NCBI GenBank assembly: GCA_963741955.1
Contig: CAVUKB010000005.1
Location: 544,001 to 608,000 of the forward strand
DNA: 64,000 nt
Reading direction: 5' to 3'
Source: an uncultured Acidobacteriota bacterium
GTDB taxonomy: Bacteria; Acidobacteriota; Thermoanaerobaculia; Gp7-AA8
A program made the translations under genes and the position numbers. Of the stretch, positions 1 to 64,000 are shown piece after piece. Within the stretch, counting starts at the first letter, position 1. Every line of letters begins with the position of its first letter. The notes beneath the pieces are model-generated. The model was not told where the DNA came from and ran no database searches. It saw nothing but the letters and a program-made list of their open reading frames with translations.

Positions 1-1
1 C

Positions 2-1333
2 GGTACCATCTCTTCCATCGCCGCCACCCTCTGCTACAACTTCTTCTTCTTTCCTCCTCTCTACACGTTCACCATCGCCGAACCGGCCAACTGGCTCGCT
101 CTCCTCGCGTTCCTGGTCTGCTCGGTAACCGTGAATCGGCTCATCGTGACGGCGCGGACGAAGGCACGGGAAGCGGAGGCGAGCCGGGCGGAGCTGCAGG
201 CACTCTACGGGTTGAGCATCGACCTGTTCGCCGCGACCAGCCGAGTGGGGGTACTCGGCGAGGCGGCCCAGCGCGCACTGACGCTACTCGGCGCGAGCGA
301 AGGTGGCCTGGTTCTCTTCGCCGGCAGCCGGTCCCGGCAGCAGGAGGTCGTCTGGACCGGAGAGCGTTTCGAAGAGATCGAAGAGTTGATCGCGGGAGTC
401 GGCCGCCATAAACGGCAGTTCGAGATTTCCTCGTCTCTCGGGCGCGACGTCTACCTCCCGCTGAACGTGGGTGGCAAGACAATCGGAGTCCTCGTCGCTC
501 GCGGGACGGCTGCCACCAATCAGGCACTGGAGTCGGTGTCGCATCTCGTTGCCATGGCAGTCGAACGCGAACGATTCGTCGAGCAGACGGCTCACATCCA
601 GGCGCTCCGTGAGAGTGATGCGCTGAAAACTTCACTCCTTCGGGCGATCTCGCACGACCTGACGACGCCGATCACGGCCGTGGGGATTCGGATCGAGTCG
701 TTGCGGCGCGAGTCTGCGGGAAATGCCCGGATGACGGACGACGTGGACGTGATCGCCGAGGAGACCTCGCGGCTGCGACGCCGGATCGACAATCTCCTCG
801 CGATGGCCCGTCTCGAAGCCGGGAAGGCCCAGCCGCACCGCGAGCCGACGCCGCCGGCCGATCTCTTTCGCGCCCTGCGTGAAAACCTCCCGCTGGTGTT
901 CGCAGCGAGACCGGTGAGCGTGCGGGTCGATCCGGAGTGTCCCGACGCCCTCGTCGATCCTTCTCTCGCCCTCGAGATCCTGGTGAACCTCGTGGAGAAC
1001 GCCCATCGCGCATCACCCGCCGGAACGGGCATCGAGCTGGCGGCGCGAAGAAGTGAGCTGGATTCCGGAAAGATCCGGATCGAGATTCTCGACCGCGGTC
1101 CGGGGCTTCCCCCGGAGATGCTCGACGGCGAAGGGAGCGTCTCCCACCAGCGTACGGACGTCGCCCAGCGCGGACTCGGACTCGAGATCGCTCGAAATCT
1201 CGCCATTGCGAATGGAGGAAGCATCTCACTCGCACCACGGCCGGCGGGAGGAACGATTGCACGCATCGATCTCGCGGCCGCCGAGGTTCCTACGACGACC
1301 GTCGAAGCGGATGTGGAAACGGAGGTTCCATGA
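2..1333 (+). CDS. kdpD: KdpD-type sensor histidine kinase, C-terminal half (TM/DUF4118-GAF-HisKA-HATPase); 5' end lies outside the window
   Basis: The frame is open from base 2 (GTISSIAATLCYNFFFFPPLYTFTIAEPANW, KdpD TM signature). H-box ISHDLTTPIT, N-box NLVENA, DRGPG and GLGL are present. Overlaps kdpE. Confidence 0.85.
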   Translation, partial: GTISSIAATLCYNFFFFPPLYTFTIAEPANWLALLAFLVCSVTVNRLIVTARTKAREAEASRAELQALYGLSIDLFAATSRVGVLGEAAQRALTLLGASEGGLVLFAGSRSRQQEVVWTGERFEEIEELIAGVGRHKRQFEISSSLGRDVYLPLNVGGKTIGVLVARGTAATNQALESVSHLVAMAVERERFVEQTAHIQALRESDALKTSLLRAISHDLTTPITAVGIRIESLRRESAGNARMTDDVDVIAEETSRLRRRIDNLLAMARLEAGKAQPHREPTPPADLFRALRENLPLVFAARPVSVRVDPECPDALVDPSLALEILVNLVENAHRASPAGTGIELAARRSELDSGKIRIEILDRGPGLPPEMLDGEGSVSHQRTDVAQRGLGLEIARNLAIANGGSISLAPRPAGGTIARIDLAAAEVPTTTVEADVETEVP

Positions 1334-2019
1334 GCATACCTCCACTGATTCTGGTAGTGGATGACGATCCCTCGATCCGCGAATCGCTGACCAAGGAACT
1401 GCGCACGGCGGGATACGCGACGCTCACCGCGAGCGACGGTCTCGACGGAGTCGGTGCCGTGCAGAGGCATTCCCCTGACCTCGTCCTGACGGACCTCGCG
1501 ATGCCGCGCTCGGACGGCTTCGAGCTCATCTCCGCGCTCCGTGCCTTCTCCCGCATTCCGACGATCGTCGTGTCGGTGCGCGGCGGCGATGCAGACAAGG
1601 TTCGCGCACTCGATCTCGGCGCCGACGACTTCGTGATCAAGCCGTTCTCGATGACCGAGCTTCTGGCCAGAGTCCGGGCGCAGCTGCGGCGTACGGAGTC
1701 ACCCGCGTCGTCGCCGCTGCAGTTTCCCGACCTGACCATCGACCTCGAACGGCGACGAGTCGTCCAGAACGGCCACGACGTACACCTGACCCCAACCGAA
1801 TACGCTCTCCTCGAGTTGCTTGCCACCAACGCAGGGAAACCGATGTTCAGCGAACAGATCATCGCCAGAGTCTGGCGCTCGGCGCCGGGGACCACGACCG
1901 ATGCTCTGCGCGTTCACATGAGCTCTCTGCGAAGGAAGGTCGAGCCCGATCCCTCCAACCCGATCTACATCGTGACGGAGCCGTGGGTCGGATACCGCTT
2001 CGTGGCCGAACCGGTATGA
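1330..2019 (+). CDS. kdpE: OmpR-family response regulator KdpE
   Basis: Receiver LVVDDD...DLAMP...KPF, winged helix LTPTEY, and C-terminal YIVTEPWVGYRF typical of KdpE. Confidence 0.88.
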   Translation: MSIPPLILVVDDDPSIRESLTKELRTAGYATLTASDGLDGVGAVQRHSPDLVLTDLAMPRSDGFELISALRAFSRIPTIVVSVRGGDADKVRALDLGADDFVIKPFSMTELLARVRAQLRRTESPASSPLQFPDLTIDLERRRVVQNGHDVHLTPTEYALLELLATNAGKPMFSEQIIARVWRSAPGTTTDALRVHMSSLRRKVEPDPSNPIYIVTEPWVGYRFVAEPV

Positions 2020-2053
2020 TTGCTCATCCATCATTCGTGTTGCTGACGGCTCG

Positions 2054-3718
2054 TCAGGACAGACGACGCGCCGCCTCCCGCTGCCAGATCTCGAATGCTT
2101 CCCGCTGACCACGAGCTCTGCCGAGCGCTTCGGGGAGACCCCCGCCTCGAAACATCCGCGCGGCCTCGGAGAGGAGACGGAGGCTGGCATCGGGCCGCTC
2201 TTCGGGGAGGAGAAGGAGGAGCGTGATCCGGCACTTCTCTTCGGTCGCCTGCGAGATGGCAAGTGCTGCCAGTGGTGAGACGAGTCCCGGAATCCGCGCG
2301 TGGGGAAGGGCGACGAGCTCCTCGAGCAGGGTCGACCCTTCCTCTTCGCGCCGTCGGACTCGACGCAGAATCATCTCGACGTCGAGCTCCGGGTGGGTCG
2401 CCGTGAGGCGTTGTACGAGCCGATCGGCGACCACGCCCCGATCTTCGTCTCCCCTCAGAAGGAGGACGACTTCCGGCGAGACGAGATCACCAAGTTTCGG
2501 TGACCCCACTTCCTCCCCTTTGGGGAGGCTCGTCTCCGGCGGCGGCGACAACGGACGGGGGATGGTTGCCGCTGTGCCCGGATCGACCACCACCAGAGTG
2601 AACCCGATCGCTCTTTCCACCAGTTCCTCGGCCACGCCGCGCCGCGCGAGCCACCACCGGAGACCCTTCTTCGCCCCGGATCGTCCGACCACGATGTGCC
2701 CCACTCCGTACTCGCCTGCAAACTTCAACAGCGCGCCCGCGACATCGGCACCCCGGACCGTGAAGACGGCCGCGCCGAGCTCCTGGGCGACCGCGAGGAC
2801 ATTGCCGACCTCCTCTTTGGTCGACGGATCGACCTTCCCGGGATGTTCCTCGGGAGTCTGCACGTAAACGGCAAGCCATTTGCGGTTCAATCGCCCGGCC
2901 AGCCGTGAGCCATAACGCAGCAATGCGGCGGCGTCCGGCCCCCTGGAGCTGAGGCATACCATCACCTGGTCTGGAGCTTGAACCACGCCTCCGTCCGCCT
3001 CCGGTCGACCGGCTCGCTGCACATGAGCAGCCGCCTCGCGGAACGTCAGCTCCCGTAGCTGCGCAAGGGCCTCTCCGCGGAAGAAATTGCCGAGAGCGGC
3101 TGGCACCCTTTCGCGGGGATAGACCTTCCCTTCCCCGAGCCGTTGCCGCAGGTCTTCGGTCGCGAGGTCGACGTTCACCACCTGATCGGCCTCCGCGACG
3201 ACCCAGTCGGGTACACGCTCGGTAACAGTGACGCCGATGAGCGCATGAACCGTGTCGTAGAGACTCTCGAGATGTTGGACATTGAGCGTAGTGAGTACGC
3301 TGATGCCTGCGTCGAGGATCTCGAGCACGTCCTGCCAGCGTTTTCCGTTGCGACCTCCCGTCGCGTTGGTGTGGGCCAGCTCGTCGACGATCGCGATCTC
3401 GGGGGCGCGACGGATCACGGCATCGAGATCCATCTCCTCGAGCTCGAGGCCGCGATAGTGAGTCACACGGGGTGGAACCGATTCGAGTCCGAGTGAGAGC
3501 GACAATGTGTCGGGACGGCCGTGGTTCTCGACCCATCCGATGACGACGTCCACGCAGTCATCGCGGAGACGCTGTGCCTCGAGAAGCATCCGATAGGTTT
3601 TTCCGACTCCGGGAGCGTATCCGAGATAGACCTTCAGCCGGCCGCGCCGGCTCTTGCGGATCAGGTGCAGGAAGCTTTCCGGCGAAGGGCGGCCGTCGGG
3701 CCGATCGGGTTGATTCAC
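2054..3718 (-). CDS. KdpD N-terminal sensor domain + Usp domain + C-terminal PTS EIIA(Fru/Ntr)-like domain; no TM or kinase domain
   Basis: GRLKVYLGYAPGVGKT, VDELAHTN, KRWQDV and TTLNVQHLESL (KdpD domain); Usp VMVCLSS...HIVVGRS; REEEGSTLLEELVALPHAR (EIIA phospho-His motif). The GTG start at 3718 is inferred; the ORF is open to 3802. Confidence 0.8.
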   Translation of the reverse strand: MNQPDRPDGRPSPESFLHLIRKSRRGRLKVYLGYAPGVGKTYRMLLEAQRLRDDCVDVVIGWVENHGRPDTLSLSLGLESVPPRVTHYRGLELEEMDLDAVIRRAPEIAIVDELAHTNATGGRNGKRWQDVLEILDAGISVLTTLNVQHLESLYDTVHALIGVTVTERVPDWVVAEADQVVNVDLATEDLRQRLGEGKVYPRERVPAALGNFFRGEALAQLRELTFREAAAHVQRAGRPEADGGVVQAPDQVMVCLSSRGPDAAALLRYGSRLAGRLNRKWLAVYVQTPEEHPGKVDPSTKEEVGNVLAVAQELGAAVFTVRGADVAGALLKFAGEYGVGHIVVGRSGAKKGLRWWLARRGVAEELVERAIGFTLVVVDPGTAATIPRPLSPPPETSLPKGEEVGSPKLGDLVSPEVVLLLRGDEDRGVVADRLVQRLTATHPELDVEMILRRVRRREEEGSTLLEELVALPHARIPGLVSPLAALAISQATEEKCRITLLLLLPEERPDASLRLLSEAARMFRGGGLPEALGRARGQREAFEIWQREAARRLS

Positions 3719-3844
3719 GCTCGACTCCGATTCTTTCGCCGCGTGGAAGTGCTCCGCGAAACGGGTCGCGATCGCCACCAGGGCTCCATCATCGCAGGCC
3801 AAGGGGACAACCGTTCCGGGCTCATCGCAGTCGTTCCTTTCGAG

Positions 3845-5890
3845 TCACGCCAGTCGCAAAGCGACAAGCAGCATGTCGATGATCTTGATCCCCGCGAACG
3901 GCAGCAGGATACCCCCTACGCCGTACAGCAGCATGTTTCGGCGCAGAACCGCGGCCGCTCCCATCGGCCTGTACGCGACGCCCCGAAGCGCCAGTGGAAC
4001 CAGGGCGATGATGATGACGGCGTTGAAGATCACGGCGGAGAGAATCGCCGACTGCGGTGTTGCCAGCCGCATCACGTTCAACGCCGCGAGCTGCGGAAAT
4101 GCGAGGATGAACATCGCGGGAATGATCGCGAAATACTTTGCGACGTCGTTCGAGATGGAGAACGTGGTAAGAGCGCCCCGAGTCATCAGGAGCTGCTTGC
4201 CGATCTCGACGATCTCGATCAGTTTCGTCGGGTTCGAATCGAGGTCGACCATGTTTCCCGCTTCCTTCGCCGCCTGCGTCCCGGTGTTCATGGCGACGCC
4301 TACGTCGGCCTGCGCTAGAGCGGGAGCGTCGTTGGTTCCGTCGCCGGTCATCGCCACCAGGCGCCCACCGTGCTGTTCGCGACGGATCAGCTCGAGCTTG
4401 TCTTCCGGAGTGGCCTCCGCCAGCACGTCGTCGACGCCGGCCTCTCGAGCGATCGTTTCCGCCGTCAGGGGATTATCGCCGGTGATCATCACCGTACGGA
4501 TCCCCATCATCCGCAGTCTCTCGAAGCGTTCCCGCATGCCACCCTTGACGACATCCTTCAGGTGGATCACTCCCGCGACTCTCGCACCTTCGGCGACCAC
4601 GAGAGGAGTGCCGCCCGCGGCCGCGATGGTCGCCACCTCGCGCCGGACGGAGTCGGGAAGCGTCCCGCCATTTTCCCGCACGAACGCATCGATCGCGTCG
4701 GCCGCTCCTTTGCGCACCCGGCGCCCGTCGGGAAGGTCGACTCCGGACATACGCGTCTTCGCGGTGAACGGCACGAACCGACCACCGAGCTCGTGGAGCT
4801 CGCGGCCGCGAATCCCGAACTCCTCTTTCGCGAGAACGACGATCGATCGTCCTTCCGGCGTTTCGTCGGCAAGCGAGGAGAGCTGGGCCACCTCGGCGAG
4901 ACGGCGAGGATCGATCCCCGGTGCTGGCCGCAACTCGGTGGCCTGTCGATTGCCGAACGTGATCGTGCCGGTCTTGTCCAGCAGCAAGGTGTCGACGTCG
5001 CCGGCAGCTTCCACCGCTCGGCCCGACATCGCGAGCACGTTGTGCCGCACCAGCCGGTCCATCCCTGCAATCCCGATTGCCGAGATGAGTGCCCCGATGG
5101 TCGTCGGAATCAGACAGACCAGGAGCGCGATCAGAACCGGCACCGGGATGTGCGCACCGGCGTAGTTCGCGAATGGTTGCAGTGAAACGACCACGAGAAG
5201 GAAGACGAGCGTCAGGACCGCGAGCAGGATATTGAGCGCGATCTCGTTGGGCGTTTTCTGCCGCTCGGCACCTTCGACCAGACGGATCATCCGGTCGATG
5301 AATGTGTCACCGGGGTCGGACGTGATCTCGACCACGATCCGATCCGACAACACGGTGGTCCCTCCCGTCACTGCAGAGCGGTCGCCGCCTGCCTCGCGGA
5401 TGACCGGCGCCGATTCGCCGGTGATCGCCGCCTCGTTGACCGAGGCGATCCCCTCGATCACCGTCCCATCACCGGGGATGACCTGATTGGCCTCGACCAC
5501 GACGAGGTCGCCCTTGCGGAGCATCGACGCCGGCACGGTCTCTTCCCGCCTCTGCGGACCGACGAGCCTCCGTGCATTCGTCTCCGTCTTGGTCCGGCGC
5601 AGCGTGTCCGCCTGTGCCTTTCCTCGTCCCTCCGCCATCGCCTCGGCGAAGTTCGCGAACAGGACGGTGAACCAGAGCCAGAATGCCACCTGGCCGGTGA
5701 AGAGGGGCGTTCCCGTCCCGGTCACGAGCTCCTGAATGAATATCAGCGTCGTGATCAAGCTTCCGATCTCGACGATGAACATGACCGGATTCCTGAATTG
5801 ATTTCGCGGGTCGAGTTTCCGCACGGAGTCGATCACCGCACGCGAGAGTATCGCGCGATTCCAGAGTGAAGTCTTTCGTCCCCTGCTCAT
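3845..5890 (-). CDS. kdpB: K+-transporting P-type ATPase subunit B
   Basis: [19 protein letters not shown] and [16 protein letters not shown] motifs; 681 aa. Confidence 0.97.
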
Positions 5891-6456
5891 CGAAGTTCCT
5901 CATCCATGGCGAGATTCAACTCGAGCACGTTCACGCGTGAGCGTCCGAAGACCCCGAACGCCGGACCCAGAGTGTGCGCCCGAACGAGCGCTCGGATCCG
6001 GTCCGGGTCGACGTTGCGGGCCCGCGCGATGCGGGGGATCTGCAGTTCGGCCGCGTACGGCGGAACGTGCGGATCGAGCCCGCCGCCGCTCGCAGTGACC
6101 ATTTCGGAGGGAACCTGCGCTGGCACGACATGATCAGTTGAAACGACCGCGTCGAGCCGCTCGCGAACGAGTTTCAGCTGATCGGAATTCGACGGACTGT
6201 AGTTGCTGCCACCCGCGGACGCAGCGTTGTAGTCGACCGCGGAAGGCCGAGGATGAAAATACCGAGGCTGACGGAACTTCTGCGCAATCAGCGACGAGCC
6301 AACCACCGTTCCGTCCGGTCGGCGAATGAGGCTGCCTTCCGCCTGGTGTGGAAAGAAGGTCAGGCCGATTCCTCGGATCAGCAGAGGATAGCCGCCTCCG
6401 AACAGAACCATCGTCACGAGCGTAAAGAGAACTCCACGTCTGATTTCTTTCAACAT
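5887..6456 (-). CDS. kdpC: K+-transporting ATPase subunit C
   Basis: N-terminal [28 protein letters not shown] and RVNVLELN. Confidence 0.95.
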
Positions 6457-6465
6457 TTCCGCACC

Positions 6466-8175
6466 TCAATGAATCGCCAGGAACTCGGCAATCGGACCGA
6501 GAACGGCGACGGGCATGAACATCAGGAGACCCAGGATGACCACCACCGACAAGAGCACGAAGCCGAAGGTCGCCGAGTCGACCCGAAGCGAACCAGATCC
6601 TTCGGGCGCAGCGGGTTTGGCCGCGAGTGCGGCCGCGAGTGCGAGTGGCGCGATGATCGGGATGTAACGGCCGAAGAGCATCGCCAGACCCGTCGCGATG
6701 TTCCAGAACGGCGTGTTGTCGCCGAGTCCCTCGAATCCCGAGCCGTTGTTCGCCGCGGCGGAGCTGAACTCGTACAGCATTTCGGAGAAGCCGTGGGCAC
6801 CGGGATTGTGGAGCCAGCCCAGCACGGCATCCGGGTTCGCGGTGGCAGCCAAGATCGCACACGCTAGCGCAGTGCCGCCGAGAACCAGCAGAGGATGAAG
6901 CAGCAGCGCGAGGCTGGCGAGCTTCATCTCCTTCCCCTCGACTTTCTTGCCGAGGAACTGAGGCGTGCGTCCGATCATCATTCCGGTGACGAAGACGGTC
7001 ACGATGATGAAGATGAGCATATTGATGAAACCGACGCCGACGCCGCCGAAGATGTTGTTGAGCCACATCCCGATCATCGGCATCAGTCCTCCGAGCGACG
7101 TCAGAGAGTCGTGCATCCCGTTGACGGAGCCGTTGGACGTACTGGTCGTGCTCACGGCCCAGAGCGCCGTGAGTGCCGCTCCGAACCGGACCTCCTTCCC
7201 TTCCATGGAGCCGGTCGACTGGTCGACACCCATTGCGGTGATGCCCGGGGTTCCTCGCAGCTCCTGCCTCACGGCGAACCCGGTCAACGGAAGGTAGAGT
7301 GCGAGCATGGTCGCAAAGATCACGACCGCCAGCCGGCGGCGATTCAACATGAAGCCCAGCGTCCAGACCATCCCCATCGGGATGATCAGGATCGACCACG
7401 TCTCCGTGAGGTTCGAGATCGGCGTCGGGTTCTCGTACGGATGCGACGAGTTCGGGCCGAAGAAGCCGCCGCCGTTCGTTCCGAGCTGCTTGATCGCAAC
7501 TTCCGCGGCGACCGGACCGCGTGCGATGGTCTGCTTCCGTCCTTCCAGGGTCTTCGCCGTCGCCGCACCGTCGAACGTCATCGGCGTTCCCTGCCAGATC
7601 AGAATCGTGGCCACGAGGATCGCAAGCGGCAAGAGCACCCGAACTGCGGCCCGCGTCGCATCGACGTAGAAATTGCCGAGCTTCGTCAGCCGGTTTCCGC
7701 CGAGCGCGCGAATGATGGCGACGAATGCCGCCATGCCGGTCGCTGCGGTCACGAACTGCAGGAAAGTGATCGCGATCATCTGCGAGAGGTACGACAGGCC
7801 CGTCTCACCACTGTAATGCTGCAGGTTCGTGTTACTCGTGAAGCTCGAAATGGTGTTGAAAGCGAGCGTCGGCTCCATGGATGCGACTTTGTCGGGGTTG
7901 AGCAACAGCACCCCCTGCAGCATCACCACTGCGAACGTCGCCAGCCACATGAAGACATTCGAGGCGACCAGCGACGTCGCGTAAGCCTTCCAGTCCTGCT
8001 CCTCGTCGGAATCGACCATCGACAGACGAAGCGCCACCCGTTCGATCGGCAGGAAGAGCGGGTCGAGCCAGGTCTTCCGTCCGCTGAACACACGGGCCAT
8101 GTAAAGGCCGACGGGGATACTGGTGGCAATGAGAATCGCGATCGTGACGATGACGGCGACGATTTCGAGGCCCAT
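6466..8175 (-). CDS. kdpA: K+-transporting ATPase subunit A
   Basis: SFTSNTNLQHYSGE, IKQLGTNGGGFF, SNGSVNGMHDS and SAAANNGSGFEGL selectivity-filter motifs. Confidence 0.96.
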   Translation of the reverse strand: MGLEIVAVIVTIAILIATSIPVGLYMARVFSGRKTWLDPLFLPIERVALRLSMVDSDEEQDWKAYATSLVASNVFMWLATFAVVMLQGVLLLNPDKVASMEPTLAFNTISSFTSNTNLQHYSGETGLSYLSQMIAITFLQFVTAATGMAAFVAIIRALGGNRLTKLGNFYVDATRAAVRVLLPLAILVATILIWQGTPMTFDGAATAKTLEGRKQTIARGPVAAEVAIKQLGTNGGGFFGPNSSHPYENPTPISNLTETWSILIIPMGMVWTLGFMLNRRRLAVVIFATMLALYLPLTGFAVRQELRGTPGITAMGVDQSTGSMEGKEVRFGAALTALWAVSTTSTSNGSVNGMHDSLTSLGGLMPMIGMWLNNIFGGVGVGFINMLIFIIVTVFVTGMMIGRTPQFLGKKVEGKEMKLASLALLLHPLLVLGGTALACAILAATANPDAVLGWLHNPGAHGFSEMLYEFSSAAANNGSGFEGLGDNTPFWNIATGLAMLFGRYIPIIAPLALAAALAAKPAAPEGSGSLRVDSATFGFVLLSVVVILGLLMFMPVAVLGPIAEFLAIH

Positions 8176-8258
8176 TTCAATCTCCTTCTAGCCCGCGAGC
8201 CCGGACTATTCACGGGGACTTCTGCTGCGGATCGACGAAATCCCCCGAATGATCCAGG

Positions 8259-8339
8259 CTAAAACCGCTCGGGTCGGATCATGGCGTAGAAGAGGTAACC
8301 GCCGACGAGGAGGGAAAGTGCGAGAAGAATGACTTCCAT
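8259..8339 (-). CDS. kdpF: KdpF small subunit (26 aa; not in ORF track)
   Basis: Manual translation MEVILLALSLLVGGYLFYAMIRPERF*; the YL-x-YA-x-x-x-PERF end is the KdpF signature; lies upstream of kdpA. Confidence 0.88.
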   Translation of the reverse strand: MEVILLALSLLVGGYLFYAMIRPERF

Positions 8340-8341
8340 CG

Positions 8342-8425
8342 TCACACCCGCTCACAGAATCGAATGAATCCGAACAAGACGCCGAACGTCGCAAGAGCGA
8401 GCAGAATCATTCCCAGAGCCAGCAT
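8342..8425 (-). CDS. 27-aa single-TM peptide directly upstream of kdpF (not in ORF track)
   Basis: Manual translation MLALGMILLALATFGVLFGFIRFCERV*; GAGGAGG RBS; stop 2 nt before the kdpF ATG. Confidence 0.7.
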   Translation of the reverse strand: MLALGMILLALATFGVLFGFIRFCERV

Positions 8426-8569
8426 TGTTTCCTCCTCAAAACATGACCCCGCGACCGATCGGCAGAAACTGCCGGCCGGTCGGCGTAGCCTTCACGAAAA
8501 TCGAATCGGCGCTCGATTGGTCGTGGCGCCTCTCTCGATCGAGAATCAGCTTTTCGCACGAGATGCGTT

Positions 8570-9004
8570 TCATCGATCCGTGCCTCCATCTTCAGATCTC
8601 CGCCGCACGAAGAGCGACGGAGCGAAGATCCAGCCGAGGACACAGATGTCGCGCAGGAACGGGCGGGAGGGGGAACCAAGCAGATCGACCGCTCCCTGCG
8701 CAGTCTTGCGCAGCGCCAACTCTGCCACGATCGAGAGCAGCAGCCAGGCGATTCCCACGCCGATTCCATGAGCGACGCCCGACTCTCGTGCAACGAGCCG
8801 GGTATAGCCATACGCGATGACACCCAGACCGGCGAGGGCCGCCGTTTCGCTTCCGGCCGCGGATTGCGCATCGAGCGCGGCATGTGCTCCCACGACGAGA
8901 ATCGCCGCTGGCAGCCAGAAGATCGCGACCAGTACGGCAGTCGTGACGAGGTGACGCGGAGACGAAGCGAAATGCGGCTTTGGCTGAGTCCTGGAGGGAG
9001 TCAT
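8570..9004 (-). CDS. Hypothetical membrane protein (about 4 hydrophobic segments)
   Basis: Hydrophobic 144-aa ORF co-oriented with and upstream of the kdp operon. Confidence 0.5.
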   Translation of the reverse strand: MTPSRTQPKPHFASSPRHLVTTAVLVAIFWLPAAILVVGAHAALDAQSAAGSETAALAGLGVIAYGYTRLVARESGVAHGIGVGIAWLLLSIVAELALRKTAQGAVDLLGSPSRPFLRDICVLGWIFAPSLFVRRRSEDGGTDR

Positions 9005-9207
9005 CTCGACACTCTGATGACTCCAACACTCGGCAGTGAGCGAGGTCGCGAAGGAGACGCAAGGATCGCACTCGAATTCCCGAAGAAATTCCTAAAGAGT
9101 GCGTGAAGGTTCCGCCGGAGCGATGCTTCTTCGCCCGTGGCTCAAAGAGTAGCTTTCGAGTACGCCTCGTTCGCGACTGCTCGCCGCACTCGCCGCATTC
9201 GTTTTCG

Positions 9208-11415
9208 CTACGCTTTCGGGCTTCCTTCGTCGTCGGTGAACGCCTCGATCCCGGGCCACTCGGTCGGCTCCAGCGGGTGTCCCGAGCGGCGCTTCTCCCT
9301 CCAGTCCACCACCCACTCTGCGATCTGGTCCGGAGTGAAGCCGATCTTGTCGGCGATGACTTCCGCCGGCGCGGAGGTCCCGAAGCGGTCCACACCGATG
9401 ACCAGCGCATCGTGGTTGACGTAGCGGTACCACCCGAGGGTGCGTCCCGCTTCGATCGCGACGATGCTGCTCCGGTCGGTTCCGAGAACGTGATTCTGGT
9501 ACTGCGGATCCTGCCGGTCGAAGAGGTCGAGGCAAGGCGCAGAGACCACGCGTGGACGCACACCCCGGCTGCGGAGGAGATCCGCAGTCGCGATTGCGAG
9601 AGGTACCTCCGATCCGCTCGCGAGCAGTGTGACCTCCCCTTCCTCGTATCCCTTCAGCAGATAGGCGCCTCGCCAGATCACCTTCGGCTCGAAGTCGGAG
9701 TCGCGACGGATCGGTTGCAGTTTCTGACGGGTGAGCGCCATGGCCGTCGGTCCCTTCGCCTGCGAGACTGCCCACGCCCACGCCATCGCCACCTCCGCGC
9801 CGTCGGCCGGGCGGAAGAGCGTCATGTTCGGAATCGCCCGAAGTGCGAAGAGGTGCTCGACCGGCTGATGAGTCGGACCGTCCTCCCCGAGGAAGATCGA
9901 ATCATGGGTGAAGACGAAGATCGAAGGGATGTTCATCAGCGCCGCGAGCCGGAGAGCCGGACGCATGTAGTCGGAGAAGATGAGGAACGTCGCTCCGTAC
10001 GCGCGCCACGAGCCGTAAAGCGTCATTCCGTTGATGATCGCCCCCATCGCGTGCTCCCGAATTCCGAAGTGGAGATTCCGGTTGCGGAAATCTTCCAGCG
10101 ACGGCGGAGGGGGCTCGTCCTCGTGCTTTCGTTCGATGCTTCCGGACGATTTGATGAGAGTATCCGTCGAAGGGGCCAGGTCTGCAGATCCTCCGGCCAC
10201 GAACGGCGCGATCGCCGCGAGCTTCTGGATCACCTGTCCGGACAGCGCCCGGGTGGCAGACGGCTTCTCGGAACGAGCAGCCTCCACGAGCTGCGTCACG
10301 AAATCGTGAGGCACGGAGTGACTCCAGTAGCGGTCCCACTCTTCGGAAAGGTCCGGATGGGTGCGCCGCCACGAGTCGAGCGACTTCTCCCACTGCTTGT
10401 GCGCGCGAGCCAGCTTCTTCGTCCGCCTGCGATACTCCTTCTTCACATCGTCCGGAACCAGAAAGGTCGGTTCCTCCGGCCAGCCGAGCGCCTTTTTCGT
10501 CGCCGCGGTCTCCTCGGCACCCAGTGGCGAGCCGTGCGCCGCCGCCGTTCCGTGGAGCTTCGGAGCGCCGTAACCGATCACCGTGCGCGCGATGATCATC
10601 GACGGCCGGTCAGTGACCTTCTGAGCCTTCCGGATCGCCTTGCGCACCGCGTCGCGGTCGTGCCCATCGATCTTCTGGACGTGCCAACCAACTGCTTCGA
10701 AACGTTTCTTCACGTCCTCGGAGAACGCGAGGCGCGTCGCGCCTTCGATCGAGATCTGATTGTCGTCGTAAAAGTAGATCAGGTTTCCGAGTCCGAGATG
10801 TCCGGCCAGAGACGCCGCTTCGCTGCTGATCCCTTCCATCAGATCGCCGTCCGAGCAGAAGACGTAGACGTAGTGGTCGACCGGAGAGAAGTCGTCGCTG
10901 TTGAAGCGCGCCGCCATCATTTTCGAGGCGAGCCCCATCCCGACCGCGTTGGCGAAGCCCTGCCCGAGCGGACCGGTGGTGACTTCGATCCCCGGCGCGT
11001 GGCCGTACTCGGGATGGCCCGCCGTTCTCGATCCCCACTGCCGGAAGTGCTTCAGCTGCTCGAGGGTCATCTCTTCATATCCGGTGAGGTGGAGAAGAGA
11101 GTAGAGCAGCATCGAGGCGTGGCCGGCGGAGAGGATGAAGCGGTCGCGGTTTTTCCATTCCGGCGACTGCGGGTCGTGCCGAAGGAACTCGGTCCAGAGG
11201 ACGAACGCCATGTCGGCCATTCCCATCGGAGTTCCGGGATGGCCGGAATTCGCTTTCTCGACCGCATCGACCGCGAGAAATCGGATCGTGTTGACACAGA
11301 GCTCCTCGAGCCTGTCCCGCTCGCTCTTCGGCTCGTTGCTCGATTCGGCCGACTTTACCGCGCGACTCGCACGCTCGGCCGTTCCGGACGCGTTCTTCCC
11401 CATTTCCTGACTCAT
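9208..11415 (-). CDS. tkt: Transketolase
   Basis: [41 protein letters not shown] and [18 protein letters not shown]. Confidence 0.97.
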
Positions 11416-11480
11416 CGAAACTCCTCCGAAGGTTTCGGATTATACTCACTCGACTCTCTCCGCATCGCGAGGATCCTCTG

Positions 11481-11936
11481 ATGAACCAGATCTTTCAGGC
11501 ACAATCGGATCATCCGCTTTTCCGTTATTTCGACGAGGCGGAGCGGCAACGCGTCGAATCGCTCGCTGAAATGCGACGGCTCGACGACGGCGACTACCTC
11601 ATTCGGGAAAGCGAAAGCGATTCCACTCTCTACGCAGTCGAGGATGGACGGCTGGAGATCGTCGTGAGGCGCGACGGGAAAGAGACCGTCACCGCCACGG
11701 TCGGGCCTGGCGACGTTCTCGGGGAGGTGTCGTTCATCGACGACTCGCCGCGGACCGTTTCGGTCCGCGCGGCGGAAGATGCAACGGCTGTGCGCGCCTG
11801 GAAGAAGAGTGCGCTCACCAACGACCTCGCCGGACGCCCGGACCTCCTCGCGAAGTTCGCCGTGGCGATGAGCGAGCTGCTGGTCGAGCGGCTTCGCGAC
11901 AGCGTCCGCCGCCAGGGGGCGTACCGCCCGATCTGA
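11481..11936 (+). CDS. Stand-alone cyclic-nucleotide-binding domain protein
   Basis: GPGDVLGEVSFIDDSPRTVSVRA cNMP-binding motif; no HTH. Confidence 0.8.
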   Translation: MNQIFQAQSDHPLFRYFDEAERQRVESLAEMRRLDDGDYLIRESESDSTLYAVEDGRLEIVVRRDGKETVTATVGPGDVLGEVSFIDDSPRTVSVRAAEDATAVRAWKKSALTNDLAGRPDLLAKFAVAMSELLVERLRDSVRRQGAYRPI

Positions 11937-12075
11937 AGACGATTTCGAATCTCGAATCTGCTGCGATTCTGCCGCAGGTGTCGTCTCGATCCGCGTGGAC
12001 GCGGGCTTCGATACCAAACGCATCCGCACTCGTCGGGCACGATCCAGGTTCAAATCCGAGATCGGAGATCCGAGA

Positions 12076-13371
12076 TCACTCCCGCTTCTCCCACGGGTGA
12101 TAGTGCAGCGAGAACTCGATCCGCTCCGCGAGCGATGGATGCGAATACGTCCACCACTCGATGAACTTCGGAGGCTCGGGGTCGACCTTCGAATTCTCGG
12201 CGAACTTGATGAATGCGCTCGCCGTCGGGCCGTTCATGTGCGTCAGCTCGAGCCCGAAGACGTCCGCCTGGTGCTCGATGTGCCTCGAGAAACCGGAGAA
12301 CACCGGAGAGAGGAGGAACATCGCAACCGAGAGAACGACCAGCAGCCAGGGGACGGCCGCCGGGTCGGAGGGCGCGTCGAACCCCCATTTCGGCCCCCAC
12401 CGCTTCGTCCCGCTCTCGATCGCGCGCTGCGCGAGAAGCATCACCACGAACATCACTCCGTAGCCGAAGGCGAGTCCTTTCCAGAGGTGGTGCATGACGT
12501 AGTGCCCCATCTCGTGCCCCATCACCGAGAGGATCTCGCGGTCGTTCAGCTTTTCGAGGAGGGTGTCCCAGAGGACGATCCGCTGCGTCGGTCCGAGCCC
12601 GTTGACATAAGCGTTCATCGTCTTCGTCTGCTTCGACTTGTCGACCTGATACACCCGGCCGGACGGAATGCCCGCCCGCTGTGCTTCAGCGAGGAGCTCG
12701 GCCCGGAGCTTCGGGTTTTTCAGCGGCTCGAAGTGGTTGAACAGCGGCTCGATGATCACCGGGGCGATCACGACGAGGAAAATCGCGATGGGGATGGAAC
12801 CCGCCCAAAGCGCCAGCCACCAGCCGCGGCGGAGCCTTCGAATGACCTGGAGTGCGAGCGCGCCGAGCGGTGCGCCGATCACCAAGGCCACCCCGAACCC
12901 CTTCACCCCTTCGAGCACCCACTGCGCGAGAGTCTGGTTCGACAACCCGAATTGCTGAGGGACGATCCAGCCGGCGTAGAGGTTCAGTGGGAGAGAAAGG
13001 AGCGTCGACACCCCGGAGAAGAAGGCGATGTACAACATCGCCGCGAGAAATCTCTTCCGTACCATTCTCTGCGCCAGATCGCGCATCCGGCGCGACCATC
13101 CGGTCGCGAGAATGACGAAGAGCACACCGATTCCCCACAGCGTTCCGATGAAGTAGAGGGCGTTGTTGATGCGGCTGTGGCGCTGCATCTCCGGAGTGAC
13201 CGTCACCTGGTACTCCGGAGGAACGTTGGCCGGAACTCTCTTCACCGCGTCCGGGGTCTCGGCGCCTTCGCGAGCACCCGGGGCCGGAGCGGCGGAGCTC
13301 ACCGCGGCGAACACCAGCGCGGCTCCCGCCGCGACCGCCACCGACGCGAGAACGAGCGTGCGCAATCTCAT
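12076..13371 (-). CDS. M48 (Ste24-like) membrane zinc endopeptidase
   Basis: NAYVNGLG...RIVLWDTLL, HEMGH, EHQADVF and YSHPSLAERI; several TMs. Confidence 0.9.
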   Translation of the reverse strand: MRLRTLVLASVAVAAGAALVFAAVSSAAPAPGAREGAETPDAVKRVPANVPPEYQVTVTPEMQRHSRINNALYFIGTLWGIGVLFVILATGWSRRMRDLAQRMVRKRFLAAMLYIAFFSGVSTLLSLPLNLYAGWIVPQQFGLSNQTLAQWVLEGVKGFGVALVIGAPLGALALQVIRRLRRGWWLALWAGSIPIAIFLVVIAPVIIEPLFNHFEPLKNPKLRAELLAEAQRAGIPSGRVYQVDKSKQTKTMNAYVNGLGPTQRIVLWDTLLEKLNDREILSVMGHEMGHYVMHHLWKGLAFGYGVMFVVMLLAQRAIESGTKRWGPKWGFDAPSDPAAVPWLLVVLSVAMFLLSPVFSGFSRHIEHQADVFGLELTHMNGPTASAFIKFAENSKVDPEPPKFIEWWTYSHPSLAERIEFSLHYHPWEKRE

Positions 13372-13431
13372 CCGAAACTCACCTCCGTCGCCAGATCATC
13401 TCACCGTTTTCGCTGCGGTGACCGCGCCAGC

Positions 13432-15156
13432 TCAGAGGGGCACATCGAGGTCTGTGCCAATGTCGATCTTCTCGAACTGCGCGCCGAGGAAATGGACCGC
13501 CGCCCACGCCTCGAACCAGAGGAGCATCGCGGCCGGAATCGCGGCGACGGCGATGGGTTGAACTCCGAGAGCGCCGACACTGCTGGCGATGAAGGCTCCG
13601 ATCCCGATCACGAGAGCCGCGGGTATGAGCGCGATGCCGAGCGTGAACAACTGCCCGATCATCAACACGAGATTCTGTCCCATGGTGATGAAGCCGCGAG
13701 ATTGGTCGGAACGGCTCCATCCGGGGAGAATGATGACGATCGCGTTGTGGATGATCACCTGCAAGGAGACCAGACCGACGATCAGAAGCACCGCCGCCAC
13801 CGCTCCGCTCACGAACTGACCGGCGGAGAAATTGAGGAAGTCGTGCACGCTCGCGAAGCCGAGGGCCAGAAAGAGAATGGCCATGGCGCTGATGATCGCG
13901 GTCGGCGCCGCGACCTCCGCCGCCACCAGCCGCCACCCCGCGAGTGGATACGACTTGAGCGTCTCGATCCTCTCTCGATCCGCGCGGAGATCGTTGCGGA
14001 GCATCAGCGGTCCCATGAAAAGATAGAGAAACCCGAACGGGAACGCGAGAATCCCGATCACGCTCATCATGGTGTCGTACGCCCCCCCGATCCCCCCGAA
14101 GACGTTCAAGACGACGAAGATGAACGGAATCCCGAGGATCAGAAGAAGACGGACCGAGTAGACCCTCCCCGCCGCGATCAGGTTTTTCCAGAAGATCGCG
14201 AGCTCGGGAGGTCCAAGCGCACCGAGGGTGAAGGGTTTCGGCATCCGACGGAAAGTCACCTTCCCGTCGAGGGCCGCCAGACCGCCTCTCGCCTGCTCGA
14301 TCCGAGCGGCCTTCTTTTTGGAGAGATCGACCGATGTCTCTTCGAACGAGTAGTCGAGCCGGACCATGATGAAGAACGAGACGACCGCGAGCGAGAGCGC
14401 CGGCAGGAGGGAGATCGCGAGCTCGATCGGAGTCCTGGCGGAAAGTGGCCGCGCGAGCATCGACGGGACGAAGAGAATCGCGTGGAGCGGCGCCCAGGAG
14501 ATGGCATCCGTCACGACCTTCGTCGCGGCGCCGAGCTGCTGTTTCTGAAGGAGACCGAGAAGGACTGTCCGGACGGCCGGGCCGAAGCGCGATACGACCA
14601 GCGCGACCGTCCCGGCGAGGACAGCGAGAACCATTCCGATCCGAGGAAGCCACCCGATCCCCGCCTGACGCAGCCGTGCTCGTCCGAACGAAACCATCAT
14701 GAAATAGACGTTCAGCGCGTTGAACGTGAACCAGATTCCGACCAGGTTCGAGTGCCGGAAGATCAGAAGTCCGAACAGCACGGTCGAGAAGAGAAGCTGA
14801 AGTTGCGACCGGATGACCTTGTAGAGAAGCAGCTGCCGGCGTGAGACGGGTGCCGGAAAGAGAAACTGGATCTCGGCCTCGCTGAACTGCAGACCCGCAA
14901 CCGAAGTAGGGAGCGCCCAGGGGAGCAGAAGCGCTCCGAAAAGGAGGATGGTGAAGAGAAGCGCCCCGATCTCGGCGGTCAATCCAAACGTGCGCATCTC
15001 GTGTTCGCGCACCGCGTTCCGTAGAAAGACCATCCAGATGTACGCCATCCCCACCAGCGCAGAAATCAGGTAGCGCGGCTTCTTCAGGCGCCGGAGCTGA
15101 TGGAGGAGGCGGTTCTTCAGAGAGCGGGCGGTCAGCCAGAGGAAGTTGCCGATCAT
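13432..15156 (-). CDS. Putative ABC exporter permease
   Basis: Polytopic membrane protein starting MIGNFLWLTARS; overlaps the upstream ATPase stop. Confidence 0.75.
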   Translation of the reverse strand: MIGNFLWLTARSLKNRLLHQLRRLKKPRYLISALVGMAYIWMVFLRNAVREHEMRTFGLTAEIGALLFTILLFGALLLPWALPTSVAGLQFSEAEIQFLFPAPVSRRQLLLYKVIRSQLQLLFSTVLFGLLIFRHSNLVGIWFTFNALNVYFMMVSFGRARLRQAGIGWLPRIGMVLAVLAGTVALVVSRFGPAVRTVLLGLLQKQQLGAATKVVTDAISWAPLHAILFVPSMLARPLSARTPIELAISLLPALSLAVVSFFIMVRLDYSFEETSVDLSKKKAARIEQARGGLAALDGKVTFRRMPKPFTLGALGPPELAIFWKNLIAAGRVYSVRLLLILGIPFIFVVLNVFGGIGGAYDTMMSVIGILAFPFGFLYLFMGPLMLRNDLRADRERIETLKSYPLAGWRLVAAEVAAPTAIISAMAILFLALGFASVHDFLNFSAGQFVSGAVAAVLLIVGLVSLQVIIHNAIVIILPGWSRSDQSRGFITMGQNLVLMIGQLFTLGIALIPAALVIGIGAFIASSVGALGVQPIAVAAIPAAMLLWFEAWAAVHFLGAQFEKIDIGTDLDVPL

Positions 15157-15908
15157 CGAGTCGCCCCGACCTCCGGCGGCTCGGATGCGGTGATCCGAAT
15201 GAACGCTTCTTCCAGCGTCGTATCGCTCGTAGCCGCACTGATTCTCCGGATCTGGTCCAGCGTACCGAACGCGATGCTCCTCCCACGGTGAACGATCAGG
15301 AGCGTGTCGCACAGCTCTTCCACCAGATGAAGAAGGTGCGAGCTGATGAGAATCGCGGCTCCGTTCTCCTTCCGCCGCCGGATCGTTGCTTTCATCTTCC
15401 GGATGCCGAGCGGATCGAGCCCGGTGAGCGGCTCGTCGAAGATCAGAACGCGCGGATCGTGTACGAGACCACACGCGATCATCAGCTTCTGCTTCATTCC
15501 TCGAGAAAGCTCGGCGGGAAGTGCCTTCCGCTTCGGCGTGAGCTCGAGCTCTTCGAGCAGCGCCTCTGCCTGCGGCTTCCACTCGTTGACGCCGTAGATT
15601 TTCGCCACGAACTGCAGGTGCTCCTCGACCGTGAGATAGTCGAACAGCTTCGGCTCGTCGGAGAAGAACGCGAGGTGCTGTTTCGCTGCGACCGGCTGGT
15701 CCACCACGTCCGCTCCGCAAATGGTGATCTCTCCACGCGTGGGACGGTGGATCCCGGCCAGCGCCCTGAGCGTGGTCGTCTTCCCCGCTCCGTTCGGACC
15801 GACGAGACCGAGAATCTCTCCTTCACCCACCCAGAAACTGAGGTCCTCGATCGCAATCAGATCACCGTAGTTCTTCGTCAGATTGCGTACCTCGACCAGT
15901 CGATCCAT
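15153..15908 (-). CDS. ABC transporter ATP-binding protein
   Basis: GPNGAGKTT, LSRGMKQK, LIFDEP and SSHLL; start MDRLVEV. Confidence 0.92.
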   Translation of the reverse strand: MDRLVEVRNLTKNYGDLIAIEDLSFWVGEGEILGLVGPNGAGKTTTLRALAGIHRPTRGEITICGADVVDQPVAAKQHLAFFSDEPKLFDYLTVEEHLQFVAKIYGVNEWKPQAEALLEELELTPKRKALPAELSRGMKQKLMIACGLVHDPRVLIFDEPLTGLDPLGIRKMKATIRRRKENGAAILISSHLLHLVEELCDTLLIVHRGRSIAFGTLDQIRRISAATSDTTLEEAFIRITASEPPEVGATR

Positions 15909-16296
15909 TCGTGAGCTCCTCCCCTGAGTCCGGCTGCATCCGGAAGGATACCGCGGCCCCACCCGGATTCCATACGGCGAGGGGGAGGTATTTGTTTCCG
16001 TGAATGCAAGGTCAGGGAGTGAGGAGGAGGAGGCGGTGCGATGGCATCGGTGACGACGAGCGACGCCGGGACTGCGCCACGCCGGCTCCCGGCCCGGATC
16101 ATTCACGGGATTTCTGCTGCGGAGCGCAACCCGGGCTAGAATATGGTTTCGGCCGGGCGACGGCCGAAACGCTTGAGCACCGATCTCGCATGACAGGGGA
16201 GGAGTGCGCCAGCCGCACACAATCCGAGCTCCCGATGCGGTCCCGCCGGACGGACATCGGATCAGAGCGGATACACGAGGAGGAGCAGGGATCATC

Positions 16297-17301
16297 ATGA
16301 AGAGGACCATCCGGAGTCTCGCCGTCTCTCTCGCATTCTTCACGCTGGCATCACCGCTGCTCGCGGCACGAATCCGCGCGTTCGACGCCGTCTACACGGC
16401 CACTCTGAGCGGGATCCCCGCCGGAACGAAGAATGTCCGGATCTGGATTCCGGTCCCTTCCTCGCGCGATCACCAGATCGTCTCGAACATCCGGATCGAC
16501 GCGCCGTTCGCATGGAAAGAAAACGTCGAGCCCGAGTTCGGCAATCACTATCTCTTCGCAACGCTTCCCGAAGCACCGGGTGGGGACGTGACGGTCACGA
16601 TCTCGTTCACGGTGCAGCGGAACGAGATCACGTTCGCCTCGCTCCAGGCGGGCAAGATCTCCGATCGAGAGCTCGAGCGCGATCTGAAGCCGGACCGTCT
16701 GGTCACCCTCTCCCCTCGGGTGCGGCAGCTCGCCGACCGCGTCGCGGGAGGCGCGAGCTCGACGCTCGATCAGGCCCACCGGATCTACGACTACCTCGTC
16801 ACCTCGATGACCTACGACAAGTCGACGCCGGGGTGGGGCCACGGCGACTCGGAGCGGGCGTGCGACATCAGGAAAGGGAACTGCACCGATTTCCACTCGC
16901 TCTTCATTTCGCTCGCGCGGGCACGGGGAATCCCGGCTCGTTTCGTGATCGGCTTTCCGGTCTCCGCCTCCCCCGACGGACAGATGAAGGGCTATCACTG
17001 CTGGGCCGAGTTCTGGGACGGATCGAAGGGTTGGGTCCCGATCGACGCTTCGGAGGCCTCCCAGTCGAAGGACCCCACGGTGAGGGCGTACCTGTTCGGC
17101 AATCTCGACCCCGACCGGGTCGCGTTCTCCATCGGCCGGGACATCCGCTTTCCGGAAGGGACGAAGGAGCCGTTGAACTACTTCGTCTACCCGTACGCAG
17201 AGTCGAACGGAGAGTCGGTAGGGAGAGGAAGCATCTCTCTTCAGTACCGTGAATCGAAGCCTCAGCAGCGCTCCGCCGCGACGTCGGCGGAGGGTCGTTG
17301 A
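16297..17301 (+). CDS. Secreted transglutaminase-like domain protein
   Basis: Signal peptide; GNCTDFHSLF...GIPARF...YHCWAEF...GWVPID (Cys-His-Asp triad). Confidence 0.88.
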   Translation: MKRTIRSLAVSLAFFTLASPLLAARIRAFDAVYTATLSGIPAGTKNVRIWIPVPSSRDHQIVSNIRIDAPFAWKENVEPEFGNHYLFATLPEAPGGDVTVTISFTVQRNEITFASLQAGKISDRELERDLKPDRLVTLSPRVRQLADRVAGGASSTLDQAHRIYDYLVTSMTYDKSTPGWGHGDSERACDIRKGNCTDFHSLFISLARARGIPARFVIGFPVSASPDGQMKGYHCWAEFWDGSKGWVPIDASEASQSKDPTVRAYLFGNLDPDRVAFSIGRDIRFPEGTKEPLNYFVYPYAESNGESVGRGSISLQYRESKPQQRSAATSAEGR

Positions 17302-17380
17302 GCCGGTTCGCCACTCACCTTCCCGGTGCCGTCAGCTCTCCGGCCTCTCGCCTTTCACCAAAAGCGCGTGGGCGTCGAGA

Positions 17381-17893
17381 TCAGAGAGCGAGGGTGCGGA
17401 TACGCTTCAACTGCTCGGACGGATAGAGACGCGGGTTCACTGAGCCGTGCGCCTCGAGGATTCGCCCATCTTCCCCGATCAGATAGGCGATGCGGCGTGC
17501 GAAGAGATCGTGCGGTGAGCCGGCCGCTCCGTACGCCATCCCGATCGTCCGATCCGGATCAGAAAGCAGCGGGAAGGGGAACCCGTGCTTCGCGGCGAAT
17601 TCCTCCAGCGCGTCGCGCGAATCGAAACTCGAACCGATGATGACGACGTTCCGCGCCGTATAGGCGTCGTAGAGATTCCGGAACCCGGAACCTTCGGCCG
17701 CTCACCCCGGCGTGTTCGCTCTCGGAAAGAACCAGAGTACGACCTTCTTTCCGCGGAGGGACGAGAGGTGCACCCGCTCGCCACGATGGTCGAGGGCATC
17801 GAAGTCGGGAGCACTCTCTCCGACCGAGAGCATGTGCGGCTTCCGGCGAAGCACGGCATCGGCGACCAGTCTGAGAATTCCCTTCAGCGACAT
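17381..17893 (-). CDS. bcp: BCP/PrxQ peroxiredoxin, probable selenoprotein (in-frame TGA at 17702-17704)
   Basis: VVLWFFPRANTPG-TGA-AAEGSGFRNLYDAY...VVIIGSSFD...FPFPLLSDPDR...RIAYLIGEDGRI continues in frame to the stop at 17381. The TGA sits at the peroxidatic Cys of PxxxTxxC. The start may be 17833. Confidence 0.82.
17672..17695 (-). promoter_or_regulatory. Candidate bacterial SECIS hairpin
   Basis: GGUUCCGG-GUU-CCGGAAUC; the loop begins with G 18 nt after the UGA. Confidence 0.65.
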
Positions 17894-17967
17894 CAGTCCT
17901 CCGGCGGGATCGGGTTCATCGGATCCGGGGTTGCAGGTTCACGTCGAAAGAGGCTCGAAGCTCGAGT

Positions 17968-18444
17968 TCACTTCATCCATTCGTAGACCAGGTAATGCTC
18001 GCCGGACATGCCGAGTCGCTCGTAAACCAGCTGCGCGGGTCGGTTTCGCCGGTCGACGTAAAGCCGTACTCCGGCAATTGTATCGTCTGCATCCACGATC
18101 TCACGAACATGAGCGTAGAGACTCGCATAGACTCCGCGTCTCCGCATCGATTCGTCGACGAAAACGCTCTGAATCCACCATACCGTTCGGGCGCGCCAAT
18201 CGCTCCACTCGAAAGTGATCAGCAGCGATCCGACCACCTTTCCACCCGCTTCGGCGATGAAGTACCTCCCGAGCGACGGATCTGCAAAGACGCTCCGTAC
18301 ACCGCGGCGGCAGGTCTCGCCATCGAGCTCGACCTCCTCCGTCTCCCGCGCCATCCGCAACTGGAACGCGACGATCGTCTCGGCATCAGCCTCCACCGCA
18401 TCCCGGCAGCGGATCGAGTTTCCGTCAGGTCGAATCTCCGTCAT
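17968..18444 (-). CDS. GNAT-family N-acetyltransferase
   Basis: ITFEWSDWR...WWIQSVFVDESMRRRGVY and N..AQLVYERLGM. Confidence 0.88.
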   Translation of the reverse strand: MTEIRPDGNSIRCRDAVEADAETIVAFQLRMARETEEVELDGETCRRGVRSVFADPSLGRYFIAEAGGKVVGSLLITFEWSDWRARTVWWIQSVFVDESMRRRGVYASLYAHVREIVDADDTIAGVRLYVDRRNRPAQLVYERLGMSGEHYLVYEWMK

Positions 18445-18546
18445 ACCAAAGCACTCCCGATAAGTGAATCGTCGTTTACCACTTCCGCAACAGCGCCGAA
18501 CGGTGCGTTCTTTCTCCAACCCTCCCCGGCGCGGACCATTCAATCA

Positions 18547-18572
18547 CGGAATGATGCAGTTGCATCATTCCG
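18547..18572. promoter_or_regulatory. Perfect 12+12-bp palindrome, candidate transcription-factor operator
   Basis: CGGAATGATGCA-GT-TGCATCATTCCG; the core recurs at 19736-19751. Confidence 0.6.
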
Positions 18573-18605
18573 AATCGAAAAAATGAACCGAGAATTGGGA
18601 TGTGT

Positions 18606-18882
18606 GTGGGCCATAGAGGAAGAGAGTGCTGGTGAAGGACCCTTGAAGCGGTTCGAAAGGACCGCGGCCCGAACGCCTCGAGAGGAAGACCGAAGGTTGC
18701 GTGACGAAGCTCAGCGCCTTGCCGCGTAACGGATCCAAGTGACCCGCCGTGACCTTCGGAAGAGACGTCCGAGCACAACACGATGGTGCCAAGCCTGCCA
18801 ATCCATCGCTCCTTCCCGGGAAAGGGACTTCATCGAATCCGCACCTCCCTACTCGGCCGCAACCTCTATGGCCCACCTTTTT
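18606..18882 (+). ncRNA. Candidate ~270-nt structured non-coding RNA of unknown family
   Basis: 14-bp closing stem (18606-18619 / 18863-18876) followed by a T-tract, nested helices with G-U pairs, a GAAA-capped hairpin, and no credible ORF. Confidence 0.55.
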
Positions 18883-18995
18883 GATTCGAGGGATCAGGAG
18901 CTCGGGACGGAGCTCCGAGGCGTGGCGGGGAGTCACCGGCTGAAATACCGAACGGGTGCGCTGGGGAACCCCGATTTCGGGGTCAGGGCCGGGAC

Positions 18996-19691
18996 TCACC
19001 CGCCGATTTCGTGTCTCTCGCTCGCGCCGGCGGGGATTCCACGGAAACGAGCCGTCGCGGCAAGCCTGTTGTGCACTCCGAGCTTGGCCAGAATCCGCTG
19101 AACGTGATTCCGCACCGTCACCCGTGAGATCGAGAGGGTCGAGGCGATCACTTCGGTCGCTTCTCCCCGGTCCAGCATCCCGAGGATCTCTCGCTCCCGA
19201 GGAGTGAGAAGCCGTTCGACCTCCTGGGTCTGCTCGCATCCCGCAGCCTGATCACTCTCCATTCCTTCCGTGGCCTGTCGGATCGCTTCATCCGCCACGT
19301 CGGTAGGCATCTCGCCCTTCAGCACGGCTGGCGTGAGCGTATGCACGACGACCGGCGCCGCTGCGGGGGTTCGACGCTTCGACAGAGGCTCGACCACGAA
19401 CGGCAGATACTCGCCGCAGCTGTTGCGGTATCGCGCGATGAACGGGTGGACCTCGGCGTTCGGCATCTCCCGCACCTGATGGGAGATCGGACAGGAGCGG
19501 TAGCAGTGAACGTTCCCGAAAAGGTCTCTCCCCGCGAGGAGGTCATAGCACCGCTTCCCGAGCGCGTGATCGGCGTCGATCCCGAACTGCTCGGAACATG
19601 CGTCATTCCAGGAAACGATGCGGTTCTGATGGTCGATCGCAAATGCCGGCTGCTGGAGAGGGTCGGGGGCTTCTTTCGGTACATTACGCAT
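18996..19691 (-). CDS. PAS domain + LuxR-type HTH transcriptional regulator
   Basis: PAS-like AFAIDHQNRIVSWNDAC...GKRCYDLL with C-x14-C-x3-C; LTPREREIL...TVRNHVQRILAKLGVHNR (LuxR HTH). Confidence 0.88.
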   Translation of the reverse strand: MRNVPKEAPDPLQQPAFAIDHQNRIVSWNDACSEQFGIDADHALGKRCYDLLAGRDLFGNVHCYRSCPISHQVREMPNAEVHPFIARYRNSCGEYLPFVVEPLSKRRTPAAAPVVVHTLTPAVLKGEMPTDVADEAIRQATEGMESDQAAGCEQTQEVERLLTPREREILGMLDRGEATEVIASTLSISRVTVRNHVQRILAKLGVHNRLAATARFRGIPAGASERHEIGG

Positions 19692-19735
19692 TTGTCAGAA
19701 ATATAGCGCTTCTCCGGCCGCGCGGCACGAAAAAC

Positions 19736-19751
19736 TGATGCATCTGCACCA
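19736..19751. promoter_or_regulatory. Second copy of the TGATGCA-N2-TGCATCA box, upstream of the PAS-LuxR gene
   Basis: TGATGCA-TC-TGCACCA (1 mismatch in the arms); a minus-strand TATATT -10-like hexamer lies at 19705-19700. Confidence 0.5.
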
Positions 19752-19851
19752 ATTGTTCACAGTTTTCTGCTGAATCCGGGTGGTAGGATGCGCGCGGACT
19801 CCTCCCTGAGTTGCCGGCCGGCAACCGACACGTCCCCGGAGATGAGCGGAG

Positions 19852-20757
19852 TTGACTGACGATCACCTGAACACGCGTCTCGCCCCCCTGATGCTTCTCG
19901 GATCCTCCACTCTGTTCGGGGTGATGTCATTCCTGGCGAAGGTCGTCTCGGAGGTGATTCCCGGCTCAGAGGTCGCATTCGTCCGCTTCCTCGTGGGCAT
20001 CATTCCGATCCTTCTGCTCACCCGCGCGAGGAATGCGGCTTTCACGTTCCAGCGAGTCGACATCCTTTTCTATCGAGGATTCTTCGGCGGCGTGGCGGTG
20101 CTCTGTTTCTTCACCGCGATCGCGCACATCCCGGTCGGCGTCGCGACGCTGCTCAACTACATGGCGCCGATGTTCAGCGGCTTCTTCGCCGCGATCTTTC
20201 TCGACGAACCGCTGACCGCGCGCGTCCTGGTTCCGCTGGGAGTCGCGTTCGGCGGCGTGATCCTGGTCGTGAAGGCTCATGCGGCACCGGGAGAAATTCT
20301 CGGATTCGGAATCTGGCACCTGGTCGGGCTCCTCTCCGCAGTGCTCTCGGGTGCCGCCGTCACCGCGATCCGCGGAGCGAGGCGGACCGAGAACTCGTGG
20401 GCCATCTTCGGGAGCTTCTCGCTCTTCGGGCTTCTCGCCACCCTGCCGGTGGCTGCGTTCGAGTGGCACACGCCCACCCTCTTCCAATGGATGCTTCTCG
20501 TCGGGGTCGCCGCATTGTCGATCGTCGCTCAGCTGATCATGACCCATGCCTTCCGCTGGGTCGAAACGCTCATCGCGGGCGTCATATCCCAGTTCACCGT
20601 CGTCGTGGCAATGACCATGGGGGCAATCTGGCTCGGAGAGAAGATCACGCCGCTCTCACTGATCGGGAGTCTGCTGACGATCGGCGGTGTCGTCTCGGTG
20701 GTGGGATTCACGCCGCACAAATCGGCCGAGGACGCCGAGCTCGGACGGCCAGGGTAG
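19852..20757 (+). CDS. DMT/EamA-family transporter
   Basis: About 10 TMs in two repeats; ATLLNYMAPMF...FLDE and WLGEKI. Confidence 0.85.
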   Translation: MTDDHLNTRLAPLMLLGSSTLFGVMSFLAKVVSEVIPGSEVAFVRFLVGIIPILLLTRARNAAFTFQRVDILFYRGFFGGVAVLCFFTAIAHIPVGVATLLNYMAPMFSGFFAAIFLDEPLTARVLVPLGVAFGGVILVVKAHAAPGEILGFGIWHLVGLLSAVLSGAAVTAIRGARRTENSWAIFGSFSLFGLLATLPVAAFEWHTPTLFQWMLLVGVAALSIVAQLIMTHAFRWVETLIAGVISQFTVVVAMTMGAIWLGEKITPLSLIGSLLTIGGVVSVVGFTPHKSAEDAELGRPG

Positions 20758-20910
20758 GAGTCTGCGTGGTAGAAACGTCCGTAGCGAGAAAGCGGAGCAG
20801 CGAGGCCAGGATCAAGGAGCGAGGAGGCGCTGATACGGCGGCATCGTTGACGACGAGCGACGCCGCGATTGCGCCGTAATCCTCCCGGCTGACGCCGCAC
20901 GCCGGTCAGA

Positions 20911-22824
20911 TCAGATCTCGATCTGTGCACCCAGCTCGACGACTCGGTTCGGCGGGATGCGGAAGAAGAAGCCTGCGGACGCCGAGTTCCGGATCATCCA
21001 GGCGAAGAGCCTCTCCCTCCAGATCGCCATCCCCGGACGCCGAGTGGCGATCAGAGTCTCCCGTCCGAGGAAGAAGGTCGTCTCCTCGGGGACGAACTTG
21101 AGCCCCGGCACTTCGATGCGGCGGAGAACCTCCGGAATGTTCGGATCCTCCATGAAGCCGTAGCGGATCACGACCCGAAACACTCCCTCCCCTAGCCCTT
21201 CCACCTCGTAGCGCTCCCGCTCGATGAGGTGCGGCCGCTCCTCGGTGACGATCGAGAGAAGAACCACCCGTTCGTGCAGAATCTTGTTGTGTTTGATGTT
21301 GTGAAGGAGCGCCTGCGGAGTTCCCTGCGGGTTCCGATGCATGAACACTGCGGTCCCGGCGACTCGGACGGGCGGGTGACTCTTCATCGAGCGGAGAAAC
21401 AGCTCGATCGGAAGGGTGTCGCGACGGAGTCGCTGGTCGAGAATCTCACGTCCCCGCCGCCAGGTGGTCATCAGGGTGAAGATGAGGATCGCGACGGCCA
21501 GGGGGAACCAGCCACCATCCATCACCTTGATCATGTTCGCGCCGAAGAACGAGAGATCGAAAACGAGGAAGAAGGCGCAGACCGCGAGAGCCGCGAACCG
21601 GTTCCAGTGCCACAACTCCCTCTCGACGAAATAGAGAAGGACGGTGGTGATCACCATCGTGGTGGTGACCGCGACACCGTACGCGGCAGCGAGGCTGCTC
21701 GAGCTGCCGAACCCGATCACCAGTCCGATCGTTGCGAACATCAGGGCCCAGTTGATTCCCGGGATGTAAATCTGTCCGATCTCCCTCGCCGAGGTGTGCT
21801 CGATGTCCATGCGCGGTGAGTAACCGAGCTGCACGGCCTGTCGGGTGAGACTGAACGCGCCCGAGATCACCGCCTGAGATGCGATGACCGCAGCAGCCGT
21901 GGCGAGAACCACCAGAGGATAGAGCGCCCAGTCCGGCGCGAGCCTGTAGAACGGATTCTCGGCCGCATTCGGATTCTGGAGGAGAAGCGCACCCTGCCCG
22001 AAGTAGTTGATCAGGAGCGCCGGAAGCACCAGCGCGAACCACGCCAGACGGATCGGCCGCGTTCCGAAGTGGCCCATGTCGGCGTAGAGGGCTTCGCCGC
22101 CGGTCACCACGAGGAAAACCGAGCCGAGTACGAGAAATCCGCGTCCTCCGTTCTGGATGAAGAACGAGATCCCGTGGATCGGGTTCACTGCCCAGAGCAC
22201 TCGCGGCTCCTGCAGGATCGCGCGCATCCCGAGGACGGCGAGAACGATGAACCAGATCAGCGTGACCGGTCCGAACACTTTCCCCACTCCGGCAGTGCCG
22301 GTGCGCTGAAAGAAAAACAGCCCGATCAGGATCACGATCGTCACTGGAATGACGTAGGGAGAGAGGATCGGCGTGGCGATCTCCAGACCCTCGACTGCGG
22401 AAAGGACGGAAATCGCGGGAGTGATCATTCCGTCGCCGTAGAGAAGGGCGGCACCGAAGAGTCCGAGTGCGACCAGAACCCACTTCGTGCCGCGGTACGA
22501 CTCGGCTCCCGGCGCGATGAGCGACATCAGGGCCATGATTCCCCCTTCGCCGCGGTTGTCGGCCCTCATGACGAAGACGAGGTATTTGAAGGAGATGACG
22601 AGAATCAGGGCCCAGAAGATCAGCGAAAGAACGCCGAGCACATTGGCATGGGTCGGGGCGACCGCATGCTCTCCGTGAAAGCATTCCCGGAGGGCGTACA
22701 GCGGGCTGGTGCCGATGTCTCCGTACACGACGCCGAGCGCCGCGAGCGAGAGCACCGTCAGGTACCGGCCGGTGGGTTTTTTCCGTTCGAGATGGCTGTC
22801 GGTCGCTGGCATCGGCTGCATCAA
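20911..22824 (-). CDS. kup: KUP/HAK/KT potassium transporter
   Basis: LGVVYGDIGTSPLY, ADNRGEGG, GDGMITPAISVLSAVEG and TGGEALYADMGHFG. Confidence 0.97.
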   Translation of the reverse strand: MMQPMPATDSHLERKKPTGRYLTVLSLAALGVVYGDIGTSPLYALRECFHGEHAVAPTHANVLGVLSLIFWALILVISFKYLVFVMRADNRGEGGIMALMSLIAPGAESYRGTKWVLVALGLFGAALLYGDGMITPAISVLSAVEGLEIATPILSPYVIPVTIVILIGLFFFQRTGTAGVGKVFGPVTLIWFIVLAVLGMRAILQEPRVLWAVNPIHGISFFIQNGGRGFLVLGSVFLVVTGGEALYADMGHFGTRPIRLAWFALVLPALLINYFGQGALLLQNPNAAENPFYRLAPDWALYPLVVLATAAAVIASQAVISGAFSLTRQAVQLGYSPRMDIEHTSAREIGQIYIPGINWALMFATIGLVIGFGSSSSLAAAYGVAVTTTMVITTVLLYFVERELWHWNRFAALAVCAFFLVFDLSFFGANMIKVMDGGWFPLAVAILIFTLMTTWRRGREILDQRLRRDTLPIELFLRSMKSHPPVRVAGTAVFMHRNPQGTPQALLHNIKHNKILHERVVLLSIVTEERPHLIERERYEVEGLGEGVFRVVIRYGFMEDPNIPEVLRRIEVPGLKFVPEETTFFLGRETLIATRRPGMAIWRERLFAWMIRNSASAGFFFRIPPNRVVELGAQIEI

Positions 22825-22953
22825 TCGCGTCCCGTCCGAATCCGCCGCCGGGCGCCCCCGCTGCGGCGCGGAATCATACAGATTGGATCGGTCCGGCGCA
22901 AACCGGGCCGCGGAGCTTCTGTGAACCGGCCGGCGGCTTCTCCTCGGGCGTCC

Positions 22954-24105
22954 TCAACCACCAGGATTCGTCACCGGTCGATTCTGCTCTGCAAGCGTCC
23001 GGCCGAACAGGCTCTTGTAGATCTGAATGGTGGTGACGAGAAGGGCGAAGACGAGAGGTCCGAGCACCAGTCCGACGAGGCCGAACGCCTGGATCCCACC
23101 GAGAATCGAGAAGAAGAGGAGAATCGCGGGCATGCGGGTTCCTCCGCGCATGGCCCAGGGACGGATCACGTTGTCGACCATCGAAACGACGGCGAACCCC
23201 CAGAGAAGAAGAAAGATCCCATAGCCATAGCCCCCTCCCCGGATACTCGCCGAGATCAGGAGATACGCTGCTGCGGGAAGCCACACCGCCGCCGCTCCAA
23301 CCATCGGAAGAAGTGAGAAGACCGATGCGACGGCGCCCCAGAAGAGTGCGCCCGGAATGTGTGCGATCGCCAGACCTATTGCGGTGACCGCCCCCTGCGC
23401 GATGGAAGTGAGAACCTGCCCCCGGAAGGTTGCGTCGACCACGCCTTTGAACTGCTCGAAGATCTCGCGGTCGTACTGGTCCGGGAGCGGCGAGAGATAG
23501 ATCAGCTCACCGACCAGGCCCTCTCCCTCGACGTAGAAGTAGTAGCAGGAGAGTAGGGTGAGAATGAACCCGAGCACCACGTTGGCAAACCCGCCGATGA
23601 ATTCTGCGCCGTGCGACGCCACCATCGCCGGGATCCGTCTGACCAGGCCGACGATGATCTCGTCGGGGTCGATCGTCTCGGGCTGAAATCCGGGGATGAA
23701 GTGCTGGATCATGGCCACCCGCTCGTGCAGATGCAGCGATGCGAGTACGGACTTGACGTCGGTCTCCTGGATGATCCGGAAGAGGTTGGTGGCCTGCTGG
23801 ATCAGGAGGAGCGTGAGGAGGAAGGCAGGAATCGCGAGGACGAGGGTGATCCCGAGCAGCATGATGGCCGCCGCGCCGTTGCGGCGACCTTTCATCTTCT
23901 CGACCAGACGCTGGTAGATGCGGTAAGTGAAGGTGGCGAGGATCGCGCCGAGGAGGATCGGGGTCAGGTATGGAGCGAGGATCCTCCAGGCGGCGGCGAC
24001 GACCACGGCCGCGAAAAGTGCGAACACGACCAGCGCGAGCACACGTGGGCGCGGGGCCGGACGGACTTCGGCCGGCGTGGGATCCTGCTCCGGATGCGAT
24101 TCCAT
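22954..24105 (-). CDS. AI-2E family transporter
   Basis: SLLPMVGAAAVWLP, VDNVIRP and GGIQAFGLVGLVLGP. Confidence 0.88.
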   Translation of the reverse strand: MESHPEQDPTPAEVRPAPRPRVLALVVFALFAAVVVAAAWRILAPYLTPILLGAILATFTYRIYQRLVEKMKGRRNGAAAIMLLGITLVLAIPAFLLTLLLIQQATNLFRIIQETDVKSVLASLHLHERVAMIQHFIPGFQPETIDPDEIIVGLVRRIPAMVASHGAEFIGGFANVVLGFILTLLSCYYFYVEGEGLVGELIYLSPLPDQYDREIFEQFKGVVDATFRGQVLTSIAQGAVTAIGLAIAHIPGALFWGAVASVFSLLPMVGAAAVWLPAAAYLLISASIRGGGYGYGIFLLLWGFAVVSMVDNVIRPWAMRGGTRMPAILLFFSILGGIQAFGLVGLVLGPLVFALLVTTIQIYKSLFGRTLAEQNRPVTNPGG

Positions 24106-24206
24106 CGCGTTGATTGTATCTCGCTCCGCTCTCCGATGACGCGCCGTCGCTCATCGGAGGAGTGGTGAATCACGTCACGAGTCGAACGCGATGGACCCGG
24201 GCGGGG

Positions 24207-24467
24207 TCAGTGGCTGACCTCCACCGAGCCCGGATAGAGCTGCAACACGTAGAATGCCCGGTCCCGCTTTGCAGTCGCGAGTGCCCGATCTCCCCGCTCG
24301 ATCACTTCACCGACCAGTTCCGACCCATCGGATCGAAGGAACTCCGAGACGGCTTCGCGCGCCGACTCCGCTTCCACCTGATGGAACGTGATCTTTTCGC
24401 TGGCCGAGAGGACCAACTCGGGACGGCTCGAGCTCGAGAGAGCGTTTTTCTCGATCGAGAATCGCAC
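24207..24467 (-). CDS. Small hypothetical protein
   Basis: AGGAGG RBS before the GTG at 24467; 86 aa; fills the gap between co-oriented genes. Confidence 0.5.
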   Translation of the reverse strand: MRFSIEKNALSSSSRPELVLSASEKITFHQVEAESAREAVSEFLRSDGSELVGEVIERGDRALATAKRDRAFYVLQLYPGSVEVSH

Positions 24468-24599
24468 GGTGTGACCTCCTGGGTTGAACAGCGCCAGTGA
24501 GAACGCACTCGTTTCGCCCCTGCTCCGCATAGTGCGCATTGGAAACATACGTCCGGACGCCGGGAACAACCATCGACGAATGGTAAAACTCACGCTGAT

Positions 24600-24983
24600 T
24601 CAGTCCGTGCGAGCGGCACACTCGGCGACCACCGCTGCAAGCTCGGAAATGTCGAAGGGTTTCCGCACCACTCCCTGGACGAGCGACGGCTCGAGCTGAC
24701 GGATCAGACCGTCAGTCGCGGCGGTCATCACCAGAATCATCGGTCGCTCTCCGGTCGGAATCTCCTCGGCGACGTGCTGGAGAAACGTGATCCCGTCCAT
24801 GCGAGGCATCATCAGGTCGAGCAGCACGACGGCATACTCGCGCCCGTGCACCATCGAGAGCGCAACCTCGCCGTCGGCCGCAGTTTCGACTTCGAAACTG
24901 TGACGGTGGAGGATCGTCCTCACGAGGTTACGGATCATCTCGTCGTCATCGACGACGAGAACGGGCCTGGGACGCTGATTCAT
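24600..24983 (-). CDS. Stand-alone response-regulator receiver (CheY-like)
   Basis: VLVVDDD...LLDLMMPRMDG...VMTA...KPF; start uncertain (ORF open to 25079). Confidence 0.85.
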   Translation of the reverse strand: MNQRPRPVLVVDDDEMIRNLVRTILHRHSFEVETAADGEVALSMVHGREYAVVLLDLMMPRMDGITFLQHVAEEIPTGERPMILVMTAATDGLIRQLEPSLVQGVVRKPFDISELAAVVAECAARTD

Positions 24984-25094
24984 GGGCGCAGTCACATCTC
25001 CCCCGGACTCTGCTGCTGGCTCATCGGTCGCGGGAGGATATTTGGCTCTCCTGAAGAGAAGGAGCGCCATGCAAGGCACAGGCCGTTCCGAGCG

Positions 25095-27608
25095 TCACGA
25101 TGTCGCTTCACCGCTTTCCATTTCGATCGGGACCGATCGGGCGCCCCATATTTCGTCTGCGTATTGCCGGACCGTGCGGTCTCCGGAGAACTTCCCCATC
25201 CTCGCCACATTGAGGATCGAGAGCCGGTTCCACGCCTCCCGATCGAGGTAAAGGCGCGCGGCTCTTTGCTGCGCCTCCATGTACGAACCGAAATCGGCAC
25301 AGTGAAAGTAGCGGTCGCCTCCGACCAGAGCGTCGACGATCGGCCGGAACATTCCGGGGTCCTCGATGCCGAGTCCCTGGGAGAGCGCCGTGATGACTCT
25401 CGCGAGCGTCGGATCGCGGTCTATGTACTCACGCGGGTTGTATCCGGACGCACGAAGGGCATCGATCTCCTCCGCCGTCCGGCCGAAGATGAAGATGTTC
25501 TCCTCCCCCACCTCGTTGCGGATCTCGACGTTCGCACCGTCGAGAGTGCCGATGGTCAGGGCGCCGTTCAGTGACGCTTTCATATTCCCCGTTCCCGATG
25601 CTTCCATCCCGGCGGTGGAGATCTGTTCGGAGAGCTCGCATGCGGGGAAAATCCGCTCGGCGCAGCTCACTCCGTAGTTCGGCAGAAACACGACATTCAG
25701 TTTCGTCGAAGCGGCGGGGTGAGATCGAACCAGAGCACCGACCGAATGCACCAGCTTGATCACCAGCTTCGCCATCGCGTAGCTCGGAGCCGATTTTCCG
25801 GCGAAGAGCACGGTCCGCGGCACCACCGACTGGTCCCCGTCCACGATCCGATGGAACAGCGCGATCACGTGCAGCACGTTGAGCAGCTGACGTTTGTACT
25901 CGTGAATCCGTTTGACCTGCACGTCGAGGATGGTCTCCGGATCCGTGACGATGTCCCACGTGTCGTGAATCCATCCCGCGAGAGCGTGTTTGTTCGCATC
26001 CTTCACGCGCCCCCACCGCTCCCGGAATCCCGGATCTTCGGCAAATGGCTCGAGCCCTCGGAGCTGATCGAGATCCTTCACCCATCCGTCACCGATCGCT
26101 TCGCTGATCAGGGCTGCGAGCCGCGGATTACTCTGCAGCAGCCACCGGCGCGGCGTGATGCCGTTCGTCTTGTTGTTGAACCGCCCCGGAAAGAGCTCGT
26201 CGAACTCCGGGAAGATTTTCTGCCGGAGAATGTCGGTGTGCAGCTCGGCCACTCCGTTCACCGAATGGCTTCCGACGATCGCCAGGTTGGCCATCCGCAC
26301 CCCGCGGCCCACTTCGTCGATCACCGCCATCTTCCGCACGCGCTCGTAGTCGCCGGGATAGCGGGTGCTCACTTCCTGACGAAGCCGCCGATCGATCTCT
26401 TCGATGATCTGCAGGTGCCGTGGCAGCAGCCGACCGAAGATGTCGATCGGCCAGACCTCCAGCGCTTCGGGAAGGACGGTGTGATTGGTGTACCCGAAGA
26501 CTTTCTGGGTGATGCTCCAGGCCTTCTCCCAGTCGAGGCAGTAGCGGTCGACCAGCACCCGCATCAGTTCGGCGATCGCCACCGCAGGATGGGTATCGTT
26601 CAGCTGTATCGCGACCTTGTCCGGCAGTGACTCCCATCGCCTCCCCGGCTTCTTGCAGAAACGACGGATCACGTCCTGGATGGTTGCGGATACGAAGAAG
26701 TACTGCTGCTTGAGCCGCAGCTCCCGCCCGGCGTACTGGTCATCCGGCGGATAGAGAACTTTCGAGATGTTCTCGGTCTGCGTCTTGTCCTCGACTGCAG
26801 CGACGTACTGCCCCGCATTGAATCGGGCGAGGTCGAATTCGCGGCTCGACCTCGCGGCCCAGAGCCGCAGCGAATTGACGGTGTTGTTCCGATAACCGGG
26901 GACCGGCACGTCGTACGGCATCGCGTAGACGTCCTGCGTGTCGACCCAGTCGATGCGATCCCTCCCCTGCTCGTCCCGGTAGTACTGCACGCGACCGTAG
27001 AACTTGACCCGGAACAGCACGTCGGGACGAGGGACTTCCCACGGATTCCCGTACCGAAGCCAGTTGTCGGGCGCCTCTTCCTGGAACCCGTTCTGGATTC
27101 TCTGGCGAAAGATCCCGTACTCGTAGCGGATCCCGTAGCCGTAGAACGGAAGGGCGAGGGTCGAAGCCGAATCGAGGAAACATGCGGCGAGACGCCCCAG
27201 TCCTCCGTTTCCGAGACCGGCGTCCGCTTCCTTTTCCTCGATCTGTTCGAGGTTGTACCCGAGGAGCCTCATCGCTTCTGCGAACTGCGGCTCCGCACCG
27301 AGGTTCAGGACGAAGTTCAGCAGAGCGCGACCGAGGAGGAACTCGAGCGAGAGATAGTAGACGCGCTTGACATCCTTCCGGTAGAAGATGTCCTGGGTCC
27401 GGAACCACCGTTCCATCAGGCGGTCGCGCACCGTCATCGCCGTGGCGTTGAAGACGTCGAGATTCGACGCGGTGTACTGGTCCCGCGCCACGGTGTACAT
27501 CATGTGATGGGCAAACGTCTCGATGATCGCAGGAACGTCGATCCGCCCCGGCCGCGGACGAGGAATGAGCCCCTCGGCTTTCGTGATCTGCTGACGGTCA
27601 ATCGTCAC
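25095..27608 (-). CDS. glgP: Glycogen/starch phosphorylase
   Basis: GLGNGGLGRLAACFLDS, QLNDTHP, KRIHEYKRQ and EASGTGNMK (PLP lysine). Confidence 0.97.
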   Translation of the reverse strand: MTIDRQQITKAEGLIPRPRPGRIDVPAIIETFAHHMMYTVARDQYTASNLDVFNATAMTVRDRLMERWFRTQDIFYRKDVKRVYYLSLEFLLGRALLNFVLNLGAEPQFAEAMRLLGYNLEQIEEKEADAGLGNGGLGRLAACFLDSASTLALPFYGYGIRYEYGIFRQRIQNGFQEEAPDNWLRYGNPWEVPRPDVLFRVKFYGRVQYYRDEQGRDRIDWVDTQDVYAMPYDVPVPGYRNNTVNSLRLWAARSSREFDLARFNAGQYVAAVEDKTQTENISKVLYPPDDQYAGRELRLKQQYFFVSATIQDVIRRFCKKPGRRWESLPDKVAIQLNDTHPAVAIAELMRVLVDRYCLDWEKAWSITQKVFGYTNHTVLPEALEVWPIDIFGRLLPRHLQIIEEIDRRLRQEVSTRYPGDYERVRKMAVIDEVGRGVRMANLAIVGSHSVNGVAELHTDILRQKIFPEFDELFPGRFNNKTNGITPRRWLLQSNPRLAALISEAIGDGWVKDLDQLRGLEPFAEDPGFRERWGRVKDANKHALAGWIHDTWDIVTDPETILDVQVKRIHEYKRQLLNVLHVIALFHRIVDGDQSVVPRTVLFAGKSAPSYAMAKLVIKLVHSVGALVRSHPAASTKLNVVFLPNYGVSCAERIFPACELSEQISTAGMEASGTGNMKASLNGALTIGTLDGANVEIRNEVGEENIFIFGRTAEEIDALRASGYNPREYIDRDPTLARVITALSQGLGIEDPGMFRPIVDALVGGDRYFHCADFGSYMEAQQRAARLYLDREAWNRLSILNVARMGKFSGDRTVRQYADEIWGARSVPIEMESGEATS

Positions 27609-27659
27609 GGCGCGCGATTCTACCCCTTTCTTCCACCACCCGCGTGCATTGTCACCCCT

Positions 27660-28112
27660 TCAGTCGAGGCGACGGAGAATCTTGACGAAGCAATCCTCGC
27701 GACCGACGAACAGAAGCAATCCGCGATCCTGCCACTCGTTCATCCGCCTCGAGAAACGCGGATCTTCGACTCCCTTTTCTCCGAAGAGCTCGACGAAAAG
27801 AAGCTTCGGAAGATCGAGAATCCCTTTCATCCGGAAGCGGTCGAGTGACACCAGCAGCGCGTCGAGCCGATACGCGAGATCTTCGTCACTCAGCACGCCA
27901 CTGTTCGGGTCGAGTGTCCGCTGCGTAAGGCTGATGAACTCTTCGAAGTCCATGGGGTGAAACTCGCGCACGCCCATCTGCGAGAGAAGCTCCGGCGCGA
28001 TTCCGTCCGCAGAGACGAGCCCCGGGATCTCCGTGCCGATGCCGTCGATGTCCCACCCGAGCCAACGCTCGCGTCCGGCTCCGAGCGCGATTTTCTGGAT
28101 GTACTTCGCCAT
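27660..28112 (-). CDS. Hypothetical protein
   Basis: 150-aa ORF with protein-like composition, upstream of and co-oriented with glgP. Confidence 0.5.
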   Translation of the reverse strand: MAKYIQKIALGAGRERWLGWDIDGIGTEIPGLVSADGIAPELLSQMGVREFHPMDFEEFISLTQRTLDPNSGVLSDEDLAYRLDALLVSLDRFRMKGILDLPKLLFVELFGEKGVEDPRFSRRMNEWQDRGLLLFVGREDCFVKILRRLD

Positions 28113-28297
28113 CGAGAGATGCCAACTCCCGCTCACCTATAACGAGCGGCCGAAGAAACGTCAAGCGGAGGGCGCAGGATGCGTCCGTCCACGTTCGAAT
28201 CCAGGTTCTCGCGCTGATGCATTCCCATCACGTCGATCGATCCCGTTGTCCCTCCGCAATGTTCCGGAGTCGTGCGCAGCCGCGATTTGCCTTCCAG

Positions 28298-28532
28298 CCT
28301 GGCCCGGACGAGACGCTCCGCTTCTGCCACCGAGATCGTCTCGATCCGTTCTCAACACGATTGCCGCGGCGGATCAGAGGATCCGCACCCCTCGGAGACC
28401 TGTCGTCCTTCTGCGAAAACCGCGCAGACTCCTGGCCCGGACGAGACGCTCCGCTTCTGCCTCAGAGATCGTCTCGATCCGTTCTCAACGCGATTGCCGC
28501 GGCGGATCAGAGGATCCGCGCCCCTCGGAGAC
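28298..28532. repeat. Two ~102-bp direct repeats (period 133 bp) with internal hairpins
   Basis: CCTGGCCCGGACGAGACGCTCC...CTCGGAGAC at 28298-28399 and 28431-28532; each contains GCGGATC-AGAG-GATCCGC. Confidence 0.85.
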
Positions 28533-28585
28533 GACGTGTCGTCCCGGGGTGCGGAACGCGCCCGGAGGGATGATGTAAGGACTTT

Positions 28586-29758
28586 ATGAAACACTACACT
28601 GGAATGGGTCTCATGCCTGACGGCGCGAGCCGCTTCTACTCCGGCGCTGCATTCCACCCGTCACTCCCGGACGGGCGCGAAGAGGGATCGATTCGCATCG
28701 GCGGCGGAGTGGTCCGGTTCGATTCGCCATCCGGATCGGTGGAGCTTCCGATTCGCGGGACCGCGCTCGAGATCGGCGGCGCGAGTGACCGCCTCGTCTT
28801 CCTCTCGAATCCCGCGTTTCCCGGCTGGTCGCTGTACACCTCCGATCAGAGCGTCCTTCGCGATCCCGATCTCCTCGCCGACCGTGATGTCGCCGCGCGA
28901 CTCTCCACGCTCCGCCGCGGACCGGCCGCGGCGAGACTTCTCACCGCCGCCGTACTCCTCCTCGTCGGAGCGATCCTCGCAGGCGTGTTCGTTCTACGCG
29001 GAACGATCGTCGCGGCCATCGCGGTCCGGATCCCTCCTTCGGTCGAGCAGCGACTCGGCGAGCTCGCGTTCCGGCAGATCACCCTCACCGGGAACGAGAT
29101 CACCGATCCGCGGGTGGTCGCTCCTCTCCAGAGGATCGTCGACCGCATCTCCAGATCGATCCCGGATGGAAGCGGCAATTTCCGCGTCCATGTCGTCGTC
29201 GATCACGAAGTGAACGCGTACGCGTTCCCCGGCGGGCCGATGGTGATCAACACCGGCCTCATCGAACGGGCGGGAAGCGGAAACGAGATCGCGGGAGTCC
29301 TCGCGCACGAGATGGCGCACGTGGCGCTGCATCACTCGACGCGTCAGATGATCGAATCCCTCGGCCTCTGGACCGTCATCCGCGCGCTCTTCGGCGATCT
29401 CACCGGTCTCGGGGCGGTTCTGATCGACAACAGCGGGCGCCTGGTGGACATGAAGTTCTCCCGCGATTTCGAGCGCGAAGCGGATCGCACCGGACTCCGC
29501 TACCTCGTCCGCGCCGGACTCGATCCACGCGGCATGCTCTCGTTTTTCGAGCGTCTCCGCCGGGACGAGAGCTCTCTTCTCGGAAGTGGCGCCCTGGCCC
29601 TGCTGCGCACCCATCCCGCCACACCAGAGCGGATCGCGGATCTGCAGAGCGAGATCGACCGGCTTCCGCAAATTCCGTCCGGACGGGTTGACATCGATCT
29701 CCTCCGGGTCCAAGAATGGATCGCACCGCAAAACGACAACCGAGGGAAACTACGATGA
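28586..29758 (+). CDS. M48-family metallopeptidase
   Basis: NAYAFPGG, VLAHEMAH, FSRDFEREAD and THPATPERI; one TM; start uncertain. Confidence 0.88.
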   Translation: MKHYTGMGLMPDGASRFYSGAAFHPSLPDGREEGSIRIGGGVVRFDSPSGSVELPIRGTALEIGGASDRLVFLSNPAFPGWSLYTSDQSVLRDPDLLADRDVAARLSTLRRGPAAARLLTAAVLLLVGAILAGVFVLRGTIVAAIAVRIPPSVEQRLGELAFRQITLTGNEITDPRVVAPLQRIVDRISRSIPDGSGNFRVHVVVDHEVNAYAFPGGPMVINTGLIERAGSGNEIAGVLAHEMAHVALHHSTRQMIESLGLWTVIRALFGDLTGLGAVLIDNSGRLVDMKFSRDFEREADRTGLRYLVRAGLDPRGMLSFFERLRRDESSLLGSGALALLRTHPATPERIADLQSEIDRLPQIPSGRVDIDLLRVQEWIAPQNDNRGKLR

Positions 29759-30414
29759 AAGCAGTCGTCAAGGGATCTCCTTCGTTCGCCCACATCGAGA
29801 TCGAGCTCGCTCCCGGAGAATCCGTCATCGCCGAATCCGACGCGATGTCGAGCATGGCCGCCGATCTCGACATGACGGCGAAGCTCAACGGAGGCTTCTT
29901 TTCCGCTCTGGCCAAGAGGTTTCTCGGAGGCGAGTCGCTCTTCGTCAACGAGTTCAAGAACAACACGAACGGGCCGCGCCTCCTCACCCTCGTACAGAAG
30001 CTCCCCGGAGACATCCGGCAGGTGCAGCTGAACGGCAACTCCATCTGCCTCCAGGAAGGCGCCTACATCGCATCGAGCCCCGGTCTCTCGCTCGGCGTGA
30101 AGTGGGCGGGGCTGGGTTCGTTCATCGGGCGGGAAGGATTGTTCAAACTCCAGGTCAGCGGCAACGGCACGCTCTGGTATGGCGCGTTCGGAGGTCTGCT
30201 GGAGAAGGAGATCAAGGGCGAGTACATCGTCGACACCTCGCACCTGGTCGCGTATGAGCCGCACATGAAACTCAAGGTCCAGCTCGCGGGAGGAATCTTC
30301 TCGAGCTTCTTCGGCGGCGAGGGTCTCGTGACCCGGGTCGAAGGCTCGGGCCGGATCACGCTTCAGACCCGCAGCCTGAGCGGCATGGTCGGCTGGCTGA
30401 ACCCCAAAATCTGA
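29755..30414 (+). CDS. AIM24/TIGR00266 family protein 1
   Basis: GGESLFVN, PGDI, VDTSHLVAYE and FFGGEGLV. Confidence 0.88.
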   Translation: MKAVVKGSPSFAHIEIELAPGESVIAESDAMSSMAADLDMTAKLNGGFFSALAKRFLGGESLFVNEFKNNTNGPRLLTLVQKLPGDIRQVQLNGNSICLQEGAYIASSPGLSLGVKWAGLGSFIGREGLFKLQVSGNGTLWYGAFGGLLEKEIKGEYIVDTSHLVAYEPHMKLKVQLAGGIFSSFFGGEGLVTRVEGSGRITLQTRSLSGMVGWLNPKI

Positions 30415-30432
30415 CCTGCGGAAGGAGATCAA

Positions 30433-31110
30433 ATGCAGATCGAGATCGTTCATGGTCCCGGGAACTCCGCCGCGAAGATACGACTCGGCGCGAATGAAAC
30501 CTGCGTCGCCGAGGGCGGCGCGATGATCGCGATGAGCGGCGACCTCACCATCCAGACCAATACTCAATCGAGAGGGGGCGGCGGGATCATGGCCGGCCTG
30601 AAACGGATGGTCGGCGGCGAGTCGTTTTTTCTCAACCATTTCACCGCCGGGGCGAACGGTGGTGAGCTCTTCCTCGCCACCACCCTTCCCGGCGACATGA
30701 TGCAGTACGAGATCAAAGGCGAGACGCTGATCGTTCAGGGCGGCTCCTTCGTCGCCTGTGATCCGGGCGTCTCGATCGATCTCGGATGGCAGGGATTCAA
30801 ATCCGTGCTCGCCGGGGAGCGCCTCTTCTGGCTCCGTCTGAACGGAACCGGAAAGGTCGTCGTCAACTCGTTCGGCGCCATCTATCCGATCGCAGTGGAT
30901 GGCGAGCACATCGTCGACACCGGACACATCGTCGCGTTCAACGAGACGCTCGGCTTCAACCTCGGAAAAGCGGGGAAGAGCTGGATCTCGTCCTTCCTCG
31001 GCGGCGAGGGTCTGGTCTGCAGATTCAAAGGGAAGGGAACCGTCTGGTGCCAGTCCCACAATCCAATCGGATTCGGGCGGACGCTCGGACCGATGCTCAA
31101 GCCGAGATAG
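30433..31110 (+). CDS. AIM24/TIGR00266 family protein 2
   Basis: GGESFFLN, PGDM, VDTGHIVAF and LGGEGLVCRF. Confidence 0.88.
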   Translation: MQIEIVHGPGNSAAKIRLGANETCVAEGGAMIAMSGDLTIQTNTQSRGGGGIMAGLKRMVGGESFFLNHFTAGANGGELFLATTLPGDMMQYEIKGETLIVQGGSFVACDPGVSIDLGWQGFKSVLAGERLFWLRLNGTGKVVVNSFGAIYPIAVDGEHIVDTGHIVAFNETLGFNLGKAGKSWISSFLGGEGLVCRFKGKGTVWCQSHNPIGFGRTLGPMLKPR

Positions 31111-31121
31111 GAGGAGCGATC

Positions 31122-31814
31122 ATGAGTACGCCACAGCCCCAGACCGGCTTCTCTTACAACATCGACTGCAGGCCCGACTTCGCGTTTCTGACCGTTCGCG
31201 TTCCGGCCAATGAAACGCTGAAGGTCGAAGGCTCGGCCATGGCCGCCATGAGCACCAACATGAAGATGAAGACGAAGATGCGCGGAGGATTCTCGCGCCT
31301 ACTCACCGGCGAGTCGCTCTTCATCAACGAGTTCACCGCCGCCGGCGGACCGGGCGAGATTCAGATCGCCCCCGGCTCGCCGGGTGACATGGCCCACGTC
31401 GCCCTTCAGAACCAGACCATGTATCTCCAGAACTCCGCCTACGTCGCTTCGTCGATGGGGATCAACGTCGAATCGAAGTGGCAGGGGGTGATGAAAGGAT
31501 TCTTCTCCGGCGAGTCACTCTTCCTGATCCGCTGCTCCGGTTCGGGAGATCTCTGGTTCAATACGTATGGCGCAATGATCGAGATCGACGTCAACGGAAC
31601 ATACGTGGTCGACACCGGATACATCGTCGCATTCACTGAAGGACTCGACTATCAGGTGACGCGCGTCGGCGGATACAAGGCGCTCTTCTTTTCGGGTGAG
31701 GGACTGGTCTGCCGCTTCAGTGGACGGGGAAAACTCTGGATCCAGACCCGGCAGATTCCGTGGTTCGGCCACTGGATCTGGCCGTTCAGACCGGAGAAGA
31801 AGAGCAACGACTGA
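31122..31814 (+). CDS. AIM24/TIGR00266 family protein 3
   Basis: GGAGGAG RBS; TGESLFIN, VDTGYIVAF and FSGEGLVCRF. Confidence 0.88.
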   Translation: MSTPQPQTGFSYNIDCRPDFAFLTVRVPANETLKVEGSAMAAMSTNMKMKTKMRGGFSRLLTGESLFINEFTAAGGPGEIQIAPGSPGDMAHVALQNQTMYLQNSAYVASSMGINVESKWQGVMKGFFSGESLFLIRCSGSGDLWFNTYGAMIEIDVNGTYVVDTGYIVAFTEGLDYQVTRVGGYKALFFSGEGLVCRFSGRGKLWIQTRQIPWFGHWIWPFRPEKKSND

Positions 31815-31920
31815 AGATCTCGCCTCTGCAGCTGAGGGAGTGACACGCGACCTGCGTCACTCCCTCCAAAGTGGACGCCGGCATGCGATGAGGTCGTAAA
31901 GCTCGAAGCTCGTACGACTC

Positions 31921-32220
31921 TCAGTCCACCTTGTCGAGTACCTTCAGGAATTTCTCGTACGGGAGCGCCTGCCATGTTTCCACCGTGGCGGCGCCTTCGG
32001 AGCGGGAGATCAGCGCGACCCGCTGGGCGGATTCGTCGTTCTTCGCCTCGTAGATGTCCATGAAGTCGTACGGGCCGAAGATCGCGTAGTGCGCGATGAA
32101 CTTCACGTCCGGCACCTTCGTCTTCACCTTCTCCAGCCACGCCCTTCCCGCCTTCTGTCGTCCCTCGGAGTCCTTCAACGAGCCCGGAGCGAGACGCGTC
32201 ATCAGCACGAATGTCGGCAT
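31921..32220 (-). CDS. GYD-domain protein
   Basis: 99 aa; HYAIFGPYDFMDIYEA motif. Confidence 0.8.
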   Translation of the reverse strand: MPTFVLMTRLAPGSLKDSEGRQKAGRAWLEKVKTKVPDVKFIAHYAIFGPYDFMDIYEAKNDESAQRVALISRSEGAATVETWQALPYEKFLKVLDKVD

Positions 32221-32237
32221 GAGTCACCCCCAAAAAC

Positions 32238-32355
32238 ATCTGTTATCTGTTATCTGCTATCTGTTATCTGTTATCTGCTATCTGCTATCTGGGGATCTTG
32301 GGATCTGGAGCCTGAGGTTCGATCGATCAGATATCAGATCGCAGATTCCCAGATA
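32238..32355. repeat. Heptamer array (ATCTGYT)x7 followed by degenerate inverted CAGAT units
   Basis: Read directly; 7-nt period. Confidence 0.85.
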
Positions 32356-32544
32356 GAACGGATGTCTCTATGTGTGGTCGAGGGTGGCGGGATGTCAACA
32401 TCGAGCGGCGAGCGGCCCGGATCGACCAGGTTACGCCGCCTTTCAGGCTGTCCGAATTCTGCGTTCGGCCTCGCCAATGCAATGGCGGGGCTGTTGAGCC
32501 GGGAGTCTGCGCGTGCGGCCCGCTCGCCGCTCGTCGCTCGTCGC

Positions 32545-33288
32545 TCATCCCTTCGCGAGCAGCTGGCGCACGGCGCGGGTCTCTTCGAGGAGCCGCGTCG
32601 CGGCCGCGACGGCATCGACGGATTCGACGGCGGTCACGGAGTGGTGGTCCTCCGGATCGCCGAGCCCCGCATCGCGACGGCGGCGGACTCCTTCGCGCAC
32701 CACGTCACGGATCTCCTGAGCATTCGAGACCCCGCGAAAGTAGGCGACGTGCATCGGCTCGACCAGCGGCTGCTGTTTGCTGCCGTGCGTCCCTGCCGCA
32801 CCGCTCGACCCCCTTCCGGCCGTCCGCACTTCAACGTCGGCGATCCCGAGGAGTCGTTCGAGCGGTCCCTGGCGGATGGAGATGTTCTGGATGTTCGCGA
32901 AGGTCATGGTCTTCTCCCGCACGGTGACGATCCCTTCCCGGATCCGGATCGCACGATCGGAGACCATGTACCAGCGCATCTCGTAGTCGAGACGGCGCAC
33001 CGCGAGCCCGAAAACCAGGTGACCCGCAAAAAGGAGCCAGATCACCACGTCGAGTGCGATCAGCACTTCCGTGGCCGCCTCTGACGCGCCGCCACCGAGC
33101 GTGATCGCCATCACCACGGTGAGGCCGACCGCTGCGACCAGGAGCGCGAATTGCGCACCACCCCATCGGATCACCAGGAGCCGGAAGTAGTTCTCCCCGG
33201 CGCGGAACACGCGCGGGGGCGATCCCGGCGGCGGCTCCGGCTCGGCGGGAACGCGGAAGAGGCGGAGCACCGGCCCGCGCCAGTTCAT
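32545..33288 (-). CDS. Membrane-flanked bacterial PH-domain protein
   Basis: Two TMs then IRIREGIV...IQNISIRQGPLERLLGIADVEVRTAG. Confidence 0.82.
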   Translation of the reverse strand: MNWRGPVLRLFRVPAEPEPPPGSPPRVFRAGENYFRLLVIRWGGAQFALLVAAVGLTVVMAITLGGGASEAATEVLIALDVVIWLLFAGHLVFGLAVRRLDYEMRWYMVSDRAIRIREGIVTVREKTMTFANIQNISIRQGPLERLLGIADVEVRTAGRGSSGAAGTHGSKQQPLVEPMHVAYFRGVSNAQEIRDVVREGVRRRRDAGLGDPEDHHSVTAVESVDAVAAATRLLEETRAVRQLLAKG

Positions 33289-33809
33289 CGCGATCTCTCC
33301 GCCGTCCGCGCGAGCTCTTCGCGGATCCCGTGCATCTCCGAAGCGACCTCGGTGAGGATCCGGGCGAGATCGTCCGGCTCGGATGCCGCAGCGGGTCGGC
33401 CCGCTGCTCCCGGACTCTGCACCCCGCGCATGCGTGAATAGAGGTAGTCTCGTACCGCGGCAAAACGGTGGATCCCCTCGATCACCATCTCCGCATCGGA
33501 GCTGCCGCTCGCGGTCTGGATCTGGATCCGCGCGAGTCCGAGCCACCGCTCGACGAAGTTGCTGACCAGATGGATGTCCTGGATCCGCGCATAGGTCAGC
33601 GTGATCTCGCGGCGGAACAGAATCCCCCATCGCATGGAGATCCCTTCCCCGTCGAATTCGTAGCGCATGGTATGGAAGCGGAAATAGAGAGGGATGAGCG
33701 GAATGAAGAACAACGGCCCGAGGAGCAGCGAGGTGATGAAGTAATAGCGGAATAGCGCCGGGTCGGGACGCCGGATGGTGAAAATCTCCCGTTCGAGCTC
33801 TGCATTCAT
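33285..33809 (-). CDS. Membrane-flanked bacterial PH-domain protein
   Basis: RWGILFRRE...YARIQDI...VERWLGLARIQIQTAS; overlaps its partner gene. Confidence 0.82.
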   Translation of the reverse strand: MNAELEREIFTIRRPDPALFRYYFITSLLLGPLFFIPLIPLYFRFHTMRYEFDGEGISMRWGILFRREITLTYARIQDIHLVSNFVERWLGLARIQIQTASGSSDAEMVIEGIHRFAAVRDYLYSRMRGVQSPGAAGRPAAASEPDDLARILTEVASEMHGIREELARTAERSR

Positions 33810-33895
33810 CTCTCGATCATAACTCTCATTCGTTCCGGTGACGCCGGCTGCCGGAGGGATTAGATTGGCGAAAGAAGATCGAAGAGGAGGAAGCG

Positions 33896-34552
33896 ATGGG
33901 AATCCTCAAAGACGACGATCGGAAGGAGATCGGAAAGATCTTCGACGCTCTCGAGAATCCGGTGACACTGATCAACGTCACCCAGAGCTTCGAATGCGAG
34001 ACCTGCCACGACACGCGGGAGCTGCTCGAGGAGCTCAGCGCACTCTCGGAGAAGGTCCGGTTCGAAGTGATCGATTTCGTGAAGGAGAAGGCGAGAGTCG
34101 ACGCGCTCGGAGTGGATAAGATTCCGGCCACCGTTCTGGTCGGCGATGACGATCGCGGGATCCGCTTCTACGGAATCCCGGTCGGTTACGAGTTCGCGAC
34201 CCTCCTCGAAGACATCGTGATGGTGTCGAAGCGTGAGTCGGGCCTCTCTCCCGCATCGAAGGAAAAGCTCGCGGCCGTGACCACTCCGGTGCATCTGGAA
34301 GTGCTGGTCACACCCACGTGACCGTACTGTCCGCAGGCGGTCCGCCTGGCGCATCAGATGGCGTACGAAAACGAGCACATCACCGCCGACATGGTGGAAG
34401 TCACCGAGTTCCCGCAGATCGCGCAGCGCTACCACGTGATGGGAGTGCCGAAGACGATGATCAACGGTTCGGAGGGTGTCGACGGCGCCGTCCCGGAATC
34501 GCACATGGTCGAGCGGATTCTGTCGGGACTCGAACCGCACCCGATGAGTTGA
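33896..34552 (+). CDS. Protein-disulfide oxidoreductase (AhpF-N-terminal-like, two thioredoxin folds), probable selenoprotein (TGA at 34319-34321)
   Basis: N-terminal CETC; VLVTPT-TGA-PYCPQAVRLAHQ...VMGVPKT continues in frame, giving UPYC in place of the canonical CPYC. Confidence 0.85.
34334..34348 (+). promoter_or_regulatory. Candidate bacterial SECIS hairpin
   Basis: CAGGCG-GUC-CGCCUG; the loop G lies 19 nt after the UGA. Confidence 0.65.
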
Positions 34553-34605
34553 TGAAGAAGCGCGAGTGCGGCTCCCGGAGCCCGCAGGATTCGCGAAGAG
34601 TCCAG

Positions 34606-34641
34606 CGACGCAGGCCGGCGCGGGAGCACCGGCCTGCGTCG
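34606..34641. terminator. 13-bp inverted repeat between convergent genes (possible bidirectional terminator)
   Basis: CGACGCAGGCCGG / CCGGCCTGCGTCG; no U-tract. Confidence 0.45.
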
Positions 34642-34663
34642 TTCCGGAGGAACGCTCCGGCGA

Positions 34664-36067
34664 TCACATATTGATCATGTGACCCATCAGGCCGTGCGCC
34701 GCTTCCTTGATCGCCTCGCTGAGAGTCGGATGCGCGTGCACGTTGCGCGCGACCTCCTCCGCCGTCAGCTCCCACTTCTGGGCGAGCGTCAGCTCGGGAA
34801 GGAGCTCCGTCACGTCGGGTCCGATCAGGTGCCCGCCGAGGAGCTCTCCGTATTTCTTGTCGGCGATCAGCTTGACGAATCCGGCCGTGTCCCCGAGTCC
34901 ATGGGCCTTCCCGTTCGCAGTGAAAGGGAACTTGGCGACGGTGACGTCGAAGCCCTTCTCTCTCGCCTGCTTCTCGGTGTAGCCGAAGCTCGCGATCTGC
35001 GGCTGGCAGTACGTCGCGCGCGGCATCATCACGTAGTCGAGGGTGATGGTCTCCACTCCCTTGATGTTCTCCGCCGCGATCACACCCATCGCCTCCGCGA
35101 CGTGCGCCAGCATCAGCTTCGCCGTGACGTCACCGATGGCGTAGATGTGCGGCACGCTGGTCTGCATCTTCTCGTTGATGTCCACCGCTCCGCGGTCGGT
35201 GAGCTTCACTCCGCTCTTCTCCAGACCGTAGCCTTCCACCCGCGGCTTGAAACCGATCGCCTGAAGCACCTTCTCTGCTTCGAGCACCTGCTCCTTCCCG
35301 TCGGATCCCTTGACGGTGACCTTCACGTTCGATCCGGTGTCTTCGATCGACTGGACGGCAGTGCCGGTGAGGATCTTGATGCCTCTCTTCTTGTACTGGC
35401 GCTGCAGCTCCTTGGAGACCTCTTCGTCCTCGAGCGGAACGGCGCGCTCGAGGAATTCGACGATCGTCACGTCGACGCCGTAGCTGTTCATCACGTACGC
35501 GAACTCGACCCCGATCGCTCCCGCTCCGGCGATGATGATGCTCTTCGGGAGCTTCTCGTCGAGGATCTGCTCCTCGTACGTCACCACGCGCTCGCTGAGC
35601 TTCGTACCGGGAATCAGCCGGGTGGTCGCTCCGGTCGCCAGGATGCAGTGCTTGAAGCGGAGGGTTTCCTTCTTTTCGTCGTTGAGCTCGACTTCCATCG
35701 AGTGCGGATCGGTGAACGTCGCCCATCCGTCGATCTCATCGATCTTGTTCTTCTTCATCAGGAAATGAACGCCCTTGACTCTCCCGTCCGCCACGCTGCG
35801 GCTCCGCTGGTACGCCGCGCCGTAGTCGAATTTGACGTTCCCTTCCACTTCGATCCCGAAGGTCTTCGCCTCGTGCTGGAAAATGTTGACCAGCTCGGCG
35901 TTGCGGAGCAGCGCCTTGGAGGGAATGCAGCCGACGTTGAGGCAGACTCCACCCCAGTACTTCTTCTCCACGATCGCGGTCTTCATCCCCAGCTGGCTCG
36001 CACGAATGGCGGCAACGTAGCCACCCGGTCCCGCTCCGAGTACGATCACATCGTATTCCCTGGCCAT
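34664..36067 (-). CDS. lpdA: Dihydrolipoamide dehydrogenase
   Basis: [28 protein letters not shown] and HAHPTLSE. Confidence 0.95.
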
Positions 36068-36196
36068 CAGAATCTCCTCACGACAGGACTGCCAGCCCGC
36101 CTCACACGGTCTCTGCTGCGGAGACGGTGTGAGAGATCCGGGCTTGCCCCGGTTTTTCGCCGGTTCCGCCCGGCGGCTGGTCATTGTATGACAAGT

Positions 36197-36563
36197 GAGA
36201 TCGCGGATCGCGAATTGTGGATCGTGGATCTGCCGTCACGTCTCGAACCGGTCGACCACGTCGTACGCGACGGAGTGCTGCGAGGGTGGGCTCGTTCCAG
36301 ATCCACTCCCAATGGAATTCGAACGCCGGTCGATCCGCTTTTGAAAGTCTCGAACCGGCCTGATCGCGCGGGCCAGACCTTCGATTCGCGACTGTCGATC
36401 CTCGATCCACGATCCTCGATCCTCGATCCTCGATCCTCGATCCACGATCCTCGATCCTCGATCCTCGATCCACGATCCTCGATCCTCGATCCACGATCCA
36501 CGATCCTCGATCCACGATCCACGATCCTCGATCTTCGATCCTCGATCCTCGATCCTCGATCTC
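36197..36563. repeat. Heptamer array: ~24 x CGATCCW (36396-36563) with a short inverted (GGATCG) arm at 36197-36230
   Basis: Read directly; lies between divergent genes. Confidence 0.92.
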
Positions 36564-36576
36564 AGATGCCTTTAAG

Positions 36577-38265
36577 ATGCCTACTCCCTTTCTTTTCGGA
36601 GCTGCCGGCGCGATCGCGCTCTTCTTTCTCTGGACGCGACTCCGGACCATGAGCTCGCACCGTGACCGGTTGCAACATTTCCGCCGTCACTGGGGACGCG
36701 CAGTCGACCGGCGCCGCGATTTCGACGACATCTCTCTCCTCTTCCGCCTCTCCGCCGAGGGGGACGGGTCTCCATCACTCGACGAGCGGAGCTGGGAAGA
36801 CCTCGACCTCGATTCCGTTTTCGCGGCGATCGACCGCACCGGTTCGCCGGCGGGCCAGCAGGTCCTCTACTCCCGGATGCGTCACGCGGGCCTCGGGGAG
36901 AAAGAGCTGTCGGAGTTCGACACTCTCGTAGACCGGCTGCAACGCGATCGGGGAATCCGCGAGAAGCTGCAGCTCGCGATCGACCGGCTCAGTCACGCCG
37001 ATGCCCACTATCTTCCGTGGCTCTTTCTCGACGAGCTCCCTCCCCGCCCCCGGTTCCGCTGGATCTTTCCTCTGCTGACCACATCTGCGGTTGCGGCGAC
37101 GGTACTCACTGTCGCCGATCCCAGATTCATCCTTCTCGTGCTGGCGGTCATCGTGGCGAACATCGCAGTTCATCTCCTGTACCGCAGCCGGATCACCCGC
37201 TTCATTCATCCGCTCCGGCTTCTCAACGCGCTCGTCGACACCGCGGGGCGCGTAGGAAAGATCGATCCGGAAAGAGGACGGACCGGACGTCTGGCCCGGC
37301 TCTCGAGCGAGCTCAAACCCCTGCAGCGTGCCACGTCGTGGCTCCGCTTCGAGAGCGAAGCCTCGTCGGACGAGCTGTCGAAAATCGTCTACTCCTACTT
37401 CAACATGTTCCTCATCATCGACGTGAACGTCTTCGTCTTCGCGCTCGAAGGCGTCCGCCGCAACCAGGCGAAGATCCGTGAAGCGTTCGAGCGGATCGGC
37501 GAGATCGACGCGGCGATCTCGGTGGCGTCGTGGCGCGGATCGCTCCCGTCGTACTCGGTTCCACGCTTTACAGCGACTCCCGGACTCTCGGCCACCCGCG
37601 TCTACCATCCACTCCTCGCCGAACCGGTTCCCAACGACATCCGCATCGACGGAGAATCGGTCCTGATCACCGGCTCGAACATGTCCGGCAAGAGTACGTT
37701 TCTCCGCACCATCGGCGTCAACGCGGTGCTTGCGCGATCGATCGCGACGGTCGCCGCAACGTCGTGGGCCGCCCCTTCGCTGCGCCTTCTCACGTCGATC
37801 GGCCGCGGCGACAGTCTTCTCGAAGGAAAGTCCTACTACCTCGGCGAGATCGAGCGCATCGGCGAGATGCTCGTCGCGAGCGACAGCCGCGAACCTCATC
37901 TCTTCCTGATCGACGAGCTTTTTCGCGGAACGAATACCATCGAGCGTGTCGCGGCGGCAGAAGCCGTGCTTCGCTATCTCTCCGGACGGGGACATCTTCT
38001 GTTCGTCGCCACGCACGATCTCGAGCTGTGCGATAGACTCGACAGGGACTTCGTCTTCCGTCATTTCCGCGAATCGGTCGACCAGGGAGAGCTGTCGTTC
38101 GACTACACCATGCGCGAAGGGATTTCTTCGACCCGGAACGCGATTGCTCTTCTGGAGCTGATGAAGTACCCGCAGACGGTGGTCGACGATGCGCTCGCCG
38201 CCGTCTCGAAGAGTCCGCAGGTGGCGGCACGAGCCGAACAGGAACCGGAGGAGATCTCGTCATGA
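36577..38265 (+). CDS. Membrane-anchored MutS-family ATPase (domain V only)
   Basis: LITGSNMSGKSTFLRT, SYYLGEI, IDELFRGTN and VATHD; TM segments; no mismatch-binding domain. Confidence 0.85.
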   Translation: MPTPFLFGAAGAIALFFLWTRLRTMSSHRDRLQHFRRHWGRAVDRRRDFDDISLLFRLSAEGDGSPSLDERSWEDLDLDSVFAAIDRTGSPAGQQVLYSRMRHAGLGEKELSEFDTLVDRLQRDRGIREKLQLAIDRLSHADAHYLPWLFLDELPPRPRFRWIFPLLTTSAVAATVLTVADPRFILLVLAVIVANIAVHLLYRSRITRFIHPLRLLNALVDTAGRVGKIDPERGRTGRLARLSSELKPLQRATSWLRFESEASSDELSKIVYSYFNMFLIIDVNVFVFALEGVRRNQAKIREAFERIGEIDAAISVASWRGSLPSYSVPRFTATPGLSATRVYHPLLAEPVPNDIRIDGESVLITGSNMSGKSTFLRTIGVNAVLARSIATVAATSWAAPSLRLLTSIGRGDSLLEGKSYYLGEIERIGEMLVASDSREPHLFLIDELFRGTNTIERVAAAEAVLRYLSGRGHLLFVATHDLELCDRLDRDFVFRHFRESVDQGELSFDYTMREGISSTRNAIALLELMKYPQTVVDDALAAVSKSPQVAARAEQEPEEISS

Positions 38266-39038
38266 TCGCGATCACCCGTCCCGTCAGTCGATCGATCGAC
38301 CGCTGCGAGCTGACGCACCTCGCGCGAACTCCGATCGACTACGACAATGCCGCACGGCAACACGCCCACTACGAAAAGGCACTCCGGTTCCTCGGCGTGG
38401 AACTGGTCCGGCTCGAACCGCTCGACGCCCTCCCCGATGCAGTATTCGTGGAAGACACTGCGGTCGTCTTCGACGAGCTCGCCGTCCTGACCCGTCCGGG
38501 CGCGGAGTCGCGGAGGGCCGAAGTCGACGCGATGGAGCCGGTTCTCGCTCCCTATCGCCGGATCGAACGAATCACCGCACCGGCCACGCTCGACGGCGGC
38601 GACGTCCTCCGCATCGGCAGAAAAGTGTGGGTCGGAATCTCCGGACGCACGAATCAGGAAGGGGTCGATCAGCTCCGCGCGATCCTCGCTCCGTTCGGCT
38701 ACGAGGTGCAGTGCCTCGACGTCTTCGGCTGCCTTCATCTCAAATCGGCGGTGACTCTGGTACGCGAGACTCCGCAGCCGCTGCTCCTTCTCAACCCTGC
38801 CTGGGTCGATCCCTCCGCGTTCGCGCCGATGGAGAGCATCGCCGTTGCGCCGGAGGAACCGATGGCCGCCAACGCGCTTCTGGCCGGAGACGCGGTCGTC
38901 TTCCCGTCGGAGTTTCCTCTCACCGTGCAGCGGCTGCGCGAGCGCGGTCTCCGGGTCCTGGAGGTCGAGGCGTCGGAGCTCGCAAAAGCCGAGGGCGGCG
39001 TGACCTGCTGCAGTCTTCTGCTGGACCGGCGGGACTGA
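38262..39038 (+). CDS. Dimethylarginine dimethylaminohydrolase (amidinotransferase superfamily)
   Basis: PDAVFVEDTA, LDGGDVL, LHLKSAV and KAEGGVTCCS. Confidence 0.9.
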   Translation: MIAITRPVSRSIDRCELTHLARTPIDYDNAARQHAHYEKALRFLGVELVRLEPLDALPDAVFVEDTAVVFDELAVLTRPGAESRRAEVDAMEPVLAPYRRIERITAPATLDGGDVLRIGRKVWVGISGRTNQEGVDQLRAILAPFGYEVQCLDVFGCLHLKSAVTLVRETPQPLLLLNPAWVDPSAFAPMESIAVAPEEPMAANALLAGDAVVFPSEFPLTVQRLRERGLRVLEVEASELAKAEGGVTCCSLLLDRRD

Positions 39039-39114
39039 GCGGAATCTTGCCTCCGCGCCTCCTCTGACGGAGAATGACTCCTCACCCGAAGTGCAGGAAG
39101 CTGAGGAGGCTCTC

Positions 39115-39573
39115 ATGAAACGACTGATCTGTGCCCTGCTGTTCGCCGCACTCTGCGTGACACCCGTCGTCGCGCAGGAACATCCCGAACACCCGACCCA
39201 CGGCAAAGACGCCGGAAAAGCGAAACCGGTCGACGTCAACGCGCTCGAGACCGCGATTCAGAAGATCGTGGCCGATCAATCCCACGACGGCTGGTACGGA
39301 TTGAAAGACGACCAGACGAACCAGACCCGCGAGCTGCAGCTCGTGAAGGTTCACAAAGACCGGCTGAGCCGGGTCGCACCGAAGACCTACTTCGCCTGCG
39401 TCGACATGAAGCAGAAGGACGGCACGATGGTCGACGTCGACTTCTTCCTCGACGAAACCGATCACGGCCTGACGATGAAGGACGAGACGGTTCACAAGAT
39501 CGATGGGAAAGCGCGGTACGACTGGAAAGAGAAAGAGGACGGGACCTGGGAGCGGGTGCCCGTGACGGAGTGA
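39115..39573 (+). CDS. Secreted hypothetical protein with an N-terminal EHPEHPTH motif
   Basis: GAGGAGG RBS, signal peptide, strongly biased codon usage. Confidence 0.75.
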   Translation: MKRLICALLFAALCVTPVVAQEHPEHPTHGKDAGKAKPVDVNALETAIQKIVADQSHDGWYGLKDDQTNQTRELQLVKVHKDRLSRVAPKTYFACVDMKQKDGTMVDVDFFLDETDHGLTMKDETVHKIDGKARYDWKEKEDGTWERVPVTE

Positions 39574-39600
39574 CTCACGGCTGACGCGAGAGTTCCGGTT

Positions 39601-39626
39601 GCGGTCAGGCCCCGGAGCCTGACCGC
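39601..39626. terminator. 10-bp hairpin between convergent genes
   Basis: GCGGTCAGGC / GCCTGACCGC. Confidence 0.45.
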
Positions 39627-39646
39627 GACGATCTCAGGAGATCCGC

Positions 39647-40143
39647 TCAGTCGTTCGTCTCGTCATCCTCTCCAGCCTCGCGCCGGATCGTCTCGAGCTC
39701 GGCAATGACCTCGAGGTCTTTCGGTCGTCCCGCCGCGCGCTTCATCGAGATCAGGGAATCGAGGTCTGCACAACGGCATTCGAAGCCGAAGAGCTCGACG
39801 GTCATCGCACCGTCGAGCAAATCTCGGTACGAACCTCCACCGGCGACCTCCCCGAGAAGGTCGATAGACCCGATGTCCGTCGTCAGGGTGGCTTGAGCCC
39901 CCGCCGAAGGGTCGGAAGATCGAACGAGAACGGAAGCCCTGGAGGTGCACCGCGCAGATACGGGTGGATCGGCGCCAGCGCTTCCACGAGACGGGCGAGA
40001 TTCTCCGGCGACCGCGCGTAGACGATGTCGAGAACGGAGGTGAGTCTCGACGACCCATGAATGGTCGCAGCGACTCCACCGACGACGATGAAATCGACTC
40101 GCGTTTCGACGAGGCGTCCGAGGAGTCCGCGAAAATCAACCAC
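39647..40143 (-). pseudogene. Frameshifted small nucleotidyltransferase (DUF6036-like)
   Basis: FIVVGGVAATIHGSSRLTSVLDI, then a 1-nt shift near 39890 to TLTTDIGSIDLLGEV...MKRAAGRPKDL; the expected DxD reads VLD. Confidence 0.72.
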
Positions 40144-40330
40144 GCTTCCGCCGTCGCGCTCTTCGTCCCGCCGCGTGCAGCTCCTCCGCGAGCTTCTGCA
40201 GCTCCTGAAGTGCGAGAAGCCGTTCCTCGGGGGTCTTTTTCAGGTTCTCCCGGATCAGAGTCCGATCGACGTCCTTCATGTAGACGGCAACGACCGGGTC
40301 GATCGGCTGCTCGGAGCGTTTCGCCTTCAT
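40136..40330 (-). CDS. Small helical protein upstream of the nucleotidyltransferase (possible antitoxin-like partner)
   Basis: DVDRTLIRENLKKTPEERL; overlaps the NTase start. Confidence 0.6.
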   Translation of the reverse strand: MKAKRSEQPIDPVVAVYMKDVDRTLIRENLKKTPEERLLALQELQKLAEELHAAGRRARRRKRG

Positions 40331-40339
40331 CGGTTCATT

Positions 40340-42016
40340 CTACTGCGCCTGCATCCGCAGTTTCTCGAGGAGTTCCTTCTCCCCTTCCGCGTGGAGCTCC
40401 TTCGCCTTCGCCCACGCCGCATCGGCGCGATCGAGAAGCTCCTTCGCCTTCTTCGGAGCCGTCAGGCCCGACATGTTGATGCAGACGTTCTGATACGCCC
40501 CCGCAGCCGCGGCACGCGCCATCTGCACGCCCACACCCGCATCCGAGAGCGATGCCTGGAGCCCGATCCGCCCGATCTCGCGACAGAGCTCGATCACCTC
40601 CGGAGAGAGCTCCAGCACTCCGAGCGGAATCTCGATCGCACCGACTGTCGCCGCGAGCATCGCCGCATCGCGCGCGGCGATCTCCTCGTCCGTCTCTTTC
40701 CGCATCCGCATCGCGTCGAGCAGACGATCGAACGCCGCAGTGTCCGCGTCGACCGCACCGAGGAGCTCATCCTTGAGCTGCTGTGCCCGGAGGCCGATCC
40801 GTTCGTAATCGGGCTGCTTCGCCTCCATCCCTTTCTTCGCGTGGCTCAGCAGCGAGACCATCGCCGCGAGGCCCGCCGCCATCGCTCCTGCGAGCGCCGC
40901 GACCGATCCCCCTCCGGGAGCGGGTGAGTCGCTCGAGAGCTCGTCCGTGAAATCGCGGATCGACATCGAGACGAGATGGCCTTCGTTCGCCAGCCGGTAC
41001 TCGATCACCCGCTCCTTCGGATCGAACGGCTTCACTTCGTTCAGACCGAGCGAGCGTACCGCGACGTGCACGAGCGTCGCCTCGGGGACGGCCGGTGAGC
41101 GTCCCATGCTGGTGATGTAATGCCGCCCCGCCTCGAGCAGAACGGATTTCGGCACCAGTCCCACCAGCTCGGAGCCCGTGACGCGGATGCCACGCTCCCG
41201 CGCCCGTTCGTCGCACGTGTCGAACGCGATGTGGAGCGGAGTCGTCTCGAGGTCGGTCAGATTCATCGACACCTGCGCGCAGCCGAACTCCGGGATCACC
41301 CATCCCACCGCCTTGACCGACTTGAGGATTCCCGGCTCCCAGACCGGTTCACCCTTCGCGTCGAGAATCGGTTCCCCCTTCTCGTCACGCTTCACGCGTC
41401 CGCGCTCCCGGACGTCGAACGCGACGCGGTTCGCCAGCCGCCTGTCGAGCGTATTCAGGTTCACGTTGTACGCGACGAGGAACTTCCTCGCTCCGATCGC
41501 GGTCGCGCCGCAGCGTGGGTTGAATTCCGCGGGACCGAAGTCCGGCTTCCACTTCTGATCGACGATCTTGTGGGCCAGGCCTTCGTATTCGCCTTCACGA
41601 ATGTCGGCCAGGTTTCTCCGGTACTCCGCGGATGCGGCATGCTCGTAGAGATAGACCGGAACCTTCAGCTCCCGCCCGACCCGCTCGCCAAGCTTCCTCG
41701 CGAGCTCGGCGCATTCGTCCATCGTCACGTCCGCTACGGGGACGAACGGTACGACGTCGACCGCTCCCATCCGCGGATGCGCTCCCTTGTGCGTCGACAT
41801 GTCGATCAGGCCGATCGACTTCTCGATCAGGCGAAACGCTCCCTCCACCACCGCTTCGGGCGATCCGACGAACGTGATCACCGTCCGGTTCGTTTCCGCT
41901 CCCGGGTCGATGTTCAGCAGGGTGACCCCGTTCACGCTCGCCGCGGCAGCCGCCGCTTCATACACGTCGGCCCGACGGCCCTCGGAGATATTCGGTACGC
42001 ATTCGACGATCTTCAT
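40340..42016 (-). CDS. ftcD: Bifunctional glutamate formimidoyltransferase / formiminoTHF cyclodeaminase
   Basis: MKIVECVPNISEGR, HPRMGAVDVVPF, GARKFLVAYN and SDSPAPGGGSVAA. Confidence 0.93.
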   Translation of the reverse strand: MKIVECVPNISEGRRADVYEAAAAAASVNGVTLLNIDPGAETNRTVITFVGSPEAVVEGAFRLIEKSIGLIDMSTHKGAHPRMGAVDVVPFVPVADVTMDECAELARKLGERVGRELKVPVYLYEHAASAEYRRNLADIREGEYEGLAHKIVDQKWKPDFGPAEFNPRCGATAIGARKFLVAYNVNLNTLDRRLANRVAFDVRERGRVKRDEKGEPILDAKGEPVWEPGILKSVKAVGWVIPEFGCAQVSMNLTDLETTPLHIAFDTCDERARERGIRVTGSELVGLVPKSVLLEAGRHYITSMGRSPAVPEATLVHVAVRSLGLNEVKPFDPKERVIEYRLANEGHLVSMSIRDFTDELSSDSPAPGGGSVAALAGAMAAGLAAMVSLLSHAKKGMEAKQPDYERIGLRAQQLKDELLGAVDADTAAFDRLLDAMRMRKETDEEIAARDAAMLAATVGAIEIPLGVLELSPEVIELCREIGRIGLQASLSDAGVGVQMARAAAAGAYQNVCINMSGLTAPKKAKELLDRADAAWAKAKELHAEGEKELLEKLRMQAQ

Positions 42017-42110
42017 CCATCCTCCCAACCGCGGAATCGTATTCGGCCCTCGCCGATGCCGCAACCGCAAAGGCGGGTTCGAGGGTGGTGGCCGGACTGT
42101 GCGGAGCGTC

Positions 42111-42333
42111 GTGGCCGAACTTTCAAGAATCCACGGGCGAGCTTCGAGCGCTCCGTGTGCGGACGAGCAGATCGTCTTCGCAGCGCTGCTCCAAAAGTTT
42201 GGTGAAACGCACCGACTCGCGCGGCACGCACGCGTTTACCAAACTTTTAGAGCCCGGATTCGCGGATCGAGCTGCGGCCACGGACCGATCGACACTCCGA
42301 ATCGCGGTCCATGGTCCTTGAAAGTTCGGCCAC
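42111..42333. mobile_element. MITE-like element, copy 1
   Basis: Perfect 17-bp terminal inverted repeats (TIRs) GTGGCCGAACTTTCAAG / CTTGAAAGTTCGGCCAC plus an internal IR; non-coding. Confidence 0.75.
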
Positions 42334-42432
42334 AAACACCTGTTCCTCCGTTACAGCGCCGTGACGTCACGACCCGGTAACGAGTCGATCTCGAAGGAGA
42401 GGAAGCTCGCATTCGCGGGGCTATACTTCGGC

Positions 42433-44658
42433 ATGCTTCGTTTCGTCGCAGCACTTCTTCTCGCCGTTTCACTCACAGTCCCGGCATCGACTGCCGCAGT
42501 GCCCCCTCTCAATGGTGGGAAACGCCCGTTATCGCCAACCATCTTCGGCCCGGCGATCGGATTGAAGGGGAGCGCACGCGTCGCCTGGAGCGGAAACGTT
42601 TATCTCGCGGTCTGGGTCGACCTGCGAGGTGGACGGAGAATCTACGCTGCCCGGGTGAGTCCCGAGGGCGAGCTGCTCGATCCGGTGGGCATCGACCTGA
42701 GCGGAATGCGTGCTCCGGTCCACGACGAGGTCACCGAGCCGGCGGTGGTCTGGAGCGGTGAGTCGTTCTTCGTTGCGTGGCGGAGTATTTCTTCGGTATT
42801 TGGCGTGCGGGTCGGCGAAGATGGTCGCCTCCTCGATCCCGTTCCGCTGGTACTCGATCAGAGGAGCATTGCCGGCACTCCGGAGCTCGCTTCGAACGGA
42901 AACTCGGTTCTGCTGACTGCGACGCGATGCGTCGGGACGCCTTCAGCGTGGACGGCGAGGGCGGACGGATCGAAGATTGCCGATCTCGACCTGACCGTCG
43001 AGCCGCTTTCTTCGGCCTGCGCACTCGCCGCGGCATCCGACGGTTCGCACTATCTGATCGTCGCTGCCGAGAGAGGCGAGCTGTTCTGGTATCTCGCGGA
43101 CGATTCGGCGATCGTCGCGCATCACTCGATGAAGGTGGCGGACGAGGCGGACATCCCAGCGGTCGCGTGGGATGGGAGCGGGTACGTGGTCGCGTTCCGC
43201 ACGGCGATGGGCGTTCTGACGACATGGAAGATCGACGCCGGCGGGAATCCGGTGGGATCGCGAATCTCGACGGTGGGCGGTACGTTCATTACCGGGATCC
43301 GGATCTGGAGTGATGGAACCGACACGCTCGTCGGATGGAGCGACGGGTTGCTCGCTCCGTCATGGCAGATCGCGACCATCACCGCGGATGGACTCGAACA
43401 CCCGAAGCCTCTGGCGAACGAAATCGACCTCGCTTCGGACGGTGCGCGATACCTCGGCGTATTCGCCCCCGACTCCACTCGTCTCGAGCGCGCATTCTTC
43501 AGTCCCGACGGCACGAAGATCACAGACGCACTCCTCACCGCGCATTCCGCTCACGCGCAACTTCTTCCATCCCGCGCAACTGCCGGCTCGAAGACGGCAA
43601 CCGTATGGCAGGTGGTCGAAGGCGATCGCTCCTTCATCGAGCTTTCGGTCAGTGGGCCGGAAGGGAGTCGGATCCTTCCGCTCATCGCGAGCGACGGCAG
43701 TCGGTACTCGCCAGTGATCGCCACGAACGGGCTCTCCTTTCTCGTCGCATGGATCGAGCCGACGGTGAGAGCGTATCGTGTGGTGGCGTCCAGACTCACA
43801 CTGGACGGTGATCTGGTGAATTCGACTCCGCTCGTCCTCGTCCCGGAGGTCTATCCGGAAAGGATTGATCCGGACAGCGGCTCAATGCTGTTCGATCCTC
43901 CTGCCATCGCCTCGGCAGGAGAAATCTACTTCGTCGCATGGACGCAGAGCGACAGCTCGATGCGCATCGCGCGGATCACCGGCGAAGGGACGCTGCTCGA
44001 CCCGGAAGGAAGAGTCGTCTACACGTCCGAACGAGAGGCCACCGTCTCATCCCCTTCGATCGCTGTCGCCGATGACGTGATTCTCCTCGCCTGGCAGGAC
44101 GGTGTGCAGAACGGACCGTGTCAGTTCGAATGTCCCGTCCAACCGGGGGCCCGGATCATGGCGGTTCTTCTCGATGGGGAGGGTAATCCGGCCCGCTCGT
44201 CTCCCCTCGAGATCGCTGGCGAGGAGAGTCTGGCGCCGAGCGCGGCGTGGAACGGAAGGGAGTTCCTCGTCGGCTGGACCTCTTCCGGCCAGGTCGAGGT
44301 CGCGCACGTCTCCGCAACGGGCGACGTTTTCGGACGGAAGGCGATCGCGGAGGGTCCGGGAACCGACGTCTCGGTCGGAGCGCTCGGCGACGGGTTCCTC
44401 GTCGCCTGGTCGACCATCGAAGCGGAATCACGCATTCTTGCGGCCGCAGTCGACGGGCTCGAATCGGGAGATCCCTTCGAGATCTCGGACGGGCCGGCCC
44501 CACAGGAGCGGCCGCGGATTTTTCCCGGCGCCAACCGCGCGGCGTCCATTCTCTTCGATGAGCCGGGACGTCCGGGGACTGCAGCGGCGAACGTTCCGCG
44601 TCTCTTCGAGAAGAGCGTCTACGCCGCTCCGCCGAAGGGGCGTGGCGTGAGGCGATGA
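42433..44658 (+). CDS. Large secreted repeat protein (probably beta-rich)
   Basis: Signal peptide; recurring P-x-VAW-x-G-x-x-F/Y-LVAW units; basic C-terminal tail. Confidence 0.75.
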   Translation: MLRFVAALLLAVSLTVPASTAAVPPLNGGKRPLSPTIFGPAIGLKGSARVAWSGNVYLAVWVDLRGGRRIYAARVSPEGELLDPVGIDLSGMRAPVHDEVTEPAVVWSGESFFVAWRSISSVFGVRVGEDGRLLDPVPLVLDQRSIAGTPELASNGNSVLLTATRCVGTPSAWTARADGSKIADLDLTVEPLSSACALAAASDGSHYLIVAAERGELFWYLADDSAIVAHHSMKVADEADIPAVAWDGSGYVVAFRTAMGVLTTWKIDAGGNPVGSRISTVGGTFITGIRIWSDGTDTLVGWSDGLLAPSWQIATITADGLEHPKPLANEIDLASDGARYLGVFAPDSTRLERAFFSPDGTKITDALLTAHSAHAQLLPSRATAGSKTATVWQVVEGDRSFIELSVSGPEGSRILPLIASDGSRYSPVIATNGLSFLVAWIEPTVRAYRVVASRLTLDGDLVNSTPLVLVPEVYPERIDPDSGSMLFDPPAIASAGEIYFVAWTQSDSSMRIARITGEGTLLDPEGRVVYTSEREATVSSPSIAVADDVILLAWQDGVQNGPCQFECPVQPGARIMAVLLDGEGNPARSSPLEIAGEESLAPSAAWNGREFLVGWTSSGQVEVAHVSATGDVFGRKAIAEGPGTDVSVGALGDGFLVAWSTIEAESRILAAAVDGLESGDPFEISDGPAPQERPRIFPGANRAASILFDEPGRPGTAAANVPRLFEKSVYAAPPKGRGVRR

Positions 44659-44689
44659 ACGGCATGATCTCGAGAGGGCGATCCCGGAG

Positions 44690-45160
44690 ATGAGCTCGAC
44701 GAAGGTCCTTCAACGGGTGAACGCGCCGCGCGCGGCCGTGTACCGCTTCATCCTCGACGCGCGTGCGGTCGCGCAGTGGATGGTGCCGGACGGGATGACG
44801 AGCGAGATCCACCGGTTCGAGCCGCGTGAGGGAGGGTCGTTCCGCATTTCTCTCACCTACGAATCTCCGGACGCGCGAGGAAAGACGAGCGCGCACACCG
44901 ACAGCTACCACGGCCGGTTCGTGACGCTCGTTCCGGACGAACGGATCGTCGAAACAATCGAGTTCGAGACGGACGACCCCGCGATGCAGGGAGAGATGAC
45001 GGTCACCATCACGCTGCGGGACGTCGATGGCGGAACGGAGGTGCGTGCGGTGCACGAGCCGCTCCCTCCCGCTCTCTCTCCTCGGGACAACGAAACGGGC
45101 TGGCGGATGTCGCTCGCGAAACTCGCCGCCCTCGTCGAGTCGGAATCATCGACTGCGTAG
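44690..45160 (+). CDS. SRPBCC/AHA1-domain protein
   Basis: NAPRAAVY...WMVP...EGGSFR...GRFVTLVPDERIV...GWRMSLAKL. Confidence 0.88.
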   Translation: MSSTKVLQRVNAPRAAVYRFILDARAVAQWMVPDGMTSEIHRFEPREGGSFRISLTYESPDARGKTSAHTDSYHGRFVTLVPDERIVETIEFETDDPAMQGEMTVTITLRDVDGGTEVRAVHEPLPPALSPRDNETGWRMSLAKLAALVESESSTA

Positions 45161-45179
45161 TACCGCGTCGGCGCCCGTC

Positions 45180-45392
45180 GTGGCCGGACTTTCAAGAATC
45201 CCGGGTCGCGCTTCGAGGGAAGCGTTTGCGGACGAGGGGATCGTCTTCGCAGCGCAGCTCCAAAAGTTTGGTGAAACGAACCGACTCGCGCGTCACGCAC
45301 GGTTTACCAGTCCGGATTCGCGGATCGAGCTTCGGGAACGGATCGATCGACAATCCGAATGGCGCCCCCGGGTCCCTGAAAGTTCGCTCCAC
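45180..45392. mobile_element. MITE-like element, copy 2 (more degenerate)
   Basis: Aligns along its length with copy 1; degenerate TIRs and a short internal deletion. Confidence 0.7.
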
Positions 45393-45397
45393 GACCA

Positions 45398-47002
45398 TCA
45401 TCCTTCCCGTCGGACTCTCCACCCGTGAAAGATGAACGCGACGGTCAGAAGGCCGGCGGCGATCGCCCCGTACGCGGCCATGACGGCAGGCGTGGCGACT
45501 CCGTAGAACCCCGCGAAGTCGAGAGCCGGGCTCGCGCCTCGGGAGTTCATCACCATGTACCAGAAAATCAGGAAGAGGACGATGAACGTCTTCGGATTGG
45601 AGCTGAGGATGGCGAGCGACGTCGCTCCGGCAATGACGAGAAGAACGCCGATCGCGAACGGCAGGAGCATCGAGGGGCGGAGGAATGCGATCCGGACCGC
45701 CGCCACCGCGAAGAAGCCGCCGCCGATCAGTAGAGTCGCGGCGATCTTCCATGCGACGAACCACTCCTGAAGCCGCGGCGAGCCGTAGACCAGCGAGAGC
45801 GTTCCCGCCCGTCGCTCGCGGGTCGACACGTCGGCGATGGCCACCGCGTATGCGGCGAACGTCAGTGGAAGAACGGTGGTGAAGAAGCCTTCCGCTCCGC
45901 TGACCAGCGCGGCGATGGAGAGCGCGGCAATCACCACCAGCATCCACGGCTGCGCGGCGATGGCGATCCAGGCATCGGCCACCGCCGCCCGCGCCAGCGT
46001 CGGACGCGTTGCTTTCTGCAGACCCGACCCTCCACCGATCCGGTCGATGCGCAGGATCGGTGACACCAGCCGCTTGACGCCGAGGTTGATGCGATGGAGG
46101 AGTGACCCCTTTGCGCCAGTGCCACTCTTTCGCACGCGTGAAGGATCGAAGCGGTGAAACCCGAGACGCGCGACCGGGAGGAGGAGAAGAGGAATGAAGG
46201 TCGATACAATCCGAGGAACCAGCCACTCCGGATCGAACTGCAGACCGTTGAAGACGAACACTCCTTTGGAGGGATCGAACGGGGACGCGCCGATGGCGAT
46301 GCTCGGGTTGCCGGTCAGCTTCTGCACCTGGCTGAGCTGGAACGCGAAGCCGGAAAAATCGAAGTAGCGCGCGATGCCGATCGGATGGTTCTTCTCCGTG
46401 AGGAACGCGACCAGGCCGAGCAGAAACATCCAGAGAAAGAAATAGAAGACGTCTCCGATGCGGCTGCGAAGGATGGGGAGAGACTCGAACGTGATCGCGA
46501 GGGCGGAGACGAGAACGATCGCCGGAGGAACCAGCAGCAGATACTGCTCGAGAAAGATCAACGGCTCTAGGGGCGCCTCTCCTCGCAAGACGACCATCGC
46601 CATCGACGTGATCATGAAGCCGGTGACGAACGTGGCGAGAAAGACGAGGTTCCCGGCGAATTTTCCGACCACGTATTCACTGCTTCGCATGGTGGTGGAG
46701 GCGATCACGAATCCGCAGCGCGTCAGGACGTCGCGCTTGATCGCGTTCGAGACGACGTAGAAACCGACCAGACCGATGAAGATCGACGCGAGGCTCGCCG
46801 TCGCCATTCCGATTGCCGCAGAGTTGTAGAAGGCGCGCCGGCCGGCGATCTGCATGAGCGCCCGCCCGGTTGCCGGATCGGGGATCCAGACGTAGGCGAA
46901 GAGGCTGAGGAGGAGAAAGACCACCACCGTCGAGGGCCGCCGGAAGCGGATCAGGACGTCCGCGCGGATGACGGCGGCGATGCGATGGAGCCGGGACGTC
47001 AT
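45398..47002 (-). CDS. ABC-2-type permease-like membrane protein
   Basis: Polytopic; EYVVGKFAG motif; coupled to the ATPase gene. Confidence 0.72.
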   Translation of the reverse strand: MTSRLHRIAAVIRADVLIRFRRPSTVVVFLLLSLFAYVWIPDPATGRALMQIAGRRAFYNSAAIGMATASLASIFIGLVGFYVVSNAIKRDVLTRCGFVIASTTMRSSEYVVGKFAGNLVFLATFVTGFMITSMAMVVLRGEAPLEPLIFLEQYLLLVPPAIVLVSALAITFESLPILRSRIGDVFYFFLWMFLLGLVAFLTEKNHPIGIARYFDFSGFAFQLSQVQKLTGNPSIAIGASPFDPSKGVFVFNGLQFDPEWLVPRIVSTFIPLLLLPVARLGFHRFDPSRVRKSGTGAKGSLLHRINLGVKRLVSPILRIDRIGGGSGLQKATRPTLARAAVADAWIAIAAQPWMLVVIAALSIAALVSGAEGFFTTVLPLTFAAYAVAIADVSTRERRAGTLSLVYGSPRLQEWFVAWKIAATLLIGGGFFAVAAVRIAFLRPSMLLPFAIGVLLVIAGATSLAILSSNPKTFIVLFLIFWYMVMNSRGASPALDFAGFYGVATPAVMAAYGAIAAGLLTVAFIFHGWRVRREG

Positions 47003-47901
47003 GCGCGGTCCCCGGGCGCCACCGCCGCCTCCCTCTGCGCAGTTCCGTCGCCGGGAATCATCTGCCACAGATACGCATCTTCCAGATTCGGCTCCGCGAG
47101 GATGGCGTCGTCGAACGGCCGTGCCGCGGATACGATCCGCGCGTGCACGCCGTCCGGCCGTCGCACCGCGCCGGAGAGCTTGAACCTTCCCCGCACCTGC
47201 TCGAACTCTTCCGACGAGACGCGCACCAGCCACACCTTTCCTTCGGCTTCGCGCATCAACTCCTCGGGGGTCGCGAGAGCGACCAGTCTCCCCTCCTTCA
47301 GTACCGCGATCTTCGTCGCGATCGACTCGATATCGGAGACGATGTGGGTCGAGAGGATGACCAGCTTCCCGGTGCCGAGATCCGAGAGGATGTTCCTGAA
47401 ACGGACCCGCTCTTCCGGATCGAGTCCGGCGGTCGGCTCGTCGACGATCACGAGATCGGGATCGTTGATCAGCGCCTGCGCGATTCCGAGCCGTTGCTTC
47501 ATGCCGCCCGAGAATCCGCCGACGGTGCGGTTCGCGACGCTGTGGAGATTCACCATCTCCAGCATCTCGGCGATCCGGGCACGGCTCCGGACTCCCTTGA
47601 GGGATGCGAAGTAGCGAAGCATCTCCCAGGCGGTGAGGTTCTCGTACACCCCGAAGTCCTGCGGGAGATAGCCGAGCCGCTTCCGGATCGAGTCCGGATG
47701 CGCGGTGACGTCGACGCCGTCGAACGTGACACGTCCCGCCGTCGGACGGGTGATCGTGGCGATCATCTGCATCAGAGTGGTCTTTCCGGCGCCGTTCGCG
47801 CCGACCAGTCCGAGCACTCCTTCGCCCGTTTCGAGCGAGAGATCACGCACCCCGTAGTTGCCACGGCGGAACCGTTTGGACACCGATTCGATGGTCAGCA
47901 T
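46999..47901 (-). CDS. ABC transporter ATP-binding protein
   Basis: GANGAGKTT, FSGGMKQR, VDEPTAGLDP and STHIVSD. Confidence 0.92.
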   Translation of the reverse strand: MLTIESVSKRFRRGNYGVRDLSLETGEGVLGLVGANGAGKTTLMQMIATITRPTAGRVTFDGVDVTAHPDSIRKRLGYLPQDFGVYENLTAWEMLRYFASLKGVRSRARIAEMLEMVNLHSVANRTVGGFSGGMKQRLGIAQALINDPDLVIVDEPTAGLDPEERVRFRNILSDLGTGKLVILSTHIVSDIESIATKIAVLKEGRLVALATPEELMREAEGKVWLVRVSSEEFEQVRGRFKLSGAVRRPDGVHARIVSAARPFDDAILAEPNLEDAYLWQMIPGDGTAQREAAVAPGDRA

Positions 47902-47967
47902 GCCGGGAGTATACGCACTCGCTCCGGGCAGGGTTTCGGCGCGTGGGGTGCCAGCTGCGAACACGCC

Positions 47968-48189
47968 GTGGCCGAAGTTTCAAGGATCCTGGGGCGCGCT
48001 TCGAGGGAAGCGTTTGCGGACGAGCAGATCGTCTTCGCAGCGCTGCTCCAAAAGCTTGGTGAAACGTACCGACTCGCGCGGCACGCACGGTCTACCAAAC
48101 TTTTGGAGCCCGAATTCGCGGAAGGGGCCGCGACAACCGATCGATCGCCAGTCCGAATGGCGGACCCGGGTCCCTGAAAGTTCGGCCAC
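47968..48189. mobile_element. MITE-like element, copy 3
   Basis: GTGGCCGAAGTTTCAAG ... CCTGAAAGTTCGGCCAC; same internal sequence as copy 1. Confidence 0.72.
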
Positions 48190-48305
48190 AAACCGTTGCG
48201 AGTCGTGCAAAAGCGGAGGTCGGTCGAGAAGGCGGACCCTATCACATCTCATATGTGTCGGCCGTCACCGGCACAACTCGGGGGGTCCCTCCATAATCCG
48301 GGCAT

Positions 48306-48429
48306 CCTCTCGGATACCTGAGTTTCCCGGTCAATTTTCGCCTCGTCCCAGCGTCCCGTCCGTAACTGCCTCGTCTCCGGCCAGCCTCGCTTCTTCCTCC
48401 ATCCGGGAACTCAGGTGTCCGGGGAGAGG
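48306..48429. repeat. ~25-bp imperfect inverted repeat enclosing ~72 bp (REP-like)
   Basis: CCTCTCGGATACCTGAGTTTCCCGG / CCGGGAACTCAGGTGTCCGGGGAGAGG. Confidence 0.6.
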
Positions 48430-48430
48430 C

Positions 48431-48486
48431 GAGCGGTGAGCGGTGAGCGGTGAGCGGTGAGCGGTGAGCGGTGAGCGGTGAGCGGA
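48431..48486. repeat. Heptamer array (GAGCGGT)x7 plus one variant
   Basis: Read directly. Confidence 0.92.
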
Positions 48487-48651
48487 TCACGATACCCGCC
48501 GCAGGCGAAGACCCGGAGAAGTATCAAGAACCCGGCGAAAACAGAACAATCTTCTGCGAATCGAAGCATTTGACGAACAATATTCGTCACTACAGCGCCC
48601 CGACAGAACGAATATCCTGATCCTCCAGCCGCTCGTCGCTCGTCGCTCTCT

Positions 48652-49641
48652 CTAAATCCATCCCCGCAACTCGCCCGCCGCGATCGAAGTCATCGCCTCG
48701 ATCCAGCGGGGACGGTGATTCAGACACGGCACGAGCTCGAGCGACTTCCCTCCTCCGCCGGCGAACTGCTCCCGCCCGAGGTTTCCGATCTCGTCGATGG
48801 TCTCGAGGCAGTCGGACGTGAAGCCGGGGCAGACGACGAGTATCCGCTCCACCCCTTCTTTTCCGAGCGACATGAGCGTCTGATCGGTGTACGGCTGCAG
48901 CCACGGCTCTTTCCCGAACCGCGACTGGAACGTGACCAGATAGTCGTCCGCGTTCCACTTCATCTCCGAAGCGAGCGCCCGCACGGTCGCCTGACACTGC
49001 TCCGGATACGGATCGCCCATCCGCGCGTACCTCTGCGGGATTCCGTGGAACGAAAGAAGGATCTTCTGAGGCCGCTGGTCCATCTTCGCGAGCCGTTCGC
49101 GGATCGATGCCGCGAGCGCGCCGATGTAGCCGGGATGCTCGTAATACGGTGGTACGACGCGAAGGGTCGGAACGAAGCGCCGCTTCGGGAGCTCGGCGAA
49201 GACCGCGTCGTACGTCGATCCGGTCGTCGGTGCGGAGTACTGCGGGTACATCGGAAAGAGAAGGATCCGGTCCGCCCCCCACGCAGAGAGCGTCTCGATC
49301 GCAGACGCGGTCGACGGGGTGCCATAGCGCATCGCTACCTCGACGCGGACCTCCGCATCGGGGGCCGCGTCTTTCAGTCCGGCCTGCAGTCCCGCCGCCT
49401 GCCGTTTCGTGTTCAGCAGGAGAGGCGACCCCTCCGGCGTCCAGACGTTCCGGTAGAGCGCGGCCGACATCGGAGGCCGGCGCACCAGGATCACTCCGTT
49501 CAGAATGAACCACCAGAGGACGCGGTTGATCTCGACCACTCGCGGGTCGCCGAGAAACTCCCGCAGATACCTCCGGACCGCGCCGGTGGTCGGAGCGTCA
49601 GGGGTTCCGAGCTGCCCGAGGAGTATGCCGATCTTCTGCAT
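48652..49641 (-). CDS. hemH: Ferrochelatase
   Basis: LGTP...YLREFLGDPRV, SFHGIP, FQSRFG...WLQP and DCLETIDEI. Confidence 0.95.
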   Translation of the reverse strand: MQKIGILLGQLGTPDAPTTGAVRRYLREFLGDPRVVEINRVLWWFILNGVILVRRPPMSAALYRNVWTPEGSPLLLNTKRQAAGLQAGLKDAAPDAEVRVEVAMRYGTPSTASAIETLSAWGADRILLFPMYPQYSAPTTGSTYDAVFAELPKRRFVPTLRVVPPYYEHPGYIGALAASIRERLAKMDQRPQKILLSFHGIPQRYARMGDPYPEQCQATVRALASEMKWNADDYLVTFQSRFGKEPWLQPYTDQTLMSLGKEGVERILVVCPGFTSDCLETIDEIGNLGREQFAGGGGKSLELVPCLNHRPRWIEAMTSIAAGELRGWI

Positions 49642-49770
49642 TGCGGGAGGAAGATACCCGACTCTCCTCCCCGGGAGAAGACGTGTGACGGATGAACACG
49701 AAAAAGGACCCCGATTTCAGTATGCTTCCGCTGCAGGGCGGCCGCCCGAATCCGTTTTCCGGGAGTGAAG

Positions 49771-50799
49771 ATGGCATCCGAACGTTTTGAGAATGCGGTT
49801 CGAGGAATCGCGCAGAAAGTTCCGCCGGTCTGGATGATGCGTCAGGCCGGCCGGTATCACCGGCACTACCAGGAGATGCGGAAGAAGCACTCGTTCATGG
49901 AGCTCTGCCGCGTCCCGGATCTGGCGGCCGAAGTCGCGCGCGGCCCGGTGGCCGATTTCGATTTCGACCTGGCGATCCTCTTCAGCGATCTCCTCTTCCC
50001 GCTCGAAGCGCTCGGGCTCGGACTCACGTACGAGGACTCCGGGCCGAAGCTCGAGCCGCACCTCGACGCATCGCTTCTCCCGCGGCTCCGCCCGACGGCG
50101 GACGCACTGCCGTACCTCGAGTTTCAGCGCGAGGCGGTCCGCCGCACACGCGAAGTGATCCCCGAATCGAAGAGCGTGATCGGCTTCGTCGGCGGACCGT
50201 GGACGCTCTACGTCTACGCGGTGGAAGGAAGCCACCAGGGGAACATCACCCGCGCGAAGAGCGACCCCACACTCTACAAGCGATTCATCGAGCATCTGGT
50301 GCCGCTGCTGATCGAGAACATCCGGATGCAGCTCGACGGCGGCGCCGAAGTGGTGATGCTGTTCGACACGGCCGCAGGCGAGGTCGCGCCGGCGTGGTTC
50401 CGCCGCGAGGTGATCCCCGACATCGCGTCGCTGGTGGAAGCGTTCCCCGGACGGGTCGGCTATTACGCGCGCGGCATCCAGCCCGCCCATCTGCGCGATC
50501 CGCGCTTCGATTCCATCCCTCTGGCGGGAGTCGGAATCGACTGGCGCTGGGACATGCCCGAAGCCCTTTCGCTGTACGGCGGACGCGGCTTCGTGCAGGG
50601 GAATTTCGATCAGTCCCTCCTGTTCTTGCCTCCGGAGGAGTTCGGGAAGGAGCTTCGGCGGTATCTGGAGCCTCTCCTCGCGCTCTCACCCGAACAGAGG
50701 CGCGGCTGGGTCGCAGGGCTCGGCCACGGTGTTCTCCCCCGGACGCCGGAAGAAAACGTACGGACGTTCGTCAGGACCGTACGGGAGACGTTCAAATGA
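49771..50799 (+). CDS. hemE: Uroporphyrinogen decarboxylase
   Basis: PVWMMRQAGRY, ILFSDLL, GFVGGPWTL, QGNFD and LGHGVLP. Confidence 0.95.
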   Translation: MASERFENAVRGIAQKVPPVWMMRQAGRYHRHYQEMRKKHSFMELCRVPDLAAEVARGPVADFDFDLAILFSDLLFPLEALGLGLTYEDSGPKLEPHLDASLLPRLRPTADALPYLEFQREAVRRTREVIPESKSVIGFVGGPWTLYVYAVEGSHQGNITRAKSDPTLYKRFIEHLVPLLIENIRMQLDGGAEVVMLFDTAAGEVAPAWFRREVIPDIASLVEAFPGRVGYYARGIQPAHLRDPRFDSIPLAGVGIDWRWDMPEALSLYGGRGFVQGNFDQSLLFLPPEEFGKELRRYLEPLLALSPEQRRGWVAGLGHGVLPRTPEENVRTFVRTVRETFK

Positions 50800-52172
50800 C
50801 CTACGACCCCACAGCCGCACTCCGGCCACGATCGGACCTCTTCGAGAAGTACGACATGCCGGTGCCCCGTTACACCAGCTATCCGACCGTCCCCTTCTGG
50901 ACGGAGAGTCCCACCACGGAACAGTGGCTCGGAGCATTGCGGCAAGCCGCATCGAACCCGCAGGCGACCTGGGCGATCTACCTTCACATCCCGTTCTGCG
51001 AGTCGCTCTGCACGTTCTGCGGCTGCAACAACGTGATCACCCAGAACCACCGCCGCGAAGAGCCGTACGTCCGGACTCTGCACAAAGAGTTCGGGATGTA
51101 CCTCGACGCCGTCCCTCAGCTCCGCGAGCGCCAGCTCCGGCAGCTGCACCTCGGCGGCGGCACGCCGACGTTCCTCGCCCCCGACACCCTGCGCGCGATG
51201 ATCGAGCCGATGCTTCGCGACCTCGACGTCCGGAGCCACGAGTTCGACGCATCCGCCGAAGTGAATCCGCGCGTCACCAGCGCCGAGCATCTCCGGGCGC
51301 TCCGGGAGCTCGGCTTCACCCGCGTCTCGATGGGCGTTCAGGATTTCGATCCGACCGTTCAGTACCTGGTCAACCGCATCCAGCCGTACGACGTCACTGA
51401 AGGTCTGACCCGCTCCGCTCGGGAGATGGGCTACACGTCGGTCAACTACGACCTGATCTACGGACTCCCGAAACAGACTCCGGAGACGATCCGGAAGACC
51501 GCCGAGCTGACCGCCGGCCTGCAGCCCGACCGGATCGCGCTCTACAGCTTCGCGAAGGTCCCGTGGATCAAGCCTGCGCAGCGTCTGTTCAAGGACGAGG
51601 ATCTTCCCGAAGGGCCGGCGAAGCGCGAGCTGTACGAGATCGCGCGCGAGATCTTCCTGAAGGCGGGGTACGTCGAGATCGGGATGGATCACTTCGCGCT
51701 TCCGCACGATTCGCTCTGCGTGGCTCAGGGGAACGGGAACCTCCACCGGAACTTCATGGGCTACACCGAATTCCGGACCGACATCATGCTCGGCATGGGC
51801 GTGAGCGCGATCTCCGAGACCCCCACCTGCTTCCACCAGAACGTGAAGAAGGCACCCGACTACGAGCGCATCGTCAACGAAGGATCGATTCCGACGCTGC
51901 GCGGTCACCTCCTCAACGAGGACGACCGGCGCCTGCGAAGGCAGATCACCCGGTTCATGACCTCCCTCCACGTGGAGCTCGATCCGGAGCAGATCGAGGA
52001 TGCGCCGCGCTTCCTCGAGCAGATGATCGGCGACGGCCTGGTGGAGATCGACGGAGACGAGCTGCGGCTGACCGACGCCGGCCGGCCGTTCCTCCGCAAC
52101 GCCGCGGTCTTTTTCGACCAGCGGCTCCGCGTCGCCGAGCCCGAGTCGCGGATCTTCTCGATGGCGATATGA
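50796..52172 (+). CDS. hemN: Oxygen-independent coproporphyrinogen III oxidase (radical SAM)
   Basis: PRYTSYPT, HIPFCESLCTFCGC, GGGTPT, IGMDHFA and RNFMGY. Confidence 0.93.
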   Translation: MTYDPTAALRPRSDLFEKYDMPVPRYTSYPTVPFWTESPTTEQWLGALRQAASNPQATWAIYLHIPFCESLCTFCGCNNVITQNHRREEPYVRTLHKEFGMYLDAVPQLRERQLRQLHLGGGTPTFLAPDTLRAMIEPMLRDLDVRSHEFDASAEVNPRVTSAEHLRALRELGFTRVSMGVQDFDPTVQYLVNRIQPYDVTEGLTRSAREMGYTSVNYDLIYGLPKQTPETIRKTAELTAGLQPDRIALYSFAKVPWIKPAQRLFKDEDLPEGPAKRELYEIAREIFLKAGYVEIGMDHFALPHDSLCVAQGNGNLHRNFMGYTEFRTDIMLGMGVSAISETPTCFHQNVKKAPDYERIVNEGSIPTLRGHLLNEDDRRLRRQITRFMTSLHVELDPEQIEDAPRFLEQMIGDGLVEIDGDELRLTDAGRPFLRNAAVFFDQRLRVAEPESRIFSMAI

Positions 52173-53377
52173 GTCGCGTCACGATCGTCGGAGGGGGAGT
52201 CTCGGGACTGGTCACGGCGTATTACCTCGCTCGTGAAGGAGTCTCGGTCACGCTGCTCGAAAAACAGGAGCGGCTCGGCGGACTGGTCGACACGCTTCGC
52301 ACCCCGTACGGACCTGTCGAAGCGGCTGCGAGCGGAATCCGCAGCTCCGCACGTTTCGAAGAGATCTGCCGCGAGCTCGACGTCCCTCTGGTCACCACCA
52401 TGAAGGAAAGTCGCAAGCGCTACCTCTATCGCGGCGCGCCGCGGCAGTGGCCTCTCGGTCCTGCCGAGTCGCTCGGGTTCGCCGGGAAGATCACCGCACA
52501 CTACCTCACGCGCACGCACCTCCCCCGCCCCGGCGAGAGTGTGAACGTCTGGGGAGAGCGGGTCCTCGGGCGCGCTCCGACCCACTACATCCTCGGCGCG
52601 GCGCTCCAGGGAATCTACGCCGGCGATCCGGCCGAGCTGAGCGCGAGCATGATCATGGGGAAGATGCGCCAGAAGCCGGCGAAGGGAGAGAAGAAGGGGC
52701 TGGTCGCACCGCCGGTCGGCCTGATCGAGTTCATCGAAGCACTCACCGCACGCCTGAAAGAATTCGGAGTGGAGATCCGCACCGGCGTCTCTGCGGAACC
52801 CTCTCTCGATGGCGAAGGAGCGGTCGTGATCTCGACCTCGGCGAAGGACGCGGCGACGCTCCTGCGCGAGCGCGCTCCGGGCGCAGCCGAAGCGATCGGA
52901 TCGATCGAGATGTTGCCGCTGCTCCGGGTGACGGCGTTCTATCCGGAGAGCGAGAACACGGTGAAGGGCTTCGGCATCCTCTTCCCCCGCGAGGAGGGAG
53001 TCCGGGCGCTCGGGGTCCTCTTCAACACGAACATCTTTCCCAACCGCGGCGAGGGGCATTCGGAGAGCTGGATCTACGGCGGCGCACAGGATCGCGGCGT
53101 GGTCGATCTCGACGACGATGCGATCCTCGAGATGATGAACCGCGATCGGGAGACGCTCTATCGGCGGAGGGTCGAGCCGATCGCGTGCTATCCGCAGCGC
53201 TGGCCTCTCGGCCTTCCCCATTACGACCTCCACCTCGAGGAGCTCCGGCGCAAGGGGTTCGAGCTTCCTTCCGGGATCTTCCTCGCCGGGAATTACCTCC
53301 GGGGCATCGGCCTCCCGCTTCTGCTCGAGCAGAGCTACGACACGGCCGGACGCGTCCGCGCCTGGCTCGCGCGCTGA
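52169..53377 (+). CDS. hemY: HemY-type FAD-dependent (proto/copro)porphyrinogen oxidase
   Basis: GGGVSGL...EKQERLGG, GIYAGDP and LAGNYLRGIG; in the hem operon. Confidence 0.85.
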   Translation: MSRVTIVGGGVSGLVTAYYLAREGVSVTLLEKQERLGGLVDTLRTPYGPVEAAASGIRSSARFEEICRELDVPLVTTMKESRKRYLYRGAPRQWPLGPAESLGFAGKITAHYLTRTHLPRPGESVNVWGERVLGRAPTHYILGAALQGIYAGDPAELSASMIMGKMRQKPAKGEKKGLVAPPVGLIEFIEALTARLKEFGVEIRTGVSAEPSLDGEGAVVISTSAKDAATLLRERAPGAAEAIGSIEMLPLLRVTAFYPESENTVKGFGILFPREEGVRALGVLFNTNIFPNRGEGHSESWIYGGAQDRGVVDLDDDAILEMMNRDRETLYRRRVEPIACYPQRWPLGLPHYDLHLEELRRKGFELPSGIFLAGNYLRGIGLPLLLEQSYDTAGRVRAWLAR

Positions 53378-53460
53378 AGGGCGAAGGATCGGGATGAGAG
53401 GGGTGAGCCCGGCTCGCCCCGAGAGACTCTCGGGACACCTGCCGTAATCTGCTAGAACAT

Positions 53461-53493
53461 TGGCGTCCCCAACGGGATTCGAACCCGTGTTGC
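53461..53493 (-). other. 33-nt tRNA-Glu 3' fragment, probable att site at the island boundary
   Basis: Reverse complement GCAACACGGGTTCGAATCCCGTTGGGGACGCCA contains a T-arm, the 3' acceptor strand and CCA; no anticodon or D arm upstream. Confidence 0.8.
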
Positions 53494-53791
53494 GCTGCAG
53501 CCTCAAGCGGGCGAGAAACCGAGCAAAAGACTGAGATTCAGCTAGTTGATGGCGGCCTCATTCGAGCGTGTGTCCACCGGGAACCGTTCCGTTCTGCCGT
53601 TCTGCGGACATCGAATGAGAGCGTTTTGAGAGTGCCGTGCGACTCCGCCTCGTGCGTGCTGCGGGTACCGAGGAGCGCCGAATGATTGGCCGCTTCGTCG
53701 CGACGCTGCTCGACCTCTTCATCCGGCACGAGTTCCGCCAGGAGGCGGCGTACGTCGAAGCGTTCCCCTCGCGCGCAACGGCCTTCTGACG

Positions 53792-54544
53792 ATGACGAGC
53801 CCCTCCGACCCGGCGAGCGCCACCCCGGCGCCTCTCCGACCGCGACGTCGCGGCGCTCACGTTCATCGGCGAGGCGGCGGAGGTCAGCCAGGGCCAGCTC
53901 CACCTCGCGTGCTTCGACGGCCGGGCCGAGTCCATCGTGTCGCGCTGGGTCCGGCGGATGGCCGGCCGGAAGCTCATCGTCGTCGAATGGTGGAACCGGA
54001 ACGGGATCGCGCGGATCCGCCTCACGACCGGCGGTCGCGACGCGGTCGTCGCGCGCGGCGTCGAAGCCGCGCGCCTCTTCGTGCCCCGGAGCTTCCTCGC
54101 GGCGAGCATCGTGGTTCACAGCCTGACGATCGTTGACGCGCTCGTCGCGCTGCGGCGGTCCGAGCATCCGCCGACGATCCTGCTCACCGCATGGGCGCTG
54201 CAGCGCTGTCACCGGCACCGCTTCCCGGTCATCCCCGACTTCCTCGCCGTCTGGGCGCGGCGCGACCGCACGCCGCGGCTCGTCGTCGCGGGCGAGATCG
54301 ACATGGGCTCGGAGAGCCTCCGGGTCTTCGTCCGGAAGCTCCACAAGCTGAGCGCTACGATCGCCGCGTACGCTGGGTCTGCACCGTCGGCGATCCTGGT
54401 CCTGACGAACGGCGCGCGGAGGCGATCCGGCAGCGGACTATGGAACTCATCGACGGCCCCGCGCTCATCGTCGGGACGCTCCCGACGGCGACGGGGCGGA
54501 GGCGCATCGAGGAGCTCCAGAAAGCGCTTGCCATGCGTGCCTAA
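53792..54544 (+). pseudogene. Degraded replication-relaxation (Replic_Relax-like) protein
   Basis: LSDRDVAALTFIGE..., HSLTIVD, IPDFL and EIDMGSE motifs; the ATG (53792) and the plausible C-terminus are in different frames from the core. Confidence 0.6.
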
Positions 54545-54668
54545 CGTACCGGGATGTGCGAAGACCGGGTGCGAAGACGACTTCGCTCTTCGAGTCACGA
54601 AACTCCCTTTCGGTGCGCGAGTTACATCGGCGAGGGACGTGTCGCTTAGGGGCGACGAACATCGGCGC

Positions 54669-56510
54669 TCACTCTGATTCGTCCTCATCGTCTGCGGCCA
54701 GCGCCTGTGAATCTGGAGTAACTGCGATCGCGCGTCCGAAGTACCCCGAATCCTGATTACTCCTCCATGAGTCGGCGGTCGTGGGCTGGTGGTTCAGCGC
54801 AGCCCGGTCGATGATGTCGTCGAGGAGCTTCAGGATAGGGCGCTGCTTTGGTCGATCTGCGTACGGCGTGTCGGCGACTGCTGCGATCAGGAGCTTTGCG
54901 AGCTCGTCGAGGCAGGTCACTTTGTCGAGGTCGTGGCCGAGGCGCGACCGGTGGAGTGCACTGAGAGGGTCGGCCTTTCGCCGATCGTATGCGCGCTCAG
55001 TGTCGGCAACCTCGCCTTCGGTAAACTGATACCTTCCGTCGGAAACCGTCGTGAGCGCTGATGCGATTTCTGCGTGCGTGAAGTTGTCGAACTCGATGTT
55101 GCGCTTCCAGAGGTGGATGTACTCGGGACACGTAAGCATCCGTTTCGGATGGAGTCTTGATCGCACGGCCAGGAGCCGCTTCGTCACCTGCTCGACGCGC
55201 CCCTCCCTGTCGAGGACCACCACCACTACCGTCTGGCGGTAGTGGTAGTCATCGATGAACTTCTCCAGCGCCCCGCGCTTCTCGTGCCTCTTGCTCCCGG
55301 TGTACTCGCCGACGCCTCCGAGCGTACGCATCTCGATTCCGAGAGTTGGGAAGGAGTGCCCGAGCGCATCCCGCGCGATGCGAGGGATCGCGGATTCCTC
55401 GCCGGGACCTTCGACGACGAGGATGAGTTTCGGGCGAGGATTCAGGTGGTAGGTGTTCACGACAAACTCGAGGTGCTTCAGGGGGTCGTCCGGGACTTCC
55501 TCGCCGTAGAACTCCGCGTTCGTCCAGGTCCGATCCTCGTCGGGTGGGTACAGGTCGAGCGCGCGGGCGTCCATCGCGAACAGTCGCACCATATGCTCCA
55601 TCGCGTAGAGTAGCTGCGCGAACTGCGCGACGCCTTTGAGCTGCTCCTTTCTATCGAGGGCGATGAAACGCACGAGCTGGTACCACCGTTCAAGAGGGTC
55701 GCGGCTCTGAGCGAGCATCGCGAGCGTGCGGTGGATCCCCTCCAGTTCCTCGGCGTCGATTGACAGTTCAGCGGCGTGGGCGATCGGGCTCCAATTGGCA
55801 ATGAAGTCGTACCAGTCCCAGTCGAAGCGCCGATCCTTGAGCGTGATCGTGCGACGGTCCGTTTGGGTCAGGGGGTAGTACCGAGCAGAGACAGCCTGAC
55901 AGACGAAGGCCACGTCGTCCTGATGCGACGGTCCCTGGAGTGCCTGGACCGTCTGGTTCCCCAACGACATCATTCGCTCGATCACCGGTGGCGGTTCGGT
56001 GAGGCCGGCGAAGATCGAGGTGTCGACGCGCGACGTGAGCCACATTTGCTTCCACTCGAGCGGGAAGCACTGGAACATCGAGTACAGGCTCTCGGTGTGC
56101 GCCTCCCCGGCGGCGTCTCTGTACGTCTCCCACGCTTCGAAGGGTGTGGCACGGGGATCCCACAGGTGCCCGCCCTCGAGCAGGTCGATCGCTTCCGGCG
56201 CGTCGAGGCGCCACCGCCCCCTCTCCGACCGAACGTCGCCCGCCCACACCTCTCCGTCCTTGAGGATGCCATGGTCCCGATAGCGCTTCCCCCCATCGAG
56301 GTACTCGAGCTTCCGCGTAACGCGAGGCCAGCGCACCCGCGCGATGGGATAGAGGACTCCGAGTCGCTCGAATCGTTCGAGTTGCTCCCCGCTCGTTTCC
56401 ACGCCGCGCTCCTTGCAGAACGAGACGAACTCCCGCACCGGGAGCAGCGGGCAGACGGCGAACGCGTCGTTCGCGATCAGGTATCGGAGGCGGTGGGTCA
56501 AGTCTAGCAC
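54669..56510 (-). CDS. 613-aa protein with a C-terminal OLD-like TOPRIM domain; last gene of the CBASS-containing operon
   Basis: KLILVVEGPGEE...TLGGVG...VVLDREG...NIEFDNF; AGGAGA RBS overlaps the upstream stop. Confidence 0.7.
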   Translation of the reverse strand: MLDLTHRLRYLIANDAFAVCPLLPVREFVSFCKERGVETSGEQLERFERLGVLYPIARVRWPRVTRKLEYLDGGKRYRDHGILKDGEVWAGDVRSERGRWRLDAPEAIDLLEGGHLWDPRATPFEAWETYRDAAGEAHTESLYSMFQCFPLEWKQMWLTSRVDTSIFAGLTEPPPVIERMMSLGNQTVQALQGPSHQDDVAFVCQAVSARYYPLTQTDRRTITLKDRRFDWDWYDFIANWSPIAHAAELSIDAEELEGIHRTLAMLAQSRDPLERWYQLVRFIALDRKEQLKGVAQFAQLLYAMEHMVRLFAMDARALDLYPPDEDRTWTNAEFYGEEVPDDPLKHLEFVVNTYHLNPRPKLILVVEGPGEESAIPRIARDALGHSFPTLGIEMRTLGGVGEYTGSKRHEKRGALEKFIDDYHYRQTVVVVVLDREGRVEQVTKRLLAVRSRLHPKRMLTCPEYIHLWKRNIEFDNFTHAEIASALTTVSDGRYQFTEGEVADTERAYDRRKADPLSALHRSRLGHDLDKVTCLDELAKLLIAAVADTPYADRPKQRPILKLLDDIIDRAALNHQPTTADSWRSNQDSGYFGRAIAVTPDSQALAADDEDESE

Positions 56511-56525
56511 AATCTGAGTGTTCTC

Positions 56526-57218
56526 CTAATGAGGGGGATCTGCACGCATGGAACTCTGTTGCCGCGTCGCCTCGTTCAGCCTCTCGAAGGATCGCCTCGC
56601 CACCGTCCACGTGATGGTGCCGCGAAGCTCCGCGACCTTTTCACGGTGACACCTCCGCAGCACTTTTCCACTCCCGCAGGGGCAGGGCCAATGCCCCTTG
56701 ATCTCGCGACGAGACAAGTATCCGACGAACGCGAGCACGATCCGCGGGTCGTCGATGCCGATTCTCGACGCGTAGAACTGCAGCGTCCCCGCCGCGCCGT
56801 GCGCCCACTGGCCGAACGGCCATTCGCCGAACTTCTCGAAGTAGAGCTGGCTCACGAAGAAGCTACGAACGGGACCCTGAAGGAAGTCGAGGAGCGTCGA
56901 GCCCGGAGGGAAATAGACCGCTTCCTCCTCGGGGATGAAGAGGCATGCTCCGCCGTGGGCTTCGACGTGGCGATCACTGATGCGCGGAATGCGCCCGCCG
57001 ATCTCGCGCACGACGGGCGCGGTCGCAGGGTAGTCATCTGGCAGGATCACCTCGATCTGGAATCGATCGATGGTCTCTCCGGCGAGCGCGACTGGGAAGC
57101 TGCCTCGGAGGACGAGGCGCTCCTCCGGAAAGAAGTGAAGGTTCGGATAGGCCCGCCTAACGTCCGCTCGTTGGCAGGCGTACTCTTCAGGCGCGCGGAG
57201 GTGCCATCGCTCAGTCAT
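56526..57218 (-). CDS. Prokaryotic E2/UBC-like protein with a C-terminal SEC-C zinc motif
   Basis: IEVILPDDYPATAPVV...RHVEAHGGACL (UBC fold with putative catalytic Cys); CPCGSGKVLRRCH. Confidence 0.8.
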   Translation of the reverse strand: MTERWHLRAPEEYACQRADVRRAYPNLHFFPEERLVLRGSFPVALAGETIDRFQIEVILPDDYPATAPVVREIGGRIPRISDRHVEAHGGACLFIPEEEAVYFPPGSTLLDFLQGPVRSFFVSQLYFEKFGEWPFGQWAHGAAGTLQFYASRIGIDDPRIVLAFVGYLSRREIKGHWPCPCGSGKVLRRCHREKVAELRGTITWTVARRSFERLNEATRQQSSMRADPPH

Positions 57219-58116
57219 CCTCAAGAGACACCCATGGCTTCGGCGCGGCCACCACGATCGACGGCGCCTGTCGCAGCACGTCACGCTTTTGCGCTTCGGT
57301 GGATTGCTCCAGAGCGCCGAATACCGCCTCCCACCCCGATGACTCGATGTCGGCGAGGGTGTCGGACGCGACCGTCCTCAACTCCTCCTTGATTGCATCG
57401 TCCAAGAGCTCGGAGAGATCGTTCCCGGTCGGGTTGGCCGGATCCTCAATCGCGATGGCGGCGATGTGATCGCGAAGCTCCGTCCAGACGTGCACCAGCT
57501 GCGCGGTGAGCGACTCGCTCGCCCGGCCCTGTAGGAGTTCGACCGTCAGCAGCTCGAGGATGAAGATCCGGACCGAAAGCGCGTTGCGTGATCGCCAGAG
57601 CTTCATGAGGCGGATGGCATCGCGAACACCGCTGTCGCTGATGTGGTCGATGTGCTTCTGCAGGTTCGTCTTCTGACGACCCTTCTCGCCTGACGAACGG
57701 TAGAGGAATGCATCGTCTCGATCGCCGTCGGTGAAGCGCCCCGGGACCACGTCGATGTGAAAGTCGGGGTTCGTGTCGTCGCAGCCCTTCAGGCGGAGGG
57801 CGGACGGTTTCTCCTCGATGAAGTAGTCGTCTTTCAGGGCTCCTTTCACACTTCCGTAGATCTCCTTGAGAGTCTCGCCTGCCGAGGCGTCGTCGTTGTC
57901 GAAGTAGCAGATGACGTCGAGGTCGTAGCTCTCTCTGATCATCGTGCCCTTCGCCTTCGAGCCCCCGTACCTGATGATCGGGGCCGCGAACTTCTTGCGG
58001 AGGAGCGTCTCGACATCATCCCGGTGCTGCCGGAGGGCCTTCATCTCGTCGCCCTCCTCCTGGAGCGTCTGCGAATCAAGGGTCTTCTGGAGGTACTCGT
58101 TGTCAGTCATGGTCAT
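57211..58116 (-). CDS. cGAS/DncV-like nucleotidyltransferase (CD-NTase/SMODS)
   Basis: YGGSKAKGT...YDLDVI...IDVVPG, IRLMKLWR and IEDPANPTGND; adjacent to a SAVED effector. Confidence 0.88.
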   Translation of the reverse strand: MTMTDNEYLQKTLDSQTLQEEGDEMKALRQHRDDVETLLRKKFAAPIIRYGGSKAKGTMIRESYDLDVICYFDNDDASAGETLKEIYGSVKGALKDDYFIEEKPSALRLKGCDDTNPDFHIDVVPGRFTDGDRDDAFLYRSSGEKGRQKTNLQKHIDHISDSGVRDAIRLMKLWRSRNALSVRIFILELLTVELLQGRASESLTAQLVHVWTELRDHIAAIAIEDPANPTGNDLSELLDDAIKEELRTVASDTLADIESSGWEAVFGALEQSTEAQKRDVLRQAPSIVVAAPKPWVSLEDD

Positions 58117-59332
58117 TGATCCTTATGGTTTTGCGGAAGCCGCCGAGATTCTTGTCGAAGTCGTAGACGACAAGCGCCGGGTCGACTTTGTGAAAGAGAC
58201 TGCGGCCGCTCGCGACCGCTACGGGTGCTGGGACTGCGGGGAACAGGTGAAGCTCTGTCAGTCCGACGTGATCCTTCGCAATCACGCGGAGAAGCTGCTG
58301 GAATGTCTGTTCGAAACGACGGAGATCGTCACGTCGCCGGAGGAAGTTGGGATTGGGCGTCGCGCCGTCGAGCGTGAGTTCGTAGATGCTGAACTCCGGG
58401 GAGAGCTGGTCGGACACCGCGGCGAGCGGGATCGCGCCGCTGAGTGAGAGGACGAGGGCCACCTTGGCCGGGTTGCTCCCCTCGACGAGGCGCCGTGACG
58501 CGTACTGCGCGGGATCGCCTTTCGTCCTCCAGGTCCAGGACTCGGGTTGCCGGTGGCGCTGGTACAGGTCGGCGTCAATCTTGTCGCTCAACCGATTCCC
58601 GAGGTGCATCAGGAGGGGCATCGGCCCGAGGGCAAACACCGACACGTGGGAAACGCGCGACCCATCAACGCGATCCGCGTAGAGTCTCGTCACCTTCTCG
58701 TCGATCGCTGCCACAGCGGAAGCGTAGAACGCCTCCGTCCCGGTATCCGGAAGAGCGGTCAGGTCGATCATGCACGGTTCGTCCGAGTCGACGTACCGCG
58801 GCGCAACGGCCGCCTGTACCTGGGGGAGAGAGATTGCCACCGGCCGACCGCCGATGTTGGCCTTGAGCACCAGGGCCGTGGTCTTGAATTCGGGGTGCAT
58901 CGCGGTCAGCTCGGATATGCGCTTCTCATGACGGCGCTTGAACGCGCGAAGCGTGGAGACGGTGTACCGGTCGGGATGATCATCGATGAGTTTGTGACAT
59001 TCGCTGCACAGAAGCATCAGGTTGTTGACGTCGTTAATGTGGGCCCTGGAGAGCGCCTTCACCTTCCCGCGCGGCCCCTGCGTGCTGAAGGCGACGATGT
59101 GGGCGGCTTGGGCGAAGTTACCCTCCGTTAAAGTCAGGCTGTGGCGGAATAGGTATTTGTTGTGACCATCAAACTCGCACCTTCCGCCGGCGCGAACAGC
59201 GAGCAGAACGCGCGTTAGGGGCTTAACTTCGCGCGTTGGATTCACCGAACGAACGGCACTCGACAGCGTTGCGGCCCTCGTGCGAGCGCGGGTCGATCCT
59301 GTGGCCAGGCGTGTTTTCGCGATGTTCTTCAT
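58103..59332 (-). CDS. HNH-SAVED effector nuclease (Cap5-like)
   Basis: AGGRCEF...AAHIVAFSTQGPRG...NLMLLCSECHKLID (HNH); VSVFALGPMPLL...LYQRHR...LSLSG...LHLFPAVPAPVAV...GR (SAVED). Confidence 0.9.
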   Translation of the reverse strand: MKNIAKTRLATGSTRARTRAATLSSAVRSVNPTREVKPLTRVLLAVRAGGRCEFDGHNKYLFRHSLTLTEGNFAQAAHIVAFSTQGPRGKVKALSRAHINDVNNLMLLCSECHKLIDDHPDRYTVSTLRAFKRRHEKRISELTAMHPEFKTTALVLKANIGGRPVAISLPQVQAAVAPRYVDSDEPCMIDLTALPDTGTEAFYASAVAAIDEKVTRLYADRVDGSRVSHVSVFALGPMPLLMHLGNRLSDKIDADLYQRHRQPESWTWRTKGDPAQYASRRLVEGSNPAKVALVLSLSGAIPLAAVSDQLSPEFSIYELTLDGATPNPNFLRRRDDLRRFEQTFQQLLRVIAKDHVGLTELHLFPAVPAPVAVASGRSLFHKVDPALVVYDFDKNLGGFRKTIRINDHD

Positions 59333-59342
59333 GGCTTTCTAG

Positions 59343-59576
59343 CTAGTGCTTCGTGTCCTTCGGCGGGTTCGGGTCGGGGCCGAAGCTGTCGGTGTCGCGG
59401 ATCTTCTTGTCGCGGCCGTGGATCACGATCTCCGAGTGGTTCTTCTCGGCGAGCGGACGCGCGGCTTCGATCGCCTCCCCCTGGGTGTCGTGGAGGCTGG
59501 ACGCGCGTTCGTCGCCTGCGCCCTTCACTGCCCAGGACCCGTCTTTCCGGTGCGTTACGTGGATGCTCTTCTTCAT
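59343..59576 (-). CDS. DUF2188-family protein
   Basis: HVT...WAVKG...TQGEAI...IHGRDKKIR...SFGPDPNPPKD; AAGGAG RBS. Confidence 0.85.
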   Translation of the reverse strand: MKKSIHVTHRKDGSWAVKGAGDERASSLHDTQGEAIEAARPLAEKNHSEIVIHGRDKKIRDTDSFGPDPNPPKDTKH

Positions 59577-59585
59577 GGTGTTCTC

Positions 59586-59624
59586 CTTATGTAAGGTCGT
59601 GTTCTGTAAGCTGACTGTGCTGAC
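59586..59624. promoter_or_regulatory. Candidate operator cluster upstream of the CBASS operon
   Basis: TGTAAGCTGACT at 59605-59616 plus extra TGTAAG and GCTGAC half-sites. Confidence 0.55.
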
Positions 59625-59642
59625 ACTGCGGGCAAATTTTTT

Positions 59643-60350
59643 TCAGAGCGTCATTTGCGCTCCGCTTGGCTTGTAGATGCCGTCGAGCCGGATTCGCGCG
59701 ACGACGGGGTTGACGTCGAAGACGTCAGCGAGGTGCCGAATCACCTCGTCGCGCCGATTCGGGTCGATGTCCTCGATGGCGAGCATCCCGCGGGTCGTGA
59801 GGAACGGCCGCACCGCCTCGACGACGAGCTGCCGCGGCAGCAGGAGGGGGCCGATCGCCTTGTGCGCCTGGTGCTCCCACCAGCGTCCATCGTAGCCACC
59901 GCGCCCGGAGCCTCCGCCCTTGCCTTCATCGCGACAGAGGATCTTCGTCCCGGTGACGTCAGGGTCGCTCCCGAAGAGCGTGAGCCCCGGTTCCGCGAGG
60001 GCGAAGAGGTGCGCGTGGAAGAGCCCGTGGCCCGCCTCGTGCGCGAGCGTCGTGTTGATCCGCCGCTCGGCGACGCGGGTGCCTTCCGTCGACAGCGCTG
60101 CGGCGACGTGGACGCTCGTCACGCCTGACTGCCCGAAGCACGAGTAGCCGAGCACGCCCTCGGGCACGTCGTCGTACTGGATGGACACGCGGAAGTGCTT
60201 CTCCACGAACCGGTCGATCCTGACTGGGCTGGGGGTCGCGGGCAGGTAGCCCGCTGACGTCAGCGCATCCTCGCAGGTGCGTTCGATCTCGGCGTCCGTG
60301 TAGTACGGTCGCACCGAGAAAGGCCCGGTATTTGCGCGGAAGTTCTTCAT
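59643..60350 (-). CDS. ImmA/IrrE-family zinc metallopeptidase (CapP-like)
   Basis: RRINTTLAHEAGH...WWEHQA...LLLPR...LADVFDVN; overlaps the HTH gene. Confidence 0.85.
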   Translation of the reverse strand: MKNFRANTGPFSVRPYYTDAEIERTCEDALTSAGYLPATPSPVRIDRFVEKHFRVSIQYDDVPEGVLGYSCFGQSGVTSVHVAAALSTEGTRVAERRINTTLAHEAGHGLFHAHLFALAEPGLTLFGSDPDVTGTKILCRDEGKGGGSGRGGYDGRWWEHQAHKAIGPLLLPRQLVVEAVRPFLTTRGMLAIEDIDPNRRDEVIRHLADVFDVNPVVARIRLDGIYKPSGAQMTL

Positions 60351-60691
60351 TTCTTCGAGGGGCCCTTCGAGGACTTTTCGACGAACTTGAGGATCTCGTC
60401 GGCGGGCATCTGCGAGATCTTGCGGAACGCGATGCCGAGCGCCGGGTTGCGGGCGGACATCCGCTTCATCTCCTCGATGGGCGGGCGCGTATCGTACCCG
60501 CGCAGGTCTTCGACCGTCGTGTCGAGGGCGGTCGCGAGCTTCGCGAGTGCGTCGTCGGACGGGAACCGCCGTCCGAGCTCGATGTCCGAGAGGAACGCGG
60601 CCGTGAGGCCGCCCGTCCGTTTCGAGAGGTCCCGCAACGAGAGGTCCGCGGCGTCTCGCAGTTCCCGGATTCGATCTCCTAGGGTCTTCAT
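60347..60691 (-). CDS. XRE-family HTH repressor (CapH-like)
   Basis: LGDRIRELR...LSLRDLS...FLSDIELGRRFPS. Confidence 0.9.
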   Translation of the reverse strand: MKTLGDRIRELRDAADLSLRDLSKRTGGLTAAFLSDIELGRRFPSDDALAKLATALDTTVEDLRGYDTRPPIEEMKRMSARNPALGIAFRKISQMPADEILKFVEKSSKGPSKK

Positions 60692-60727
60692 GCTGTCAGC
60701 TTACACTGCTTACAACCGGGCTGTCAA
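60692..60727 (-). promoter_or_regulatory. Sigma70-type promoter giving a probably leaderless HTH mRNA, overlapped by an operator-like palindrome
   Basis: TTGACA (60727-60722), 18 nt, TAAGCT (60703-60698), 6 nt, ATG; TGTCAGCTTACA at 60694-60705. Confidence 0.65.
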
Positions 60728-60763
60728 CCCCAGTATTCCGGGCCGCCGGCGTTCCGCTGGGCG

Positions 60764-61675
60764 CTACTTCTTGAAGACGTCCGCGAGCGTCTTCGCCGCG
60801 AGGATGTCCGCGAGCAGCGCGTACCGGGGCCCCTGCGGCTTGCTGTGGATGTTCGTCCCGAGGCCCACCGGGTGCGGGAGCTCGACCGGCTCGCCCTTGA
60901 GGAGCAGCTTGTACTTACCCTCGCCGGCGTCGCCGCCGAGGTACGGCTCGATCTTCGCCACCTCGCCGTAGTGGGTGATCGCGGAGAGGGGCGCCACGCG
61001 GTACATCGCGACGTACTTGATCTTCGGGAGGCTCGCGTCGCCGATGCGGATGGCCCACCACGCGCGCTGGCCGAGGAACGCCGACGCGAAGCCGTCGTCG
61101 CGCGCCGGGCACACGACGGTGTCGAAGGACGGCGGCGCGGGCGTCACGACCTCCTCGGTCTCCGCGACGGACGCGGGCGCCGCCGCGAAGAGGTTGTACC
61201 CGAGGACGGGCATGAGGATCTGCACGTTCTTCAGGAACAGCTCGAGCCCGCCGACGTCCTCGTCGGGGACGCTCGGCAGGTTCGGCGCGTTCCCGTTGTC
61301 GAGCGTGCACCAGCCAGCGGCGCGGAGGTCTGCGACGCAGCGGCTCTCGAGGAACTGGATGCCGGACTTCGTGAGCGAGCCGTCCGCGCTGAAGAAGACG
61401 ACGAGCGACGTCCACCAGTCCTTGCCGCCGAGGTGCGTCTTGATGCGGCTGCGGAAGCCGTCCGCCTCGCCGACGTAGACACGCGGCGCGCTCCCCGCGC
61501 CGCCCTGGTTCACGAGGAAGTAGAGGCACGGGCCGTCGAGCTCCTTGCGGGCCGCGAGCTCCTTCTCGACGTCCGCGCGCGGGACGCAGAACGCGCGGCC
61601 GCTCCACTGGTCGATGCGCGCCATGCGCGGGCCCGTGGGCCGGTCGTCGTGCAGCAGGTGGAGGATGAGCTTCAT
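60764..61675 (-). CDS. GIY-YIG nuclease with an additional C-terminal domain
   Basis: CLYFLV...VYVGEA...RIKTH...KDWW...FLE...NGNAP. Confidence 0.78.
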   Translation of the reverse strand: MKLILHLLHDDRPTGPRMARIDQWSGRAFCVPRADVEKELAARKELDGPCLYFLVNQGGAGSAPRVYVGEADGFRSRIKTHLGGKDWWTSLVVFFSADGSLTKSGIQFLESRCVADLRAAGWCTLDNGNAPNLPSVPDEDVGGLELFLKNVQILMPVLGYNLFAAAPASVAETEEVVTPAPPSFDTVVCPARDDGFASAFLGQRAWWAIRIGDASLPKIKYVAMYRVAPLSAITHYGEVAKIEPYLGGDAGEGKYKLLLKGEPVELPHPVGLGTNIHSKPQGPRYALLADILAAKTLADVFKK

Positions 61676-61736
61676 TGCTCTTAGTATGTGCCGCCGCCGC
61701 AATTTACGGCAACGGCTGTGACCAGAAAGCGTGAAT

Positions 61737-62462
61737 TCAGTACTTCCACTCCGCGTGAGCAAGCGACGTCGCGTTCAGGATGCGACGAGTCTGCTTCCAC
61801 CGCGGAAGGAGTCGATCGATGAGCGCCAAAAACTGTTCATCGTGCCGGTGAAATCGCAAGTGTACGAGTTCATGCACGACGAGGTATTCAAGGCAACCTA
61901 CGGGTTTCTTTGCGAGTTCGAGGTTCAGCCAGATGCGCCGCGGTCCGACCGAGCACGCCCCCCACTTCGTCTTCATCCTCTTGATGCCGAATGCCTCCGC
62001 ATGCGCTCCTACCTTCCGCCCCCACTTCTTCAGTAGTGGGGGGAGGAGTGCGCGAAGCTGTTCGCGATACCACTCGTCGAGCAGTTCCCGTCGGCGCATC
62101 GCGTCGTCTCCGGGTCGTACGCGGATCTCCATCGTCTGCCCGCGGAGCGAGACTGCGCGCGGCGCATTCTCGACAACGACGCGCAACCGGTAGCGTCGAC
62201 CGAGGTAGTAGTGGGTCTCACCGCTCACCATCTCGCGCGCAGATTCCCGCGGTTGATTCTCAAAGCCCCGGCGCTGACGCTTGATCCATCCGAGTTTGCC
62301 AGCGACGGCCGCGCGAACGGCCGCATCCGACACCGTCACGGGCGCTGCGACTCGCACGCGTCCGTCGGGTGGATACACGCCCACGTGCAGGTTCTTGATG
62401 TCCTTTCGGACGACGGCGACGCTGATGCCGCCGATCGACAGCTGGTGGGTCCTAGTAGTCAT
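61737..62462 (-). CDS. YgjP/DUF45-like zinc metalloprotein
   Basis: MKTKWGACS...IWLN...YLVVHELVHL...HDEQF; typical position after hsdR. Confidence 0.88.
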   Translation of the reverse strand: MTTRTHQLSIGGISVAVVRKDIKNLHVGVYPPDGRVRVAAPVTVSDAAVRAAVAGKLGWIKRQRRGFENQPRESAREMVSGETHYYLGRRYRLRVVVENAPRAVSLRGQTMEIRVRPGDDAMRRRELLDEWYREQLRALLPPLLKKWGRKVGAHAEAFGIKRMKTKWGACSVGPRRIWLNLELAKKPVGCLEYLVVHELVHLRFHRHDEQFLALIDRLLPRWKQTRRILNATSLAHAEWKY

Positions 62463-64000
62463 TCTGCGATTTCACGAGTTCCAGCGTTCGCTCGACGACT
62501 GCCGCGTCGTCGATGACCGCCTCGATCGCTCGGCGGACGAGCTTAATTTTGAGTGCATTCGTGCGCCACGAATCCTGCAAGTTTGCACGCACGGCGGCAT
62601 CAACTTTAAGCGCGAGCGCTTCGTCATTCCCCAGGTTGTCGAAAAGCGCGCGCTTCGCCGGACTATCAAGAGCGGGAGGATAGCTCCCGGCGGTGGGGCC
62701 GTTCTTCGCAGCGCGCGTCAGCTCCACAATGTTCTGCAGGTAGTCCGCGTAGCTGATCGCGTCCTTGCGGCGCTTCTGAATGAGCGCGTCGAGGAGATCC
62801 GACATCTTCTCGTAGTACTTCGGGTTGATCGGCGACTCGTCGATGATCAGCTTGCGGACGTTGTTCTCGATCGTCTCGGCGACAGCCTCTTGCTTCTTCT
62901 GAATGCCTGCCGGCAGCGCTTTAACCGCATCCGCGCCCCGCTCTACGATGAGCTCGACGAGCGAGAGATCGTCAAACGCAGAAATCTTCTCACTCTCCTC
63001 CGCGCGGATGTACGTGTCGATGAGGTGGCGCATCGCAGGCTCGTATTGCTTCAGGTCGATCGCGTCGCCGCTGTGAAGCTTCACCTGCGTCCGCAGATCT
63101 TCGTAGAAGCGAACTTCGTCCTTGATCGCCGACGCCTCTGCCTCCGTGAACCCCGCTTCCGCCATTTCATTCGCGATATTCGCGTACGCCCGCACGAGCG
63201 CCGCGGTCAGTTTGTAGAGGGTCAGACGCTGCGGCTCGTTCTCCTTGAGCTGCGCGGCGTTCCCGTGCTCCGCGGACGAGAAGTAGCGGTAGAACGCCTG
63301 GTCATCACGCGGCAGCTCCACGGGTTCGCAGAGCGCGCGGACTTGTTCCAGGGCGTCCTCGAGCCGTTCGCGCGCCTTCTCGACACGGTCCTCGAGGAGG
63401 CCTGCAACATCTTCCTTGTCATACCCATCGAGCGCGCCCGAGGTGTAGTCGCCAACGGCCCCTTCGAGGCTCTTGAAGAGGTCCTTGTAGTCGATGATGT
63501 AGCCGTACTCCTTGTCGTCGCCATCGAGCCGGTTCACGCGGCAGATCGCCTGGAAGAGCCCGTGATCCTGCATCTTCTTGTCGATGTAGAGGTAGGTCGC
63601 CGGCGGCGCGTCGAAGCCGGTGAGGAGCTTGTCCACGACGATGAGGAGCTTCATCTGCCCCGGCTCGTCGATGAACTTCTTCTTCACTTCCTTCTCGAAC
63701 TTCTCGACCTTGTTCACCGCGTCTTCGGGCGCCTCGTTGAACCACTCCGCGAGCATGGCGCGGTAGATCTCGTACTTCTCGATGTTGTCCGTCTGCCCCT
63801 CGCCGGTCTCTTCACCCTTGATCTCGGCGATGTTCGGAACGTACGACGTAACGATCGCGCACTTACCCGCAAGCGGCGACTTCGCAAACAGCTCGTAGAA
63901 CTTGCATGCCTCGTAGATACTCCCGGCGACGAGGAGCGCGTTGCCGTGGCCGCTCTGCAGCCGGTCGCGCATCTCCATGTCGAGGAGGATGTCGCCGACG
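62452..64000 (-). CDS. hsdR: Type I restriction endonuclease subunit R, C-terminal part
   Basis: LLIVVDKLLTGFDAP...LYIDK...HGLFQAICRVNR...YGYIIDY; truncated by the window end. Confidence 0.93.
   Translation of the reverse strand, partial: VGDILLDMEMRDRLQSGHGNALLVAGSIYEACKFYELFAKSPLAGKCAIVTSYVPNIAEIKGEETGEGQTDNIEKYEIYRAMLAEWFNEAPEDAVNKVEKFEKEVKKKFIDEPGQMKLLIVVDKLLTGFDAPPATYLYIDKKMQDHGLFQAICRVNRLDGDDKEYGYIIDYKDLFKSLEGAVGDYTSGALDGYDKEDVAGLLEDRVEKARERLEDALEQVRALCEPVELPRDDQAFYRYFSSAEHGNAAQLKENEPQRLTLYKLTAALVRAYANIANEMAEAGFTEAEASAIKDEVRFYEDLRTQVKLHSGDAIDLKQYEPAMRHLIDTYIRAEESEKISAFDDLSLVELIVERGADAVKALPAGIQKKQEAVAETIENNVRKLIIDESPINPKYYEKMSDLLDALIQKRRKDAISYADYLQNIVELTRAAKNGPTAGSYPPALDSPAKRALFDNLGNDEALALKVDAAVRANLQDSWRTNALKIKLVRRAIEAVIDDAAVVERTLELVKSQNDY

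Follow-up and report, generated by a model that had tools for sequence, protein, structure and literature searches.

The segment between a GNAT acetyltransferase gene and the gene for a one-component regulator that combines a PAS domain with a LuxR-type HTH raises the question of whether it encodes a non-coding RNA and, if so, what drives this RNA and what it might do in the cell. We analyzed this segment within the window, i.e., the whole 64,000-nucleotide stretch of DNA from an uncultured acidobacterium (the source genome, G000). The GNAT gene (17968–18444, minus strand) is the left flank and lies outside the module, which comprises a predicted non-coding RNA (ncRNA) of ~280 nt (18602–18882, plus strand) and the convergent regulator gene (18996–19691, minus strand). 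The right flank is an EamA transporter gene (19852–20757, plus strand) which in relatives is directly divergent from the GNAT gene. Among 29 loci of the same family around the GNAT orthologue, the divergent EamA gene follows in 28, directly so in 27, and regulator and RNA are absent from all 29. Since the loci of the relatives lack both, the RNA and the regulator constitute a 1.3-kb insert at the GNAT-EamA junction, and they arrived there either jointly or one after the other.

The regulator, its operator and the regulon

The regulator (231 aa) consists of a PAS domain and a GerE/LuxR-type HTH (Pfam). No receiver domain was identified in it with Pfam, and no NCBIfam family matches at the cut-off. 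With PAS at the N-terminus and, unlike in quorum-sensing LuxR, no acyl-homoserine-lactone-binding domain, the label "lux-box-like" given to the associated palindromes in the preliminary description is misplaced. The PAS domain carries a C-x14-C-x3-C motif and a histidine, all invariant (C48, C63, C67 and H117 in 33 aligned relatives), and the HTH helix reads SRVTVRNH. The family is represented in 102 of the 301 genomes of the class (this tally, like that of the box pattern below, includes genomes G191 and G195, on which none of the positive claims depends); G000 itself has three copies. The closest relative of the window regulator among 1.8 billion library representatives is 44% identical; in a quick tree, the window regulator sits on a long branch (length 2.1) among the boxed group, and its C-terminus is altered relative to the aligned relatives. 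The predicted structural model (pLDDT 82) resembles EL222, which is the top Foldseek match, as well as VqmA and haem-PAS domains, all at low identity.

Upstream of the candidate RNA lies an operator palindrome (18547–18572, not assigned to either strand), previously described as perfect over 26 bp. The palindrome is indeed present, but its arms span 12 bp and the central GT is non-complementary, i.e., 24 of the 26 positions match. The core of this box (TGATGCAGTTGCATCA, 18552–18567) is the only copy with 0 mismatches found by a genome-wide box scan of the source genome, which contains 158 sites at ≤3 mismatches in 5.4 Mb. When sites in G000 were ranked with a PWM trained on 148 sites, all from other genomes, the plus-strand site of the window came first with a score of 36.7, followed by a site at 32.6. 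The palindrome was also considered as a terminator and rejected, given the absence of a T run on both sides.

The putative −10 hexamer, GAGAAT (18590–18595, plus strand), starts 22 nt past the box core. A −10 at the spacing typical of the regulon is present only on the RNA side of this box, where it scores +6.7, vs. −11.8 on the GNAT side. Because the modal ATG of leaderless regulon genes is located 12 nt after the start of the −10 (11 of 114 sites), the +1 is expected at ~18602 and the box centre at −42.5, as the preliminary description had it; the same geometry is common to many regulon promoters. A site near −42, a −10 hexamer and the lack of a −35 consensus are the features of a class II activator-dependent promoter, as far as sequence geometry goes, and the promoter at the candidate RNA is very probably driven by the box.

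The core had also been noted to recur upstream of the PAS-LuxR gene. This second box (19736–19751, likewise without an assigned strand) is there, 44 nt upstream of the regulator ATG, albeit with one mismatch. It has no −10 at offset 22 or 23 and so, unlike the box at the RNA, lacks the activating geometry; boxes occupy comparable places upstream of homologous regulator genes. A second paralogue of the regulator, with its own box, is encoded on contig C6, and this protein, not only the adjacent regulator, could be the activator of the RNA promoter.

The link between the box and this PAS-LuxR subfamily, already suspected from the window, is borne out by related genomes. The motif TGATGCRnnYGCATCA (≤3 mismatches) was found in 29 of 30 loci chosen by the presence of a Cys-rich PAS-LuxR protein. 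Of the 44 family genes with the recognition helix VTVRNH, 31 have a box no more than 700 bp away, compared with none of the 15 with LTAR(S/N)H or LTVRNH; these genes come from related genomes, i.e., are kin rather than independent, so the comparison does not amount to a statistical test. The promoter geometry is similarly recurrent. In 85 box orientations drawn from loci without selection for a −10, TAnnnT peaks sharply at offset 22 (11 cases), with 3 further cases at offset 23 and no more than one at each remaining offset, and the first base of the −10 is G in 28 of 114 selected sites. The combined pattern (box, N22-23, nAnnnT) is present in 39 of the 301 class genomes, compared with 1 match for the reversed control. 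By family, it was detected in 29/43 (f6), 7/27 (f10) and 2/4 (f17) genomes, and in 0/72 genomes of the own family besides G000.

From 91 picked open reading frames downstream of boxes, 57 proteins were scanned after near-duplicates had been dropped by eye. The Pfam matches include Usp (4), CBS (3), Rieske (4), FeoB (2) and POR/PFOR (2), along with Hsp20, HypF, cytochrome bd I, CcmE, OsmC and rubrerythrin; 22 of the 57 have no Pfam match at 1e-8. Given that genes for USP, CBS, Hsp20, PFOR, HypF and cytochrome bd sit behind the box, the regulon looks DosR-like. The proposal that the RNA is the sole output of the regulator does not hold, since further boxed genes occur in G000 and relatives have an entire regulon of protein genes. 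The Cys/His set of the regulator, together with the content of the regulon, points to a metal, Fe-S or disulphide redox sensor, and the same two features suggest low oxygen or a redox shift as the signal. A literature search for the motif, the family or ncRNAs of this group, in which few subscription journals were covered and outside of which supplements or subscription papers could list the box, returned nothing relevant; the PAS-LuxR family with its invariant C-x14-C-x3-C...H set and clear operator appears to be undescribed. The regulon, i.e., the motif, the promoter geometry, the link to a protein subfamily and the gene content, is the firm part of this analysis.

Predicted fold and distribution of the candidate RNA

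The likely ends of the candidate RNA are set by the +1 deduced from leaderless regulon genes and by a T run. The closing stem begins 4 nt after this +1 and pairs 18606–18619 with 18863–18876 (probability 0.99). It indeed consists of 14 Watson-Crick pairs, but does not run straight into TTTTT as originally read: a single C precedes the T run (18878–18882), so that the 3' arm with its tail spans 18863–18882, at the likely 3' end. Within the stem, three nested helices with 5' strands in 18622–18644 (plus strand) are predicted with probabilities of 0.92–0.98. Two of these were known from the first reading, namely 18622–18629/18841–18847 with one bulged A and 18630–18637/18828–18835 with two G-U pairs (0.95–0.98), and the third, a 5-bp helix (18640–18644/18822–18826), had been overlooked. 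The GAAA-capped 7-bp hairpin noticed previously is present at 18648–18665 (probability 1.0). It is followed by a central arm (18690–18759) in which a 12-bp helix, 18690–18701/18748–18759 (0.94), also missed at first, encloses a poorly defined 46-nt region, and by two small hairpins (18781–18821), one at 18781–18808 (0.95), formed by the already reported CGAUGG/CCAUCG stem (18781–18786/18803–18808), and one at 18810–18821 (0.68). The pairing 18694–18701/18858–18865, suggested to be a pseudoknot or an alternative pairing, exists as an 8-bp helix but cannot form together with the 12-bp helix, nor with three of the pairs in the closing stem. Because it competes with other helices, at a cost of 14.6 kcal/mol when forced, it is not a pseudoknot. 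The six G-U pairs and the GAAA loop favour a fold of the plus strand.

The closing stem stands out in its genomic context. The 5.4 Mb contain 927 perfect inverted repeats of ≥14 bp with a spacer of 100–500 nt, 29 of them non-repeat, and the closing stem is the only one of these 29 followed by a T run. The whole element folds with z-scores of −2.1, −3.4 and −2.4 relative to dinucleotide shuffles in separate runs, whereas the element without the closing stem is no more stable than shuffles (−0.16 and −0.06); the same trimmed test gave −2.5 for the tmRNA of G000, −2.7 for its 6S RNA and −1.3 for its RNase P RNA. The stability signal of the whole element comes entirely from the closing stem.

In line with the preliminary description, the element belongs to none of the 6S, SRP, RNase P and tmRNA classes, and to no other Rfam family either. 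There are no Rfam 15 matches at gathering thresholds in the whole window; at E-values up to 10, the best match in 18300–19900 has E 5.7 and none falls inside the element, which in particular is not matched by RF00010, RF00169 or RF00013. G000, which is 99% complete, encodes its own 6S (C4:555271), tmRNA (C7), RNase P and SRP RNAs elsewhere, and the pairwise similarity of the element to each of these is at shuffle level, so that kinship was rejected. An identity with 6S was further discarded given the lack of a model match and a branched fold without a two-sided central bubble, and an identity with tmRNA given the lack of an ARAGORN call at the default or 90% score, and of any on the plus strand at 80%. 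The element is single-copy in the genome and has no flanking direct repeat; hence it is not a MITE, for which many dispersed copies with target duplications had been suggested as the sign.

No homologue was detected by BLAST in any of 123 family genomes, none of which is a second genome of the same genus (this family tally, like those for the R1 model and the GNAT loci, includes G191, G195 and G336, and no positive claim rests on them). BLAST against 400 genomes of the phylum gave two short matches and no homologue, and a DNA search of 60 relatives gave five short matches, four in coding-like stretches and one (33 nt) in a stretch that we take to be attC-like, judging by its motifs. A covariance model, R1, carries no covariation signal and has limited reach, given that its input was our own structure and two copies of the one sequence. 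It produced no credible match in 123 family, 150 class, 40 f6 and 40 f10 genomes, in 10 picked and 40 other-phylum genomes, or in the individual loci scanned with it (loci L097–L176 were searched with nhmmer only). The R1 matches examined closely turned out to be coding DNA, and further weak ones had E-values of 0.05–0.27.

Searches beyond these genomes gave a similar picture. A metagenome scan with an open minus-strand frame across the element as a pseudo-protein, an insensitive approach, yielded one chance match; a query of sequencing runs yielded no run holding the RNA, which counts neither for nor against it; BLAST against phage and plasmid collections yielded no RNA homologue; three exact-motif scans of viral contigs yielded 5, 3 and 3 isolated matches without collinear extension; and a GTDB-wide scan for the extended box plus −10 yielded at least 121 stretches, with no RNA homologue among the matches listed. 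All these RNA searches, by BLAST, the one-sequence model, nhmmer and patterns, are weak for a diverged RNA, and since they recovered no homologue, there is no covariation among homologues to draw on. The region upstream of PFOR on contig C9, a candidate relative, was rejected: it has a Crp/Fnr-type site and no box within 4 mismatches, and its similarity to the element is ragged, with 15 and 5 of 200 shuffles as good. Given that no such RNA was found behind the boxes of many genomes that carry the regulon, the RNA is not a core regulon member. Overall, the element is a good candidate, though one found in a single genome, for an ncRNA gene outside the known families, and we consider it likely to be a discrete functional ncRNA.

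That the regulon can drive non-coding RNAs is shown by an unrelated 85-nt RNA with a three-way junction that surfaced in the GTDB-wide box scan, although the window RNA is not validated thereby. In a different acidobacterial order, 7 of the 14 genomes contain this RNA, each with up to 3 copies. In an alignment of 8 of the 11 matches, 4 of the 23 pairs show a compensatory change, the loops are invariant and C-rich, and a box lies upstream of 3 of the 8 copies. The two copies tested have no Rfam match, and the family model, R2, matches neither G000 nor the window element.

Possible functions of the transcript

We propose the following course of events. At low oxygen or upon a redox shift, a regulator of the PAS-LuxR subfamily, either the adjacent protein or the C6 paralogue, would dimerize on TGATGCRnnYGCATCA at −42.5 and recruit RNA polymerase to the promoter devoid of a −35 hexamer. 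The transcript would start near 18602, have its ends sealed by the 14-bp stem and stop at the T run (~18882). Our best guess is that the resulting stable RNA binds and retains a gene-expression protein while the cell shuts down at low oxygen, much as RNA polymerase is held by Ms1 and 6S; here, we infer the signal, the binding, the transcription and the fold, and the partner is guessed. This reading, in which an oxygen/redox PAS-LuxR cassette produces a stable protein-binding ncRNA, is the best overall explanation, and we assign it a probability of about 0.45. Provided that the element is a discrete functional ncRNA, protein binding would have roughly even odds. As a best guess, it is favoured over the action of an Hfq-type base-pairing sRNA because of the closed ends, the Ms1-like size, the failure to find Hfq and CsrA, and the lack of mRNA targets above shuffles.

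Several other readings start from the same promoter. The RNA could base-pair with mRNAs without Hfq, through the motif CACCTCC (18842–18848, plus strand) and the 3' bulge, and thereby lower translation at low oxygen in the manner of FnrS and VqmR. CACCTCC exactly matches the anti-Shine-Dalgarno sequence of the 16S rRNA 3' end in G000, an identity that may be due to chance, and adjoins the 15-nt bulge at 18848–18862; the segment 18836–18862 pairs with the start regions of 4778 predicted genes at a median of −17.6 kcal/mol, vs. −14.1 to −15.3 for shuffles. The C-rich loops of the second box-driven RNA family fit this action as well, and there is a precedent in the activation of the base-pairing VqmR by VqmA (10.1101/2025.08.22.671807). 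Nevertheless, the best mRNA pairings of all five segments analyzed lie within or close to the shuffle range, CACCTCC is mostly paired in the predicted fold, and neither Hfq (PF17209) nor CsrA (PF02599) was found in the 99% complete genome, so that base-pairing seems unlikely. It is also rather doubtful, though conceivable, that a real promoter yields a transcript without a folded-RNA function, either a remnant or leader of a lost gene, or an antisense or interfering transcript that damps the regulator gene located 114 nt downstream. The failure to find a homologue and an inner z-score of about −0.1 agree with such a transcript, as do the divergent neighbouring regulator and the lack of a standard terminator, on either strand, between the RNA and regulator units; an ordinary short terminator hairpin is absent at the RNA 3' end, too. 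A decayed region, however, would be unlikely to keep the only perfect box of the genome along with a perfect 14-bp stem bracketing the +1 and the T run.

The element also contains a 41-codon frame (18604–18729, plus strand) that starts with GTG, ends with LAA-stop and is probably not coding. It allows the RNA to be seen as an mRNA, nearly leaderless, whose 41-residue product would carry an ssrA-like LAA degron, or as a tag template in the manner of tmRNA but lacking the tRNA-like domain, both of which we deem improbable. Leaderless starts are common in the regulon, a hairpin loop can accommodate the stop codon, and LAA-stop occurs in 0.43% of 20,000 shuffles of the element, a coincidence that was noticed after the fact. 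Yet the codon score of the frame is −0.37, compared with 0.34 ± 0.19 for real genes, only 0.5% of 800 of which score as low; the frame has no protein homologue, and its start codon is sequestered within the closing stem. For a template, similarity to the tmRNA of G000 is nil, with 237 of 300 shuffles as good, and ARAGORN is silent on the plus strand at ≥80%. Least credible of all is that the box acts on the genes to its left, those for GNAT and peroxiredoxin, with the downstream fold being either fortuitous or itself a mobile element. The distance from the box to the GNAT ATG is 107 nt, and G000 has further boxes 50–260 nt upstream of peroxiredoxin and cytochrome genes, without the offset-22 geometry. 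Against this stand the −10 missing at regulon spacing on the GNAT side, the presence of GNAT in relatives that lack the cassette, and the single-copy state of the element with no direct repeats at its flanks.

Relation to known regulatory systems

In Vibrio cholerae, vqmR adjoins vqmA, and in the window, too, a regulator with PAS and a LuxR-type HTH is encoded beside a candidate small RNA gene. VqmA is a PAS-HTH one-component activator of an sRNA that responds to oxygen and redox state through a C48–C63 disulphide (PMC7387800; 10.1101/2025.08.22.671807). In a full-length Foldseek search, VqmA structures took ranks 5–10 (E ~1e-5, 13–18% identity). The profile match to VqmA, however, covers only the HTH (151–203), and a PAS-only query did not retrieve VqmA at E up to 10. 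The residue numbers 48 and 63 coincide with those in VqmA, but sequence similarity is confined to the HTH, so homology of these positions is unsupported. Furthermore, the window family differs in the additional C-x3-C and H, in its box and in a regulon made up mainly of protein genes, and the window RNA, in contrast to VqmR, is closed-ended and has no Rfam match.

USP, CBS and Hsp20 proteins belong to the DosR regulon, and genes for all three also stand behind the box described here. DosR of Mycobacterium tuberculosis, an activator with a LuxR/NarL-type HTH, drives the stable sRNA DrrS (MTS1338) (PMC5360333). DosR, however, is a response regulator that carries a receiver domain and is phosphorylated, whereas here sensing and DNA binding reside in one protein; the motif is different, and DrrS shows no similarity to the window RNA. 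By analogy, the module would appear to work like VqmA-VqmR or DosR-DrrS while being a member of neither. FNR/Crp class II promoters likewise have an activator site near −42 that replaces the −35, and the low-oxygen regulon includes the sRNA FnrS; the protein family and the half-site spacing are different (the window box is TGAT-N8-ATCA).

The RNA itself is comparable to Ms1, which has a size of ~300 nt (PMC9130861). The size near that of Ms1, the paired 5' and 3' ends, the internal bulge and the likely induction as growth slows all resemble Ms1 and 6S, but no Rfam model of these matches at E up to 10, the bulge of the window RNA is one-sided (2 vs. 15 nt), and G000 already has its own 6S. Among regulators, EL222 and FG214 also couple a PAS-type sensor to a LuxR-type HTH. 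The preferred site of FG214 is an inverted repeat whose halves are 2 bp apart; this protein has bis-His haem ligation and shows the reversed domain order, HTH-PAS (10.64898/2026.03.15.711900); EL222 is activated by light, and no linked RNA is described for either in the available portions of these sources.

Taken to its full extent, the proposal would be that of a new class of large structured RNA with closed ends, encoded in a cassette with a Cys3His PAS-LuxR sensor of oxygen or redox state and forming the strongest output of a dormancy-type regulon not described so far, that parks RNA polymerase or ribosomes when oxygen falls, maybe via the anti-Shine-Dalgarno match or the LAA frame, with the regulon having separately recruited a second, unrelated, multi-copy sRNA family in other acidobacteria. 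In its entirety, we regard this scenario as unlikely. Large bacterial RNAs outside known classes are rare, and the RNA of ~280 nt under the best copy of the operator appears to be undescribed; its inducing condition, start site and activator have all been predicted, which makes it directly testable. The family to which its putative activator belongs appears to control a DosR-like low-oxygen gene set in a little-studied bacterial class, and the motif with its promoter geometry would provide a ready test of oxygen sensing in these organisms.

Regulator, paralogues and flanking sequence

The C-terminus of the PAS-LuxR regulator (window 18996-19050, minus strand) diverges from the conserved last helix of the family and, in the alignment, is ~10 residues longer than those of the family relatives. 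Paralogues of the regulator are encoded in the same genome on contigs C6 (279923-280634; helix ATVRNH) and C5 (873526-874140; helix LTARNH). The gene on C6 is followed, 66 nt beyond its end, by a box that precedes a gene for a cytochrome c-type protein. No box accompanies the C5 paralogue.

Two small hairpins, at 18896-18915 and 18968-18983, neither followed by a T run, are present in the gap between the candidate RNA and the stop codon of the regulator gene. Near the left flank, an AhpC/TSA peroxiredoxin gene (17381-17893, minus strand) contains an in-frame TGA at ~17702-17704, the expected position of the catalytic Cys, with a hairpin 3' of it. Given this arrangement and the tRNA-SeC encoded in the genome, the peroxiredoxin is probably a selenoprotein.

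A multi-copy RNA and unrelated elements

In another acidobacterial order, an RNA of ~85 nt is present, in several copies (loci L388-L398), in 7 of 14 genomes (the source records for two of the sequences read Terriglobia, Acidobacteria); examples are L232:370-560 on the minus strand and L235:480-720 on the plus strand. In its predicted fold, a 12-bp stem closes the structure and two hairpins carry C-rich loops (CCCGCC), and compensatory changes are seen in 4 of 23 pairs among eight aligned copies. Three of these copies have a TGATGC box upstream, and others are preceded by sigma-54-like motifs (TGGCA/TGC). A search of Rfam with two copies gave no match. Against minus-strand positions 18944-19013 of the window, the covariance model of this RNA scores 12 bits, a weak match by structure alone.

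The intergenic stretch upstream of the PFOR gene (C9:84300-84830), which contains Crp/Fnr-type sites as well as a strong terminator, is unrelated to the candidate RNA of the window. The attC-like imperfect inverted repeat at L012:1420-1545 (minus strand), a locus from another genome, is identical to window 18719-18751 at 28 of 33 nt, which we take to be a chance similarity. Palindromic and tandem intergenic repeat families abound in the source genome on many contigs (e.g., C5:351800, C7:533706, C4:567200-568800 and C13:8400-10000), with 14-mers at 50-370 copies.

Other boxes and the possible reach of the regulon

Elsewhere in the source genome, boxes are located between divergent genes for a rhodanese-like lipoprotein and a secreted protein (C5:100984) and upstream of genes for a small cytochrome c (C6:177054), a large secreted protein (two boxes, C6:208042 and 208128), a peroxiredoxin (C10:264865) and a membrane protein (C7:700088), all named by inspection of the translations. 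Many of the at least 121 extended-box matches are probably due to chance. The extended box with a -10 element (L211-L331) is found also in records from Chloroflexi, Krumholzibacteria, Eisenbacteria and Methylomirabilota, and some of these boxes precede USP- or Hsp20-like genes, suggesting that the regulon may extend beyond Acidobacteria.
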